This document shows, in pieces, positions 1 through 64,000 of a stretch of 64,000 nt of DNA. Below the pieces are notes generated by a model. The model was not told where the DNA came from. It made no database searches and was given only the letters and a program-made list of their open reading frames with translations. This stretch comes from a bacterium (GTDB lineage Bacteria; SAR324; NAC60-12). The DNA is taken from assembly GCA_965233585.1 (NCBI GenBank), contig CBDDTI010000747.1:320001-384000 (forward strand), read 5' to 3'. The position numbers and the translations under genes are program-made. How positions within the stretch are numbered: the first letter of the stretch is position 1; each line of letters opens with the position of its first letter.

Positions 1-69
1 AAGGTCTGCCTTTTGGTAGATTTGGAACAAATCCCCTGGAACGTCATGATTGATTTGGTATGATTTCAT
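1..69 (-). CDS. 5' part of a gene running off the window edge, possibly an RNase D-like 3'-5' exonuclease
   Basis: Manual translation from ATG at 69 gives MKSYQINHDVPGDLFQIYQKADL, open to the edge and divergent from the 209 gene. Only 23 codons are visible, so the product is a weak guess. Confidence 0.35.
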   Translation of the reverse strand, partial: MKSYQINHDVPGDLFQIYQKADL

Positions 70-208
70 ATTTCTGTCAAAAAATATAATGTCTCACTGC
101 ACAACAATTTTTAATAATATTGTAAAAAAAGTATTTAAATTTTTTACAAAACGAATTATAATTCTTTCGTTTGTGTCCTGAAAATTTTAACCTCAAATTA
201 AATCATAT

Positions 209-979
209 ATGACTATGACTAGACAAGAAAAATATGAACACTTTAAAAGTCTTCATCAAAAAAACAATCCTGTCATTCTGTACAATATTTGGAATGCAGG
301 TTCTGCAAAAGTGGCAGTAGATGCTGGTGCAACAGTGGTTGCAACAGGAAGTAAACCGATGGCTCTTTCTCAAGGATACCCTGATGGTGAGGTGATTCCA
401 TTTGAGCAAGTTTTAGCGACTATCAGGCAAATCGTATCACATGTCAATGTTCCCTTGAGTGTTGACTTTGAAGGTGGATATGCAGGAACAGATGACCAAT
501 TATTAGCAGAAAATACCAAAAAGCTGATTGATACAGGGGTCATTGGGCTAAACTTTGAAGATCAAATCATCGGCAGTGAAGGATTGTATGAGGTTGAAAT
601 CCAATCAAAACGGATTCAAATCATTCGCAAAACAGCTGAAGAGGCGGGAGTTTCTTTGTTCATCAACGCCAGAACAGACCTTTTCTTCAAGGAAAAAGAC
701 AAATCCAATCACGTCAACGTGTTAGGTCAGGCACACGAGCGAGCAAAAGCCTATAAAGACGCTGGGGCTGACAGCTTCTTTGTCCCAGGACTTGACAATC
801 TTGAAGCGATTAGAACGTTGTGCCAAAAGTTAGACATGCCAGTCAATATTGTCAAATTACCTACTGCACCAAGTAACAAGGATTTGGCTGATGCTGGCGT
901 ACAAAGAATTAGCTACGGACCATTTGCTTATGCTGCTCTAATGAAAACTTTTGGAGAGAGAGCTGCAGAAAACAGCTAA
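209..979 (+). CDS. Isocitrate lyase/PEP mutase family protein
   Basis: 256 aa with motifs NIWNAGSA, VDFEGGY, GLNFEDQ, FINARTD, AGADSFFVPG. Confidence 0.9.
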   Translation: MTMTRQEKYEHFKSLHQKNNPVILYNIWNAGSAKVAVDAGATVVATGSKPMALSQGYPDGEVIPFEQVLATIRQIVSHVNVPLSVDFEGGYAGTDDQLLAENTKKLIDTGVIGLNFEDQIIGSEGLYEVEIQSKRIQIIRKTAEEAGVSLFINARTDLFFKEKDKSNHVNVLGQAHERAKAYKDAGADSFFVPGLDNLEAIRTLCQKLDMPVNIVKLPTAPSNKDLADAGVQRISYGPFAYAALMKTFGERAAENS

Positions 980-1063
980 CGTTGCACATGAAGCGATAGC
1001 CAGCTAGCAGTGTCTACGTTTCATGCACTTCAAACATTCAATATCTCAAAAGCAGTCAGTGTT

Positions 1064-2104
1064 TCAATAGGTGTAAGGATACATGGCATACACTTTGTTG
1101 ATCTCGTAAATTAAATTGTCAGGAAACGGCTTTTGAAACATGTCAAGATTGTCTTGAAGTTGCTGATTAGATGTTGCACCAATGATCACAGAACCCACAA
1201 AACGTCTCTTCAAAGCAAAGCCGATTGCCAGTTGAGAGGGTGTTAGATCATGGTCTTTAGCAATTTTCAAATAGGCGTCAGTGGCTTCTATGGATTTTGG
1301 AGTGAGTCGTTCAAAATGTTCTTTGAAGATAGCGGCTCGTGATTGAGCAGGACGTTCCCCTGTCTGATATTTACCAGTGAGCATTCCTGCCGCAAGCGGA
1401 CTATAAGCCAATAAACTGACCTCTTCGTGCCAGCAAGTTTCTGCAAGGTCAAGGTCAAATTGTCGGTAAAGCAAGCTGTATTCATTTTGAATGCTTTCAA
1501 TGCGTGGCAGCCCCTTTTGTTCATGTGCGTTCAAATACTGCATCACACCCCATGCTGTCTCGTTAGAAACACCAATCGCTCGGATTTTACCCTCCTTAAC
1601 AAAACCTTGTAAGCATTCCAACACCTCATGGAAGTTGTCCAAAACCCTGTTTTTGGAGCTATGCCGACAAGGGTCATAATTCCACATCCTCCTAAAATGA
1701 TAATGTCCTCTGTTGGGCCAATGCAGTTGATAAAGGTCAACATAATCAGTTTGTAACCTTTGAAGGCTTTGTTCTAATGCTTTAGTGATGGCTTTGGCGG
1801 TAATCGGTTCGCCATCTCTAATCCAACTCAAGCCGACACCCGCGACTTTCGTAGCAACGACATATTGGTCTCGTTGCTGTTGCTTAAGCCAACGTCCGAT
1901 GTATTCTTCTGTCAATCCTTGTGTGGTTTGATTGGGTGGCACGGGGTACATTTCTGCTGTATCCAAAAAATTCACTCCAGCTTCTGCTGCCAGTTGCAGT
2001 TGCTGATGTGCTTCTTCTTCAGAGTTTTGCATGCCCCACGTCATTGTTCCCAGACAAATCCGACTAATCTTGATGTCTGTTTTTCCTAAATTTTGGTACT
2101 CCAT
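1064..2104 (-). CDS. tas: NADP(H)-dependent aldo/keto reductase, Tas-like
   Basis: ICLGTMTWG, FLDTAEMYPVP, DLYQLHWP, IGVSNET, IQNEYSLL motifs. Confidence 0.85.
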   Translation of the reverse strand: MEYQNLGKTDIKISRICLGTMTWGMQNSEEEAHQQLQLAAEAGVNFLDTAEMYPVPPNQTTQGLTEEYIGRWLKQQQRDQYVVATKVAGVGLSWIRDGEPITAKAITKALEQSLQRLQTDYVDLYQLHWPNRGHYHFRRMWNYDPCRHSSKNRVLDNFHEVLECLQGFVKEGKIRAIGVSNETAWGVMQYLNAHEQKGLPRIESIQNEYSLLYRQFDLDLAETCWHEEVSLLAYSPLAAGMLTGKYQTGERPAQSRAAIFKEHFERLTPKSIEATDAYLKIAKDHDLTPSQLAIGFALKRRFVGSVIIGATSNQQLQDNLDMFQKPFPDNLIYEINKVYAMYPYTY

Positions 2105-2282
2105 AAATCCCTCCAGTAGTTTGATTTTAAAGGTTTCTAAAATGTTGTCAAAGCAGAGATGCCTGACAAAAAGACAAGACTACACAATAACCGACATTAT
2201 TTCAATGAAAACCAAACAATCCAGTCAATGAATCATCTGGTCAATAGAGTAGGTCATAGATTATGGCAATCTGCAATGCCAT

Positions 2283-2630
2283 TCAAGGTTCAATGATTCT
2301 GATTTGGTCTGCTTCAGGTTGCAGGAGGTAAATCCCCTTAGCTTTGGCATCAGAGACAAAATGTTCTGGAATGCCTTGACACGCAAGTCCCAGATGAATT
2401 TGAAAACTCTGATATTGCGAAAACACGACAGGAAACGTCTCTTTCCTCAATCGTCTTTCTTCCTTCATCTCTTTTTCCCATTTTGCATGGCGTTCTGGTC
2501 TTTCTTTTTTCCACTTGGCATTAGATTCTTGCTGTTGTTACGCAAATTCTTCTTGCTTCTTTGTTAGCTTTTGTATGCCTTTGGCATTTTCTTTTAAAAT
2601 TGCTCAAATTTCGTCAAATCTTGCACTCAT
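2283..2630 (-). pseudogene. Degraded coiled-coil protein, DUF3782-like; two in-frame stops and probable internal deletion
   Basis: AAGGAG RBS then ATG at 2630. One frame reads MSARFDEI*AILKENAKGIQKLTKKQEEFA*QQQ...FSQYQSFQIHLGLACQGIPEHFVSDAKAKGIYLLQPEADQIRIIEP. Confidence 0.6.
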
Positions 2631-2723
2631 TTTGAACTCCTTAGATTTAAAGTCTATAAAATCAAACAACTAGTCCAGCAGATTTTTGAGAAAAAGAGTG
2701 AGAGCAGAATGAGAAAGAAATTG

Positions 2724-2960
2724 GGCATTGTTAATTTACAATAGATGTTGTATCACCTTGTTATTTAAGAAGTAAGGCGAAAAACATGTTAAGCAGTTGT
2801 CCTAAATGTTCCCATGGTTATATAATCAAAGATGGTTTGATCAAAGGCAAGCAAAGATACCAGTGTAAGCGCTGTGTTTATAGGTTCACAGTGCAAAGAA
2901 GAAATTCAAAGGAGGCTTCTAAGTCAATCAAGAAGAAGGCATTTATCTTTTTCAAGAACA
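2724..2960 (+). mobile_element. IS1-family remnant (left end plus truncated InsA)
   Basis: GGCATTGTTAA at 2724 is the same terminus as the IS1 at 5883. The ORF at 2786 begins CPKC...KDG..KGKQRYQCKRC (InsA Zn finger) and loses similarity after about 55 codons. Right boundary approximate. Confidence 0.75.
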
Positions 2961-3100
2961 AGCTGGAGAGTTACAGGTCATCACATCTGCTTCGTTGCAG
3001 CCACAGCTGGAGGCAATGGAATCCTGAACACTTGTTTTCTGTTAGGCTGTGGTACCCTCTTTCACTCTTTTGAAAGCTCTGAATCCATATTTGGTTTGCT

Positions 3101-3300
3101 GATAGATTCCGTGTCAGGCACGGAATGACGTGAGTGTTGCAGTCTTATCTTTTCGTCATTGCCCACCTTGACCTGCAATCTCTCTTTTGTTCTTTCTCAC
3201 TGTGTTGACATTCTTCTTTTGAGATTCCGTATCAAGCACGGAATGACGGTTTGCTCTTTTTCCCATTCCCCCGTCATTGCGAACTTGATACGCAAACTCC
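3101..3300. repeat. Cluster of four CGTC/TGTC-type REP-like palindromes
   Basis: GATTCCGTGTCAGGCACGGAATGACG, CGTCATTGC..CAATCTC, GAGATTCCGTATCAAGCACGGAATGACG, CCGTCATTGCGAACTTGATACGCAA. Confidence 0.85.
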
Positions 3301-3416
3301 ATTAGATTTTGGGGATTGATTAGCCCTGAAGCATGGACAGTAGAAGAGGCAAAAAATTGAGTTTGTTAAGTTTGAATAGCTGGTTATCAAGTCTTGTGTC
3401 AATCGTTTGCCAGTTT

Positions 3417-4160
3417 TCATAAATCTCCGTAGAGAAATTGAAGATGAGCAGCAATGGCAGTCGCTGCTGTTTCTGTACGCAAAGTTCTTGACCCACAGCC
3501 GATGATTTGATAACGAGATGCCTGACAAATCTCCAACTCTTTATCAGTGAATCCACCTTCTGCACCGATGATGACTCTGCAACTTAAACACGAATCTGAT
3601 GAATTGAAAGACAGCGATGAGGTCAGATGTAGCACCCACTGCTTTTGCAAAGGTTCGCAACTTTTTAGAGCATCGGCAAGTGAAACAAAGTAGTCAATTT
3701 GGGGAGGCTTCCAACGTTCAGACTGCTTGCATGCCTCAAGGGCAACCCGCTGCCATTTTGCCAATAGCTTGGCATAAAAACTCACAGGGCTTCTCTCTGC
3801 ACGGAAAACAATGATGCGACTCACTCCAAGTTCTGTCAGTTTCTGCACTGCAAAATGAAGTGCTTTTTCTTTGCAAAGTGCTATCATCACTTCTAATTGC
3901 AATGGGGATTCTTGGGGAGGGGTTAACTCTTTTTCTATCATCAGGGAGGCAGAGTGATGTTGCTTTTCAAGCAAAGAGGCTTCAAACCTTCTGTAATTGG
4001 CATCTTGCAAAATCAGGCTTTCGCCACGACATAACCTTCTCACTTGCAACGCATGCCGCGCTTCTTCTCCTGAAAAATCGGCAGTCTGACCAACCTCTAA
4101 AAATCCATCATATAAAAAATAAGGCATCTGTTTTTTCGCTGTCAAATCGCATGTTAACAT
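3417..4160 (-). CDS. rsmE: 16S rRNA m3U1498 methyltransferase (true start possibly at MPYF, ~4127)
   Basis: HALQVRRL, QKLTELGV, EACKQSER, IGAEGGFT, LRTETA motifs. Confidence 0.92.
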   Translation of the reverse strand: MLTCDLTAKKQMPYFLYDGFLEVGQTADFSGEEARHALQVRRLCRGESLILQDANYRRFEASLLEKQHHSASLMIEKELTPPQESPLQLEVMIALCKEKALHFAVQKLTELGVSRIIVFRAERSPVSFYAKLLAKWQRVALEACKQSERWKPPQIDYFVSLADALKSCEPLQKQWVLHLTSSLSFNSSDSCLSCRVIIGAEGGFTDKELEICQASRYQIIGCGSRTLRTETAATAIAAHLQFLYGDL

Positions 4161-4183
4161 AACTTCATCTCTTTTGAAAAAAT

Positions 4184-5311
4184 ATGAAAATTGTCATTGC
4201 CCCTGATTCGTTTAAAGAAAGCCTGACGGCTTTACAAGTGGCTCGTGCAATCCAAGAAGGATTTCAGCACGTTTTTCCTGATGCAGATTATCTGCAAATT
4301 CCTTTGGCTGACGGAGGCGAAGGCACAGTGCAAGCAGTCATTGATGCAATGGGTGGCAAGCTGGTGTCTTTGCAAGTGATGGGACCGCTGGGCAAACCAG
4401 TTTGGGCAAGTTATGGTTTGTGCCAAGCAACAGCAGTGATTGAAATGGCAGAGGCTTCAGGGCTTCATTTACTTGCTCAAGAAGAACGAAACCCACTTTT
4501 GACAACAACCTATGGAACGGGAGAGTTGATTCAAGATGCTCTGAATCGCGGAGTCAAGCATGTCATTTTGGGGATTGGAGGCAGTGCAACTCACGATGGG
4601 GGTGCAGGCATGGCACAAGCGTTGGGTTGGGAGTTTTTTGACAAGCAGGGTCGTCGCTTCCCAAAAGGCATGGGAGGAGGTGCATTGATGGATTTGCACA
4701 AAATTGATGACTCTCAAAAACATGACGCCATGGCTCAATGTCAATTTGAGGTGGCATGTGATGTGAGTAATCCTTTGTGCGGACCAAAGGGGGCAGCAGC
4801 TATTTTTGCAACACAAAAAGGAGCATCTGCTGAAGTTATTCCTATCCTTGACCAAGCACTCAATCACTATGCAGATGTTTTGGTTCAACATGGGTTTTCA
4901 GATTTGAGACAGCAATCGGGTGCAGGTGCGGCAGGGGGTTTGGGATTTGGTGCAGCTATTTTCCTCAATGCTCAACTGCAATCAGGGTTTGAGGTGATTA
5001 GCAGATGTCTTCAGTTGGAAGAGAAAATCAAGGGAGCAGATTTAGTGTTGACAGGAGAAGGTTGTATTGACGGACAAACGATTTACGGCAAGACTCCCAT
5101 TGGAGTTGCGAAACTGGCACAAAAACAGGGCATTCCAACGATTGCCGTTGCAGGTGTTTTAGGTAAAGATTACCAGTTAGTCAGGCAACATGGAATCCAT
5201 GCAACCTTTTCTATTACGCCACGACTCATGTCCCTTGACCAAGCATTGCAGGAAACTTACATCAATCTGGTCAACGTTGCTACAAACATTGCATCGGTTT
5301 GGAAGTTGTAA
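4184..5311 (+). CDS. glxK: Glycerate kinase (GlxK/GarK family)
   Basis: MKIVIAPDSFKESL, ADGGEGT, GIGGSAT, GAGAAGGLG, TGEG motifs. Confidence 0.92.
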   Translation: MKIVIAPDSFKESLTALQVARAIQEGFQHVFPDADYLQIPLADGGEGTVQAVIDAMGGKLVSLQVMGPLGKPVWASYGLCQATAVIEMAEASGLHLLAQEERNPLLTTTYGTGELIQDALNRGVKHVILGIGGSATHDGGAGMAQALGWEFFDKQGRRFPKGMGGGALMDLHKIDDSQKHDAMAQCQFEVACDVSNPLCGPKGAAAIFATQKGASAEVIPILDQALNHYADVLVQHGFSDLRQQSGAGAAGGLGFGAAIFLNAQLQSGFEVISRCLQLEEKIKGADLVLTGEGCIDGQTIYGKTPIGVAKLAQKQGIPTIAVAGVLGKDYQLVRQHGIHATFSITPRLMSLDQALQETYINLVNVATNIASVWKL

Positions 5312-5452
5312 AATCTTCCTACCTCAAACTTTGTTTCACAAGTTTAGACAACTCCGATGTTTGGTGCTTGTTTAGTACAGAGTGGACTTGAAATCCTGTT
5401 CTGTCTAAGATTTGCTGAACGTCAATTTCAAAGGCGGTCACCACAAACATAA

Positions 5453-5820
5453 GGTCAGCAATGACGATTCTGTCACTTGAATGCTTGACACAGAATCTCA
5501 AACGCCCTCCGTTATTCCGTGCTTGACACGGAATCCATCAGCAGTTAGAAGATAGATTCCTGCTTTCGCAGGAATGACCAAATGCAAGACTGCAAACTTC
5601 ATCAGTCACTTGAGTGCTTGACATGGAATCTATCACCAAACCAAGCATGGATTCCTGCTTTCGCTCCGAATGACAACTCCCGTCAAACGCTCTTGAGATT
5701 GCGGGTCAAGGTGAACAATGACGAAAGAACAAACAAAGGCAAGAAGACAAAGGGAGCAGGACGCCCCCTTTTTTTAAAATGAGAAAGTTTGAGATTGCGG
5801 GTCAAGCCCGCAATGACGAA
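5453..5820. repeat. Cluster of REP-like palindromes
   Basis: TGTCACTTGAATGCTTGACACAGAATCTC, TTCCGTGCTTGACACGGAATCC, GATTCCTGCTTTCGCAGGAATGAC, GAGATTGCGGGTCAAGCCCGCAATGACG. Confidence 0.85.
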
Positions 5821-5882
5821 GGAAAAAAGAAACGAAAACGTTTAAGCACGTTCTGGAATCTGTACAAAACAAAGATAAATAA

Positions 5883-6642
5883 GGCATTGTTAAGTAATAA
5901 GTGATAGCTGATTATTCCGTTTTGCCATGAACAAAAGAACAGAATATTGTAATGCTTTAAGAGACTTGCTGTAACATTTGGTTTTCCTTCTCATTCTTGC
6001 CAAGAAATGTCTCAAGAGAGAATTATACCCTTCTATCGTGTATGTTTCTGCCTTGGAACATGTATGAATTTCTTTGGGAATGACTTGTTTGTAAGCCTTG
6101 CAGTGATCAGTCATCACCTGAAGAGGTTTTGTTTCCTTGACCTTGTCCCATAAATGCCTACAGGCTTTTGAGTCTCTGTTTCCAAGCACACAATTGATAA
6201 ATTGCTTCCCACATCTATCAACAGCAATCCAGAGCCAGCAGTAGTTTTTTTTGACTGGATGTAGGTGTGCATTTCATCAATTTCCATAATTTCAATGTCT
6301 GTGTCCTTTCTTAATGCCTTGAGCTGTTCGCCAAAACTACAGACCCAATTATAAACTGAAACATGAGAACAATTCAGCAAACGACCGATTGACCTGAAAC
6401 CAAGACCCTCCAAATACAACTCTAATGCTCTTCTTTTGATCTGTGGTGAGATTTGACCACGATAGGACTTGGTATATTGATAGTTGCAGGCATTGCAACG
6501 CCTCCTCGGTTTACCATATAAAAAACCATTCTTAACCATCTTCTCACTTTCACATCTAGGACACGACTTCATTGCTACACCATGACTATCAATTCAATTA
6601 AATGAACTTAATATCGCATATCACTTATAGTTTAACAATACC
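5883..6642 (-). mobile_element. IS1-family insertion sequence, apparently intact
   Basis: Imperfect 24-bp terminal IRs GGCATTGTTAAGTAATAAGTGATA and GGTATTGTTAAACTATAAGTGATA. InsA and InsB frames overlap at an A8C slippery site (~6244-6252). No target-site duplication is evident. Confidence 0.93.
5890..6572 (-). CDS. IS1 transposase InsAB' made by programmed -1 frameshift
   Basis: InsA CPRC..CNAC plus HTH and EIDEMHTYIQSKK; -1 frame continues NYCWLWIAVD..MTDHCKAY..IEGYNSLLRHFLARMRRKTKCYSKS (DDE). Confidence 0.9.
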
Positions 6643-6683
6643 AAAATATATTTATATAAATTGATAATCTAGGAGACGAAGCC

Positions 6684-7067
6684 ATGCAAGAAAAACAATG
6701 TAATCACCCATTAAATCTTAATGATTATTATATAGCACGTGCAAATTGGGAAGGAACAGATCAATCAGAAAGATTTATTAAGAATAATATATGGGAAGAT
6801 GGTTATAAAAAGTCCGGTGATGCAAAATTTGAACAAAGAATCCGTAAATTAAAAGAAGGAGATATTCTTATATTAGCAGTACCTACAAATACTATTTCTT
6901 GTATTGGTACGGTCATTGAACCAACTAAAAATGGATACTCAGTAAAGGTAAAATGGTTTAAAAACTTTAATAGATTTTCTACCGACGCTATCCAATATGG
7001 ATATATGGATACTATTCAAAAAATTCTTTCAGATAAAGATAAATTAAAAAAATACTGTAGATTATAA
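6684..7067 (+). CDS. Stand-alone or truncated domain resembling the N-terminal DNA-recognition domain of McrB-like restriction GTPases
   Basis: AT-rich; GGAG RBS; YYIARANWEGTDQSERFIKNNIWEDGY...IRKLKEGDILIL...IGTV...VKW pattern; no NTPase domain follows. Confidence 0.5.
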   Translation: MQEKQCNHPLNLNDYYIARANWEGTDQSERFIKNNIWEDGYKKSGDAKFEQRIRKLKEGDILILAVPTNTISCIGTVIEPTKNGYSVKVKWFKNFNRFSTDAIQYGYMDTIQKILSDKDKLKKYCRL

Positions 7068-7220
7068 TTAAATTTTACGTACAAACAACAATACTTTTTG
7101 CTTTGAAATTACAATTATACTCTATGTAAATATCTGTTGACGGAGTCAAATGTGTAAATCCTTTAATTGAAGTAATGACACAAAAAACTTTTGTAGGATT
7201 TTATGTTGTGTCAAGTCAAA

Positions 7221-7297
7221 TATATAACTCCCGAATTTTTACCCCCACCCGATTTATTAGAATCAAGTATATAAATTCTAAAATAGGGAGTTATATA
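7221..7297. mobile_element. Possible 77-bp MITE
   Basis: Perfect 12-bp terminal inverted repeats TATATAACTCCC / GGGAGTTATATA with TA-rich ends. Confidence 0.4.
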
Positions 7298-7335
7298 CTT
7301 ATCGTAAAGTTTTGTATGTCAATGCTATCACAAAA

Positions 7336-8238
7336 CTAAACCCAATCTTTTGGGTTTTTCAAGACATCTATCAGTTTTTGCTGGGGGCTGTTTTCTTTGG
7401 GTTGATGGTTGTAACGCCATTGGACAACAGCGGGTAAGCTCATCAAAATACTTTCTATGCGTCCCCCTGTTTTGAGTCCAAACAAAGTCCCTTTGTCGTG
7501 AATTAAATTAAACTCCACATAACGTCCGCGTCTAATTTGTTGCCACTTGACATCTTCTTGAGTGTATGGAATGTCTTTTCGTTTGGAGACAATGGGCAGA
7601 TAAGCCTTGACAAAGCTGTGTCCCACAGCAGTGACAAAGTCATATCTCTCTTGCAAAGTGTACGTTTCGTTTGCTTTTAAATAATCAAAAAACAAGCCTC
7701 CAATGCCTCTCGCTTCGTTCCTATGTGTATTCCAAAAATACTCATCACATTGTTTTTTATACTGGGGGTACAATTCTTCGCCATGTAGGTTACAGACGTT
7801 TTGACAAACTTGATGAAAATACACAGCATCATCTTCAAATAAAAAATAAGGGGTTAAATCTTGACCTCCGCCAAACCATTGACTTGTGACGTCTCCTTGC
7901 TGATTATACATTTCAAAATATCGCCAATTTGCGTGAACAGTGGGAACGAAAGGATTTTTTGGATGCAAGACAAGGCTCAACCCGCAAGCATAAAAATTGC
8001 CTTCTGAAACTTTTAAATGTTGTTGCAAAGACACTGGTAATTGTCCATGAACAGCAGAGATGTTAACCCCGCCTTTTTCAAAGACGTCCCCATCTTCAAT
8101 GATACGTGTTCTGCCACCTCCTCCGCCTTCTCTCTCCCATAAATCTTCTTGAAAGTCTGCTTTGCAATCTAAGGCAGACACTTCTTGAGTGATGCTGTCT
8201 TGAAGTTGCTGGATATGCTGATAAAATTTTTCTTTCAT
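7336..8238 (-). CDS. hemF: Oxygen-dependent coproporphyrinogen III oxidase
   Basis: FEKGGVN, PTVHANWRYF, WFGGGQDLTP, RGIGGLFFD, RRGRYVEFNL, SILMSLP. Confidence 0.97.
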   Translation of the reverse strand: MKEKFYQHIQQLQDSITQEVSALDCKADFQEDLWEREGGGGGRTRIIEDGDVFEKGGVNISAVHGQLPVSLQQHLKVSEGNFYACGLSLVLHPKNPFVPTVHANWRYFEMYNQQGDVTSQWFGGGQDLTPYFLFEDDAVYFHQVCQNVCNLHGEELYPQYKKQCDEYFWNTHRNEARGIGGLFFDYLKANETYTLQERYDFVTAVGHSFVKAYLPIVSKRKDIPYTQEDVKWQQIRRGRYVEFNLIHDKGTLFGLKTGGRIESILMSLPAVVQWRYNHQPKENSPQQKLIDVLKNPKDWV

Positions 8239-8291
8239 TCTGGAATGTCGTGAAATGAGAGTTGATTTGAAAAAGATTTTTTGGGATTTGA

Positions 8292-9059
8292 CTAGAAGAA
8301 GTTCACGTAAATCAATCTGACCAAAGTTGCAAAAACCATCAATAAAAAAATAGGTTTAATAAAACCTGCTCCTTTTTGAATGGCAAGATGAGAGCCTATG
8401 AACGCTCCTAAAATTTGCCCAATTCCCATAAGGACTCCCACCATGATGAGAAGGTTGCCTTGAAAGTAGAAAAATAAGATGGCGGCTAGGTTACTGGTTA
8501 AATTCATCACTTTGGTAAAACCTGTGGCTTGGACAAGATTCATTCCTGCGAAACTAACTAATGAAATTGCCCAAAATGCGCCTGTCCCTGGACCAAAAAA
8601 TCCATCATAAAAACCTAGCAATAAACCAAATAATATGAAAAACGATTTTAAACTTAACTTGGCTTGGCTTTGTTCATCACTCAATTTTTTAGAAAAGACA
8701 GAGTACACCAAAACAACCATTAAAAAGAAGGGAATCACCTTTGATAAAAGATCGCTAGGAATAAACTGGATTGCCAAAGTGCCAAGACTTGCACCAACAA
8801 AAGTCAAAGCGACTCCAAGATAAACAACTCTTCCTTGAACAACACCTTTCCTAATGAAATTGAACGTAGAGGTGAACGTTCCAAAGGCAGATTGCAACTT
8901 GTTCGTCCCCAAAGCCAGATGCGGAGGCATGCCAGTTGAAAGTAAGACAGGGAGTGCAATCAATCCACCACCACCTGCAACAGAGTCCACAAAACCTGCC
9001 AAGACCCCTGTTGATGTCAGTAATAAAACAGTCGTCCAAGTTAATTCAAAATCTATCAT
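8292..9059 (-). CDS. TSUP (TauE/SafE, YfcA-like) membrane transporter
   Basis: AGFVDSVAGGGGLI, ALGTNKLQ, GFYDGFFGPGTG. Confidence 0.9.
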   Translation of the reverse strand: MIDFELTWTTVLLLTSTGVLAGFVDSVAGGGGLIALPVLLSTGMPPHLALGTNKLQSAFGTFTSTFNFIRKGVVQGRVVYLGVALTFVGASLGTLAIQFIPSDLLSKVIPFFLMVVLVYSVFSKKLSDEQSQAKLSLKSFFILFGLLLGFYDGFFGPGTGAFWAISLVSFAGMNLVQATGFTKVMNLTSNLAAILFFYFQGNLLIMVGVLMGIGQILGAFIGSHLAIQKGAGFIKPIFLLMVFATLVRLIYVNFF

Positions 9060-9176
9060 CTAGCTTCTCCTTCTTTTGTAAAGATTTTTGACAATTCAGT
9101 AATTTGAGTGAGTGATTGAAGGTCATATCCTTCAACTTATGCGGGAAATAATCAACTAAATTCTAAAAAACGATGC

Positions 9177-9698
9177 TTAAACAGAGAACCTAGAATAAGA
9201 AGAAACAGAAGGGGCAAGATTTCCTGTGACAGAGTAGGTAGAACGTGAGTGCAGTTGTTCCTGTAAAAATTGGAGTGATGTTTCAATGGGTTTCAGACGA
9301 GCATTTGCAATTTCTGCTGTTTGATTGGCAAGGTCAGAAATCTGTTGCATCAACTCTAGTAATTGTTTTTTGAGTTTTTGCAAAGACTGTCTTGACTGGG
9401 GAGGAAGGTGTTGCTGCAAAGTGGAAAGGGTGATGGTTTGAAACACCTCTTTTGGCAAATCAAGTTCTTGAGCAAGCTCATTTGTGATTTCCAAGCGACG
9501 TTGCTCTTCTGCTGAAATTTGCCTGATTTTCTGGTGCTTCTTTGCATGAAGTTGCATCAACTCTGACGCAGAATGCTTGCCAAGATTTTCTGATTCTTGT
9601 GTAAGAAGATGCAATAAATCTTGGTGAAGCAAGACTTGTTGTCTCAATGAGTTGACTAACTGATTGAACAAGTTTTCCATAATTGATGGAACATTCAA
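9177..9698 (-). CDS. flgN: Flagellar export chaperone FlgN
   Basis: Helical protein of ~170 aa with C-terminal TYSVTG, directly downstream of flgM. Confidence 0.75.
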   Translation of the reverse strand: MNVPSIMENLFNQLVNSLRQQVLLHQDLLHLLTQESENLGKHSASELMQLHAKKHQKIRQISAEEQRRLEITNELAQELDLPKEVFQTITLSTLQQHLPPQSRQSLQKLKKQLLELMQQISDLANQTAEIANARLKPIETSLQFLQEQLHSRSTYSVTGNLAPSVSSYSRFSV

Positions 9699-9707
9699 GA
9701 GAGAGGT

Positions 9708-9995
9708 TTAAACTTCTTCACGCAGCGAATCCAGAATCATTTTAGAGGCAAGTTGCTCTGAATTGACCTGATATTCTCCACTTTCAATTCTTGCTTTGAG
9801 TTCTGCAACTTTGTCAGCACGTATGTCAGGTTCAAGTTGAATCCGCTTTTGAATTTTGTTCATGGTGAAGTCTGACGTCTCCACAGAACGTGAACCTGAA
9901 GTCTGATTGGCTTGCGTTCCGTCTTTAGAAACTTTTGCAAGCTCACCATCAGCCTTGTTTGTTGTGGTAGTAGGTGGTTGATAGTTAATTTTCAT
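9708..9995 (-). CDS. flgM: Anti-sigma-28 factor FlgM
   Basis: DIRADKVAELKARIESGEYQVNSEQLASKMI motif. Confidence 0.92.
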   Translation of the reverse strand: MKINYQPPTTTTNKADGELAKVSKDGTQANQTSGSRSVETSDFTMNKIQKRIQLEPDIRADKVAELKARIESGEYQVNSEQLASKMILDSLREEV

Positions 9996-10106
9996 AGAGA
10001 CCTTTTTTAGTGAAAAACAATGCTAGAAGAAATTCCAATTAGAAGATAGAAACCAGACAGCTTATCTCATTTCTATTCGGAGAGGCAACTCATTGCCTTA
10101 CACTAA

Positions 10107-10133
10107 ATATCGGCAAGCCCGTTCAAAACTTTA
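10107..10133 (-). promoter_or_regulatory. Sigma-28 (FliA) promoter for flgMN
   Basis: Minus strand TAAA-GTTTTGAACGGGCTT(15 nt)-GCCGATAT; near-consensus and upstream of flgM. Confidence 0.88.
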
Positions 10134-10138
10134 ATTTT

Positions 10139-10441
10139 TTATTTAACCGAGTGCTTATATTCATTATAAATCATCTCACCCAAACCAAAAGCACGTGTTC
10201 TTGATGCCATTTGGGCATATTCTTGGTCTAACATAGATTTAAACGTCTTTTCTCCATTGGATTCTGGCAGAAGGTCAGACTTTTGAGTGGCATCACGCAT
10301 GGTTTTCAGCATTTGTTGGATAAAGAGTTGCTCAAAATCTTGCGAGGCTTCTTGAAGTTTCTCTTGACTTTCAGGCTTCTTTTGGGAAGGCAAAGTTTGC
10401 GTTTGAATTTGTTGCCAATCAGAAGAGGGGAATTTTATCAT
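10139..10441 (-). CDS. flgJ: Rod-binding FlgJ, single-domain form without muramidase
   Basis: LQEASQDFEQLFIQQMLKTMR, FKSMLDQEYA, GLGEMIY. Confidence 0.88.
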   Translation of the reverse strand: MIKFPSSDWQQIQTQTLPSQKKPESQEKLQEASQDFEQLFIQQMLKTMRDATQKSDLLPESNGEKTFKSMLDQEYAQMASRTRAFGLGEMIYNEYKHSVK

Positions 10442-10455
10442 AACTTGATAGAAAA

Positions 10456-11532
10456 TTAGCGAATGACTAAATCTGCATGTAATGCCCCAGAGGCTTTGAC
10501 CGCCTTCAAGATTTGCGAAAGGTCTTGAGACGAGGCACCAATTTTGTTAAACCCATCAACAATTTCTTTAAGATCTACCCCACCTTTGAGCATGAAGAGG
10601 TCAGCAGAATGTTGTTCAGGAGGCTGTCCATCTGGTGTAGGTTGGGCATCTTGTGGCTTGATTTCAATACTCAATGACCCTTGTGAAATGGCAACGGGGG
10701 AGATTCTGACATATTTACCCATGACCACTGTCCCCGAACGTTCATCTAATACCACTTTGGCTTGCTGGTCTGGCGTGATGTCTAAATTTTCAATGTATGA
10801 CACAAGCTCAACTGTCCTGCCTAAATAACTATGAGGTACAATGACCTCAATAGAACCTGCATCTTTGGCACGCGCAGACTTCTCTCCCAACTTCTGGTTA
10901 ATCAGCTTCTCCAACCGAAATGCTGTGGTAAAGTCTGGTGCTTTGAGATTCATGTAAATGCGAGTCCGACTATTGAGATTTAATCGGACTTCTTGTTCTA
11001 CCAATGCACCATTAGGAATCTTTCCGACAGAACGCACCATACTTGAATTGACTGGCAGTTGGTCAATGGGGTCTGGCTGCGCTTCAGACAACCTTGGAAT
11101 GTCAATGACAGGACCCTGTGCCACTGCATAAACTAAACGATTAGGTCCTCTTAAAGGCGCCATGACCAGCACACCTCCACGCAATGAATTAGCATCTCCA
11201 ATCGTAGAAACTGTGACGTCAATGCGTTGACCCGATTTTGCAAAAGGGGGCAAAGTGGCAGTCAGCCAAACTGCCGCAATACTACGACCGATGATGTCTT
11301 GCTGATTCAATGAAATACCAATTCTTTCAAGTGCATTGATGACAGGTTTCCTTGCCAAAAGGCTTTCTTGCGAATCCCCTGTCCCATTGAGACCAACAAT
11401 AATCCCAAAACCCGTCAACTGATTATCCCTTGCTCCTCTGAGCGAAGCCACATCTTTGACACGCACTGCCTGTGCTGAAAATACTATCAAAAGACAAATG
11501 AGTGTCAAAATCCATCTATGAATTTGCATCAT
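10456..11532 (-). CDS. flgI: Flagellar P-ring protein
   Basis: RVKDV..RDNQLTGFGIIVGLNGTGD, SLRGGVL, DFTTA, ERSGTVV, GALHADL. Confidence 0.96.
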   Translation of the reverse strand: MMQIHRWILTLICLLIVFSAQAVRVKDVASLRGARDNQLTGFGIIVGLNGTGDSQESLLARKPVINALERIGISLNQQDIIGRSIAAVWLTATLPPFAKSGQRIDVTVSTIGDANSLRGGVLVMAPLRGPNRLVYAVAQGPVIDIPRLSEAQPDPIDQLPVNSSMVRSVGKIPNGALVEQEVRLNLNSRTRIYMNLKAPDFTTAFRLEKLINQKLGEKSARAKDAGSIEVIVPHSYLGRTVELVSYIENLDITPDQQAKVVLDERSGTVVMGKYVRISPVAISQGSLSIEIKPQDAQPTPDGQPPEQHSADLFMLKGGVDLKEIVDGFNKIGASSQDLSQILKAVKASGALHADLVIR

Positions 11533-11572
11533 CTACCCTAATTTGTTTGGAGGATTAAATAGACTAAAGACA

Positions 11573-11589
11573 TTCAATTTCAATGCCAA
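11573..11589 (-). promoter_or_regulatory. Sigma-54-like promoter upstream of flgI (-12 GA variant)
   Basis: Minus strand TTGGCATTGAAATTGAA is GG-N10-GA, ~40 bp upstream of flgI. Confidence 0.5.
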
Positions 11590-11703
11590 AGTATGAAGTC
11601 AAACTTGATAATCAATAAAAAGTTTATTATTTTATAAACAAAGGCTATTTTAGATGAAATTGGCTTAAATGACTTGGATTGAATACACAATTATTTTAAA
11701 AAC

Positions 11704-12888
11704 ATGAATGCTCCTACTAAATCATCAGCTAAAGAATTTGTAGCATTGATGGCAGTTTTGTCATCATTGGCGGCTTTTGCAATAGATTCAATTGTTCCTG
11801 TTTTGCCAGCCATGGCGAATGATTTGCAGACTGACCAGCGTCAAATTCAGTTGGTCATTCCAGTTTTATTTGCTGGCTTCAGTTTAGGCTTACTCATTTA
11901 TGGACCACTTTCAGACACAACAGGTCGTAAAAAAATGATTTATTACGGATTAGGGGTGTTCATACTGGGGTCTTTCATCTGCTATCTTGCAGATGGAATA
12001 GAAGTGATGCTCATGGGACGTTTTTTACAAGGACTTGGCGCTGCTTCTGGACGAAGCCTTTCTGTTGCCATGATTCGCGATATTTACAACGGCTCTGCCA
12101 TGGCCAAGGTCACTTCCTCTGTCATGTCTGTTTTTATTCTTGTGCCTGTCATTGCCCCCTCTTTGGGACAACTGATTAGTCATTTCACCAACTGGAGAGT
12201 GATTTTTGGAGTGCTAATGATACAGGGTGTCATTGCACTGTTTTGGTTTATGAGACAATCAGAAACCTTACATGTACAAAATCGCAGACCTTTTTCGCTC
12301 AAACAAAACTGGCAACATACTCTGTTTATTTTAAAAAGTCGCACTTCATGTGGCTACACTGTCGCTTTGGGGCTGACTTTTGGTGCATTCATCGGATATT
12401 TGATTCTTGCCAGACCCATTTTGCAAGACCAGTATCAACTAGGTTTTTTATTCTCCCTTTATTTTGCAGTCAATGCGATTGCGATTGCGATTGCAGGAGT
12501 CGTCAATGCGAAGCTGGTGATGCGTTATGGAATGCACAAGTTATCAGTGCTGGCAACTCAAATCATAGCTTTGTCAGCATTTGTTTTTTTTGGGGTTGTT
12601 TGGTGGTATTCAGGGCAACCTCCATTGCCGATTTTTGCTGTTTATATGTTTATCACTAACTTTTGTATGGGGATTCTTTTTGGAAACATCAATGCGTTAG
12701 CCATGGAGCGATTGGGAAACATTGCAGGAATTGGCTCGTCTGTTTTGGGGTGTCTTTCCAACCTGATTGGCACTTTGATAGGCTCACTGATTGGTCAAAT
12801 GTACAATCACACTCTTTTTCCTTTGGTGATAGGGTTTTTGATTACGGGGAGCCTTTCCTGCAAATTATTGCAATATTCAAAACAATAG
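11704..12888 (+). CDS. Bcr/CflA family MFS drug-efflux transporter
   Basis: AIDSIVP, YGPLSDTTGRK, GRFLQG, AMIRD, APSLG; about 12 TM segments. Confidence 0.9.
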   Translation: MNAPTKSSAKEFVALMAVLSSLAAFAIDSIVPVLPAMANDLQTDQRQIQLVIPVLFAGFSLGLLIYGPLSDTTGRKKMIYYGLGVFILGSFICYLADGIEVMLMGRFLQGLGAASGRSLSVAMIRDIYNGSAMAKVTSSVMSVFILVPVIAPSLGQLISHFTNWRVIFGVLMIQGVIALFWFMRQSETLHVQNRRPFSLKQNWQHTLFILKSRTSCGYTVALGLTFGAFIGYLILARPILQDQYQLGFLFSLYFAVNAIAIAIAGVVNAKLVMRYGMHKLSVLATQIIALSAFVFFGVVWWYSGQPPLPIFAVYMFITNFCMGILFGNINALAMERLGNIAGIGSSVLGCLSNLIGTLIGSLIGQMYNHTLFPLVIGFLITGSLSCKLLQYSKQ

Positions 12889-12968
12889 CTTTTAAAAATC
12901 TTTAAAGTCATTGATTTTCTTTTCAAAATCTTCTAGCATGGAGTGTTTCTGATTTTGAGTAGAGTAGA

Positions 12969-14204
12969 TTGATGAAAGTCGTCATTGTCGGTGCAGGTAT
13001 TATTGGGCTGAATTGTGCTTATTATCTGCACAAAAAAGGAATTGAGGTGTCTGTCTTGGATCAAGGTGAGGTTTGTTCTGGAGCGTCAGCAGGCAATGCC
13101 TGTTACGTTGCTCCAAGCCATATTGTCCCCCTGCCAACACCAGACATTTTGGCAAAAGGTCTCAAGTGGATGTTTAATCCCAAAAGCCCTTTCTACATTA
13201 AGCCAAGACCTAGTATAGACCTGATTTCATGGCTTTTGCGATTCTGCCTCAACTGCAATGCAACCCAAATGCAAAGAGGCATACCTGTTTTAAATCAGCT
13301 GCTTTCTACAAATCTTAAGTTGCTTTTAGAGATGTCGCAGGAAGGAGAATTTGAATTTCCTTTGTGGAAAAAGGGGCTATTCTATTTGTTCATTACACAA
13401 AAAGGAATGACAGGAGCAGAGAAGCTTAGCAGAGTCTGCCATGAACACGGTGTGACCTCATCGCTGGTGAATCAAAGAGATTTAGAGAAGCTGGACAGCA
13501 ACCTAGTTTCAGATTCTGTCTTAGGAAGTCTTTATTTTCCTAATGACGTGCATATTGACTCTCAAGCCTTCGTTCTTGCACTTGCTAACTATCTAAAAAG
13601 TCAAGGTGTAGAGATTCAAACACGCACTCCAATTCAGTCCGTTCAACCTCTTTCCAAAGCCTCAAACCAAGTCGCCTTGTTTAAAGACTCTGGGGAATCT
13701 GTTCAAGCAGATGCGTTTGTCATTGCCAATGGTGCATGGGCGCCAAAGCTATTAGACCCGTTAGGCATCAAAACCCACATTCAACCTGCCAAAGGGTATA
13801 GCCTCACTTTTCCTGCACCTGATAATTTGCCCTCATCACCTGCAATCTTGGCAGAATCCAAAGTTGCGATGACACCACTTGGCGATCGTTTACGTTTTTC
13901 AGGAACACTGGAACTGGCAGGTTATGACCGCTCCATCAATCCAGTCCGAGTGCAAGCCATTGTTGAGGCTGCCAACCGCTATTTGCCTCATCTCAACCCT
14001 CCCGAAAATGCGATAAAAGACGCATGGGCAGGGTATCGCTCTTGCACTCCAACAGGATTGCCATTGATTGGAAAAACAAACCAGTATGAAAATTTATTCA
14101 TTGCCACAGGTCACAACATGATTGGAATCAGCCTTGCCAACGTCACAGGTCAGTTGATTCAAGAAGCGATCTGCGGAGAAAAACCGTTTTACCACTCTGT
14201 ATAA
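12969..14204 (+). CDS. FAD-dependent D-amino acid dehydrogenase (DadA-like)
   Basis: VGAGIIG Rossmann fold, GASAGNA, PAKGYS, WAGYRSCTP, ATGH. Confidence 0.85.
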   Translation: MMKVVIVGAGIIGLNCAYYLHKKGIEVSVLDQGEVCSGASAGNACYVAPSHIVPLPTPDILAKGLKWMFNPKSPFYIKPRPSIDLISWLLRFCLNCNATQMQRGIPVLNQLLSTNLKLLLEMSQEGEFEFPLWKKGLFYLFITQKGMTGAEKLSRVCHEHGVTSSLVNQRDLEKLDSNLVSDSVLGSLYFPNDVHIDSQAFVLALANYLKSQGVEIQTRTPIQSVQPLSKASNQVALFKDSGESVQADAFVIANGAWAPKLLDPLGIKTHIQPAKGYSLTFPAPDNLPSSPAILAESKVAMTPLGDRLRFSGTLELAGYDRSINPVRVQAIVEAANRYLPHLNPPENAIKDAWAGYRSCTPTGLPLIGKTNQYENLFIATGHNMIGISLANVTGQLIQEAICGEKPFYHSV

Positions 14205-14256
14205 GGTTGAGTGAACTCAAACATAAAAAACGTACCGATTTTGAATAGAAACGAGC

Positions 14257-15009
14257 ATGTCTGGACATAGTAAATGGAGTACCATTAAACACCGCAAAGG
14301 TGCAAAAGATGCGCAACGTGGAAAACTTTTTACCAAACTTATCAAGGAAATCACGATTGCCGCAAGGGGAGGAGGAGACCCCGATGCCAACCCAAGACTA
14401 CGCAGTGCCATTGCCAATGCCAAAAATCAAAGAATGCCAAAAGACAACATTGAACGTGCCATCAAAAAAGGCACAGGTGAACTGGCAGGTGAGCAATATG
14501 AAGAGATTCTTTATGAGGGATACGGACCTCATCAAACTGCTTTGATTATTGAAGCCATGACAGATAACCGCAACCGTACCATCTCATTTGTCAGAAGCAC
14601 TTTAGGCAAACATGGGGGCAATCTTGGGTCAGCCAACTCTGTCCAATATATGTTTGACTACAAAGGAGTCATTCGCATTCCTTGTTCTGCGATTGAAGAA
14701 GACCAACTTTTAGAAATGGCTCTTGATGCAGGGGCAGAAGATATGATTCAAGAAACAGATGAAGAGTTCCAAGTCTTGACTTCAAAATCAGACTTTCAAA
14801 ACGTCCGTGACCAATTAGAAAAGAAAGAAGTCCAAATGTCCTATGCCTCGCTTTCATGGATTCCACAAAATTTGATTGAATTGAACGACCTGCAAAAAGC
14901 AGAGTCTGTTTTAAAATTGATGGATATACTGGAAGACAACGAAGACGTTCAAAACGTGTATTCCAATTTTGAATTTTCTGAAAGTGTTTTAGAAACTTTG
15001 GGGAAGTAG
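14257..15009 (+). CDS. yebC: YebC/PmpR family protein
   Basis: [35 protein letters not shown]. Confidence 0.96.
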
Positions 15010-15492
15010 GTGATTATTTTAGGAATTGACCCCGGTAGCCAAAAGACAGGTTATGGAGTGATTCAAAGAGAAAACAATCGTTTGAAAAGATTGAGCAGTG
15101 GGCAAATCAAACTTTCACCCAAATTAGAATTTTCTGAAAAACTTGCCACCATCACTACATCGCTTAATCAAGTCATTGAGGAATTTACCCCAGAATCTAT
15201 GGCGGTTGAGAAGGTGTTCCTTTCAAAAAATGTCCATGTCGCCCTCGTACTGGGTCAGGCTCGTGGCGCTGCCATTGTTGCAGGAGCATTAAAAGGCATG
15301 AAAGTTTATGAATATGCGGCAAGACAAGTGAAGACCGCAACGGTTGGTTTTGGTGCAGCCGATAAAGAACAAGTCAGACACATGGTCGGGGTACTGTTAC
15401 AAATCCCATATCAGCAACTCAAAGAAGATGAAGCTGATGCACTGGCTGTTGCTATTACTCACGCACATACGGTACCGCCTTCCAAAATTTGA
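15010..15492 (+). CDS. ruvC: Holliday junction resolvase
   Basis: ILGIDPGS, AVEKVF, LGQARG, DEADALAVA. Confidence 0.96.
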   Translation: MIILGIDPGSQKTGYGVIQRENNRLKRLSSGQIKLSPKLEFSEKLATITTSLNQVIEEFTPESMAVEKVFLSKNVHVALVLGQARGAAIVAGALKGMKVYEYAARQVKTATVGFGAADKEQVRHMVGVLLQIPYQQLKEDEADALAVAITHAHTVPPSKI

Positions 15493-15539
15493 ATCGCAAT
15501 GGTTTGGGTTTGAACTTTTAGACTTCTTTTGATAAACCG

Positions 15540-16112
15540 ATGATTGCATACATACAGGGCAGAGTGATTCAGCAGTCTCAACACTTTGTCATTGTTCAGA
15601 CAGATTCTGGAGTTGGCTATCAACTTTACGTCAACCAAGCCTTGCCACCTTCAGACCAACAAGTTTCATATTTTGTTCACACCTATATCCGTGAAGATGA
15701 GCTAAAACTTTATGGTTTTGTAGATTTTGAAGACAAGCAGATTTTTGAACAATTACTGAAGGCATCGGGAGTGGGTCCTAAAATGGCAATGACCATGCTG
15801 GCAACTTATCCCCCTCAAACTTTATGTCAAATTGCAACAAGCCAAGATGAACTGAAACTGCAAAGTATTCCCGGAGTTGGAAAAAAGACTGCTAAAAAGA
15901 TTTGCATTGAGCTGGCAGACTTGCTAAAACATTTTGAATATGCAAACACCGCAACAGAACAAGAAAATCCGAATGAGCTGATTTCTGCATTGTCAAATTT
16001 AGGATTTTCTGAGAAGAACATCGTTGCCGCCATTTCTACATTAGACCTTCAAAACCTTTCTTTTGAAGAGCAAATGAAGCAGGCTTTGGCAACACTCAAA
16101 CCCCCTTACTAA
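15540..16112 (+). CDS. ruvA: Holliday junction branch migration protein
   Basis: MIAYIQG, GVGYQL, IREDELKLYGF, SGVGPK, PGVGKKTA. Confidence 0.95.
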   Translation: MIAYIQGRVIQQSQHFVIVQTDSGVGYQLYVNQALPPSDQQVSYFVHTYIREDELKLYGFVDFEDKQIFEQLLKASGVGPKMAMTMLATYPPQTLCQIATSQDELKLQSIPGVGKKTAKKICIELADLLKHFEYANTATEQENPNELISALSNLGFSEKNIVAAISTLDLQNLSFEEQMKQALATLKPPY

Positions 16113-16136
16113 CTTAATTTATCAAAGGACTCAAAA

Positions 16137-16646
16137 ATGGGTAGTTTAAATAAAGTCATGTTAATTGGAAGACTGGGTCAAGACCCTGAAACTCGTTACA
16201 CTCAATCAGGTCAAGCAGTGGCAAACTTTTCATTGGCAACAACAGACCACTGGAAAGATGCCAATGGCAACTCTCAAGAAAAAACAGAGTGGCATAGTCT
16301 AGTGGCATGGGGTAGAAATGCTGACCTTACACAAAATTATTTGCGTAAAGGGAGTTTGGTGTACATTGAAGGTTCATTACAGACACGTAGTTGGGACGAC
16401 CAAAATACAGGACAAAAACGTTACAAAACAGAAGTGAGTGTACAAAAAATTCAATTTTTGGAAAAGAGAAGTGACGCAGGGCAAAGCTATCAGGGAGAGT
16501 ATCAGCAACAGCCTACACAACAGCCCTATGCTCAAAACTCCCAGCCATCAGCTCCACCACCTCCTCCTCCGCAACCTATGCCACAACAAGCTCCTAACCC
16601 TTCAACACAACCACCAGCCTACATTGATGATGATGTGCCGTTCTAG
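16137..16646 (+). CDS. ssb: Single-stranded DNA-binding protein
   Basis: [30 protein letters not shown]-terminal DDDVPF. Confidence 0.97.
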
Positions 16647-16698
16647 CAACCTTTTTGAACTGATTCTACATAAATTGAACCCAAAATCTTTTTTTCAC

Positions 16699-16727
16699 TT
16701 GACAAAAATATAAAAATAGAGTCTAAT
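16699..16727 (+). promoter_or_regulatory. Sigma-70 promoter of rpsA
   Basis: TTGACA-17 nt-TCTAAT, ~77 bp upstream of rpsA. Confidence 0.65.
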
Positions 16728-16803
16728 GTCCCGTTTTAGCTTTTGCCTGATAGGCATGATGATTCACCTTTTTCGCCAGTAAAAACACTGCGCAACCCCT
16801 ACA

Positions 16804-18576
16804 ATGACAGAATCCACTCCCCCACCCTCACAGGTTCAATTTGACTTTGACGCTCCATTTGACATGGAGTCGTTGGTTGACATGTCTTCTCCCTTTGCCA
16901 AAGAACAAACTATTTCAGTCGGTCGGATTACTGAGATTAGCAAAGACTTTGTCACCGTTGACATCGGCTTTAAATCCGAAGGCAAAATTCCAGTAGAACA
17001 ATTCCGAAACGAAGATGGTCAACTGACAGCTCAACTTGGAGAAGAAACAGAAGTTTACATTGAAGCGTTTGAAGATTATGACGGCATTGCCATTCTTTCT
17101 AAAGAAAAGGCACACAAACAACGTGTCTGGGAAAATGTAACGCAAGTTTATGAAAACGATGGCACAGTCAAAGGTACAATCACTGGTCGCATCAAAGGAG
17201 GATTGTCAGTAGATATTGGGGTCAAAGCATTTTTGCCGGGGTCACAAATTGATCTGAGACCTGTAAAAAACCTTGACCAGATGATTGGTGAAACTTACGA
17301 ATTTAAAATCTTAAAACTCAACCAACGCAGAGGCAACATTGTCCTCTCCAGAAGATACCTGCTTGAAGTAGAACGGCATGCACAGCGTGAAGCAACCCTT
17401 GATAAGTTGCAAGAAGGTATGCTAGTGAAGGGTCGTGTCAAAAACATTACAGACTATGGTGTTTTTATTGACCTTGGGGGGATTGATGGATTGTTGCACA
17501 TTACAGACATCACATGGGGCAGAATCAACCGTCCTGCAGAGCTTTTTGAAATTGGAGAAGAAACAGAAGTTATCATTCTTAAATATATTCCTGAAACACA
17601 AAAAGTCTCTCTTGGGTTGAAACAAAAAGAGCCGAACCCTTGGGAAGGCGTGGCTGATAAGTATGCTGTCGGCACAAGAATTTCAGGGACGATTGTCAGC
17701 CTCACAGATTATGGTGCATTCATTCAGCTAGAACCGGGAATTGAGGGTTTGATCCATGTGTCAGAGATTTCATGGACTAAGAAGGTTCGCAATCCAAACA
17801 AGATGCTGACAGTGGGTCAAGAGGTAGAAGCCATCATCAAGGACATTAATGTTGAGGAGCATCGCATCTCACTTTCTATCAAAGAAGGAGAGCCTAACCC
17901 GTGGCTAGCAGTTCTTGAAAAGTATCCGATTGGTTCTGTTGTGATGGGAAAAATTCGCAACATCACAGAGTTTGGAGTCTTTGTAGGACTTGATGAAGGA
18001 GTGGACGGCTTGGTTCATGTCTCTGATCTTTCGTGGAATCAAAGGCATCGTCAAGTGCTGGAAGAATTCAAAAAAAATGACCAGATTGAAGCCAAAGTTT
18101 TAAACATTGATGTAGATCAAGAAAGACTTTCATTGGGTGTGAAGCAGCTCAGCCCTGACCCTTGGAAAAATCTTGAATACGAAGTGCAAATTGGCGACAA
18201 GGTTCACGGTACGGTCGCCTCGCTGACAGAGTTTGGAATCTTTGTAGAAATTGTGGAAGGTGTGGAAGGCTTGATTCACATCTCTGAAGTGGACAACTCT
18301 ATCAAAGGGAAAATTGAAAAATTTTATCCTGTCGGGTCAAAGATTGAAGCCTACGTCATCAAAGTAGATTCAGAAGAAAGAAGACTTGGTTTAAGCATCA
18401 TTGATGAAGTGCTTGACAAAGACCAAATTGTTGGCAAACACGAAGCAGAAAGCGATGCTGAAAACTCTGAAACACAAAGCGTTGAAGTGCAAAGTGTTGA
18501 GTCAACAGAGCTGGAAAATCCTGACCTCCCAGAAGAAGTGGCTGAAGAATCTGAAGTCCAAGACCGTCAGGAATGA
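16804..18576 (+). CDS. rpsA: 30S ribosomal protein S1
   Basis: Six S1 repeats; DIGFKSEG, AFLPGSQID, ITDYGVFIDLGGIDGLLHITD. Confidence 0.98.
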   Translation: MTESTPPPSQVQFDFDAPFDMESLVDMSSPFAKEQTISVGRITEISKDFVTVDIGFKSEGKIPVEQFRNEDGQLTAQLGEETEVYIEAFEDYDGIAILSKEKAHKQRVWENVTQVYENDGTVKGTITGRIKGGLSVDIGVKAFLPGSQIDLRPVKNLDQMIGETYEFKILKLNQRRGNIVLSRRYLLEVERHAQREATLDKLQEGMLVKGRVKNITDYGVFIDLGGIDGLLHITDITWGRINRPAELFEIGEETEVIILKYIPETQKVSLGLKQKEPNPWEGVADKYAVGTRISGTIVSLTDYGAFIQLEPGIEGLIHVSEISWTKKVRNPNKMLTVGQEVEAIIKDINVEEHRISLSIKEGEPNPWLAVLEKYPIGSVVMGKIRNITEFGVFVGLDEGVDGLVHVSDLSWNQRHRQVLEEFKKNDQIEAKVLNIDVDQERLSLGVKQLSPDPWKNLEYEVQIGDKVHGTVASLTEFGIFVEIVEGVEGLIHISEVDNSIKGKIEKFYPVGSKIEAYVIKVDSEERRLGLSIIDEVLDKDQIVGKHEAESDAENSETQSVEVQSVESTELENPDLPEEVAEESEVQDRQE

Positions 18577-18644
18577 TACTTCTTTAGGGTATGCTGGCAA
18601 GGTGAATCTCAAGAACCTTGCTTGCATACCAAAAAAAATCGGGG

Positions 18645-19172
18645 TCAAGATTTTTTTCTAGCAAGTAGTAAGACACTGATCCCAATCAATCCTGCAAGTG
18701 ATGCGATTATCCCAAGCAATGCCCACCATGTCAGTGCGTCTTTAAAAACCACTACAACGACGATTCCAATCAATAGAACTGATGGGACTTCATTAAATAA
18801 CCTTAAACTCCTGCCACTCCATGAACAACTTCCTGACTCCAATTCCAGACGGATTTTGTCGCAAAAGAAATGGTAGGCAACCAAAATGGCAACTAAGCAG
18901 ATCTTGGTCAAAAGCCATGTTGTAGTCCAAGATTGAGAAAGCCATGCTAAAGCAACCCCACAACTCAAAGCAATGACCATAGAAGGTTGTGTGATAGCCT
19001 TCCACAAACGACGTTCCATGATAGCGAATTGTTTGTGTAATGTGTTACATTCTTCTTGGGGTTTGTCTTCAATTTCTTTGTGATACACAAAAAGCCTACC
19101 CAAGTAAAACAAGCCTGCAAACCACGTGACAATACTGATAAGATGAAGGGATTTAAGGGTGAGATAAATCAT
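18645..19172 (-). CDS. hemJ: Protoporphyrinogen oxidase HemJ (UPF0093)
   Basis: KSLHLISIVTWFAGLFYLGRLFVYH, MERRL, RLFNEVP. Confidence 0.92.
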   Translation of the reverse strand: MIYLTLKSLHLISIVTWFAGLFYLGRLFVYHKEIEDKPQEECNTLHKQFAIMERRLWKAITQPSMVIALSCGVALAWLSQSWTTTWLLTKICLVAILVAYHFFCDKIRLELESGSCSWSGRSLRLFNEVPSVLLIGIVVVVVFKDALTWWALLGIIASLAGLIGISVLLLARKKS

Positions 19173-19181
19173 AATTGAAAT

Positions 19182-21854
19182 ATGAAAGATTCATCAGACG
19201 AAGACATCAAGGTTAGCAATCTTCAAAGGCTTTCTCAAGTCAAGACTCCCATGATGGAGCAATATGTCTCTATCAAAAAAGACCATCTTGATAAAATTCT
19301 TTTTTTTAGAATGGGAGATTTTTATGAGATGTTTGGTCACGATGCTGTGGTGGCAGCAAAAATTTTACGAATCGCCTTGACTTCCCGTGATAAAAACAAA
19401 GCTGATGCCGTAGAAATGTGCGGAGTACCGCAACATTCTTACGAGTATTACATCAACCGTTTACTGCTAGCAGGGCATAAGGTCGCAGTCTGTGAGCAAA
19501 CTGAAACACCAACACAAGACAAAAAAATTGTTGCAAGACGTGTGACACGAATCGTCACTCCCAGCACGGTCACCATTGAAAAAGGAATTGAGGCTGAAAA
19601 AGACCGTTATCTTGTTGCCATTTCTTTTCATAGCTCAAAAAAACGAATCGGCTTTGCTTGGGCTTCTTTGTTGACTGGTGAACTTCGCCTTACAGAGTTT
19701 CAATGGAAAGAACAAGACAAATTAATCAGTACCTTGCTTCAAGTCAAGCCTCAAGAAATTCTGATTTCAAACCAGCTTGCAACCTCAGAAGAACTGGTTT
19801 GGGAAAAGCTGTTTCAGCAAATCAAACAGCACTACCCCGACCCCCCAATGATTTCTGCCCAAAATCCCTTTTGCTTTGACCTGAAAAACAACATTCATCT
19901 CTTGCAGGAACATTTCAAAACCAGTCATTTTGAGGGTTTTGGAATTGACAAGGACAACAAAGCATTAGCTTCTGCAGGTGCATTACTGACTTATTTACAA
20001 GAGACGCAGCAAAGCGACCTCAAGCATTTTAGAAAACTTCAACTCATAGAAAGGGAAGATGTAATGCTTGTCAATCCTAGTGGATTTCGTGATTTGGAAG
20101 TGTTTCAAAGTTTTGGGACTAATGCGCTGCATACGCTTTTTGGTGTGTTGAATCATACCAGTAATCCGATGGGGGCTAGGCAACTGAAACAGTGGCTTCA
20201 AAATCCTTTGATTGATGTGAAAAAATTAGAAAAACGTTTTGATGCCATTGAAGAACTGCATCAGCAATTTGAAGTTTTTGAACAAATTCGCAAGCAACTC
20301 AAAGGCATTCCAGACTTATCTAAGGTGATTGGCAGAATTAGCTTGCCTCTTGTACAAGCAAGACATCTTGTCATCTTAAAAACGGCATTGAAACAAATCA
20401 AGTCCTTACCTCCACTCCTCCAAAATTTGCAAACTTTCCATTCACACAATTTTGAAGACTTAACACCATTAGAAAAATTACTAGACCAGTGGATTTTAGA
20501 TTCTCCTTCACTAGATTTAAATAAAGGGGGGTTCATTGCTGGTCAAATTTCAGATGAAATTGATGAATTAAGGAGTCTCAAAACAGATGCCAATCAACTT
20601 TTGAATCATCTAGCAGAATCAGAAAAAGAAAAAACACAAATTCCCACGTTAAAGGTGGGTTTTAATAAAATTTTTGGGCATTTTTTAGAAGTCAGTAAAA
20701 GTTATATTCGTCTTGTCCCTGACCATTACATTCGCAAACAGACATTGGCGAATGCAGAACGTTACGTCACCACAGAACTTCAAGAACTGGAAGAAAAAAT
20801 TTTGACAGCAGAGGAACGATTGATTGAGCTAGAATGTCAATTTTTTAATCAACTCCAAAATCAAGTTTTAGACTTTCTACCTGCACTACAACAAGCCATA
20901 GATCATTTGTCTGTTCTTGATGCCACTTGTGCTTTAGCAAAAGCGGCAGAAGTGAACAACTACAAACGTCCCAAGCTCTTTAGTTTAGACCAACCCAGAC
21001 GATTGCATCTTAAAGCCTCAAGACACCCTATCATTGAACGTATTGACCTTGATGAAGCATTCATTCCTAACGATATTGCACTAGGGCATGATGACTGCCG
21101 TATTGCTTTGATTACAGGACCGAATATGGCAGGGAAGTCAACATACATGAGGCAAATCGCACTCAATGTCCTGATGGCTCAATGTGGCAGTTTTGTTGCG
21201 GCAGATGAGGCTGAGATTTCTGTCATGGATCGTTTATTTACAAGGGTTGGAGCATCAGACAATTTGAGCCGTGGGGAAAGTACTTTCATGGTTGAAATGA
21301 ATGAAATTGCAGTCATTCTGAATTACGCAACACCCAATAGCTTGGTCATTTTAGATGAAGTCGGTCGTGGAACAAGCACCTTTGATGGCATTAGCATCGC
21401 ATGGGCTGTGATTGAATCACTCAACCAACAAAGGGCTTTAACGTTGTGTGCTACTCATTATCAAGAATTAACTCAACTGGAAGGATTATTGGAGGGCGTC
21501 AAAAATTTTCATGTTTCTATTGAAGACATGAAAAACAATATCATCTTTACTAGAAAAATAGGCACAGGTGCGTCGCACCGAAGCTATGGGATTTATGTTG
21601 CCAAATTGGCAGGAGTCCCTGCATCTGTCATCAGACGCTCTCAAAAAATTCTGTTGCAATTAGAATCAGAAAACACACAGCAAGCCTCTTTTTTGCCCAT
21701 GCTAGACACACCTGATTTGGAGGAGACATTTCACGTTGAATCATCATCAGAATCAGAAATTGAATCTGAACTTAAAGCAGTTGATGTTGATTCTATGACT
21801 CCACTTGAAGCACTCAACTATCTTTCAAAATTGATTCATCGCCTACATGAATAA
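19182..21854 (+). CDS. mutS: DNA mismatch repair protein MutS
   Basis: TPMMEQY, FRMGDFYEMF, TGPNMAGKSTYMRQ, STFMVEM, DEVGRGTS. Confidence 0.98.
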   Translation: MKDSSDEDIKVSNLQRLSQVKTPMMEQYVSIKKDHLDKILFFRMGDFYEMFGHDAVVAAKILRIALTSRDKNKADAVEMCGVPQHSYEYYINRLLLAGHKVAVCEQTETPTQDKKIVARRVTRIVTPSTVTIEKGIEAEKDRYLVAISFHSSKKRIGFAWASLLTGELRLTEFQWKEQDKLISTLLQVKPQEILISNQLATSEELVWEKLFQQIKQHYPDPPMISAQNPFCFDLKNNIHLLQEHFKTSHFEGFGIDKDNKALASAGALLTYLQETQQSDLKHFRKLQLIEREDVMLVNPSGFRDLEVFQSFGTNALHTLFGVLNHTSNPMGARQLKQWLQNPLIDVKKLEKRFDAIEELHQQFEVFEQIRKQLKGIPDLSKVIGRISLPLVQARHLVILKTALKQIKSLPPLLQNLQTFHSHNFEDLTPLEKLLDQWILDSPSLDLNKGGFIAGQISDEIDELRSLKTDANQLLNHLAESEKEKTQIPTLKVGFNKIFGHFLEVSKSYIRLVPDHYIRKQTLANAERYVTTELQELEEKILTAEERLIELECQFFNQLQNQVLDFLPALQQAIDHLSVLDATCALAKAAEVNNYKRPKLFSLDQPRRLHLKASRHPIIERIDLDEAFIPNDIALGHDDCRIALITGPNMAGKSTYMRQIALNVLMAQCGSFVAADEAEISVMDRLFTRVGASDNLSRGESTFMVEMNEIAVILNYATPNSLVILDEVGRGTSTFDGISIAWAVIESLNQQRALTLCATHYQELTQLEGLLEGVKNFHVSIEDMKNNIIFTRKIGTGASHRSYGIYVAKLAGVPASVIRRSQKILLQLESENTQQASFLPMLDTPDLEETFHVESSSESEIESELKAVDVDSMTPLEALNYLSKLIHRLHE

Positions 21855-23970
21855 ACTCAAAATTCTATTGCTCTTTTTTTTGTCTTTGTGCTTTCAAACA
21901 GGTTTAGCAGATGAATCTTTCCAAAATTTACAGATGCTTTACCAAAAACAAAAATGGGCTTTGCTTTTTCAAAGCACAAAAGATTGGTATTGGAAGGCAA
22001 CAGATGAAGTACGACGGGCAACAGGATTGTTTTTTATTGCAGAAAGCGCTAAACATTTGAATCATCATCAAAAGTCTAAAGAAGCATTGCTTTTGGCACA
22101 AAAGCAGTTTCCTCAATATCAAAACTTCTGGCTTTGGAACATGGCAAAGTTATATCAGCAATCCAAACAATATAAAGCATGGGCAAAAGCGATTGATGCC
22201 TTTTCAAAGCAGAATCTTTCAGCTAGTGAATGGAGACAATTTGCTGAGGATTTGAAGGTGTCTTGCGTGCAAGTTTCATGTGTTGCCATCTCTTCTGCAT
22301 TTGGACGATTGATGAAACAATCCAAATTCCCTGCCAATAAAGATGCCCAACTGATAGAACTTTATATAAAATCTCTCCCAAAAGACTCTAAAAATTTGAT
22401 TCAAACTTGGAGGCGGCAACAGTGGGTTTACCCTAAATCGCCAAAACAAGCCTTGCAACTTCATGGCAAGAAAAATCTGGGTAAAATTCAAAAAACCCAA
22501 TATCTTCAGCGATTAAGAAATCTTTCTAAATTGCAGGCGTTCACACTACTCTTGAAAGAAGCCCCGCTATTTGTTAAGCAAGTGTCTTCTCCTCAAATTC
22601 GCCAATCTATTGGCAAGCTCTATCTTTCCACTCTTTTTCGTAAGAAAGACTATCAAACCCTTCTCAAATTATCAGGTGGCTCTAAATTTCAAAAAACCTA
22701 TCAGATGCAAGGTGACCAGATGCTTTTTTGGAAAATGCGTTCTCAACAAAGGCTAGGACAAGTCACACGTTCTTCTGGCACTGTCAATACTTTAGCCAAG
22801 CAGTTTCCCAAATCTCCACTCCTTGCTAAATCCTACCTTCATGTTGCAGAGAATTTTGAAGCGATTAGAAAGTTTTCCTCTGCCAACAAGTATTATCAAC
22901 GATTGGTCCAAAAATATCCTAAAACGAAGCATGCGGCAACTGCTCTTTGGAGGCAAGGGCGGGTGGCATACAGACAGAAACAATATCAAAAAGCCCAACA
23001 ACTCTTTATCAAAGCGGCAAAACTTTTCCAACATCAGGAGAATCGTGCGAAAGCGTGGTATTGGCATGCCAAAGCCTTGTTGTTTGCCAAACAACGCAGT
23101 GCTTCAGGACGTGCCATTCAAACCCTTTGGCAACAATATCCCAATACATTTTATGGCATTTATTCGCTCAAATGGGTGAAGTCTTGGAGATTGCCAAGAC
23201 AATATAAACGGAAACCTCAACTGACTGCTCTCACTTATCAACCCGAAGGCAAGCCTTTGCAGCAAGACTCTCTTCAATTATCCCAGTTTTTCTTATCTAT
23301 CCAACAAAAGCAGTGGATTCCTTCGCATCAAAAAATCTCTGTGAAGTCCTTAAATCCTTTAGCACGTTTGGACTATGCCAAGTTTTTACTGCAACTTGGT
23401 AAATATCACGAACTGGTCAGGCTTTCAGTCTCATATTATGAACATTTGATGCTCAAAACTCCTACCAAAGACCAAGAATTGTGGAATTTTATTTATCCCA
23501 AAGCGTATTGGGAAATGGTGAGAGGAGCTAGTCAGAAGGCAAAAATTGACCCCTATTGGACACTAGCAGTCATGCGGGAAGAAAGTCATTTTGACGAACA
23601 AGCAGTCTCATCAGCCTATGCTTACGGCTTGATGCAACTCCTTGATTCTACTGCCAGAGAAACAGCTCAAAGGCTAAAAATGCCCTATCGTGATGCAAAG
23701 GATTTAGTCAATCCAGAAACAAATATTATCTTGGGTTCGGCATATTTAGGCAGATTGCAACGTTACTTTGCTAAAACAAAACCTGTTGCCAATCAAATCA
23801 TTTATGCCACTGGTTCTTACAATGCAGGAGCAAGCAATATGAAACGGTGGATTAAAAAACATTCCAAATTGCCTCAAGATGAATTTATTGAGAGGGTGCC
23901 TTTCAATGAAACCCGTTTTTACATCAAAAAAGTTCTACGTTCTTATCAAATGTATCATCAGATTTATTGA
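21847..23970 (+). CDS. Soluble lytic murein transglycosylase with TPR-like N-terminus
   Basis: Signal peptide; C-terminal SLT motifs MREESHF, AYGLMQL, SYNAG, ETRFYIKKV. Confidence 0.9.
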   Translation: MNKLKILLLFFLSLCFQTGLADESFQNLQMLYQKQKWALLFQSTKDWYWKATDEVRRATGLFFIAESAKHLNHHQKSKEALLLAQKQFPQYQNFWLWNMAKLYQQSKQYKAWAKAIDAFSKQNLSASEWRQFAEDLKVSCVQVSCVAISSAFGRLMKQSKFPANKDAQLIELYIKSLPKDSKNLIQTWRRQQWVYPKSPKQALQLHGKKNLGKIQKTQYLQRLRNLSKLQAFTLLLKEAPLFVKQVSSPQIRQSIGKLYLSTLFRKKDYQTLLKLSGGSKFQKTYQMQGDQMLFWKMRSQQRLGQVTRSSGTVNTLAKQFPKSPLLAKSYLHVAENFEAIRKFSSANKYYQRLVQKYPKTKHAATALWRQGRVAYRQKQYQKAQQLFIKAAKLFQHQENRAKAWYWHAKALLFAKQRSASGRAIQTLWQQYPNTFYGIYSLKWVKSWRLPRQYKRKPQLTALTYQPEGKPLQQDSLQLSQFFLSIQQKQWIPSHQKISVKSLNPLARLDYAKFLLQLGKYHELVRLSVSYYEHLMLKTPTKDQELWNFIYPKAYWEMVRGASQKAKIDPYWTLAVMREESHFDEQAVSSAYAYGLMQLLDSTARETAQRLKMPYRDAKDLVNPETNIILGSAYLGRLQRYFAKTKPVANQIIYATGSYNAGASNMKRWIKKHSKLPQDEFIERVPFNETRFYIKKVLRSYQMYHQIY

Positions 23971-24019
23971 TGGCTCGGATTTATTGATTTTTGGGTTTTT
24001 TAAAAAGTCCTACGTTCCA

Positions 24020-24727
24020 TTAGGTTTTCATTTGAACAGCAGTTGTGCCGTCAAAACAACCAACCACGACTCCGTTGGCTTCACGATTAAAAAGTCCATT
24101 TTCTACAACGCCCGGAATCGTATTCAAAGAAGTTTCCAATCCTTCAGGGTTACCAATAGCAAGACAATGACAGTCTAAAATAAAGTTTCCACTGTCGGTG
24201 ACAATGGGCTTTCCTCCCTTTTCTCTTCTTTCTATCTTGACTTGCTGCACATCAAATGCTGGCAACATCTTTTCAATCCTTTTTTGGGTTTGCACCCAAC
24301 CAAATTGCACCACTTCCACAGGCAATGGAAATCGTCCCAACTGCTTAACTCTCTTTGTTTCATCACAAATGATGATGACTTGTTTGGAGGCATGAGCGAC
24401 CACTTTCTCCCAGAGTAAACAAGCCCCTCCCCCTTTAATCATTCTAAATTGTCCGTCAATTTCATCAGGTCCATCAATGGTGAGGTCTAATGTTCCAATT
24501 TCATTGATGTTTGTGATTTCAATGCCAACTTCTTCAGCAACGTCAATCGTACTTTGTGAAGTAGCAGTTGTTGTCAGTTTTAAGCCTTGTTTCACTTTTT
24601 CCCCCAGAGAACGAACAAAAAAATGTGAGGTTGTTCCAGACCCCAGTCCGAGTTTCATACCATCATAGACAAATTGGTCTATTGCTGTGATGCCAGCAAG
24701 AATTTTGGCTTGGTCTTGTGTTGACAT
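24020..24727 (-). CDS. rpiA: Ribose-5-phosphate isomerase A family
   Basis: GLGSGTT, IDGPDE, IKGGGACLLWEK, PGVVENGLF. Confidence 0.9.
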   Translation of the reverse strand: MSTQDQAKILAGITAIDQFVYDGMKLGLGSGTTSHFFVRSLGEKVKQGLKLTTTATSQSTIDVAEEVGIEITNINEIGTLDLTIDGPDEIDGQFRMIKGGGACLLWEKVVAHASKQVIIICDETKRVKQLGRFPLPVEVVQFGWVQTQKRIEKMLPAFDVQQVKIERREKGGKPIVTDSGNFILDCHCLAIGNPEGLETSLNTIPGVVENGLFNREANGVVVGCFDGTTAVQMKT

Positions 24728-24749
24728 ATTGTGGTTTGTTTGATGAATG

Positions 24750-25595
24750 TTAAACTTTATCTTGAATCCAAGAGTACATGGCAGAAAGTTGGTCAGGAAA
24801 TTGGACGCCTAAAGTCATTGCCATTGTTGTTGTTAAAATATTGACAACGATTTGATGATTGAGCCTAGAAGAAAGGGGTGTCATCACCTCAACCTGCTCA
24901 TAGGGTTGGATTCCAATCGTGTATTGTGAAGCCAGTGCTAAGGGGCTGTTTGGTGCAGTAATCGTCATTGCTTGACCTCCTGAAGCGTTGGCATGGTGTG
25001 CTAACTCAATCAAGTGTCGTGTTGTGCCAGATTGAGAAAAGATCATCAAAAGGTCTCCTTTTTTCAAACTTTTACTAAGAATTGTTTGGAGTGATAAACG
25101 AGTGACCGCTCTGCAACGTATCCCAATCCTAGAAAATTTATGTTCTGCTTCTAAGGCAACAATCTCTGTTAAACCAGCAGCAGCAATGATGACCCAGTTG
25201 GCTTGAAGCAAAACATTGTTGGCAATTTCCATCTCCTGAATATTAAAATCTCCCAACGCTCGTTGGATTGCATTGATAGAGTTACGGCAAGTTTTACTGA
25301 CAACCTCTGCAACATTGTCATGTTGGTTGATAGATTCGTAGGCAAATGGAGCCGCAGGCACAAGGTCTTGGGCGAGACGTATTTTAAATTCATTAAAGCC
25401 ATCAAAACCTAACTTTCTGAAAAAACGGACGATTGTTGGGTCGCTGACACCACTGGCTTCTGCAAGTTCTGCCATCGTCAAATTCAGCATTCTTTGGGGG
25501 TCAGAAATGACATAATCTGCCACAGATTTTTCAGCATTTTTCATGTTCTGACTCAAAGAACGAATGGTATGTAATAGGCTTCTTTGGCTCATCAC
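24750..25595 (-). CDS. RpiR/MurR/HexR family transcriptional regulator
   Basis: HTH LAEASGVSDPTIVRFFRKLGFDGFNEFK plus SIS domain (FSQSGTT). Confidence 0.92.
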   Translation of the reverse strand: MMSQRSLLHTIRSLSQNMKNAEKSVADYVISDPQRMLNLTMAELAEASGVSDPTIVRFFRKLGFDGFNEFKIRLAQDLVPAAPFAYESINQHDNVAEVVSKTCRNSINAIQRALGDFNIQEMEIANNVLLQANWVIIAAAGLTEIVALEAEHKFSRIGIRCRAVTRLSLQTILSKSLKKGDLLMIFSQSGTTRHLIELAHHANASGGQAMTITAPNSPLALASQYTIGIQPYEQVEVMTPLSSRLNHQIVVNILTTTMAMTLGVQFPDQLSAMYSWIQDKV

Positions 25596-25602
25596 AGAAT
25601 CA

Positions 25603-26280
25603 TCAAAAGTCAGATTGAGAAGTGAAAGGTATTAAGTCTGACAGCCTTTGAATGCGTGTGTCATTTTGTGTGTCCATCGTACTTCCTCCCCCCCAACTGA
25701 CTAGAAAAAATGGGACACGTGCGGCATAAGCACAGGCTCTGTCCACTTCGCTATCGCCGACATAAAATGTTTGGTCAGCTTCCACTTCTAACTTTTCAAT
25801 GACTGCTAAAAGATGATCTTGGTGCGGTTTGGGACGTTCCACAATTCCTGCCCCGATGACACAGTGGAAGAAATGAGAAACACCCAGTTTTTCTAAAACA
25901 AGCAATGTTAAGTTGTGGGGTTTGTTGGTGCAGACCCCAAGCACAAGTCCCGCCTTTCGTAAGGCTTCTAAGTCTTCTTTGACGTATGGGAAAAGTTGTG
26001 TTCTCTGGGCAGGTTCTTCTTGATAAAATTGCAAATACTCTTTGAGCCTTTCGTCAAGAAAAGGTTTGGAATACTGAACACCGTTTTGTTGGAATGCTTG
26101 AGAGATAATATAGTTTGCTCCCTTGCCTGCTTCTACAAGTTTTTTGGCAGTGGAGTGACTCAGTAACTCTTGCCCTTGTGTCTGCAAAACTTTGTTCAAA
26201 GCAGCAGCAATATCTTGAGAACTGTCAACTAGCGTTCCGTCAAGGTCAAAGATCACTGCTTTGATAGTAGTAGGTTTCAT
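25603..26280 (-). CDS. HAD phosphatase, phosphoglycolate phosphatase-like
   Basis: FDLDGTLVDS, CTNKP, KPH, VGDSEVD. Confidence 0.9.
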   Translation of the reverse strand: MKPTTIKAVIFDLDGTLVDSSQDIAAALNKVLQTQGQELLSHSTAKKLVEAGKGANYIISQAFQQNGVQYSKPFLDERLKEYLQFYQEEPAQRTQLFPYVKEDLEALRKAGLVLGVCTNKPHNLTLLVLEKLGVSHFFHCVIGAGIVERPKPHQDHLLAVIEKLEVEADQTFYVGDSEVDRACAYAARVPFFLVSWGGGSTMDTQNDTRIQRLSDLIPFTSQSDF

Positions 26281-26402
26281 CTTTTTTTGAAAAATTCGCT
26301 ATTTTTTAACACTGTTTGAAGTTAAAAAAAGAGCAACGAGATATGGCTTGTCCTGTTTGTGAACCAAAAGCGTTTTTTAAATGCAAAGCATTGAGTACCA
26401 AA

Positions 26403-27905
26403 TCAGTTGACAAATGTCGTAAGCTGGTCATTGACATCTTTGAGGCTTTGATAAAGTTGAGTATAAATTTGAAAGATTTGGTCATAATGCTTGGTGTGTG
26501 CTGGTTGAGGACTCCAACGTTGCTCCACTTGGAACAAATGAGCAAAGTCTTCAACACCACTCCAATTCCCCAAACCCAGCCCCGCAATCAACGCAGCTCC
26601 ATAAGCTGCCCCGTGAGACGCATTGCCAATGACGACCACATCTTCACCCAAAATATCTGCTTGAAGTTGATTCCAAAATGACGAATTTGTCCCCCCACCT
26701 GAAGCGTGAATGACTTGTGATTGTTGAGCTTGGTCAATCAAACCTGCAATATCCCTTAAAGAGTAGGTGATGCCTTCAAAAACTGCCCTGTGAAAATGGC
26801 TTGGGGTGTGATGCGAACGCAGACCTACAAAAGCCCCACGTGCTGATGAATCTGCATAAGGGCAACGTTCCCCCATCAAGTAAGGCAAAAACAAAAGACC
26901 TTCTGCCCCCGTCGCAATACTTTTTGCCATCGTTGCCATGTCATCAAAAGACAAATCCATGACTCCTTGCGTCTTTTTCCACCATGCTAAAGCGTTTCCT
27001 GCATTCAAAGTCACTCCCATACAATGCCATTTTTTAGGAATGACATGACAAAACACTTGGACAGCACCCCCGTCATTTGGAATCGGTTGTTCCAATGAAG
27101 TTGCAACAATCCCCCCTGTGCCAATGGTTGTTTGTAACGCTGTGTTATCAATAACACCTGCACCTAAGGTCTGAATGACGGCGTCCCCACCTCCCCCAAC
27201 CACAGGAATCCCCGCCTTGATTCCAAAAAGTTCTGCTCCTTGAGAAGACACGCAACCTGATACTTCGTGAGACTCTGTGTAAGATGGTAGCAACGTTGGG
27301 TCAATATCAATTCGGCTTAATAGCTCATCTGACCAACGTCTATTGACGACATCAAAAAGTCCCATTCCAGAAGCATCGCTGACCTCTGTTACAATTTCTC
27401 CAGTCAACTTGAAACGGACATAATCTTTGGGGTTGATGATGAAACGTGTTTTTTCAAACAATTCAGGTTCATGTTTTTGAAACCAACGAATTTTACCGCC
27501 TGTAAAACCGGGAAGCATGGGATTGTTCACCATACTTAACAAAGCCTCTAAACCCCCAGCAAGTTCTGTGATTTCTTGGCACTCTTTCTGACAACGTTGG
27601 TCATTCCAAAGAATTGCAGGACGAAGGACTTGATAGTTTTCATCTAGTGAAACCATGCCGTGCATGTGTCCAGAAAGCCCGATGCCCAAAATTTCAACTC
27701 CTGTTGCACTCACCAACTCCCTGACTGCTTTGACTGCCACAGCAACCCAGTCATCTGGATGCTGTTCTGACCAGCCTTCTTGGGGGAATGAGGAGGAAGG
27801 ATAAGGCAGAGTGCCTTTGGTCTCCATCACCTTCCCATCAGGAGACATGAGAAGCACCTTGCAGTTGGTTGACCCAATGTCTATTCCTAAATATGCTGAT
27901 TGCAT
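26403..27905 (-). CDS. xylB: FGGY sugar kinase, xylulokinase-like
   Basis: GIDIGST, SGHMHG, ILWNDQR, SDASG, PYLMGER, GGG; substrate unconfirmed. Confidence 0.82.
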   Translation of the reverse strand: MQSAYLGIDIGSTNCKVLLMSPDGKVMETKGTLPYPSSSFPQEGWSEQHPDDWVAVAVKAVRELVSATGVEILGIGLSGHMHGMVSLDENYQVLRPAILWNDQRCQKECQEITELAGGLEALLSMVNNPMLPGFTGGKIRWFQKHEPELFEKTRFIINPKDYVRFKLTGEIVTEVSDASGMGLFDVVNRRWSDELLSRIDIDPTLLPSYTESHEVSGCVSSQGAELFGIKAGIPVVGGGGDAVIQTLGAGVIDNTALQTTIGTGGIVATSLEQPIPNDGGAVQVFCHVIPKKWHCMGVTLNAGNALAWWKKTQGVMDLSFDDMATMAKSIATGAEGLLFLPYLMGERCPYADSSARGAFVGLRSHHTPSHFHRAVFEGITYSLRDIAGLIDQAQQSQVIHASGGGTNSSFWNQLQADILGEDVVVIGNASHGAAYGAALIAGLGLGNWSGVEDFAHLFQVEQRWSPQPAHTKHYDQIFQIYTQLYQSLKDVNDQLTTFVN

Positions 27906-27914
27906 GATTTTTTT

Positions 27915-29360
27915 CTAGTTAAAACGAATCCGTATGTGTTTCAAATTCAAGTATTCAAGAAGTCCTTCACGACCATGTTCTACTCCTACGCCACTTTGTT
28001 TCCAACCTCCATAAGGAGCATTGATGATGCCTGCATCAACTGTGTTCACTGCCACATTGCCACAATGCAAATGTTGTGTGAGAAAACGCATCTCATCTAA
28101 ATTCTTGGTATAAGCATAAGCAGCGAGTCCAAAAGGTGAATCATTTGCCATCTTGACAGCTTCCTCCAAGTTCTCATACTTTGAAACCCCTACTAAAGGA
28201 CCAAAGGTTTCTTCTGTCATCACTTTCATAGAGTGGTTACAATCTGCAAGCACGGTAGGACGGAAAAAACGACCCTTTTTGAATTTTTCTCCATGAGGGG
28301 GAGAGCCTCCACAAACCAAATTTGCTCCTTTGTCTAAACCATCTTGCAAATGTTGCAAAGTCTTGTCTAGCACTTCTTGAGAACAGATTGCCCCTAAATC
28401 AGCACTTGGATTGTCCAACCCATCATCTACAACCAGAGCATCGGTTGCAGTAGCCAATTTTTGCAGAAAGGTTTGATAGATGTCACAAGCAACATAAATG
28501 CGATTGATTGCAATACAAATTTGTCCACAATTCCTAAAAGAACGACGAACTGCTCCTTTGACAGCATCATCTAAATTGGCTGACGTTGTCACAACCATTG
28601 GACAACTCCCTCCTAGCTCTAAAGACATACGTTTGATGTCTGTTGCAGATTGTTGAATGCGTAACCCGACTTGGCTTGAGCCAGTGAAGGCAATTTTATC
28701 AACCAACGGACTTTCTACCATGGCTTGTCCCACAGAAGAACCCGGTCCTGTAATCATATTGACAACACCAGCAGGAAGATTTGCCTCGTGCAAGCAGCCA
28801 ATGATTGCAAGTGGAGAAAGGGGGGTCAGTTCTGGAGGTTTAACGACGATTGTACAACCAGCCGCAAGCGCTGCCGCAACCTTCCAACCAATCAATTCTG
28901 CTGGATAATTCCAAGGAGAAATGGCAGCAACAACGCCAATGGGTTCTTTGACAACAAGACTTTGAAAATCGTTAGAATCATTGGCAATGATTTCTCCAGA
29001 AACACGCGTCGCCTCCTCTGCATAAAAAGTGAACGTGTCAGCCAGCTTTTGAATTTCAGCAACAGCTTCATTGACAGGCTTTCCTTGTTCACTAGTCATT
29101 AAACGTCCAATTTGATGAGAACGTTCTGCCAGCAAAGTTGCAATCTTTTTGAGAAAGTTGGCTCTTTGGATAGGAGGCAAACCAGACCATTCTGGGAAAG
29201 CACGTTTTGCAGACTTCAAAGCCTTTTCTACTTCTTCAGGCAAGGCATAAGGAACATCTCCAATCAGTTCCGAACGTGCTGGATTGAACACTTGAATCTT
29301 TTGACCTTGTCCTTCAACCCATTGTCCATCAATGTACATTTTTTCGTGAATTATAGTCAT
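27915..29360 (-). CDS. NAD(P)-dependent aldehyde dehydrogenase (GabD/KGSADH-like)
   Basis: PWNYP, FTGS, LELGG, GQICIA, EETFGP. Confidence 0.9.
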   Translation of the reverse strand: MTIIHEKMYIDGQWVEGQGQKIQVFNPARSELIGDVPYALPEEVEKALKSAKRAFPEWSGLPPIQRANFLKKIATLLAERSHQIGRLMTSEQGKPVNEAVAEIQKLADTFTFYAEEATRVSGEIIANDSNDFQSLVVKEPIGVVAAISPWNYPAELIGWKVAAALAAGCTIVVKPPELTPLSPLAIIGCLHEANLPAGVVNMITGPGSSVGQAMVESPLVDKIAFTGSSQVGLRIQQSATDIKRMSLELGGSCPMVVTTSANLDDAVKGAVRRSFRNCGQICIAINRIYVACDIYQTFLQKLATATDALVVDDGLDNPSADLGAICSQEVLDKTLQHLQDGLDKGANLVCGGSPPHGEKFKKGRFFRPTVLADCNHSMKVMTEETFGPLVGVSKYENLEEAVKMANDSPFGLAAYAYTKNLDEMRFLTQHLHCGNVAVNTVDAGIINAPYGGWKQSGVGVEHGREGLLEYLNLKHIRIRFN

Positions 29361-29370
29361 TTTTTCTAAG

Positions 29371-30435
29371 TCAGAGTGCTAAATCATTTTCTCTATTGAA
29401 GAGGTGTATTTTTTCTAAATTGGGAGACAAAAGAATCTGGTCCCCAGAACGCAACGAACTCTCTCCTTTGACAATGACTTTGAATTGTCCGCTTTCTGTC
29501 TTGACAGTGAGAACACACTTTTCTCCATGAAATTCGTTGACCAAAATTTCACCAAACAAACCTTCCTTCTGACCTGATGCCTCAACAACATCAGTATCTT
29601 CTGGACGAAAACCCAAAGTGAGTTGTTGAGATTTGGTATTTTCAGGCACTTTGATAGAAAATCTGCCAGCCTCGCAAACTGCATGTTGACCCTCCAGCGA
29701 AATGTTTACAAAATTCATAGCAGGGTCTCCTAAAAAGCTGGCAACAAATTTATTTTTAGGTGTTTCCCACAACTCGCGAACTGTTCCAATTTGCTGAATT
29801 TCAGCATGATTCATCACAATAATCCTGTCTGCCAGCATGACAGCTTCTTCTTGGTCATGCGTCACGTAAATTGTAGTAGCATTCAAGTCATCATGGATTC
29901 TGCGAATACGGACGCGAAGTTCTGTGCGTAAGCGATAATCCAGATGAGAAAGAGGCTCGTCAAGAAGCATCACTTTGGGGGAACGAATCAAAGCACGTGC
30001 TAGGGACACACGTTGAGCCTGTCCACCTGACAAAGCTGAGGGACGACGTTTGAGCAGGTCATCAATTTGAAAAATTTTTGCAATGTCTTTGACTTTCTGG
30101 GCAATCGTTGTTCGTTCTACACCACGAGAAACCAAAGGGAAAGCCAAATTATCATACACAGAAAGTGGAGAATACAAAGCATAAGATTCAAAAGCCAAAG
30201 CAACGTTGCGTTGTGCTGGTGAGAGATTGTTAACGACTTGACTGTCAAACATGACCTCACCACGAGACACACTTTCTAATCCTGCAATCATTCTCATTGT
30301 GGAACTCTTGCCACAACCAGAAGGACCAAGCAGTGCTAGAAATTCTCCATCTTGAGCTTGAAAATTGGCTTCTTGCACTGCAACCACATTGCCATCATAA
30401 ATTTTCCAAACCTCGTTTAAAGTGAGCGATGCCAT
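29371..30435 (-). CDS. Sugar ABC transporter ATPase (MalK-like, with TOBE)
   Basis: GPSGCGKS, LSGGQ, LLDEP. Confidence 0.93.
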   Translation of the reverse strand: MASLTLNEVWKIYDGNVVAVQEANFQAQDGEFLALLGPSGCGKSSTMRMIAGLESVSRGEVMFDSQVVNNLSPAQRNVALAFESYALYSPLSVYDNLAFPLVSRGVERTTIAQKVKDIAKIFQIDDLLKRRPSALSGGQAQRVSLARALIRSPKVMLLDEPLSHLDYRLRTELRVRIRRIHDDLNATTIYVTHDQEEAVMLADRIIVMNHAEIQQIGTVRELWETPKNKFVASFLGDPAMNFVNISLEGQHAVCEAGRFSIKVPENTKSQQLTLGFRPEDTDVVEASGQKEGLFGEILVNEFHGEKCVLTVKTESGQFKVIVKGESSLRSGDQILLSPNLEKIHLFNRENDLAL

Positions 30436-30506
30436 TTAATACTCTCTAAATTGGTGCTGACGCTTTTTGCAAATGATTTTCACGGTTGTCAAACCTAGAA
30501 GATAGA

Positions 30507-31610
30507 TTAAAAAGAAGCATCAAAAAGATGTCCACGGTCTGGTTTGAACTGAACCCAAACTGACTGCCCAACGGTGAAATTTTCTTTGGTGTCGGCAAAT
30601 CCCCCAAAAAACACGCCTCCCACTTCAAAGTAAATCAGCAACTTGTCCCCATCAGACGCATGTTCAATGGTGTAGATTGGAAGTGAGACCGCATGGTTGA
30701 CCTGTTGTACAGAAACGGCTACCTCACTTGGTCTGACTCCCAAACGACATTGTGTCTGACCTGTCTCCAAACGTTGGTTTGCACTGAGTTGAAGGGTTTC
30801 ATTCAATGGAAATTGAATAGCATCTACTTCAAACTTCAAATCACTTTCAATTTGGATAATCTGACCATCAACCAAGTTCATAGCAGGGTCTCCCAACAAA
30901 TGCCCGACATAATCGGTAGCAGGTTGGTGATAAATTGTTCTAGGCGTGTCAATTTGCAAAACACGTCCTTCATTCAAAATCAAAATACGGTCAGAAAGTC
31001 CAAGAGCTTCACGGAAGTCATGGGTGACGTAAACGATGGTTGCCCCCAAGTTTTTAGCCATTGCTTTCAAATTTGCACGGGCAATCGTTCTTAAATTGGC
31101 GTCAAGGTGAGCAATAGGTTCATCAAGAAGGTAAACATTGGCTTCTCGCACCAAGCAACGTGCCAATGACACCCTTTGCTTTTGCCCTCCTGATAATTGC
31201 ACAGGCATTCGTTCCAACAGATGCCCGATTCCTAATTCATCAGCAACCCATTGCACCTTTTTTTGAATTTCAGAATCATTGATTTTTTTAGATTTAGGAG
31301 AACGTAGAGGAAAAGCGATATTCTCACCAACAGTCAGGTGAGGGTATAGGGCATAATTTTCAAAAGCCATAGCAATATTGCGTTCTTGAATCCCAACACC
31401 TTCTAAAGGTTGACCCTTGATAGAAATCTGCCCTGAGTATCCTTTTTTGATGCCTGCAATGCACTCAAGAATCGTTGTTTTGCCTGCACCAGAGGGACCG
31501 AACAAGGTAAAAAACTCTCCTTCTTGACATGTAAAAGAAACTTCTTTGATTGCTTCTAAGCTGCCAAAAGATTTAGAGACATTTTCTAATTTTAAGAGAC
31601 TCATTTTCAA
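30507..31610 (-). CDS. Second sugar ABC transporter ATPase (start likely 31604, MSLLK)
   Basis: GPSGAGKT, LSGGQ, LLDEP. Confidence 0.93.
   Translation of the reverse strand: MKMSLLKLENVSKSFGSLEAIKEVSFTCQEGEFFTLFGPSGAGKTTILECIAGIKKGYSGQISIKGQPLEGVGIQERNIAMAFENYALYPHLTVGENIAFPLRSPKSKKINDSEIQKKVQWVADELGIGHLLERMPVQLSGGQKQRVSLARCLVREANVYLLDEPIAHLDANLRTIARANLKAMAKNLGATIVYVTHDFREALGLSDRILILNEGRVLQIDTPRTIYHQPATDYVGHLLGDPAMNLVDGQIIQIESDLKFEVDAIQFPLNETLQLSANQRLETGQTQCRLGVRPSEVAVSVQQVNHAVSLPIYTIEHASDGDKLLIYFEVGGVFFGGFADTKENFTVGQSVWVQFKPDRGHLFDASF
31565..31606. repeat. 42-bp direct repeat, copy 1 (5' end of the ABC ATPase gene)
   Basis: CAAAAGATTTAGAGACATTTTCTAATTTTAAGAGACTCATTT; 40/42 identical to 33673-33714. 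Confidence 0.92.
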
Positions 31611-31655
31611 TCAATTCTTACAGATTGGATTTGTTGTTATTCTAAGGTCAAAACA

Positions 31656-32882
31656 TTATTTTTCACAAACTACAATATATTCTTGTGTCATTGTGCTTAG
31701 TCTTTGATTTTTTTGATTGGTTGGTGAATTTTGAAGAGGCATAGATTTGTTACCGAGTAATCTTTCATAAGTGAAAAGATGAGTAAAATTTTGTTCTTCA
31801 AACTTTTCAGCAATAAATTGATCTGTTGGCAATTGAATATTTTTGACTCTTCTATTTCCAACAACATAAATGATTGTTCCTCCTTTTTTAACACTATCAG
31901 CAATTTTATAAATTGATTGTTCTAAATCGTGATAAAACGAAGAAACCTCTAAAGCTCTTTTATAAGATTCTTTTGAAATATCACTTATGGAAGAAGCAAT
32001 CATTCCTTTAGTGTATAAAGTTTTTGTTGTTCTACCTCCCATAAGTAAGCTATCAATCTTACGAGAATAATCAATTCCTAACCATTGATTAGAAAACATA
32101 GAAAATTGACCATAAGCAACCGTGGTTTTACTATCTCCATAAGGTGGGCTTGTTAAAACCACATCATAATACTTTTTTCTCTTTTTGAAAGAATGAGAAT
32201 CAACATCTATTTTTACAGCAGATAAGCGAGGCAAGTAATATTTTTGATAGATTTCAATCGTTCTATTCAATTTATCAAAGTACAGACCAAAAACATCTGG
32301 ATTAAAATTCAAAATATCTTCCGTTTTCATTTTATAAAGTTTAAACTCATGATTTCTTGTATAAGAACATTCACGAATAGTTTCAGAAAAAGGAATTAAA
32401 AAAAGTCTTCTTAAGTCTTTATTTTTTATCTTATTTAAGAAATATTTTATCACTGAAAGATTTTTTAAAGCTATATCAGAAAACCAAAAATTTATATTAT
32501 AAAAATTTGGAATTTCTAAATTCTTTAAATTTTCTTCTTTTTTAATAAATTCATAAATAGAATTTCTTAGATTTTGCTTACAAGAAGTTACTTTTAATGA
32601 ATCCACTTTTGTAAATTTTGCTCTTGAGATTAAAACAGCTAAAGGATTGATATCAAATCCATCCATTTCTGAAATTCCACAATCCAAACCAGCAATGAAA
32701 GAAGAACCAGAGCCACAATAAGGATCAAGCAATTTTCCACCTTTTATCTCTAATTCTTTCAAAATTTCAATTCCTATTTGGGGAAGCATGGTTGCTGGAT
32801 ATTTATGTAAATTGGGATACACACTTGCATAAGATTGTCCGATAAAGTCATACTTATCATTTCTTCTTACTGGATATTTCAT
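31656..32882 (-). CDS. N4-cytosine DNA methyltransferase of a type II R-M system
   Basis: LDPYCGSG (motif I) before TSPPY (motif IV); HKYPA; very AT-rich. Confidence 0.9.
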   Translation of the reverse strand: MKYPVRRNDKYDFIGQSYASVYPNLHKYPATMLPQIGIEILKELEIKGGKLLDPYCGSGSSFIAGLDCGISEMDGFDINPLAVLISRAKFTKVDSLKVTSCKQNLRNSIYEFIKKEENLKNLEIPNFYNINFWFSDIALKNLSVIKYFLNKIKNKDLRRLFLIPFSETIRECSYTRNHEFKLYKMKTEDILNFNPDVFGLYFDKLNRTIEIYQKYYLPRLSAVKIDVDSHSFKKRKKYYDVVLTSPPYGDSKTTVAYGQFSMFSNQWLGIDYSRKIDSLLMGGRTTKTLYTKGMIASSISDISKESYKRALEVSSFYHDLEQSIYKIADSVKKGGTIIYVVGNRRVKNIQLPTDQFIAEKFEEQNFTHLFTYERLLGNKSMPLQNSPTNQKNQRLSTMTQEYIVVCEK

Positions 32883-33646
32883 AATGTTTGGTTGACAAAA
32901 TCTACTAAATTAGATAGAGAAGAAATAAAGTTTTTGTTTATAGGCTTAGCTATAAATGATTTATCAAAAAACTTAAACATTCCTCTATGTTGAGGACTAT
33001 CAATTTCATCATAAAAATTAACTGTAGCAAAACATATAACTGGCATTTTACTTGGATTATAAGAAATATTGTATTTCTTTTTAATAGGATTTTCAGTATT
33101 TGCAATTTCCATTAAAAGTTTCCACTTATATGTCTGACCAGCTCTTTCACGAAGTGAAGTTTTAAGAGATAAAATCATACATTCATCTATTTCTTCATTT
33201 TTCTTTTTAGTAAAAATGATCAAATCACAATCTGGTTTCTGTGTCTCTCCATCTACATTGATAGTGGATATACTGTCAAAACCTTTTACTTGAGATTTTT
33301 GACTTGTAATAAAAATATGCGGTTTGATATTTTCTATAATTTTATTATTTAAAAAAATATAGATAATAGTATTTGAAAAAGTATTTCCAGCAATTGATTT
33401 CATTGCTTGACGAACATCTTTTATTTCTCCTTTCCTTTTTCTTTCTTCTAAAATTTGTTCCACGTCATCTTTAGCTTCAACTAAAATAGTATAAATTTCA
33501 TTAAATACTTCTTGCCATGCTTTTTTAAGATTTTGGTTTGAATCTACAAAATCATTTATTCTTTTTAAAGTCGGTGGCATATAGAAAGATTTTTCAATAT
33601 CTAAAAGAATCTTTTGTTCTTGAGTATTTAATTCGTATTTATTCAT
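32879..33646 (-). CDS. Type II restriction endonuclease of the CCGG-core family (BsaWI/Cfr10I-like)
   Basis: KPDCDL...SLKTSLRERAGQ matches the PD..KxxxRER signature; 4-bp overlap with the MTase. Confidence 0.85.
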   Translation of the reverse strand: MNKYELNTQEQKILLDIEKSFYMPPTLKRINDFVDSNQNLKKAWQEVFNEIYTILVEAKDDVEQILEERKRKGEIKDVRQAMKSIAGNTFSNTIIYIFLNNKIIENIKPHIFITSQKSQVKGFDSISTINVDGETQKPDCDLIIFTKKKNEEIDECMILSLKTSLRERAGQTYKWKLLMEIANTENPIKKKYNISYNPSKMPVICFATVNFYDEIDSPQHRGMFKFFDKSFIAKPINKNFISSLSNLVDFVNQTL

Positions 33647-33672
33647 GCTTTAAACAAATGCTTTAAAAATAT

Positions 33673-33714
33673 CAAAAGATTTAGAGACATTTTCTAATTT
33701 CAAGAGACTTATTT
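33673..33714. repeat. 42-bp direct repeat, copy 2 (start codon reads ATA instead of ATG)
   Basis: CAAAAGATTTAGAGACATTTTCTAATTTCAAGAGACTTATTT. Confidence 0.92.
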
Positions 33715-33733
33715 GGTATTCCTATTGACGTTC

Positions 33734-33913
33734 CTATGTTTTTTTGAAAAAGAACAATCGGTTTGCCCAGAGAACGAAGCTAATCAGGACGATAAAGGCA
33801 AAAGCAGAACCAGCATAAAAGTTGATATATTCTTCAAGTCCTCCGAGTAATAAAAAGTGGATTCCAATAAAAATCAGCATTCCCCAAAAAATTCTGTCCA
33901 TTAAATCTAGCAT
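33734..33913 (-). CDS. Small membrane protein of the ABC operon (DUF2160/GlpU-like), missing from the ORF track
   Basis: 59 aa MLDLMDRIFWGMLIFIGIHFLLLGGLEEYINFYAGSAFAFIVLISFVLWANRLFFFKKT; starts 1 nt after the permease stop; two hydrophobic segments. Confidence 0.75.
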   Translation of the reverse strand: MLDLMDRIFWGMLIFIGIHFLLLGGLEEYINFYAGSAFAFIVLISFVLWANRLFFFKKT

Positions 33914-33914
33914 G

Positions 33915-34757
33915 TTATCCTTTCACTGCACCAAAGGTGAGACCGCGAATGATATGTTTTTGCATCAGCCATGCGGCAAGAAGTGTTGGTAAAACGGCAA
34001 TACCCATCATGGCAGCCATAGGACCCCACTGGATTTCAACAGAACCCCAAAAGGTGGATTGCCCAACAGAAATGGTTCTGGCATTGGTGCGTGTGAATAA
34101 AAAAGCGAATAAAAACTCGTTCCATGACCAGATTAAGCAAAACATGGTCGTGATAGCAATGCCCGGTTTGATTAAAGGAAACACGATTTTACGCAAGATA
34201 GACAGGCGATCATAGCCGTCTAGCATAGCAGCATGTTCCAAACTTTCTGGAATTTCACGGAAGAAGCCATACAGCAGAAAAGTTGCAAAACTCATGTTGA
34301 AGTAAACATACAACAAAATCAGTCCCAAATGTGTATCTAATAGATTTAATTCTCTAAACAATAAGAAAAATGGAATTGCTGCGACGACACCAGGGAACAT
34401 TCGTGTAGAAATTGTGATGAATAAAATATGCCCATTGCCTGTGTTGAATCTTGCAAAACTGTATGCGGCAGGAATGGAAACCAGCATCACAAAAAGAGTA
34501 CTGATGACACTGATGATCAATGAATTGACCAATTCCGTCAAAGAAGGTCTGACATTGATGAGGTAGTCAAAGTTCTCCAAAGTCGGCATGAAGACAAAAG
34601 GATTTTCTGCAAAGATGTCATCAGGTGCTTTCAGAGCAGTGACATAAATCCAAAAGACAGGAAAAACAAAGACAAAGACCATCAAACCGACTGACAGCCA
34701 AAATAAAAACTTTTTCATGCGTTCGTTTGATTCAGGCTTGATCCATGGCTTTGACAA
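33915..34757 (-). CDS. Carbohydrate ABC permease (MalG-like)
   Basis: EHAAMLDG (EAA loop), WNEFLFA, IRGLTFGAVKG. Confidence 0.93.
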   Translation of the reverse strand: MSKPWIKPESNERMKKFLFWLSVGLMVFVFVFPVFWIYVTALKAPDDIFAENPFVFMPTLENFDYLINVRPSLTELVNSLIISVISTLFVMLVSIPAAYSFARFNTGNGHILFITISTRMFPGVVAAIPFFLLFRELNLLDTHLGLILLYVYFNMSFATFLLYGFFREIPESLEHAAMLDGYDRLSILRKIVFPLIKPGIAITTMFCLIWSWNEFLFAFLFTRTNARTISVGQSTFWGSVEIQWGPMAAMMGIAVLPTLLAAWLMQKHIIRGLTFGAVKG

Positions 34758-35619
34758 GTTGTTTAAACATCAACGACCCCACAATCAAGGTCATGTACAA
34801 GGCAAATAAGGCATACGCTGCACCTTGACCAATGTCAAAAAAGACAAAAGAGATGCGATAAATCATCCAATCCAATAATTCTGTCCCCAATCCACCACGT
34901 GTTGTTCCATAAAGGGGGTCAAACAACCGCATCAACCACATTGTCCTTAACAGAATAATAATGATGATGAGAGGCTTGAGCATTGGTAACTGCAAACGAA
35001 AGAAGACCCTGATGGCTGAAGCACCGTCTATTTGTGCCGCTTCAAATTGGTCACGTGGCAGTCCCCTTAATCCTGCAAGAATGACAAAAATAGAAAAAGG
35101 CAACCACTGCCAGACTGTAATAAAAACGATAGTATTCAACGCTAAATTAGGGTCTGACAGAAAAGGCACTGCTTGAAAACCCAACCACGTCAAAACCGTA
35201 TTGACGACACCAAACTGAATATGAAGCATGTAATTCCACATCAGCGACATGGACAAAGGAGAGATGAGTAAAGAAATCAAACACAATCCACGCACCAATC
35301 CCTGCCCATAAAAATTACGATTGAGCAACAGGGCAAAACCCATTCCCAGCACTAGCTCAATGATAATACAGACTACCAAAACGTAAATCGTGTTACCCAA
35401 CGCCTTCCAAAACACATCATCTTGCAGAATATCACGATAATTCTCCAGACCAATAAATTCAGGCTCGCCCCGCATGACATAGTCCGTGAAGGACATGTAC
35501 AAGCTATAAAGAGTAGGATAAAGCATGAAACAGATTAAAAACACCACCATCGGCGCAATTAAAATCCATTTCATCACCCGATCGTCATTGAAGAACGAAA
35601 CGTGTCTTTGCTCAAACAT
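34732..35619 (-). CDS. Carbohydrate ABC permease (MalF-like)
   Basis: FIGLENY, WQWLPF, EAAQIDGA. Confidence 0.93.
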   Translation of the reverse strand: MFEQRHVSFFNDDRVMKWILIAPMVVFLICFMLYPTLYSLYMSFTDYVMRGEPEFIGLENYRDILQDDVFWKALGNTIYVLVVCIIIELVLGMGFALLLNRNFYGQGLVRGLCLISLLISPLSMSLMWNYMLHIQFGVVNTVLTWLGFQAVPFLSDPNLALNTIVFITVWQWLPFSIFVILAGLRGLPRDQFEAAQIDGASAIRVFFRLQLPMLKPLIIIIILLRTMWLMRLFDPLYGTTRGGLGTELLDWMIYRISFVFFDIGQGAAYALFALYMTLIVGSLMFKQLVKAMDQA

Positions 35620-35689
35620 AAAGGTTCATTGAGAAATTGCAAAAGAGAAGGTCAAGGTGCTATTGATCTAGCACCCCGATTATTAACTC

Positions 35690-37165
35690 TCAACGTTGAG
35701 CAGGCAAATCTCCAAACTTCCTTTGGAGCTTTCTAAAGGATTTTTCCCACGCCTTCAAACTTTCTTCTGGGGTCGTTTCTCCGATGGCATTTTCATGTCC
35801 AATGATGGTCATTTGCTCATAGAGTTTTCCAAAAGCGGAGCTGTTGAAGTGCAGATAACCATTCACATCTTGATGTTGAACCTGCCATTGCTCAAGCGTG
35901 GGCTGAATCCAACCATAGCTTTTGTAATTATTTTCAATGGTTTTATCAGGCTCACTCAAAGCTGTTGAACTAGTTCCAGCCCAGCCTCCATCAATCATTT
36001 CTTTTTGAGTCTTGTAAGACCCAATGTACTTAAGCAACCAATACGTTGCCTCAGGGTTAGGACTATCTAAACTTGGTGCAAAGTGAAAAGCACCGGTATA
36101 AGGACGTTCGCCCACCACAGGAGCGGCAGCGGCTTTTGCCCCTGCGACTTCCAGCTTCACATCAGAAGCCCAGTTCCACAATCCGTTGTACATCAAAGGA
36201 ATGATAGCAGTTTTGCCTTCTACAAATTGAGCAGTAGCAAAATCCCAAAACGCATTAGATGACCCAGGAGGAGAAAATTGCATCATGTCTTGATAGTAAG
36301 CAAATGCCCACTTTAGGGTGTCTCGGTCTTTTTTGGTGATTTTAAAACCAACAACCTTGCCATTTTCCCTGACAGAAGTTGCCCAGTGTGCGTTTTTGCT
36401 CCAAATCATTGCAGCCAATTCATCTTGAACATGAGGGAAACGTCCTGCCATCAGAGACACACCATAAAAATCATGTTTCAGTGTTTCTCCTTTCAGCTTC
36501 TCTCCTTTTTGACGAGTAAAAAACTCTGCTTGGTCTCTTAACTGCTCCCAAGTTTTGGCAGGGTAGAGATTGTAGCCATACTTGGCTCTAAATGCTTTTC
36601 TCTCATCAGGGTTTGTAAATAAATCTTCACGGTAGATAGAAACCATCGTATAGGTGTAATAAGGCATACCCATCAGTTTTCCCTCTCGTGTTGAGGACAT
36701 TCTCAACAAGCCGGGGTCAATGCCGTCTAGCACCTTTTGAATCCCCGCACGTCCTTCAGGGTCATACTTTTCTGCAAGGTCATAAATGGGGTATAAGTAA
36801 TTTTGCCACTCATTTGTCCAAGACGTTTCAGTAATGACCACATCATACGCCCCTGTTCGTCCTTGCAACTCCACCACCTCCTTAGAGTAAATGGTTGCAA
36901 AAACCATAGATTCAGAAGTGACGGGAACACCTGTTGCCTCTGAAAAACGTTTGAGGTAAGTCAGAATGAGGTCAGCTGACCCCCCTGCCTCCAGTGCGAC
37001 GTGAATAGGTTCTTTGTTCTTGATTTCTGGAATATCTTCCAACGTGAAGCCATCAGCAGCATAAGCCATACTTGCAACGAACGAGAAAGCAACTAAACTG
37101 CTGACAGATTTGATTAAGTTTTGCAAACGATTGAAATAATAATGCTTGTACACAAAGTTCTCCAT
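35690..37165 (-). CDS. Carbohydrate ABC transporter solute-binding protein
   Basis: Signal peptide ending AYA; YDVV, YREDLF, PAKTWEQLRDQAEFF; first gene of the operon. Confidence 0.88.
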   Translation of the reverse strand: MENFVYKHYYFNRLQNLIKSVSSLVAFSFVASMAYAADGFTLEDIPEIKNKEPIHVALEAGGSADLILTYLKRFSEATGVPVTSESMVFATIYSKEVVELQGRTGAYDVVITETSWTNEWQNYLYPIYDLAEKYDPEGRAGIQKVLDGIDPGLLRMSSTREGKLMGMPYYTYTMVSIYREDLFTNPDERKAFRAKYGYNLYPAKTWEQLRDQAEFFTRQKGEKLKGETLKHDFYGVSLMAGRFPHVQDELAAMIWSKNAHWATSVRENGKVVGFKITKKDRDTLKWAFAYYQDMMQFSPPGSSNAFWDFATAQFVEGKTAIIPLMYNGLWNWASDVKLEVAGAKAAAAPVVGERPYTGAFHFAPSLDSPNPEATYWLLKYIGSYKTQKEMIDGGWAGTSSTALSEPDKTIENNYKSYGWIQPTLEQWQVQHQDVNGYLHFNSSAFGKLYEQMTIIGHENAIGETTPEESLKAWEKSFRKLQRKFGDLPAQR

Positions 37166-37252
37166 AAATGAGTTAATGAGATTTTAATAAAATGAATTAG
37201 TTTAGAACGTGGTCGTTTAATGTTTCATAGGCAATTTTTTAAATAGCAAAAA

Positions 37253-37496
37253 AAGATAGCGTTACTATAATTTTTGGATTTTTCTTTGTCAAGAACTATT
37301 TTCAGAAAAAATTAAAAATATTTCAAAAAGCTAAGATTTAAATAGCTAAAACATTGTTTTTTATGATTATCTAAAACATCTATCAAAATAAAATTCTCTT
37401 GATTGAATCTGATTCGGGTGAATTAAGGTTAACTTTTTTAGTAGTATTACTATTTCTTGAAAAAAATCAAATTAAGTAAAACTGGCAAATGTTTTT
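37253..37496. repeat. ~245-bp diverged direct repeat, copy 1 (promoter/operator region)
   Basis: Collinear with 38776-39031 from AAGATAGCGTTACTATAATTTTTGG through AACATCTATCAAAAT, GAATTAAGGTT and GTAGTATTACTAT to GCAAATGTTTTT. Confidence 0.92.
37264..37292 (-). promoter_or_regulatory. Sigma-70 promoter of the ABC operon, overlapped by a putative operator ATAGCGTTACTAT
   Basis: Minus strand TTGACA-17 nt-TATAGT. Confidence 0.75.
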
Positions 37497-38605
37497 TAGA
37501 TGTCATGGTCGGTACGATTTGCAAGCTCAACCGCATCAGCAATATGCACGGTGGATGTAGGAAAAGCAGTTTCTGCCCCGTGATGTGCAATAATTTCTAA
37601 TACCTTGAGCAATACCTTCTCTTTCACCTGATGATACTGCACCCAGTCAGTCGTTTTGGTGAAGGTATAAATAAAAAAATCCAAAGACGACGGGGCAAAG
37701 CTATTAAAATTGACGATGAGTGTTTTATTCTTATCAATGTCCTCGTGTTGCTCTAGCATCTGCCGCACATCTGCCACAATGGTTGCCATTTTGTTTGCAT
37801 CACTGTAACGAATACCAATGGTTTCATAAATTCGTCTATTGAGCATTCGCGAAGGATTTTCTACGGCTATTTGATTAAAAACGGCATTGGGTACATATAG
37901 CGGACGTTGGTCAAATGTACGGATACGAGACAACCGCCAGCCAATATCCTCAATCGTGCCTTCAATTTCTCTATCTGGTGAACGCACCCAATCACCGACT
38001 TTGAAAGGTCTGTCCAAATAAATCATCAAACCGCCAAAGAAGTTAGCCAGTAAATCTTTAGCTGCCAAACCAACAGCCAAGCCACCCACACCGCCAAACG
38101 CCAAAATACCAGAGATGCTATAACCTAACTTTTGCAAAATCACCAAAGATGAGGTAATCAGAACAGAAATCCTCAGCAATTTACCCACAGCCATCACCGT
38201 GGTGGTGTCCATTGGTTTTTTGCTAAATGCTGGATCAATGTACCTAGGTTCTACACGGTGAATGAACCGCACGACAAACCAAGTCAATAGCAAAATAACA
38301 CCAACCTGACGAACAGGCACAGCCGATTTGAGCAAATTAATCTCTGATTGAGCCGCTGCTATTTGAGCCGACAGACTCAAGCCCAACAGCCAAATCATCC
38401 AATGCAGTGGTTTAGCAGCAGCCTCTATCAGCGCATCATCCCATAACGTTTGACTCTGTTTTGCTTGTTGCAATAATTTTATCAATAGATGTTTAACCAA
38501 CAAGGCAGCTATGGTGGTCAACAAAACCAGCACAAACACTTCTATAATCCAAAGCCATTCACTATCTATGAGTTGACTGACCCATTCAGGCAATATCTCG
38601 CTCAC
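37496..38605 (-). CDS. Small-conductance mechanosensitive channel (YnaI-like)
   Basis: AFGGVGGLAVGLAAKDLLANFFGG, DRPFKVGDW, YVPN, FPT. Confidence 0.93.
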   Translation of the reverse strand: MSEILPEWVSQLIDSEWLWIIEVFVLVLLTTIAALLVKHLLIKLLQQAKQSQTLWDDALIEAAAKPLHWMIWLLGLSLSAQIAAAQSEINLLKSAVPVRQVGVILLLTWFVVRFIHRVEPRYIDPAFSKKPMDTTTVMAVGKLLRISVLITSSLVILQKLGYSISGILAFGGVGGLAVGLAAKDLLANFFGGLMIYLDRPFKVGDWVRSPDREIEGTIEDIGWRLSRIRTFDQRPLYVPNAVFNQIAVENPSRMLNRRIYETIGIRYSDANKMATIVADVRQMLEQHEDIDKNKTLIVNFNSFAPSSLDFFIYTFTKTTDWVQYHQVKEKVLLKVLEIIAHHGAETAFPTSTVHIADAVELANRTDHDI

Positions 38606-38775
38606 CGTTCATTAACCTCGCTTGTATTGTTATCATCACACAGCTGCAATGCCCAACAACAGGCTTGCAACCACTGGGAAGATTGCTGTAACTGCTGCCA
38701 ATTCACTGACTTGCGGCTTATCATCTTACTCAAACGTTCGGCTGATTAGGAAGCTACCAAAAACTTCCTCAAATC

Positions 38776-39031
38776 AAGATAGCGTTACTATAATTTTTGG
38801 GTTTTTATTTATCAAGAACTATTTTGAAAAAAATTAAAAAAGATTTAAAAAAGTGATTTTTAAATCCTTAATACATTGTTTTATATGATTTTTATAAACA
38901 TCTATCAAAATCAAATTCTCTTGATTAAATCTGATTTGAGCGAATTAAGGTTGAATGAGATTGGTAGTATTACTATACTTTCCAAAGAATTAAGCAAAGA
39001 ATCAAGTCAGATGAAACTAGCAAATGTTTTT
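38776..39031. repeat. ~255-bp diverged direct repeat, copy 2
   Basis: Matches copy 1; retains TTGATA-17-TATAGT (38787-38815, minus strand) pointing into mscS. Confidence 0.92.
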
Positions 39032-39036
39032 GAGTT

Positions 39037-40257
39037 GTGCCATCATCTGTAACACTTTTTGAATGGAGAAAATCAATGAATGCTCAAATAATGAATGACC
39101 AAATCAACCAACTTCCTTCTGAATCAATTTTGCTGGGTCGTGTGTGGCGTCCTGACGTTGAAGGACCTGCTGTGTGCTTTATGCAAAACAACCAAATCTA
39201 TGACATTACATCGGTTGAAGCCCCCACAATGAGCGATGTCTTGGAAAAGCCTGACCCCGTGGCTTTTGTTCAAGAAAAGCTCTCTCATGCGTCACTTCTG
39301 GGGGAATGGAGTGAGGTTGTCAAAAACAGTTTAGACTCATCAGGAGACTTATCAAAAGTCCATCTGTTAGCCCCTTGTGATTTACAGGCAATCAAAGCCT
39401 GTGGAGTGACCTTTGCCCAATCTATGGTGGAAAGAGTGATAGAAGAGAAAGCATCAGGAGACTTTGCCAAAGCCGAAGCAATCCGAGACCAGCTGACCCA
39501 GTCCATTGGTGAATCCTTGAAAAATGTCAAAGCAGGTTCTCAACAAGCCGCAAAGCTGAAACAAGCCCTGCAAGAACAAGGACTTTGGAGTCAATACCTT
39601 GAAGTTGGAATCGGACCAGATGCTGAAGTGTTCACCAAGAGTCAAGCCATGTCAGCAGTGGGCTTTGGTGCAAAAGTTGGCATTCACCCCATGTCTAACT
39701 GGAACAACCCCGAGCCTGAAGTCGTTTTGGCAGTGTCTTCCAAAGGGAAAATTGTTGGGGCAACTTTGGGTAATGATGTGAATTTACGAGACGTTGAGGG
39801 ACGTTCTGCTTTGCTTTTGGGAAAAGCCAAAGACAACAATGCTTCTTGTGCGATGGGCCCATTAGTCCGATTGTTTGATGAGCATTACACCCTAGATGAT
39901 GTCCGTCATGCTCATTTGGATTTAATCGTTCAAGGTCAAGATGGCTTTATGTTGAAAGGAACATCAACCATGAGTCAAATCAGCCGAGACCCTGAAGAGT
40001 TAGTCAAACAGACGATTGGCGAGCATCATCAGTACCCTGATGGCTTCATGTTGTTCATGGGGACTCTGTTTGCACCCACTCAAGACCGAGACACACAGGG
40101 GCAAGGCTTCACTCACAAAGTCGGTGATGTGGTGTCTATTTCATCGGAAAAACTGGGGACGCTTGTCAACACTGTTGAGCTTTCTACAAAATGCCCTCAA
40201 TGGACTTTTGGCATCAGGGCATTGATGAAAAACCTTGCTCAACGACATTTACTTTAA
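39037..40257 (+). CDS. Fumarylacetoacetate hydrolase family protein, XylX-like (2-keto-3-deoxy-pentonate dehydratase); start probably ~39076-39091
   Basis: DLQAIKACGVTF, SQYLEVGIGPDAEVFTK, WNNPEPE, GNDVNLRDVEGRSALLL. Confidence 0.85.
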   Translation: MPSSVTLFEWRKSMNAQIMNDQINQLPSESILLGRVWRPDVEGPAVCFMQNNQIYDITSVEAPTMSDVLEKPDPVAFVQEKLSHASLLGEWSEVVKNSLDSSGDLSKVHLLAPCDLQAIKACGVTFAQSMVERVIEEKASGDFAKAEAIRDQLTQSIGESLKNVKAGSQQAAKLKQALQEQGLWSQYLEVGIGPDAEVFTKSQAMSAVGFGAKVGIHPMSNWNNPEPEVVLAVSSKGKIVGATLGNDVNLRDVEGRSALLLGKAKDNNASCAMGPLVRLFDEHYTLDDVRHAHLDLIVQGQDGFMLKGTSTMSQISRDPEELVKQTIGEHHQYPDGFMLFMGTLFAPTQDRDTQGQGFTHKVGDVVSISSEKLGTLVNTVELSTKCPQWTFGIRALMKNLAQRHLL

Positions 40258-40297
40258 GGGATAAGAAAAATTGAAAAATTGAAAATAGGATAAATTT

Positions 40298-41254
40298 ATG
40301 AACAAAATTGTTTTTTTAGACCGCAACACGATTGGTCTTTCTGCTAAATTGAATACTCCACATGCACCGCATGAATGGACAACTTATGACAATACTGACC
40401 CAGAACAAGTTGCAGAAAGACTGCAAAATGCAGACATTGCCATCACAAACAAAGTGCCATTAAGAACAGAAACCTTAGCACAACTTCCCCAACTGAAAAT
40501 GATTGCCGTTGCTGCAACAGGTTATGACAATGTGGACATTGAAACCTGTGCCAAACAGGGCATTGTTGTTTCCAATGTACGAGGCTATGCCTTGCATACC
40601 GTGCCAGAACAGACCTTTGCTTTCATTTTTGCGTTAAGAAGACGTTTGATTCACTACCGCCAAGATGTTCTCAATGGAGAATGGCAGAAGTCTGGGCAGG
40701 TGTCTTTTTTTCAACACCCCATTCAAGACTTACACGGACAACGTTTAGGAATTATTGGCGAGGGTGTCATTGGGCAAGAAGTGGCACGTATTGGACAGGC
40801 TTTGGGCATGAAGACCATGTTTGCCTCTCATAAAGGAGTGAAAGGATTGGGACCACTCTACACAGATTGGCAGGAGGTTTTAGAAACCAGTGATGTCATT
40901 ACGATTCATTCACCATTGATGCCTGCAACTAGAAACATGATTGCAGCTGCCGAGTTTCAGATGATGAAAAAACAGCCGTTGCTCATCAATACAGCACGTG
41001 GCGGATTGGTTGATGAAGTGGCACTAATTGAGGCGTTTAAACAAGGTTTAGTTTCAGGAATTGGCTTTGATGTGTTGGCAACAGAACCCCCGCAAAATGA
41101 TAATCCTTTGCTGAGCATTGCAGACCACCCTGACGTCATCATCACTTCTCACGTCGCTTGGGCATCTGACGAAGCCATGCAAACTTTGTGGGACCAAGTG
41201 ATTGAACACATTGACAACTTCATCAAAGGCACACCAAGCAATCAAGTGTTTTAG
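40298..41254 (+). CDS. D-2-hydroxyacid dehydrogenase (glycerate dehydrogenase/HprA-like)
   Basis: ATGYDNVD, GEGVIG, INTARGGLVDE, GFDV..EPP, HVAWAS. Confidence 0.9.
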   Translation: MNKIVFLDRNTIGLSAKLNTPHAPHEWTTYDNTDPEQVAERLQNADIAITNKVPLRTETLAQLPQLKMIAVAATGYDNVDIETCAKQGIVVSNVRGYALHTVPEQTFAFIFALRRRLIHYRQDVLNGEWQKSGQVSFFQHPIQDLHGQRLGIIGEGVIGQEVARIGQALGMKTMFASHKGVKGLGPLYTDWQEVLETSDVITIHSPLMPATRNMIAAAEFQMMKKQPLLINTARGGLVDEVALIEAFKQGLVSGIGFDVLATEPPQNDNPLLSIADHPDVIITSHVAWASDEAMQTLWDQVIEHIDNFIKGTPSNQVF

Positions 41255-41435
41255 CTTTTTTAATGAACAACCTGCTTATTCAATCAAACAACCTCGCTTG
41301 GGCATCTGACGAAGCCATGCAAACTTTGTGGGACCAAGTGATTGAACACATTGACAACTTCATCAAAGGCACACCAAGCAATCAAGTGTTTTAGCTTTTT
41401 TAATGAACAACCTGCTTATTCAATCAAACAACCTC
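41154..41435. repeat. Exact 140-bp tandem duplication
   Basis: 41154-41293 equals 41294-41433; TC microhomology at the junctions. Confidence 0.95.
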
Positions 41436-42446
41436 AAAGGATTGCAATACCTTCTGAATGAAAAGAATCTTCAAAATCAAATAGACCTTGCTTATATTGA
41501 CCCGCCTTATGCAACAGGTTCAAACTTCACAGTGTCAGATACAAGAGCCTCAACGATTAGCAGTTCCAAGACTGGGAAGTTGGCTTATTCAGACAAAATT
41601 GTTGGGATAGATTTTTTAAACTTTCTCAAAGAACGGCTTCTTTTGTTAAAAGAATTATTGTCTGAACAAGGCTCTATTTATCTACACATTGATTACAAAA
41701 TAGGGCATTATGTCAAAGTCCTCATGGACGAAGTGTTTGGCGTCAAAAATTTTAGAAATGACATCACAAGAATCAAATGTAATCCCAAAAACTTTCAAAG
41801 AATTGGCTACGGCAACGTCAAAGATTTGATCTTGTTTTATTCCAAGTCAAGCAAACCCATCTGGAATGAACCCAAAGAACAATACACTGAACAAGACTTC
41901 AAAAAACTCTTTCCTAAAAAAGACAAACAAGGCAGAAGATACACCACCGTGCCAATTCATGCACCGGGAGAGACCCAAAGCGGAAAATCCAGCCAGCCTT
42001 TTCATGGAAGGCTTCCACCAGAAGGCAGGCATTGGAGAACAGATGTAGAAACTTTGGAACAATGGGACAAGGCTGGATTGATTGAGTGGTCAAAGTCTGG
42101 AAATCCTAGAAAAATCATCTTTGCAGATGAGAAAGAGGGCAAACGTGTTCAAGATATTTGGGAGTTTAAAGACCCCCAATATCCGACATATCCCACTGAA
42201 AAAAATGCAGATTTACTAGATTTGATCATTGGCACTTCTTCTAATGAAGAAAGTCTTGTCTTAGACTGCTTTTGTGGCTCTGGAACAACCCTAAAATCTG
42301 CACAATTACACAACAGAAAATGGATAGGCATTGACCAATCTGAACAAGCCATTCAAACCACCATTTCTAAATTACAAACAATTCAAGAAAATCTTCTGAC
42401 TCCTCAAGTTCTCTACGATTTTGTTGACCTTAAGCATCTTAAATGA
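41403..42446 (+). CDS. Orphan beta-class adenine DNA methyltransferase (short Mod-like)
   Basis: YIDPPY near the N-terminus, YPTEK, LDCFCGSGTT near the C-terminus; no adjacent endonuclease recognised. Confidence 0.9.
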   Translation: MNNLLIQSNNLKGLQYLLNEKNLQNQIDLAYIDPPYATGSNFTVSDTRASTISSSKTGKLAYSDKIVGIDFLNFLKERLLLLKELLSEQGSIYLHIDYKIGHYVKVLMDEVFGVKNFRNDITRIKCNPKNFQRIGYGNVKDLILFYSKSSKPIWNEPKEQYTEQDFKKLFPKKDKQGRRYTTVPIHAPGETQSGKSSQPFHGRLPPEGRHWRTDVETLEQWDKAGLIEWSKSGNPRKIIFADEKEGKRVQDIWEFKDPQYPTYPTEKNADLLDLIIGTSSNEESLVLDCFCGSGTTLKSAQLHNRKWIGIDQSEQAIQTTISKLQTIQENLLTPQVLYDFVDLKHLK

Positions 42447-45400
42447 TGGGCTTGACTGACCAAATAGATTCCTTTCCTCTAAAGACTCAAATGCAACTTC
42501 ACATCTCCAATCATTTAGAACCACTGGCAGAAAAATTAGCAGACTCTGTTCACTCTCTCCAAAAACAAGACTGGTCTGCGTCTCTCACAATTTTGACCCC
42601 TAACTTTAATCTGGACAAATGGATTTCATTGACACTTGCCAAGCAGAACCAAATTGCAATCAACCTGCAATTCATGCCCATTGAAAAATTTTTACAGCAA
42701 CAAACTGATGACCCACAAACTCCTATTTGGACTCTTGAAAAGCTACAACTGGCTTTGATTTTTGAGCTGGAACAGATTCTTGAGCTGGAACAAGTCCAGT
42801 CTTCTGACCCTTCAGTCTTTCAGCCTCTTCAAAACTATTTCTCCTCAGTACCAAACATTCCTGAACTCCAATCTGCCAAAGCAAGCCGTGTGACGACACT
42901 GGCTTTACATCTTGCCAAAGTCTTTCAAGGGTATTCCATTTTTAGAGACACTGACATTTTGCAAAAATGGGAAAAAGGAGAGTCTTTTTTGACAGATTTA
43001 AAAGAGTCAGCAAGCCGTTTTCAACAAGACACTGAACAATGGCAAAGCAAACTTTGGGAAGGATTGCTACAACATGGAATCAGCTTGCCTCGTCATCTCA
43101 GTCAAAGCCAATACAACAAACCTGAAGGTCATGTGTTTGTCTTTGGGTTTTCTTATCTGCCCCCTTTTCAGTATCAAGCATTGAAAAAACTTGCTGACAC
43201 AGGTTGTCAAATTCAATTTTACGCACTTTCTCCTTGTCAAGAATTTTGGCAAGATTTGCCAACGGGGAGAAAAGTGCCTCAATTTTCTGTGAACCAACAA
43301 GAAGAATCGTTGCTCAATTCATTTTTGCAATACTGGGGAAGACCTGCACAGGAACATCTCAATCAGTTGCTAAAACAAACAGATTATGACTTTACTGATT
43401 GCTTCCAAAGTGAAGAATCTAAAAAAACCTTTTTATCCCACATTCAAAAGCAGTTGTTTCATTTGCAAGAAAAGCCGTATCAAGGCGACTTAGAACATGA
43501 CCAAAGTCTGAATTTTTGGGCGGCATCTAGCATTCAGCACGAGGCAGAGGCAGTTGTCGGGGAAATCTGTCATCGCTTGGCAACAGACCAGACGTTAAGG
43601 ATTGACCAAATCGCCATCATCACTCCCAACCTTGCTGACTACCAAAGAACTCTTGAAGACACCTTTGCAAAGATAGGCAAAGAAGCATTGACATACAACT
43701 TGATTGATGCGGTATCAGAGCAAGCCTGTCAACTTGTGAAAGGTGTCTTGCTTTTGTTAGATTTAGCAAACAGCCCAAAGACTCGCAAGACTGTTTGGAG
43801 GCTCGTCTCTCATTCTCATTTCATGGCACGTTTTCAAATTTCTCAAACTCTCCTTAAACAATGGGAAGGCTGGTTGATTAACGCAGGCATTTTTGACGAT
43901 TCTGCTGATGACAACATCGCACCATTTGGCTGGGAACATGCTTTTAGAAGAATGGAACTAGGTGCCTGTTTTGAAGAATTTTCAGCAAACCAAGATTTTG
44001 TGATTGGCGACAACAACTATCCTCCTCTTGCCATGATGGACTCCCACGTCCCAGAAGTTTTACAAATGGTCTCTATTTTACGAGAGCTTTTTGAAAAACT
44101 GGCAACCCTTCAACAGCGTAAAAAGATCACGGACTGGGCAGACTTCTTTGCCAAGCTAGTTGAGCGGTTTCTCGCTCCACTCAATCCACCCAATCAGTAT
44201 GAAGAAAATATGTTCCTTTTAGTTGTTCAAAAATTAAGAAGTTTGGAAGACCTTGAAGACATAGGACAAGGCAGAGAACTTGATGGCGTGTATGCCCTCC
44301 AAATGGCACGATTACGAATACAAAAAATCACAACAGAAAAAGGATATTATCTGGCAGGTGGGGTTAGTATTTCTTCCTTCCAACCAATGCGTCCCATTCC
44401 TTTTAGAATAATCTTTATGATGGGACTCAGCGAAGACGCTTACCCCAGACAACAAGAAGTCAATCAGCTAGATTTAGCAAGTCTGCTGCCACCCCAATCG
44501 TGCGACTTCACCAATCGTGAAAAAGACTCCTATGCTTTCCTAGAAACCCTCACCTGTGCAAGAGATGCCGTGTATGCAAGCTACGTCAACCAAAACAACA
44601 AAGGAGAAGAAGCCTTGCCCTCGCCTCTTTTGCAATCAATGGTCAGGATTCTCAACGAATCTTATTTGCAACCGAACAATCAGATGAGTATCAAGGAACT
44701 CCCTGATTACACGTCTCAAGACACCCCTGAATTTGCAAAATACTCTCAAGAATGGATTGAACTCACCAACATTTGGCAAACCAGACAAGCACTAAAAGAA
44801 GAGCTAAAAAACCAAGGAACAAACATTGAGCAAATCCCTTTAGACCAACTGCAACAATGGAAGGAACAACAATGGAAAGACCAACTCAAACAACCACAAC
44901 CAAGTGAAGACTCCCAAAAACTTTCCCCTTCTGACAACGGTGCTGAAGACTCTCAAAATCCTACCAAACGGCATAGCCCCTCCGTCATGTCATACACTCT
45001 CAAAAACTTTTTGGACAACCCCGCTCAGGCAACTTTCCAATTTTATACAAGGAAAACCGCCAACGACGCCATTTACCATGAAATCCCTATTTGGAATGTG
45101 GAAGCAGATTTGAAGTATGAAACACTGGCAAACCTCTGGCATCTCATCATTGAAAACCCTGCGACCTGCTTGCAAACACACATCAAAGACTATCAAAAAT
45201 ATCTCAAAGACCGTTCACTTTGGAATGACCATTTACTTGGAACTTTGAGCTTTCAATGGATTCAAAACACATTAGAACACTGGCAAAAAGTGATTGAAGG
45301 CAAAGCAGGCAAAAAACAAAGCCATGCCATTTATAAAGATTGGAAAGACTTTGCCAACGATGTTTGTTTTTGGCAGATAGGGGATAGCCCGCCAAACATG

Positions 45401-46036
45401 GGCAAAGGCACTAAAAGCAAGGTACTTCCGCCTTTAATCATTCAACAAGTCCAAGTGGGTGATGACAAAATAGATGTTGAAATTAAAGGAGACATCGGTT
45501 GGGTCAGTCCAAATGCCATTTTTTCCTTTCAAGCAAGCAAAACTAATATGTTCACCAGCATCAAGGAATGTTTGCTCCCAGCCGTTTTGATTGCCGCCTG
45601 TGAGTCTCAAGACTGCCACGACTTCAAAAATACTTTACAAAATGCCTATGTGATAGGGGAAGAAACAAAACCAAGACGCACCACATTTAACATGCCCTCT
45701 ACTGATGACGCCAGACAATTTTTACAAAGCATGTTAGAAAACTTATTGAACCAAAACGACATTCAATACTATCCCCTATCAGCAGTGGATAAATTTAGAG
45801 CAAAGTCTTTAAAAGACTGGTGGGGAACATTTCAAGAAAAAGGCAAAGCAGAAGCAGACAAAGAAGCATTTCACCAAAAAGTCTTAACAGAACTTGACAA
45901 AACACCTGACAATCCAAATACTGACTTCATTTCTAACTTGGAAAAACAAGCTGTACATGAGTTTTTCCCACAACCAGAAAATACATATCAAGCTCTTGAC
46001 AATCGCCTCTCTTTCCTCATGACGTTACTCACATAA
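42443..46036 (+). CDS. recC: RecC-like (exonuclease V gamma) protein; start possibly 42491
   Basis: ISNHLEPLA, VFVFGFSYLP, SPCQEFWQD, LQYWGR, EAEAV, PMRPIPFRIIFMMGL, FLETLTCARD; C-terminal third divergent. Confidence 0.8.
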   Translation: MMGLTDQIDSFPLKTQMQLHISNHLEPLAEKLADSVHSLQKQDWSASLTILTPNFNLDKWISLTLAKQNQIAINLQFMPIEKFLQQQTDDPQTPIWTLEKLQLALIFELEQILELEQVQSSDPSVFQPLQNYFSSVPNIPELQSAKASRVTTLALHLAKVFQGYSIFRDTDILQKWEKGESFLTDLKESASRFQQDTEQWQSKLWEGLLQHGISLPRHLSQSQYNKPEGHVFVFGFSYLPPFQYQALKKLADTGCQIQFYALSPCQEFWQDLPTGRKVPQFSVNQQEESLLNSFLQYWGRPAQEHLNQLLKQTDYDFTDCFQSEESKKTFLSHIQKQLFHLQEKPYQGDLEHDQSLNFWAASSIQHEAEAVVGEICHRLATDQTLRIDQIAIITPNLADYQRTLEDTFAKIGKEALTYNLIDAVSEQACQLVKGVLLLLDLANSPKTRKTVWRLVSHSHFMARFQISQTLLKQWEGWLINAGIFDDSADDNIAPFGWEHAFRRMELGACFEEFSANQDFVIGDNNYPPLAMMDSHVPEVLQMVSILRELFEKLATLQQRKKITDWADFFAKLVERFLAPLNPPNQYEENMFLLVVQKLRSLEDLEDIGQGRELDGVYALQMARLRIQKITTEKGYYLAGGVSISSFQPMRPIPFRIIFMMGLSEDAYPRQQEVNQLDLASLLPPQSCDFTNREKDSYAFLETLTCARDAVYASYVNQNNKGEEALPSPLLQSMVRILNESYLQPNNQMSIKELPDYTSQDTPEFAKYSQEWIELTNIWQTRQALKEELKNQGTNIEQIPLDQLQQWKEQQWKDQLKQPQPSEDSQKLSPSDNGAEDSQNPTKRHSPSVMSYTLKNFLDNPAQATFQFYTRKTANDAIYHEIPIWNVEADLKYETLANLWHLIIENPATCLQTHIKDYQKYLKDRSLWNDHLLGTLSFQWIQNTLEHWQKVIEGKAGKKQSHAIYKDWKDFANDVCFWQIGDSPPNMGKGTKSKVLPPLIIQQVQVGDDKIDVEIKGDIGWVSPNAIFSFQASKTNMFTSIKECLLPAVLIAACESQDCHDFKNTLQNAYVIGEETKPRRTTFNMPSTDDARQFLQSMLENLLNQNDIQYYPLSAVDKFRAKSLKDWWGTFQEKGKAEADKEAFHQKVLTELDKTPDNPNTDFISNLEKQAVHEFFPQPENTYQALDNRLSFLMTLLT

Positions 46037-46075
46037 CTTTTTCAAAAAAAGCAAAAGCCTCAGTCAAGCAATCGT

Positions 46076-46092
46076 CTGGCATGGTTTTTGAT
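46076..46092 (+). promoter_or_regulatory. Sigma-54-like promoter (-12 GA variant)
   Basis: CTGGCATGGTTTTTGAT is GG-N10-GA, ~40 bp upstream of ATG 46133. Confidence 0.5.
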
Positions 46093-46132
46093 TCAAGGTC
46101 AAAATCAATCGTTGACCTTTACAGAATGAATT

Positions 46133-47323
46133 ATGTCAGAGAACACACCACAAAATGCCTATCAAGATTTATATTGGGGAGTCTTGAATGACTGCATTTT
46201 GCGTCTGGGAGAAGTAGAGCTTGCCCGTCAGCTGCTGGGATTGGAAAAACAAGAAGACATTCTTACAGGCTGGGAGGTCATTCGTTCATGGCATCAAGCA
46301 GGCATACCAGAACACTATTTTGAACTGATTAAAAAAATTTGCCATGTCCACCTTAAAGAAGCGGTTGAGCATCACATTGAACTAGAAGAACCTGAAAAAC
46401 AACTACTTGACCTCCTTTCCAATGTAGAATCCAACTTTTTTTTAGAACCTCAAACTGTCTTCTTGATTTGCGTCACTTTGTTGGGAGAAAAAAACCTTGC
46501 CTATTGGTCTTTGATTGAACAGACCACCTTGAGAAAGTGGCGGATTTTTGGCGTCCCAGAAGAAAGCAGAGACCAAATTTTAGGATTTGAAGATATGGTC
46601 GTAGGAGGCTTTGAAAAAGAATCAGAACAAGACCAACACCCCAAACTTGACGAGGTGAAAAAAGAGGTGCATCCAGAATTAGAGATGTATCGCCAAGCCT
46701 ATCAAGACTTTTATCAAGAACTCTCGCAAAACGACTTACTTGCCATTTATAATGCCGAACAAACCATTGCCTCCAATCAAATCGCCATGGGGCAACAAAT
46801 TTATCGTGTCAGAATTATCTTGAACATCTACGGACAACGTAAATTTCTGGAATGGCTCAAAATGATTTGTTGCAAAATTTGTCACATCTCATGGCGAAAA
46901 GCCTATGACCTCATGTACGCCTATGAAGCAAGGTATTTTGTTGAAAAATCACGACCTGATTTGTTGCCCATTTTTGACTACCAGCTCAGACACTTCCAAA
47001 CAGAAGCCAGACGTTCCAAAGATGATTTGATTCCCGCTTTAGAAGAAGCCAAAGAAGCGAACAAACGGTACACGCTTGATGAAGTTAAAGCATTGTTTAC
47101 CACAGAACAAGAAACCCACCAAACCGAAGAAACTGACGAAGAAAAGCAAGAAAAACAAATCATCGGTGAACTCAAAATGCCTGTGAGAAGACTCCTTGAC
47201 GAACCTTTGATTCGTAGCATCTCTTCTTACATTCATCAAAATCCTCAATTTACTGTACAAGTTATCCTCTCCACAGCACTACAAGACTGGTTTTCTCAAA
47301 ATCACGCTACAAAACTGACTTAA
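46133..47323 (+). CDS. Hypothetical DNA-binding protein (two Cro-like HTH motifs, a DUF3102-like segment and a C-terminal RHH-like motif)
   Basis: 396-aa ORF; domain calls by eye only. Confidence 0.6.
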   Translation: MSENTPQNAYQDLYWGVLNDCILRLGEVELARQLLGLEKQEDILTGWEVIRSWHQAGIPEHYFELIKKICHVHLKEAVEHHIELEEPEKQLLDLLSNVESNFFLEPQTVFLICVTLLGEKNLAYWSLIEQTTLRKWRIFGVPEESRDQILGFEDMVVGGFEKESEQDQHPKLDEVKKEVHPELEMYRQAYQDFYQELSQNDLLAIYNAEQTIASNQIAMGQQIYRVRIILNIYGQRKFLEWLKMICCKICHISWRKAYDLMYAYEARYFVEKSRPDLLPIFDYQLRHFQTEARRSKDDLIPALEEAKEANKRYTLDEVKALFTTEQETHQTEETDEEKQEKQIIGELKMPVRRLLDEPLIRSISSYIHQNPQFTVQVILSTALQDWFSQNHATKLT

Positions 47324-47364
47324 GTCTTCAGTCACCTGCGTGCGTGTTTAAATCATTCTGATTC

Positions 47365-47865
47365 TTGACCCGCAATCTCACTTTTTTCCTAAACTAACCC
47401 GTCATTGCGGGACCTGACCCGCAATCTCATTTTTCCTAATTTCTTCATTTTTCCAAACGACTCTTGTTTTTTGAGATTCCTCATCAAGCACGGAATGACA
47501 GTTTGCTCTTTTTTTCATTACTCTGTCATTGCGGGCTTGACCCGCAATCTCTCTTGTTTTTTGAGATTCCGCATCAAGTGCGGAATGACGGGAGGTTGTA
47601 GGCTTGTTCCGCAATCTCTACACGACCGTCATTGTGGGCTTGACCCGCAATCTCTTTTTTTCATTGTGTTGACATTCTTTTTTGAGATTCTGAATCAAGT
47701 TCAGAATGACTAAGAGAGGCATAGAATGACGGGAGTGTTGAGATTCCGCACACGTCTCTTTGTCACTCTTGCGTCAGCAGGAATCCATACCTTGATTGAC
47801 GATAGATTCCGTGTCAAGCACGGAATGACAGCTTTTGTCATGGTTCACCTTGACCCTGTCATCTC
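47365..47865. repeat. Large cluster of REP-like palindromes (BIME-like, mostly alternating orientation)
   Basis: Repeated GTCATTGCGGGCTTGACCCGCAATCTC and GAGATTCCGCATCAAGTGCGGAATGAC variants. Confidence 0.9.
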
Positions 47866-48129
47866 ATTCTTTCCCTCTTGTTTTCAAACTTTTTTCAACT
47901 TTTTTCAAACTTTTTTGATTTTGTTGCAAGTCTTTGATTTTCCAGTCTCATAGACTTGTCAATTTGCTGAATTTGCCACGTTTTTTCACAAAAAATGATC
48001 GCTTTCTCTGAGTTGGGACTTGTTTTTTTTTTTTGTACGTGCATAATCTCTTCTGCTTGTTTGACTGTAATCTCATCTTGTTACAAAGATACCCTTTTTA
48101 TGAAACAACTCTTGGTTAGTCTGCTAGCT

Positions 48130-48428
48130 TGAGATTTTGCTGCTTGATGCAGAATCTCAAAACTCGCAATGAGATTGCGGATCAAGTCCGCAATGACGGC
48201 TGTGTGGAGATTGCGGGTCAGATCCTCAATGACACTTTTCAAGCCCGCAATGACGGTTTTGTGGAGATTGCGGATCAAGTCCGCAATGACGGCTGTGTGG
48301 AGATTGCGGGTCAGGTCCCGCAATGACGGTTTTGTGGAGATTGCGTGTCAGGCACGGAATGACGGGGAACGTCAGATGGCGTGTCAGGCACGGAATGACC
48401 AAAATCCACGCCCGCAATGACGGCTGTC
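48130..48428. repeat. Head-to-tail array of ~36-37-bp REP units
   Basis: GAGATTGCGG(A/G)TCA..CCGCAATGACGG(C/T)T(G/T)TGTG repeated about 7 times, with recurring linkers. Confidence 0.9.
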
Positions 48429-48555
48429 ATCAGGTCTTTGTTGTGATTTTTGAGTGTTGCAGTGTGAAACAAGCAAATGTTGTATGAGTCCCGTCCCGTG
48501 AGTCGCATCTCACATGAGGGGGCTTTTCTTTAAACCTCTATCCAAAGGATAATTT

Positions 48556-51500
48556 ATGAATCTGTTAAAAAGATTTGCTCAAATCAGCTCCATCGCCCTA
48601 GCTTCTGCGATGATTGCTTCTTGTGCCAGCGACTCCAGTAGTTCTGGCTCTTCTTCTGAAGCTGAAACGACCGAAAACCCGACCGCTCAACAAAAAAAGG
48701 CAGAGGCAAAGCCGTCATACGCTTATGCCAAAACTGCTTTTGATGCCAGCAGTGACGCAGACTCTATGTCTATGAAAGAGTGTCAAGGGCGTGCAGGCGT
48801 GGAAATCAAAATGGGCATAGACAAAAATGCCGATGGCAAGCTGGAAGGCGATGAGGTCGCAAAAACCGAATACGTCTGCGATGGGGAGAAAGGTGCTGCA
48901 GGCGCTGCTGGTGCAAAAGGCGACTACACCAAAGTCCACACTGTCAGCTTTGACGGAGCTGGAGCTGCTGCTGCTGGGCAAACCCTAGTCAAAGACAACA
49001 CGAAATTCAAACCAGCCGTCACTTATGCAGGCACAACAGCCGCTTACTGCCAAACTGTTGGAGGCGTCCAAGTCAATTTCTACACTGAAAGTGGAGACAC
49101 TGCAGGATTTGATGCCAAAGACACCGTCCTCAAAACCACTTACGTCTGTAATGGTGTTGCTGGGGCAAAAGGTGATAAAGGTGACACTGGCAACAACGCC
49201 CCTGCTCAACTTGCCTATCAAGCTAAGTTTACTAAGAATTTAGCCACTGGCGTTAAAGGTACATCAGTTGCTGATGTCAATGTCATCACTAAAACTGGAC
49301 AATCTGGCTACAGCCGTGTCCTTTTTGATTATGATGAGGATGTTGGTACCGATGGTGCTGATAGCGACGGTAACAAGGCTAATGATTTTGTGAAAATCGG
49401 AGTGTTGAATGATGGCAAAGCTAGTGTGTTGGAAAACTGGAGCGCTTTGGGTGTAGTAACTAACTATTACAAAACAACAGCAGGCACACCTCCAACTGTG
49501 TTCTTCAATGTGACTAATGACCTCTATTACGTCAATGCTGATGACACGGCTGTCAAAGTAGATTTAACTGCAACCATAAGCCAAATCGTTTCAGCAGCAA
49601 CAGGCGTCTTTGTCATTGATAATTCTGACGGTGCGAGCGGTCTTTTCTTTGTTAAAACAGATGGCACCGTTGAAAACCTCAAAGGAAAAGGTATGGATTT
49701 CACGGGCGAAACTCCTAAAAACATAGAAGTCGTTGGTGATACTTTGTTTCTCAATGATACTTCTACAAAAACAGCATCGTTTATCGCTTCTTCCAAAAAC
49801 ATTCGGGAAAACGTCGGAATCGTCACAGGAGGAAAGGGAGCAACACTGGCAGCAGTTACTTTAACAACAGGCAGAACCATTGCAACAGGAGACACCACAC
49901 TTGAGAAAGGAAAGACAGGAGTCTTTGTGATTGACAAAAAAACTGGAGCTGATAGCGATCTATTCTTTATTAAAACCGATGGCAGTGTTGAAAACCTCAA
50001 ACCAACAGGTATGGACTTCAAAGGTGCAACCCCAGCAAACAGAGTTGTCATTGGTGATACCTTGTTTCTCAATGATAGTACGCAAGCAGCAGCCACTGTT
50101 GCCAGCGGTAAAACTCTTGTTGCAAACGTCGGAATCGTCACAGGAGGAAAGGGAGCAACACTGGCAGCAGTTACTTTAACAGCAGGCAGAACCATTGCAA
50201 CAGGAGACACCACACTTAAGGAAGGAAAGACAGGAGTCTTTGTGATTGACAAAAAAACTGGAGTTGATAGCGATCTATTCTTTATTAAAACCGATGGCAA
50301 TGTTGAAAACCTCAAACCAACAGGTATGGACTTCAAAGGTACAGCTCCTACCTCAGCCGTAGTTGATGATACTTTGTTTCTCCATAGTAGTAACGACGCT
50401 GCAGTGCTTGCCACTGCAGGCACCGCAGCACTTGATGAAAAAATTGGAAGAGTCCAAGTAACAGGAAATTCTCCAAAACTAGAAGCAGTTGGAGTGGCAG
50501 CCGTAACAAAAGACAATGTCTCCTTTGTGAAAGGAGAGACAGGAATCTTTGTCATTAAAAGCACAGGTGGTGGTAGCAAACTTTACTTTGTTGGTAAAGG
50601 TCAAACAGACGATGCTGATAGCCTAGCACCAACAGGTATGGATTTCAAAGGCGAGACCCTTGTCACAAAAGCAGTTGACGATACTTTGTTTCTCACGACT
50701 CAAGGAGCCTCTGCAGTGGTCACTAGTGTTGGTACCGTTGAACTTACTAAAAAAGTCGCAAGAGCCGCTAAATTGAAAAACGGCAACGTTTCCAATCTAG
50801 CGTTAGTTACAGGATTAGCTGCTAGCACAGCAACCAATGTCTCCTTTGTGGAAGGAAAGACAGGAATCTTTGTGGTTGATAAAACTACAGGTGCTGATAG
50901 CAAACTTTACTTTGTTGGCAAAACTGACAATGCTGAAGACCTCACTGATAGCATAGATTTCAAAGGTAAGGCAGTGGCAAAAAAACAAGTTGTCAGCACT
51001 TTTGACAAAAATGGTGTTGCTACAGGAGACAAGCTACATCTTCTTGGCGATGGAACAAACGCAGGTACAACATACAAAGACAACCCTGGTATTGCCTTTT
51101 CAAGTGGTGAGACCAAACATCGCTTACTCAATCCACAACACGGCACTATCGTCGATAGGCAAGCAGTGCATTTTGGAGGCAAGTTGTATTTTGGCAGCGG
51201 TTCGTATCTCTGGGAAAGTGACGGAACAAAAGCAGGCACTAAAGTTCTTGGCAAGCACACTGTCACGTCTATCACCACAGACGGCACTGACGTTTATTTT
51301 GCAACATCGGCAGACCTTTATAAGCTCACTGTTTCTACTGGCGCCATTGCCACTTTTGGAGGCAGCAATGCTGCTGTTGGTGACATGACCCACCTCAAAG
51401 TGATTGATGGAAAACTTTTTGGTGTGAAGAAAGATGGATCTAACAAACTTGACTTGGTTTACGTCAAATCAGATGCCAATGCTGTTGTTGTTGGAAAATC

Positions 51501-52170
51501 TGATGGCGTTCTTGGCGATGTTGCTTCACTGCATGTGCTAGGTTCAGGAAACACTGCCAAAGTCATTGCTGTTGGTGCTAGCAAACTTGCTTATGCCGAT
51601 AAAGATGACGATGGTAGCGGTAATGACAAGAAAGCAACAGAAATCAAAAACGGTTCAAATGCTATTGCCGCAAAAAATCCTGTAGTTGCTGGTGATGTGT
51701 TGTTTTTCTTACAAGCTAGCAAAGCTCTCTTTGTGACTCAAGGTGCAACAGACACAACCTTTCAAGTGAAAGATGATGCTGGTGCAGTGAAAATTGGTAC
51801 CGTTGGTGCGTTCCCAGCCTCCAAAGTAGGCAGTTCTTACTATGTGCTAATTGACAAGAAATTGTACGAAGTTGATAAGTCTGATGGTAGTGCAGAGGTT
51901 GTAGATTATGGTGCTGATAGTGGTAGCAATTTGGCAGTGGTCAAGAAAGGTAGCGATTATTACTTGTTTGTCACTGGTCGTGGTGAGGTGTTTGTGAAAA
52001 AAGAAGCTGCTAATGAAGTTTTTAAAGCAACCAATCTCGCACGTTATGGGCTGACTGGAGTCGATCAACCCACTGTTGTTGGCAGTAAACTTTATTTCTT
52101 GGCAAATAGTAGCGCCAGTGCTTACTTTTCAAATCACGGAATAGAGTGGTTTTACACAGAACAGAAATAA
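48556..52170 (+). CDS. Large surface lipoprotein or adhesin-like protein with collagen-like GXY stretches, ~105-aa beta repeats and an ELWxxDGT-type propeller region
   Basis: AAGGA RBS; lipobox IASC; Ser-rich linker; YVCDGEKGAAGAAGAKGD and YVCNGVAGAKGDKGDTG; recurring GMDFKG..DTLFL..GKTG(V/I)FV; YLWESDGTKAGT. Confidence 0.85.
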   Translation: MNLLKRFAQISSIALASAMIASCASDSSSSGSSSEAETTENPTAQQKKAEAKPSYAYAKTAFDASSDADSMSMKECQGRAGVEIKMGIDKNADGKLEGDEVAKTEYVCDGEKGAAGAAGAKGDYTKVHTVSFDGAGAAAAGQTLVKDNTKFKPAVTYAGTTAAYCQTVGGVQVNFYTESGDTAGFDAKDTVLKTTYVCNGVAGAKGDKGDTGNNAPAQLAYQAKFTKNLATGVKGTSVADVNVITKTGQSGYSRVLFDYDEDVGTDGADSDGNKANDFVKIGVLNDGKASVLENWSALGVVTNYYKTTAGTPPTVFFNVTNDLYYVNADDTAVKVDLTATISQIVSAATGVFVIDNSDGASGLFFVKTDGTVENLKGKGMDFTGETPKNIEVVGDTLFLNDTSTKTASFIASSKNIRENVGIVTGGKGATLAAVTLTTGRTIATGDTTLEKGKTGVFVIDKKTGADSDLFFIKTDGSVENLKPTGMDFKGATPANRVVIGDTLFLNDSTQAAATVASGKTLVANVGIVTGGKGATLAAVTLTAGRTIATGDTTLKEGKTGVFVIDKKTGVDSDLFFIKTDGNVENLKPTGMDFKGTAPTSAVVDDTLFLHSSNDAAVLATAGTAALDEKIGRVQVTGNSPKLEAVGVAAVTKDNVSFVKGETGIFVIKSTGGGSKLYFVGKGQTDDADSLAPTGMDFKGETLVTKAVDDTLFLTTQGASAVVTSVGTVELTKKVARAAKLKNGNVSNLALVTGLAASTATNVSFVEGKTGIFVVDKTTGADSKLYFVGKTDNAEDLTDSIDFKGKAVAKKQVVSTFDKNGVATGDKLHLLGDGTNAGTTYKDNPGIAFSSGETKHRLLNPQHGTIVDRQAVHFGGKLYFGSGSYLWESDGTKAGTKVLGKHTVTSITTDGTDVYFATSADLYKLTVSTGAIATFGGSNAAVGDMTHLKVIDGKLFGVKKDGSNKLDLVYVKSDANAVVVGKSDGVLGDVASLHVLGSGNTAKVIAVGASKLAYADKDDDGSGNDKKATEIKNGSNAIAAKNPVVAGDVLFFLQASKALFVTQGATDTTFQVKDDAGAVKIGTVGAFPASKVGSSYYVLIDKKLYEVDKSDGSAEVVDYGADSGSNLAVVKKGSDYYLFVTGRGEVFVKKEAANEVFKATNLARYGLTGVDQPTVVGSKLYFLANSSASAYFSNHGIEWFYTEQK
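49809..50340 (+). repeat. Near-identical intragenic repeat with 315-bp period
   Basis: 49809-50025 versus 50124-50340 differ at only a few bases. Confidence 0.9.
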
Positions 52171-52236
52171 GCTGACTCTTTCTGGCTTGTGCATATCGGG
52201 TGCAATCTCCTTAAATTGCCCCTTGCGTTTAAGTCA

Positions 52237-52680
52237 TTGCAGGCGTGTTTTTGTCATAGCTCACCTTGAAAACCGTCATTGCGGGCTTGACCCGCAATCT
52301 CATTCTTTTTTTGAGATTCCGCATCAAGTGCGGAATGACAGAGGGCGTTTGAGATTCCGCATCAAGTGCGGAATGACGGAGGACTTTTGAGATTCCGCAT
52401 CAAGTACAGAATGACGGAGGACTTTTGAGATTCCGCATCAAGTGCGGAATGACGGAGGGTCGCACAGAATGACGAAAAGCCAAGCCAACTCTTACCTTTC
52501 TCTTGCTTGTGTGGGGTGCTGTCTTTCAGAGACTGTCCTTGCACAAGTCAGCCTTTTCCTTTCTCATTCCCCTCTTTTTGAGGGGTCTCACCTTCTTTCA
52601 CCTGATAACTTGTTTTTGAGTCCCTACACCACCGTCATTGCGGGCGTGTCTTGGTCATTCGGAGCGAAAGAACGTCACCC
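52237..52680. repeat. REP-like palindrome cluster
   Basis: Four GAGATTCCGCATCAAGT(G/A)C(G/A)GAATGAC units plus GTCATTGCGGGCTTGACCCGCAATCTC. Confidence 0.88.
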
Positions 52681-52691
52681 CTGTGAAAACA

Positions 52692-53461
52692 GGCAGTGTT
52701 CACTTGGTGTTATTGCATGTGAGAGTGAATTTGAGGAATGGGGATGAGAAGTTGTCATCATTGTGGGAGTCAGAATGACATCAAGAATGGAAGTTGCAAA
52801 GGAGTGCAGAGATATGTTTGCAAATCATGTGGGAGGTCGTTCAGTTCAAATGGGTTGAGAATCCCACTAGAGACGAAGCGTCAAGCGTTAGAAATGTCTG
52901 TCAATAGTGTAGGCATCAGAAAGATAGCTCGTTTTGTGCAGGTGTCTCCAACTTCTGTTCTCAACTGGATCAAAAAAGCCAGAGTGTCTCAAATCCCAAA
53001 AGACGCACCAAGTTTCCATGAACAAGTAGATAGTATAGAGATGGATGAGATCTATACTTTTGTTCAAAAAAAAGTCAAAGAGTAGCCGTTTGGACAGCAG
53101 ACTCTCGTAGAAAGCAATGTGTGATTGCCTTTGTGATAGGCAAAGGATTGGCAGCTGCCCAAAAGTTGTATGCACTAGTCAAAGAACAGCGACCTAGAAT
53201 GAAGACGATCTATACCGATGCCAACTCATGCTATCAAGTGGCATTTGCTCAATGACAAATTCAACAGAACCACGAAATAGGCAAGAGAAATACTCATCTC
53301 ATTGAATCTTCTAATTCTTCCATCAGAGATAACCTAGCTCGCTTGATGAGAACATCTAAACGACATTCTAAAACTTTGGACATGCTGGAACACTCTCTCA
53401 AACTCTTCTTTGACTATAAAAGACTTGAAAAATATCATGCCAACACTAAGTGAACACTGCC
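52692..53461 (+). mobile_element. IS1-family element, copy 1 (InsB interrupted by TGA)
   Basis: IRs GGCAGTGTTCACTTGGTGTT / AACACTAAGTGAACACTGCC; InsA 52738-53085 with EMDEIYTFVQKK and an A-run; -1 frame has a stop at 53253-53255. Confidence 0.92.
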
Positions 53462-53469
53462 TCACAGAA

Positions 53470-54240
53470 GGCAGTGTTCACTTGGTGTTGTTATTGCATG
53501 TGAGAGTGAATTTGAGGAATGGGGATGAGAAGTTGTCATCATTGTGGGAGTCAGAATGACATCAAGAATGGAAGTTGCAAAGGAGTGCAGAGATATGTTT
53601 GCAAATCATGTGGGAGGTCGTTCAGTTCAAATGGGTTGAGAATCCCACTAGAGACGAAGCGTCAAGCGTTAGAAATGTCTGTCAATAGTGTAGGCATCAG
53701 AAAGATAGCTCGTTTTGTGCAGGTATCTCCAACTTCTGTTCTCAACTGGATCAAAAAAGCCAGAGTGTCTCAAATCCCAAAAGACGCACCAAGTTTCCAT
53801 GAACAAGTAGATAGTATAGAGATGGATGAGATCTATACTTTTGTTCAAAAAAAAGTCAAAGAGTAGCCGTTTGGACAGCAGACTCTCGTAGAAAGCAATG
53901 TGTGATTGCCTTTGTGATAGGCAAAGGATTGGCAGCTGCCCAAAAGTTGTATGCACTAGTCAAAGAACAGCGACCTAGAATGAAGACGATCTATACCGAT
54001 GCCAACTCATGCTATCAAGTGGCATTTGCTCAATGACAAATTCAACAGAACCACGAAATAGGCAAGAGAAATACTCATCTCATTGAATCTTCTAATTCTT
54101 CCATCAGAGATAACCTAGCTCGTTTTATGAGAAAATCTAAACAACATTCTAAAACTTTGGACATGCTGGAACTCTCTCAAACTCTTCTTTGACTATAAAA
54201 GACTTGAAAAATATCACACCAACACCAAGTGAACACTTCC
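53470..54240 (+). mobile_element. IS1-family element, copy 2 in tandem (same TGA, further 3' decay)
   Basis: Near-identical to copy 1 and 8 bp downstream of it; TGA at 54034-54036; right end AAGTGAACACTTCC. Confidence 0.92.
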
Positions 54241-54295
54241 CTGACAAGAGGGGTGTCCCAAAGGGACGGGGTGTTTCAATTTCCCTCTCTTTTTT

Positions 54296-54541
54296 TCTGT
54301 CACTTGAGTGCTTGACACGGAATCTCAAAAAAAGGAGTTGTTGGCAAAAAGACAAGGGAGATTGCGGGTCAAGCCCGCAATGACTTTTTTTCAAGGTCAG
54401 CAATGATGAAAAGACACGCCTGCAAAACCTCTCAGTCATTCCGCACTTGATGCAGAATCTATCGTCAACATCGCATGGATTCCTGCTTTCGCAGGAATGA
54501 CGGCAGTACAGAGATTGCTCGTCAAGGTGAGCAATGACAGC
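54296..54541. repeat. REP-like palindrome cluster
   Basis: GAGATTGCGGGTCAAGCCCGCAATGAC, GTCATTCCGCACTTGATGCAGAATC, GGATTCCTGCTTTCGCAGGAATGACGG. Confidence 0.88.
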
Positions 54542-54553
54542 GAAATCATGCCT

Positions 54554-55723
54554 TTAGAAAAAGGGCAGTAGTTGCTCAATGATAGCAGCACCGCCAAGTA
54601 TTGTGCCAATGTTACTGCCGATGTTAGCAAAAATGACAATCAACAAAACACGAGTGATCTTATTTTTCCAGAAGCCAGACAACGAAAAGACATCATCAGA
54701 TAAACTTTCAAAATCCTTGACTTGAGGTTTTCTGACGTAAAGTTCCACAAATCCTGCAACCCAACCTGCAGCTAACATTGGATTGAGTGAAGTAATGGGT
54801 GCAGCAATAAATGCGGCAATAATCGTCAAAGGGTGTGCCAGTGCAAACAAAGTTCCCAGTGCTGACAAGCCTCCGTTAATCAAAACCCAACGCCACACCA
54901 GTTCATAACTCTGTTGCAAATCTATTTTGGTAAATCCGTAAATAAACAATCCAATAATGGCAGCAGGGATTCCCCATTTTAAAATTTTTGATAGATTGCT
55001 TGAATCAGGCAAGGTCTCTAGCTCGCTACATGATGGGGCATCTTGCTCTGATTCAAGATGTCGTTTGACCCCCTCTAAATGACCTGCTCCAATGACTGCA
55101 ACAATCTTGCTTCCTTGTGCATGACGGATTTTTTCTGCAAGATATTGGTCTCTTTCATCAACAACAACTTGCTTCACCGTAGGAGAGATGTCTTCAAACT
55201 CTCGCATGGATTCAGAAAGGATGTCTCGTGATTGGAATTGTTCTATTTGATCTTGGTCAATTTGTTGGTTGTTAAAGATGGAGGAAAAAAAGTAGGTGAG
55301 TGTTTTAGACTTTTCTTTGGCAGGCATCATTCGCCAAGCCCTTTTAAATGTGACTTCAATAGGACGGTCTGCCATAATAACCTGTGCATGATGAGTTTTG
55401 GCTGTTTGAATCGCCTCCAACATTTCTTGACCCGGAGACACTCCCAAACCCTCACCTAGCCTTTTTTGAAAAGACCTTAAAATCAAATTTGCAAGCAGTA
55501 ATGCTGTTTTGTTTTCTTTCACCACTTTGAAAATATCTTGTTCTTGCCAATGCGTTTGACCAGTCAGTGCATCAAATCGGCTCTGGCATAACTCCACACA
55601 GACACAATCAGGCTTTTCCTGCTCTATGACCTCTCTCACTTCTACTACACTTGCTTGTGAAATATGTATAGAACCGATTAAAATGATTTTTTTATTGTCA
55701 ACTGAAAGAATATGATGCGCCAT
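54554..55723 (-). CDS. TraB/GumN family (pheromone-shutdown PrgY-like) membrane protein
   Basis: LIGSIHIS, VCVELC, PGQEM, DERDQYLA, VIGAGH; C-terminal TMs with APITSLNP. Confidence 0.9.
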   Translation of the reverse strand: MAHHILSVDNKKIILIGSIHISQASVVEVREVIEQEKPDCVCVELCQSRFDALTGQTHWQEQDIFKVVKENKTALLLANLILRSFQKRLGEGLGVSPGQEMLEAIQTAKTHHAQVIMADRPIEVTFKRAWRMMPAKEKSKTLTYFFSSIFNNQQIDQDQIEQFQSRDILSESMREFEDISPTVKQVVVDERDQYLAEKIRHAQGSKIVAVIGAGHLEGVKRHLESEQDAPSCSELETLPDSSNLSKILKWGIPAAIIGLFIYGFTKIDLQQSYELVWRWVLINGGLSALGTLFALAHPLTIIAAFIAAPITSLNPMLAAGWVAGFVELYVRKPQVKDFESLSDDVFSLSGFWKNKITRVLLIVIFANIGSNIGTILGGAAIIEQLLPFF

Positions 55724-56467
55724 TTAAAAGTCGTTTTTGATCAAATCAAGAAAAGTCAAAGCTGCCATTATACTGGAGATTTTTTGAGAAAGAAACACTT
55801 GCAAGATTCTTTTCACACTCAAGAATTGCAAGAACTGATTCCCATTGTCTTAAAAATGTTAGATGTGCTTCACACTCTACCTTTTCAAACAGACTGGCAA
55901 AGGTCTCATTTGATTCAAACGGTCATCAAATTCTTAAAATCTGCTGAATTGCTGACATTGACTGCGTGGAAGTCTCCCAATCCTAAAAAATATCTTCAAT
56001 CTTGGAATTTGTCACAAAAACGTCATCAAGAATCTCTCTTTAATCTTTACTGTCGGATTGCTGAACAGCTGCTGTCTTGGTCAAGTCAGGTGTCTGAAGA
56101 ATGGATTAGCTCCAAAGATTTATGGCAGGATTATGGTTTTTTCGTGTTAGTGAATGACCCACGAGTTAAAAACTATTTTCACGCCTTACCTCACCAAGAA
56201 CACCAAATTGCAAGATATTATTTGCATTGCACACAATCTGTGTTTCAGGTTCACTTTGAAGAACTCATCAGACGCTTGTTCATCTGGATTTCCCATTGGA
56301 CAAAAGAAAGCTATTTTTTACCAACACTCAAAAGCCAAGCCAACGCAAATAATCCCAACCAATTATCAGATCTTCAAAAATGGAAGGCTCACTTGTTTGA
56401 GTCAGAAGATTGGGGACTCTTTGCCAGTGACTATCTGACCCTACTACAACCTAACCAAATGGAATAG
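55712..56467 (+). CDS. Hypothetical protein (true start probably downstream)
   Basis: 251-aa ORF filling the gap; no recognised motif; listed start overlaps the divergent TraB-family gene. Confidence 0.55.
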   Translation: MMRHLKVVFDQIKKSQSCHYTGDFLRKKHLQDSFHTQELQELIPIVLKMLDVLHTLPFQTDWQRSHLIQTVIKFLKSAELLTLTAWKSPNPKKYLQSWNLSQKRHQESLFNLYCRIAEQLLSWSSQVSEEWISSKDLWQDYGFFVLVNDPRVKNYFHALPHQEHQIARYYLHCTQSVFQVHFEELIRRLFIWISHWTKESYFLPTLKSQANANNPNQLSDLQKWKAHLFESEDWGLFASDYLTLLQPNQME

Positions 56468-56582
56468 TCCAAGTTATTGTTCGCTCAATATAGTCTTTTC
56501 AGAAAGACGTTTTTTCAAAAAGACGTCAAGATTTAAAAAATCCTTAATGATTCAAGCTGGGAAAAGTTTTTATAGTGGAAGG

Positions 56583-58964
56583 TTACCACTCTATGGCTTC
56601 TGTACTTTGTGGCTTTGCAAGAGGAGACGCACAATCGGAGGAGGATTGGTAGTTGAGAGGAGGGATTTGATTTTTGCGAAAAAGCTCATAATAGACATCT
56701 TCTGGAGGGTCGCAAGGCACAGCTCTGCGTCCTGATTTATGGATTTTTAGGCTGATAATAGATTGGGGCTGTCTAAAGGATTCTCTTGGGTAGGATTTGA
56801 TGGCATGTTTCATAAATTTAAGCCAAATAGGTACAGCTGCACCTGAACCTGTGCCTGTTCTGCCCATAGAACGTGGTTGGTCAAACCCAACATACACTCC
56901 TGTCAATAATTGAGGAATATATCCAATATACCAAGCATCAACATAAGAATTGGTTGTTCCTGTCTTCCCTGCAGAAATACGAGGAATGGCACGACGGACA
57001 CGCCGACCTGTCCCATGCTGCACGACCTCTTTCAAAGCCTCTGTCACTAAAAATGATGTTTCTTCAGAAATGACTTGTTCCACATGGGGCTGTGCCTCTT
57101 CCAACAAATCTCCCTGACTATTTTCAATTTTCAGAATATAAGTAGTGTCTGTCAGCTTTCCAGAGTTAGCAAAAACATTGTAGGCACGCACCAATTCTGC
57201 CAACTTCAGTGAATGGGAACCCAGTGCGATTGTCAAATCTTTGGGCATGGGAGAAGTGATTCCTAGACGTCTGGAATAGTCAATCACTCTGTCAATCCCC
57301 AAATCTTCCACAAGACCAATGGTTGGTAAATTCAGACTTTTGGCAAGAGCGCTTTTTAACCTCACAGCACCCAGTAATTTGTTGCCATAGTTTTTGGGAG
57401 TCCAGACATTGGCTTGTTCGTTGCCTTGAGCTTTTTGTTCTTTGTAGAGACGAGGGCTATCTACAAGCATTGAGGACAGCTGATAGCCAGACTCCAGTGC
57501 TAAGGCATAGACAATCGCTTTGAAGGCAGACCCCGGTTGTCGTAAACCTTGAACAGCACGATTGAACTTGCTGTCGCGGTAGCTGTAGCCACCAACCATC
57601 GCCAGTGCTTCTCCCGTTTTAGGGTCAAGGGCTAAAATGCCTCCATTGACTTCAGGTTTCTGATAAAGCGTTGCGGCAAATTGTTTTTTTTGTGCGTCCC
57701 AGTCTTTGAGTTTGACCCAAATGACATCACCTTTTTTTAAGAGATCAGCAGGTTTCTTGATGGTTAAACTTGATTTTTTTTGGCGAGATTTCCACTTTTT
57801 TAAAGTATCCCATTCTATCAAAGCCCTTTGATTACCGACATTCACCATGACATCTTTTGGGGACACTTTCTGCACAACTCCTTTGACAGTTCCCCCAAGC
57901 AACAAACGATTCTTTTGGGTGACCCATTGAATCTGTTCTTTTGGTAAAACTCCTGATTCATCAGCTGGAATGGTCTCCATGGCTCCACGAAACCCAAGCC
58001 TTTGACTCACTTCTAAAATTCCCTCACGCAAGGCATTGTGTGCAGAAATCTGTTTGTCTAAATCCATTGCAAGATGCACCTTTAAACCTCCGTTGTAAAG
58101 CTCATCTGCACCATATTTTTTAATGAGATACTGCCTTACGTGTTCCACATAATAGGCAGTGGCTGGTGATGCCGCATCATAGGTTTTGCGAATCTTCAAG
58201 GGTTCTAGTGTGGCATTTTCATATTCTGCAGGGGAAATGAACCCAGAATCTAGCATACGTTTAAGGACTAAATTCCTTCGCTTAATCGCTCGTTCAGGAT
58301 TGACCGCCGGAGAATAAAGGGAGGGGGCTGGTAAGATTCCAACTAACAAGGCACTTTCTCCCAATGTCAACTCTGATGTGTGTTTTCCAAAATAACCTTG
58401 TGCAGAGGCTTCCACTCCTTCGGCATTGCCTAAAAATGCTTTGTTTAAGTAAAGCGTCAAAATTTCTTCTTTGGAAAATTGCATCTCAATCCGCAATGCC
58501 AAAAGAAGCTCTTTCAGTTTTCTCACCAGTTTTTTCTCTGGAGTGAGTAAGAAAAGCCTTGCCGTTTGTTGTGTCAAAGTACTTGCACCCTGTACAACAC
58601 GCATGGCTTTAAGGTTAACAAACAAGGCTTGCATGACACGGACAGGGTCAAAACCCCAATGGTAAAAAAAACGCCCGTCTTCGCTGGCAATCAAGGCTTG
58701 AATCAAATGAGCAGGAAATTTATCATAAGAAACTACAATCCTTCTTTGAATGTAAAACTCCCCAATTTGCGCACCATTTCGGTCGTAAAGGACGGTAGGC
58801 AAAGAGTAGTCAGGGTGTTCCAACTTCACTAAATCACTTGGAAGTTGCTGATGAAGTTGGTACAAGTAGTAAGCAGTCCAGCCTCCCAAGAGCAGAAGCA
58901 AAACAGTGAGAATTTGCATTGTCAAAAGAGTGCGTTTCCAAAAACTGCTCATAAACCTAACCAA
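56583..58964 (-). CDS. mrcA: Penicillin-binding protein 1A with OB insert
   Basis: Transglycosylase SEDGRF, GASTLTQQ, RKLKE; transpeptidase SAFK, SLN, KTG. Confidence 0.93.
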   Translation of the reverse strand: MVRFMSSFWKRTLLTMQILTVLLLLLGGWTAYYLYQLHQQLPSDLVKLEHPDYSLPTVLYDRNGAQIGEFYIQRRIVVSYDKFPAHLIQALIASEDGRFFYHWGFDPVRVMQALFVNLKAMRVVQGASTLTQQTARLFLLTPEKKLVRKLKELLLALRIEMQFSKEEILTLYLNKAFLGNAEGVEASAQGYFGKHTSELTLGESALLVGILPAPSLYSPAVNPERAIKRRNLVLKRMLDSGFISPAEYENATLEPLKIRKTYDAASPATAYYVEHVRQYLIKKYGADELYNGGLKVHLAMDLDKQISAHNALREGILEVSQRLGFRGAMETIPADESGVLPKEQIQWVTQKNRLLLGGTVKGVVQKVSPKDVMVNVGNQRALIEWDTLKKWKSRQKKSSLTIKKPADLLKKGDVIWVKLKDWDAQKKQFAATLYQKPEVNGGILALDPKTGEALAMVGGYSYRDSKFNRAVQGLRQPGSAFKAIVYALALESGYQLSSMLVDSPRLYKEQKAQGNEQANVWTPKNYGNKLLGAVRLKSALAKSLNLPTIGLVEDLGIDRVIDYSRRLGITSPMPKDLTIALGSHSLKLAELVRAYNVFANSGKLTDTTYILKIENSQGDLLEEAQPHVEQVISEETSFLVTEALKEVVQHGTGRRVRRAIPRISAGKTGTTNSYVDAWYIGYIPQLLTGVYVGFDQPRSMGRTGTGSGAAVPIWLKFMKHAIKSYPRESFRQPQSIISLKIHKSGRRAVPCDPPEDVYYELFRKNQIPPLNYQSSSDCASPLAKPQSTEAIEW

Positions 58965-59458
58965 TGTTCAATAGTCAGGAGAATACGCAACTTCTCTGCT
59001 TCAGAAAAATTGCCCCAGTCAAAGTCATTCAAAAAGACACGTATGTCTTTCAGGTTGTTTGATTTGACTGCAAATAAGATTTTCTTAAGAGATTGTGCTT
59101 GCTTATATTTTAATAAACCCATAAATGTTTGATGCTGTGAATCCTTGCGTAAACTGCCATGAAAGACTTCATCAGATGAGTATTGTAAAGGGACTTTTTC
59201 ACACCGACATTGCTTGCAATGAGGCAAAGCAGCAGTGTGCTTGACACGGAAACTTTCCCCAAATCGCAACCCATCGTGACGCAAACAAATAACAGGAGTG
59301 GACAACTCAAGAGGCGTCCTGATTTCATAACCTGCAATTTTTGTAACGACTGGTTCAATGGGACGATGCCTGCGAAAGATGCCTTGCTTTTTCATTCTGC
59401 GAAGCCAGTATAACAAAGCAAAGGCAACAACAATCAGAAGAATCTTTTCAAATGGCAT
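58949..59458 (-). CDS. Hypothetical membrane-anchored protein with a Cys/His cluster
   Basis: N-terminal TM; TPVICLRHDG...PHCKQCRC; overlaps the mrcA start region. Confidence 0.65.
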   Translation of the reverse strand: MPFEKILLIVVAFALLYWLRRMKKQGIFRRHRPIEPVVTKIAGYEIRTPLELSTPVICLRHDGLRFGESFRVKHTAALPHCKQCRCEKVPLQYSSDEVFHGSLRKDSQHQTFMGLLKYKQAQSLKKILFAVKSNNLKDIRVFLNDFDWGNFSEAEKLRILLTIEHWLGL

Positions 59459-59484
59459 GTCTAAAAAATCTAAAAAATAGATAG

Positions 59485-59820
59485 ATGCACTATTTTACAA
59501 CAATTACCATCTTCTTTCTTGTGAATATTTTTGGTAGTCTTGTGTTGGCACAAGAAACGGTGTTTGAGTGCAAAAAGGTCTTGCCTTTGGAAAGTGCCGA
59601 AGATGTGCTAGAATTACGCCGATGCCTGAAAGAAGTCCGAACACAAATTAAGCAAAAAGCCCAAGAAGATGAGAGACAGTTAATCTTTGAAGGTTCAAAA
59701 AAACTTTCAGAATCTAAGCAAGGTCCTTATTGCATTTATATCAAAAATGTCAACGAATGTCGTGGCAATATCATTCCTCCTAATGCACAAATGCCAAATC
59801 AAGCTGAAGAAACACCATAA
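59485..59820 (+). CDS. Hypothetical secreted protein
   Basis: Signal peptide ending VLA-Q; four Cys. Confidence 0.6.
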   Translation: MHYFTTITIFFLVNIFGSLVLAQETVFECKKVLPLESAEDVLELRRCLKEVRTQIKQKAQEDERQLIFEGSKKLSESKQGPYCIYIKNVNECRGNIIPPNAQMPNQAEETP

Positions 59821-59832
59821 CTTTGAGCGAAC

Positions 59833-60561
59833 ATGGAGACAAAGTTAATCTTAGAACATTTAATTTTCAGTCCTTTTTTGTTTGGTCTTTTCATTCTGGC
59901 TGGTCTGGGACTCTGTTCTTATTGGAGAAAATCATACTCGGTCTGGCTCTTATCTATGTGTGTTGCCTTGCTATTTTTCAGCAGCAACCTCTTCTTTCAG
60001 CTATTCTCACTTCAGTTACAAAGCTGGACTCCTGCTAGTCAAGAAAAACCTGTAGATGCCATCATCGTTGCTCTGGCAGGAATCCATGAAACAGGCATTC
60101 CCACACAAAGTTCTGTCACAAGAATTTATGCAGCAGCAAAACTCTATCACAAAGGGGTTGCTCCACTTCTTTTAGTTTCTGGAGACGTCAAAAGTTCTCA
60201 TCTATCATATCATCATGGTGCAAAAATTATTTTGCAAGGTATGGGTGTGCCTGAAGATGACGTAATCTATGAATACCAATCGTTTGACACACACACCAAC
60301 GGAACGATGAGTGCAAGAATTTTAAAAGAACACAACATTCAAAACATTCTGTTAGTGTCCCACGACTACCATTTATACAGGCTTGCTCGTGTGTTCCAAA
60401 AGCAAGGATTTGAACCTCTTGTCTATGCTGCAAATTCTGGAAACTGGTCAGAGACAAAGGATTGGTGGACATTTTTGTCTTGGCACAATTTAGACAGAAT
60501 CCGCACCATTGCTCACGAATATGTAGGGCTTTTAAGTTACTGGTTTCTTGGCTATATCTAA
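59833..60561 (+). CDS. YdcF/ElyC (DUF218) family protein
   Basis: DAIIV, R..AAAKLY, VSGD, E..SFDT..N, LVSHDYHLYR, HEYVG. Confidence 0.88.
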   Translation: METKLILEHLIFSPFLFGLFILAGLGLCSYWRKSYSVWLLSMCVALLFFSSNLFFQLFSLQLQSWTPASQEKPVDAIIVALAGIHETGIPTQSSVTRIYAAAKLYHKGVAPLLLVSGDVKSSHLSYHHGAKIILQGMGVPEDDVIYEYQSFDTHTNGTMSARILKEHNIQNILLVSHDYHLYRLARVFQKQGFEPLVYAANSGNWSETKDWWTFLSWHNLDRIRTIAHEYVGLLSYWFLGYI

Positions 60562-60566
60562 TCTGA

Positions 60567-61685
<1,119 letters not shown>

Positions 61686-61709
61686 CTAACTCCACCTTAA
61701 GAAGAATTA

Positions 61710-62603
61710 ATGAAAGCAGTCATTCAAGAATTAAAACAAGACTTTAGAACTTGGTCATTCTGGAAGGTGATTTTTGCCACTACAATCGGTTTGATTTTAC
61801 CAAGCCTTGTCATCAATGGAATTTTGATTCCTCACAACTTTTTTTCTGGGGGAGTGTCGGGTCTCTCATTGCTGGCTTACTCTTTTTCTGATGGTGCGAT
61901 TCCATTGGGCTTGATTTATTTTTTACTCAATTTACCACTCTTTTTTATTGGTTTTCGCGAGTTTTCTCCACGTTATCTCTTGTTCAGTGTCTTTGGCATG
62001 AGTATTTTTTCTGTTCATGTCTCTGTCTTCACCTTTGACTTTGGTCTCAAAGACCCAATGCTTGCTGCTATTTTTGGGGGAGTTGTGACAGGCATTGGAG
62101 CGGGTACCTATTTGAAGATGGGAGGTTCTGCAGGTGGATTGGATATTGTGGCAACAGTGATTAAAAAAAAGTTTTCTATCCCCATTGGGACAACCTTCAA
62201 CGTGATCAACTTTTTCATTTTGCTAGCAAATGCTTTGTATTACGAGTTAGAAATCGCATTGTACACTGGGATTTATATCTTCGTCTTTTCATTGGTTGTC
62301 AATAAAGTACAGACAGGTTTTTCGCAAAGAAAATCTATTTTTATCATCACCGAAAAACCTGATGAAGTGCTGGAACATGCTGTGAGAAAGCTAGACCGTG
62401 GGGCAACATTCTTCTTGGCACAAGGGGCATACAATCAAACAACAAAACGTGTTGTTTATACTGTGATTAACATGCTGGAGTTAGGTCGTTTGAAACAATA
62501 TCTTTTCCAAGTTGACCCGCACGCCTTTATCATCGTCAATGATGCTTCAGAGGTCATTGGCACAAAATTTCTGACGTGGGAAAGCGAAGGCTTTCGTCAA
62601 TAA
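61710..62603 (+). CDS. YitT family membrane protein
   Basis: SGGVSG, GGSAGGLDI, RGAT, DPHAF (DUF161 plus DUF2179). Confidence 0.9.
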   Translation: MKAVIQELKQDFRTWSFWKVIFATTIGLILPSLVINGILIPHNFFSGGVSGLSLLAYSFSDGAIPLGLIYFLLNLPLFFIGFREFSPRYLLFSVFGMSIFSVHVSVFTFDFGLKDPMLAAIFGGVVTGIGAGTYLKMGGSAGGLDIVATVIKKKFSIPIGTTFNVINFFILLANALYYELEIALYTGIYIFVFSLVVNKVQTGFSQRKSIFIITEKPDEVLEHAVRKLDRGATFFLAQGAYNQTTKRVVYTVINMLELGRLKQYLFQVDPHAFIIVNDASEVIGTKFLTWESEGFRQ

Positions 62604-62722
62604 TTTCAATCAAAGACTCATTTCACTCAAAAGTCGTCTTTCTTTTCACTTGTGAAAAACAAAGAAGCCATTTATACTCAAGAGTTTTTATTTTTAAGCT
62701 ATAAAAATTTATAAGGATTTGT

Positions 62723-63139
62723 ATGTTAAAAAGTATTAGCCAATGGATTTGTGTTGTCTCACTAGCTGTCATCTTGTCTGTTGTTCCATCGTTTGCCAAA
62801 GGGGCAGAGTTGAAGACCGTGTTCTTTTCTACAATGTGGGGGGCAATGATTGGGACAGTCACAGGGATTGCAGTCTGGGCAATTAAAGATGATGACGCTG
62901 ACGGAGAGCTTTTGGCAAAGACTACTGTGAGGGGTGCAGCATTGGGAATCTTCTTTGGATTCGGCTATGGCATGTATGAAGTGAACAGAGACGACAGCTT
63001 TACTGATTCTGCAATTCACTACGATTTTCAAAAGAAGCAGTGGAGTTTTTCACCAGATGCACTTTTTGCATCTGCAGTCAATGGCTCAATGGACTCACAA
63101 AAAAATTATTCTATGAGTCTTTTTGAAATGAAGTATTAG
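62723..63139 (+). CDS. Hypothetical membrane or secreted protein
   Basis: Signal peptide and Gly-rich hydrophobic segments. Confidence 0.6.
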   Translation: MLKSISQWICVVSLAVILSVVPSFAKGAELKTVFFSTMWGAMIGTVTGIAVWAIKDDDADGELLAKTTVRGAALGIFFGFGYGMYEVNRDDSFTDSAIHYDFQKKQWSFSPDALFASAVNGSMDSQKNYSMSLFEMKY

Positions 63140-63459
63140 CACAGACATCAAGCATTTTTGTCAAATCTTGTTTGTCCATGACTTGAATGAACAGACTCTA
63201 AAAAATCAAAAGACAAACAAGATTCCCTCCACCAAAGTATCCAAGCGTCCAAAGTCTCCAATTTGCAGCTTCCAACAAATTGTGATGTTGTCAGTTCAAT
63301 ATGGCTTTTCCCAAAATACTTTTAGTTTTTCACTCGTTCAAAATCTGGATGACTGATTTTGAACGAATTGCGACATCTGGTAGATGATTCATTTTTCTAA
63401 TATCAGTCTGACATGTACCCTGAAAAGCAATCTCAAAATCACATTTCAAGTAAATCTTT

Positions 63460-64000
63460 ATGAAAACGATTGACAAATCTTATCAACCCCAAAACTTTGA
63501 AAAAGCCATCTATCAGCAATGGGAACAAAGCAACTCCTTTCAGGCTGATTCTCAATCTGATAAACCTGCTTTTTCTATCTCAATGCCTCCCCCCAATGCC
63601 ACAGGCAGGCTCCATGCAGGTCATGCTGTCATGCTGGCAGTAGAAGACATTTTAGTCCGTTGGAAACGTATGTCTGGCTTTGAAGTCTTATGGCTACCGG
63701 GAACAGACCATGCCGCCATTGCAACAGAAAATGTTGTCATCTCTAAAATTCAAAAAGAAGAGGGCATTGCAGACCCACGTCAGACTTTAGGACGTGAAAA
63801 ATTACTTGAAAAAATTCATGAGTTCGTTGCTGATTCTCGTGATGTGATGAGGCAACAAATTCGTGCGATGGGTGCAAGCTGTGACTGGAGTCGTGAACGA
63901 TTTACGATGGATTCCGCATTGGATCGTTGCGTGAAAGAAACCTTCCAAAAAATGTTTCAAGATGGCTTGATTTATCGTGGGCAAAGAATTGTCAACTGGG
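63460..64000 (+). CDS. valS: Valyl-tRNA synthetase (5' part, runs off the window)
   Basis: Manual translation MKTIDKSYQP...PPPNATGRLHAGHA..LWLPGTDHAAIATE..SCDWSRERFTMD..IYRGQRIVNW. Confidence 0.95.
   Translation, partial: MKTIDKSYQPQNFEKAIYQQWEQSNSFQADSQSDKPAFSISMPPPNATGRLHAGHAVMLAVEDILVRWKRMSGFEVLWLPGTDHAAIATENVVISKIQKEEGIADPRQTLGREKLLEKIHEFVADSRDVMRQQIRAMGASCDWSRERFTMDSALDRCVKETFQKMFQDGLIYRGQRIVNW

Follow-up and report, generated by a model that had tools for sequence, protein, structure and literature searches.

Two probable insertions with long target duplication and a cargo-free tandem duplication in 10 kb of a bacterial genome

Insertion with long target duplication was reportedly described by Nobusato et al. 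in 2000 for restriction-modification (R-M) gene units. RecA-independent tandem duplication results from misalignment at microhomology, by replication slippage or illegitimate recombination. Passages of Furuta, Abe and Kobayashi (2010, PMC2853133) report insertion accompanied by long target duplication for all R-M types and in many phyla, and a passage of PMC3457768 describes this insertion mode "for R-M systems and other DNAs". Target duplications of transposons are given in the former as typically shorter than 10 bp, and as 19–26 bp in one Mycoplasma IS (PMC2853133).

We analyzed three long direct repeats in the window, the whole stretch of 64,000 nucleotides to which all positions refer. The first pair (31565–31606 and 33673–33714, 42 bp) is identical at 40 of 42 positions, with a looser 56-bp register at 86%; its BLAST E value was 1.4e-12, and a search of the whole 12-Mb assembly found no third copy. 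The second pair (37247–37503, 257 bp, and 38770–39038, 269 bp) is 78.5–79% identical with small indels, and BLAST detected no extra copies in the assembly except 30-bp AT-rich chance matches. The third repeat consists of two adjoining units (41154–41293 and 41294–41433) with a period of 140 and an exact run of 142, indicating a perfect tandem duplication whose junction shares two bases (TC). All three repeats were confined to their own locus in the assembly and had sharp edges. No integrase, transposase, IS ends, tRNA gene or meaningful terminal inverted repeat was found in or beside the three sites. The repeats, their absence elsewhere in the assembly and the lack of mobile-element genes and ends agree with the sequence-only reading of this DNA, and identities of 100%, 95% and 78.5% fit the different ages that it had deduced from the differing divergence.

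The features around the 42-bp repeats are as follows.

30507–31610, minus strand: intact ABC ATPase gene 1, the gene at which the R-M pair was inserted (Pfam ABC_tran, E 3e-34)
31565–31606: R-M repeat copy 1, 42 bp, comprising the live ATPase gene's first 40 nt and 2 nt upstream of it
31656–32882, minus strand: DNA methyltransferase of the inserted pair, 408 aa (Pfam N6_N4_Mtase, E 4.5e-8; GC 25–29%)
32879–33646, minus strand: BsaWI-like Type II restriction endonuclease, 255 aa (Pfam RE_BsaWI, E 5.5e-13)
33673–33714: R-M repeat copy 2, 42 bp, a dead relic of the ATPase gene start with ATG changed to ATA
33734–33913, minus strand: ORF of the ABC operon for a 59-aa membrane peptide, a marker of the ancestral junction
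33915–37165, minus strand: permease 2, permease 1 and putative substrate-binding protein of the host ABC operon (BPD_transp_1 twice)

The likely ATG of ATPase gene 1 is at 31604–31602 (N-terminus MSLLKLENVSKSF), and residues 3–367 align to the relatives L021 and L022. The 42-bp repeats duplicate the first 13 codons of this gene. Copy 2 keeps the ancestral position behind the native AGGA ribosome site, about 20 nt beyond the conserved 59-aa ORF's stop, at the place that the real ATPase start occupies in the relatives. This ORF is 68.5% identical in L021 and 64% in L022, and the ATPase start directly follows it in both. The permeases and the putative binding protein (491 aa, no Pfam or NCBIfam match) are kept in the same order with 77–88% identity in both relatives. 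The endonuclease gene overlaps the methyltransferase start by 4 nt, and the R-M cargo's GC content, 26.7% versus 41.8% in the flanks, is the most negative difference among all 171 two-copy repeat pairs of the assembly.

We compared this junction with five related metagenome loci, four of which reached it, the fifth being too short. In all four, permease 2 was followed by a gap of 190–253 nt and then by the ATPase gene, without the R-M pair, and tblastn gave no match to either R-M protein in these four loci. Since these relatives are distant (46–88% protein identity, with apparently high GC, as ORFs were open in many frames), the empty site was compared by gene order, not by nucleotide alignment of a single repeat copy. 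A homologous pair was present in a different gene context in an unrelated MAG (L079), where each protein is 70% identical (287 identical residues in the methyltransferase, 179/255 in the endonuclease). Nucleotide identity to that pair, 73%, was restricted to the two ORFs; it is likewise low in GC, and no repeat of at least 30 nt brackets it. Gene order in the relatives thus supports a true insertion of the R-M pair, with 42 bp of the target duplicated. The region itself is not the foreign 10-kb island suggested earlier, because the ABC operon and an aldehyde dehydrogenase are conserved in relatives. The idea that the duplicated segment keeps the host locus working largely reduces to geometry plus survivorship, as one copy remains intact whenever a duplication runs across the end of a gene; for the R-M pair, it is the dead copy, and not the working gene, that has retained the native Shine-Dalgarno sequence.

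The second repeat pair lies on either side of an mscS gene.

37247–37503: mscS repeat copy A, 257 bp, an AT-rich stretch that precedes the ABC operon and at its end overlaps the mscS stop codon
37264–37292, minus strand: best sigma-70-like site in the 10 kb (TTGACA-17-TATAGT, 11/12), facing the ABC operon; a consensus match only
37496–38605, minus strand: mscS-family mechanosensitive channel gene, 369 aa, putative cargo (Pfam MS_channel domains)
38606–38769: unique 164-bp stretch upstream of mscS, of higher GC and without homology to the relatives' flanks, which would have arrived with mscS
38770–39038: mscS repeat copy B, 269 bp, separating mscS from the FAA-hydrolase-family gene
38787–38815, minus strand: second promoter-like site (TTGATA-17-TATAGT, 10/12), facing mscS; a consensus match only
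39037–40257, plus strand: FAA-hydrolase-family gene

The start of the FAA-hydrolase-family gene is probably the ATG at 39077, because relatives align from residue 28–29. The top two promoter-like sites of the 10 kb are paired copies within the mscS repeats, and the second falls in their best-conserved part (D3, 87%). NCBIfam MscS models scored below the cut-off for the channel gene, and its GC is ordinary. It shares 55–56% identity with genes in four sister-family genomes versus 32–36% within its own family; the FAA-family neighbour matched 11 of the 18 own-family genomes (53–62%) and 0 of the 12 sister-family genomes. These kinships and the duplicated promoter region suggest that mscS was probably inserted by the same kind of event as the R-M pair. 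The arrangement may also stem from an older rearrangement, and gene loss could likewise explain the discordant kinship of mscS. In ten family genomes, the FAA-family gene has different surroundings, and L021 and L022 show differences upstream of the binding-protein gene. The proposed search for empty sites was successful for the R-M pair (4/4 junction-reaching loci) and found neither an empty site nor a syntenic relative for mscS.

The third repeat spans a gene boundary.

40298–41254, plus strand: intact D-2-hydroxyacid dehydrogenase gene; the tandem unit includes its last 101 nt
41154–41293: tandem unit 1, 140 bp, running from the 3' end of the dehydrogenase gene across an 8-nt spacer into the methyltransferase gene, of which it holds the first 31 nt
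41263–41394, plus strand: chimeric ORF of 43 codons, in which 11 methyltransferase codons continue in frame into the final 32 dehydrogenase codons
41294–41433: tandem unit 2, 140 bp, identical to unit 1 and holding the live methyltransferase start
41403–42446, plus strand: solitary N6/N4 DNA methyltransferase, 347 aa (Pfam N6_N4_Mtase, E 4e-42)

The methyltransferase gene overlaps the recC start by 4 nt, and among 30 relatives its closest match has 38% identity and lies in a non-syntenic position. Because the tandem takes in one gene's stop codon and the start codon that follows, both genes survive and the chimeric ORF arises. It is an ordinary, fresh, cargo-free duplication with 2-bp microhomology. 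Of the foreign genes said to occupy the repeat junctions, the R-M pair is borne out by its GC and empty site; mscS has ordinary GC, and the tandem brackets nothing.

A genome-wide scan of the bacterial contigs (2.99 Mb) yielded 42 local repeat pairs that are unique; 13 of them, chosen by eye from ORF and Pfam maps, were judged to be duplicated host gene ends or intergenic regions with cargo in between. Examples include an EcoRI-like R-M pair between repeats of 258 bp (93.8%) and an Mrr-type nuclease between repeats of 556 bp (96.8%); cargos other than R-M genes include mscS, a whole ABC operon and an 11-kb ankyrin/caspase block. An N6/N4 methyltransferase occurred in 3 of the 13 cargos versus 0.17 expected (P = 0.00035), and the mean GC shift was −0.045, with none of 5000 random sets equally low. 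IS1 fragments lie inside two of the 13 cases, and for at least two (GntR and DUF547), duplication of a whole gene with later deletion is an equally good reading. Further examples thus exist, some non-R-M and with cargos enriched for low GC, so the scan did not give the empty result that would have spoken against recurrence. The view that the capture route also takes non-R-M cargo gains from these cases and, plausibly, from mscS; the cargo-free tandem lends it nothing.

We consider it reasonably probable (about 0.6) that the 10 kb contain three independent duplications of two kinds, the R-M pair and mscS being insertions with long target duplication and the third a cargo-free tandem. In both insertions, short foreign DNA, trimmed nearly to its reading frames, would have been joined into a host locus, and the target stretch between the two joints (42 bp and about 260 bp) would have been left on both sides of the cargo. 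The BsaWI-like pair would have been placed co-directionally between the small membrane ORF and the first ATPase gene, the downstream repeat copy becoming the live gene start and the upstream copy a relic without ATG. The sister-family-type mscS most likely entered the divergent promoter region, where a duplicate of the leftward promoter of the operon would now precede it. Misaligned joining at the 2-base microhomology would have produced the 140-bp tandem across the gene boundary. As the mechanism of insertion, we infer RecA-independent illegitimate joining, in which strand breaks with a stagger of tens to hundreds of bases may open the target, or a replicating strand may switch templates. In either case, linear DNA would be joined in on the basis of little homology or none, and the interval would be copied twice by repair synthesis; the identical process without captured DNA would give plain tandem duplications.

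Campbell-type integration of a circle, or of an excision product derived from tandem repeats, carrying a copy of the target and entering by one RecA-dependent crossover would give a structurally identical product, with unique host-derived repeats of variable length and sharp ends, and the divergence between copies would then partly be that between donor and recipient, not age. We regard it as doubtful: 42 bp is short for an efficient RecA crossover, the origin of the first cargo-target joint is left unaccounted for, and the R-M pair of the unrelated MAG lies without a trace of an adjoining ATPase gene start. The presence of ComEC and DprA homologues favours it weakly, as these were also matched in 10 and 11 of 14 control genomes, and excision and re-invasion via the repeats are proposed as a life cycle in a passage of Furuta et al. 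(PMC2853133). Still less likely is a tandem duplication that came first, foreign DNA later taking the place of its inner part by homologous exchange with a second genome, or its second copy being mostly deleted, a route discussed in a passage of PMC3457768. Although fresh tandem duplications are common in this genome and the GntR and DUF547 cases fit, with repeat and cargo forming one contiguous gene, the repeat and cargo of the R-M pair are unrelated and very different in GC, and its junction is uninterrupted in relatives. This route also predicts a residual partial tandem beside the cargo, unless insertion fell exactly at the tandem junction, and none is present.

A single lineage-specific capture route for all three sites, with the tandem as a cargo-less product and the 10 kb as a hotspot, also seems unlikely. 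Products of both kinds occur often in this one 3-Mb genome, which has 119 two-copy tandem arrays of period at least 40; seven of 17 inspected tandem duplications were exact, and six of these seven had 0–3 nt of junction microhomology, close to the 0–1 nt shared at the junctions of bracketed repeats. The length ranges overlap (periods of 43–155 bp in six exact tandems, 42–556 bp in bracketed repeats), and the genome is rich in R-M genes and PD-(D/E)XK "transposase"-family genes (24 N6/N4 methyltransferase matches over the cut-off and 12 genes, respectively). However, two of the 13 events fall within 7 kb in 31% of trials (P = 0.31, not significant), so the concentration in 10 kb claimed earlier is within chance. 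Tandems of the 140-bp size have a standard explanation without capture, and three other exact tandems in the bacterial contigs are found at ordinary housekeeping genes or in the space between them rather than at foreign genes, which speaks against counting the cargo-free tandem as the same capture event. No Ku homologue was found in the genome, which is 92% complete, and the same scar is known from many phyla in the account of PMC2853133. An assembly artefact, through mis-joined strain variants or collapsed or expanded repeats, is highly improbable, although the assembly is a mixed one and the tandem unit collapsed to one double-depth piece in de Bruijn contigs (142 nt, about twice the neighbouring depth in three runs). 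Contigs independently rebuilt from four public runs (two samples of one study, possibly the assembly's own source) spanned both R-M junctions and both mscS repeats with no difference; one covered 31000–40522 with 0 differences and a second covered 31000–40123. A piece specific to the tandem junction (41266–41323) was found in two of the four runs, and mis-assembly cannot yield repeat copies diverged to 95% and 78.5%. No cargo-free variant was seen in these contigs, whose runs may be the same material as the assembly.

Two insertions and a tandem, as we propose, compare with known systems as follows. Like transposon or att-tRNA site-specific integration, the inserts are flanked by direct target repeats; unlike them, the three sites have no transposase, terminal inverted repeats, integrase or tRNA. 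Campbell-type single-crossover integration likewise leaves the homologous stretch as flanking direct repeats, but it needs the target sequence on the incoming DNA, of which there is no sign here, with repeats down to 42 bp. The 140-bp event matches RecA-independent tandem duplication in being head to tail and exact, with two shared bases and no spacer, and has no unusual feature. The mode of the R-M insertion is already known and is not a new idea, as passages of PMC2853133 and PMC3457768 describe it. Compared with the cases in those passages of Furuta et al. (PMC2853133), it shares a foreign-GC R and M pair, an insert below 20 kb, a unique target repeat longer than 30 bp, no integrase or transposase, a relative with an empty site and an operon-like cluster as target; solitary nuclease genes and fusions at the repeat occur elsewhere in this genome (Mrr-type, DUF547). 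It differs in that their comparison was of nucleotides within species, whereas the empty site here is seen by gene order in distant relatives. Also unlike those cases, several cargos here are not R-M genes, and the mscS case duplicates a promoter region, which would then serve the cargo.

We searched the region for repeats, and the three long direct duplications that the sequence-only reading had placed here were each recovered with a repeat search, with TRF, and with BLAST of the entire assembly. No third copy of any of the three was detected by BLAST in the 12-Mb assembly. The match between the 42-bp copies had an E-value of 1.4e-12 against this assembly and was therefore not due to chance. 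The repeats and the surrounding genes, as assigned with Pfam and NCBIfam, are as follows.

31565-31606 and 33673-33714: direct repeat of 42 bp around the R-M pair, 40 of 42 bases identical
37247-37503 and 38770-39038: direct repeat of 257 and 269 bp around mscS, 78.5-79% identical
41154-41433: tandem repeat with a period of 140 and an exact run of 142
Minus strand, leftward, 5′ part of the ABC operon: 491-aa protein, two permeases, 59-aa membrane ORF, repeat relic
Minus strand, continuing leftward: BsaWI-like nuclease, methyltransferase, repeat copy forming the live gene start, two MalK-type ATPases, aldehyde dehydrogenase
Right side, minus strand: mscS
Right side, plus strand: FAA-hydrolase-family gene, 2-hydroxyacid dehydrogenase, solitary N6/N4 methyltransferase, recC

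NCBIfam left the R-M proteins and the putative binding protein without names. The latter is the 491-aa protein (35690-37165, in the position of a binding protein), which matched no Pfam or NCBIfam family yet was 77-80% conserved in two metagenome loci. Among the 13 ORFs around the three sites, no integrase, transposase, or tyrosine or serine recombinase was detected with Pfam. No tRNA gene was found in 25000-48000, and no meaningful terminal inverted repeats were found at the three sites. When 15 kb of the region was compared by blastn with 30 relatives, all from other genera, only the FAA-family gene and mscS matched, at 64-70% identity.

The junctions were examined in contigs rebuilt from four public runs, which were made from two samples within a single study and from which the assembly itself may derive. 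Two rebuilt contigs covered 31000-40522 and 31000-40123 with 0 differences, and rebuilt contigs covered both R-M junctions and both mscS repeats in the second sample. Thus, the R-M junctions and the mscS repeats are spanned in read-derived contigs. A 58-nt piece diagnostic of the tandem joint was found in two of the four runs, and the 142-nt tandem unit had approximately 2x depth in three of them. No cargo-free variant was found in the contigs of the four runs, which drop rare variants.

The R-M insert (31607-33672) contains homologues of both R and M genes (RE_BsaWI, E 5.5e-13, and N6_N4_Mtase, E 4.5e-8; Pfam). Its GC content was 26.7% compared with 41.8% in the flanks, the strongest negative shift among the 171 two-copy repeat pairs first screened. 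The repeat occurs only twice in 12 Mb, and no mobility gene lies in or beside the insert. We scanned metagenome contigs with the binding protein and identified five related loci, four of which reach the R-M junction, the fifth being too short. All four showed the order permease 2, a gap of 190-253 nt, ATPase 1, and ATPase 2, followed by the aldehyde dehydrogenase in the two closer loci, and none of the four had a match to the R-M proteins. In these two closer loci (L021 and L022), the gap contains a homologue of the 59-aa ORF (68.5% and 64% identical, respectively), directly followed by the ATPase start. The empty site is defined at the level of gene order and protein because the relatives are distant. 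The proposal that the R-M pair was inserted with target duplication is thus borne out by an uninterrupted target in all four loci that lack the R-M genes. Repeat units and cargos gave no significant blastn match to the metagenome loci, indicating that the repeats themselves are not alignable to relatives.

The repeat copy at the ancestral position is preceded by an AGGA ribosome site, and its ATG is now ATA. The intact ATPase start is 2.1 kb further downstream, on the far side of the cargo, with no comparable ribosome site. Hence, the coding sequence was saved and the native translation signal was left with the relic. The cargo is co-directional with the ABC operon and tightly trimmed, with 26 nt between the repeat and the ATG of the nuclease gene and 49 nt between the methyltransferase stop codon and the repeat. 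No terminator-like site was predicted inside it.

A homologous pair was found in L079, a locus of an unrelated MAG. Each protein was 70% identical, and the nucleotide identity (73% over 1967 nt) was limited to the two ORFs. The neighboring genes differed, an extra methyltransferase gene lay alongside, and GC content was again below that of the surroundings. No repeat of at least 30 nt bracketed this pair. These results indicate that the R-M pair is a travelling unit and that the repeats belong to the target and not to the unit. The L079 genes (L079:2837-6233) form a three-gene system in the order extra N6/N4 methyltransferase, nuclease, and methyltransferase, with 4-nt overlaps between successive genes. 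Of the three genes of this type of BsaWI-like system, just the last two reached the window.

The mscS repeats are copies of the AT-rich region that separates the ABC operon, which runs leftward, from the rightward FAA-family gene. The cargo (37504-38769) comprises the reading frame and 164 nt of unique upstream DNA, and the stop codon falls within the final 8 nt of repeat A. This repeat is also long, unique, and free of mobility genes. The GC content of mscS was ordinary, so the mark of foreignness is its kinship and not its composition. Its best matches, at 55-56% identity, were in four sister-family genomes, compared with 32-36% in its own family. The FAA-family gene beside it was found in 11 of 18 own-family genomes at 53-62% identity and in none of 12 sister-family genomes (E 1e-30 or better).

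The top two sigma-70-like sites of the 10 kb were both copies of one leftward site within the mscS repeats. These sites, TTGACA-17-TATAGT and TTGATA-17-TATAGT, are consensus matches only and are located in the best-conserved part of the repeat; over the whole region, 27 such sites were found versus 27.2 expected, which is no excess. We infer from these sequences that one promoter-like copy may drive the ABC operon and that the other may now drive mscS.

No relative with the same mscS flanks was found among the family genomes, metagenome loci, and sister-family loci. The FAA-family gene is located elsewhere in 10 family genomes, where the gene order around it is not conserved, and these genomes were thus uninformative for the mscS and tandem sites. 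The layout upstream of the binding-protein gene is different in L021 and L022. In five sister-family loci, homology to the mscS region ended inside the gene and hence gave no clue to the donor context. Insertion of mscS with target duplication is the likeliest reading: the unique repeats and, indirectly, the discordant kinship agree with what had been claimed for this site.

In the tandem unit, 101 nt from the 3′ end of the dehydrogenase gene are followed by an 8-nt spacer and by the initial 31 nt of the methyltransferase gene. The copies abut directly, sharing TC at the joint, and each gene retains one intact copy. The joint creates a 43-codon in-frame chimera at 41263-41394, in which 11 methyltransferase codons, in the methyltransferase's own start context, are followed by the last 32 dehydrogenase codons. 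Since no foreign DNA lies between the copies in 41154-41433, the tandem is not a cargo insertion, and its assignment to the same kind of capture event as the other two sites was abandoned. Among 30 relatives, the methyltransferase at this site had its best match at 38% identity, and no close or syntenic homologue was found. The absence of close homologues is usual for such methyltransferase genes and says little.

We then analyzed further tandems with TRF on the bacterial contigs. There were 119 non-overlapping two-copy arrays with a period of 40 or more, and 17 near-perfect arrays were inspected. Seven of the 17 were exact tandems, six of them with 0-3 nt of junction microhomology. Two other exact tandems span the stop codon and the next start of ordinary genes (PTPS/GTPase and glycosyltransferase/FGE-sulfatase), and one more is intergenic. 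Thus, the window tandem is one of a class not tied to foreign genes, and its position at a gene boundary is as survivorship in an 86%-coding genome predicts.

An exact 70-bp tandem, a length that is not a multiple of 3, was observed at C729:32588-32727 (locus L066, C729:29500-34500). It splits a DpnII-like nuclease gene, flanked by two N6/N4 methyltransferase genes, into ORFs of 247 and 141 aa, and it resembles a recent nuclease knock-out.

The genome-wide screen was initially performed with all 747 contigs, and many of the matches on small contigs were LTRs of eukaryote-type retrotransposons. The genes of such elements on several small contigs included copia gag/RVT_2, gypsy RVT_1/RNase H/integrase, Pao peptidase, and tyrosine-recombinase elements; examples are L029 (C233:8300-17000), L035 (C476:1100-10700), L043 (C95:1800-12600), and L026 (C101:1-9200). 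Seven contigs (2.99 Mb) matched the tetranucleotide pattern of the window together with high coding density, and 619 contigs (6.5 Mb) were low-coding. The 12-Mb, 747-contig "genome" is therefore mixed, and marker-based contamination (2%) is blind to this mixture. Because of the LTR contamination, the screen was rerun on the seven bacterial contigs only.

Self-BLAST of these contigs gave 1287 merged local direct pairs, including 42 unique two-copy pairs of 600 bp or less. On the basis of ORF maps and Pfam, 13 of the 42 were judged to enclose cargo, with the repeats being copies of an intergenic region or of the end of a host gene. They include the two events in the window, and all 13 were chosen by eye; the empty site is known for the R-M event of the window only. 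Fourteen of the 42 pairs, mostly below 77% identity, were left unclassified, and the few of these inspected gave no clear call.

Cargos of the repeat pairs judged to bracket an insert on the bacterial contigs beyond the window
EcoRI-like nuclease and methyltransferase: 258-bp repeats (93.8%) that duplicate the beginning of the following gene; spare cargo flanks of only 2 and 19 nt
Mrr-type nuclease: 556-bp repeats (96.8%)
11-kb ankyrin-repeat/caspase-domain/DUF4384 block (L061, C747:1057400-1073200): 277-bp repeats (96.4%) of the 3′ end of a 368-aa gene
Methyltransferase with IS1 fragments
Whole 5.8-kb ABC operon
Pentapeptide-repeat gene
IS1 with a 182-aa ORF
GntR regulator
DUF547 gene
Two AT-rich stretches without ORFs

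The scan thus yielded further bracketed insertions, some with non-R-M cargo. N6/N4 methyltransferase genes, with 24 matches in the genome, occurred in 3 of the 13 cargos versus 0.17 expected (P = 0.00035, permutation). The mean GC shift was -0.045 (10 of 13 negative), a value that none of 5000 random sets reached. Two of the 13 events lay within 7 kb of each other, which occurred by chance in 31% of trials; clustering in one "island" is therefore not significant. Accordingly, the recurrence of bracketed insertions in this genome is real, whereas the 10-kb island part of the earlier claim was not retained.

Several pairs were dropped as paralogues: two each of Type III mod, DegT, RCC1, and binding-protein genes, an internal ABC repeat, three pairs located at C747:647-652 kb, and another three inside the ankyrin block. 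A partial third copy adjoining a tandem PD-(D/E)XK gene pair and one ambiguous TIR-STAND pair were also dropped. Two PD-(D/E)XK genes at C295 from the first, 171-row screen proved to be an 895-bp tandem duplication with no cargo. Twelve genes of this PD-(D/E)XK "transposase" family (PF12784) are present in the bacterial contigs, including that tandem pair (98%; L047, C295:101900-108100), and the 3′ part of another contains an exact 48-bp tandem (L068, C746:594500-597500). At L056 (C747:105900-114500), the position behind a Type III mod gene where res would be expected is taken by a TIR-STAND NTPase gene (851 aa, region GC 26.6%). An 86-bp repeat (79%) joins the mod gene and a downstream 226-aa ORF, a 66-bp tandem lies nearby, and the locus may represent a defence-gene swap inside a Type III system. 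RCC1-repeat and TIR-domain genes are also located elsewhere in the genome, and such eukaryote-like proteins (ankyrin, caspase, RCC1, TIR) suggest a host-associated lifestyle.

Taken together, insertion with target duplication is the right reading for the R-M pair and a probable one for mscS, and for the tandem it is wrong in kind. The repeats are host-derived, 42-556 bp long with lengths that differ by site, and have sharp ends with 0-1 nt shared at the joints. No motif common to the ends of the 13 events was found by inspection. Site-specific integration is not reflected in these features, as no recombinase at an edge and no tRNA or conserved core was found. An IS or transposon does not fit the window sites, which have no transposase or inverted repeats and no fixed repeat length; IS1 fragments occur in two of the 13 genome-wide cases. 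Alternatively, a circle that carried the target stretch may have integrated by a Campbell-type event, a single RecA-dependent crossover; the sole other copy of the R-M pair that was found, in L079, has unrelated flanks. Tandem duplication with later replacement or deletion, which PMC3457768 discusses, may explain some of the genome-wide cases, and for GntR and DUF547, duplication of the whole gene and subsequent deletion is an equally good reading. Ku gave no match in this genome, which is 92% complete, and ComEC and DprA are present here as they are, nearly universally, in the control genomes; thus, none of these decides the mechanism.

A RecA-independent illegitimate event would account for the repeats. 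The target might be opened at two points staggered on opposite strands, or a nascent strand might jump to a foreign template and return upstream of its departure point. Either way, the interval would be synthesised twice, leaving a copy on either side of the cargo, and the same process without foreign DNA would yield a tandem duplication. The scar-rich genome is also rich in fresh tandem duplications, which suggests a common origin. In this lineage, one frequent process of break-and-fill or template switching, independent of RecA, may give rise to both plain tandems and cargo-bearing duplications. Its breaks would be staggered by 40-550 bases, and it would take any short linear DNA and often give the newcomer a gene start or promoter while the host gene is kept. 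We assign this proposal a probability of about 0.2. If true, it would be a general element-free way of wiring foreign genes into operons.

To our knowledge, gene gain with long target duplication is widespread, and we know of no enzyme or mechanism for it. The original H. pylori paper is reportedly that of Nobusato et al. in 2000. In a full-text phrase search, no mechanism was given in the titles or abstracts of the phrase-bearing papers listed from 2012 onwards. Furuta, Abe and Kobayashi (2010, PMC2853133) define the structure by R and M genes in an insert below 20 kb, a repeat longer than 30 bp, and the absence of other mobile elements. Their cases come from several phyla and comprise Type I-IV systems, solitary methyltransferases, and mcrA; the repeats measure from 46 bp to more than 400 bp, and genes fused at the repeat also occur. 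That paper leaves the mechanism open and suggests double-strand breakage. The R-M pair of the window has this structure, with both R and M genes, a 2066-bp insert, a unique 42-bp target repeat, no mobility gene, and an empty site in relatives. For mechanism studies, the present cases offer cargo trimmed to approximately 2-50 nt of the ORFs in two independent R-M insertions, joints with essentially no microhomology, and a duplicated piece that, at mscS, can be a promoter probably now driving the cargo and not just a gene end. The value of this genome thus lies in the promoter-duplicating mscS case, the tight cargo trimming, and the co-occurrence with many fresh tandems. It provides no new category and is a clean, multi-example case of a known mode of gene gain from an uncultured marine-type lineage.
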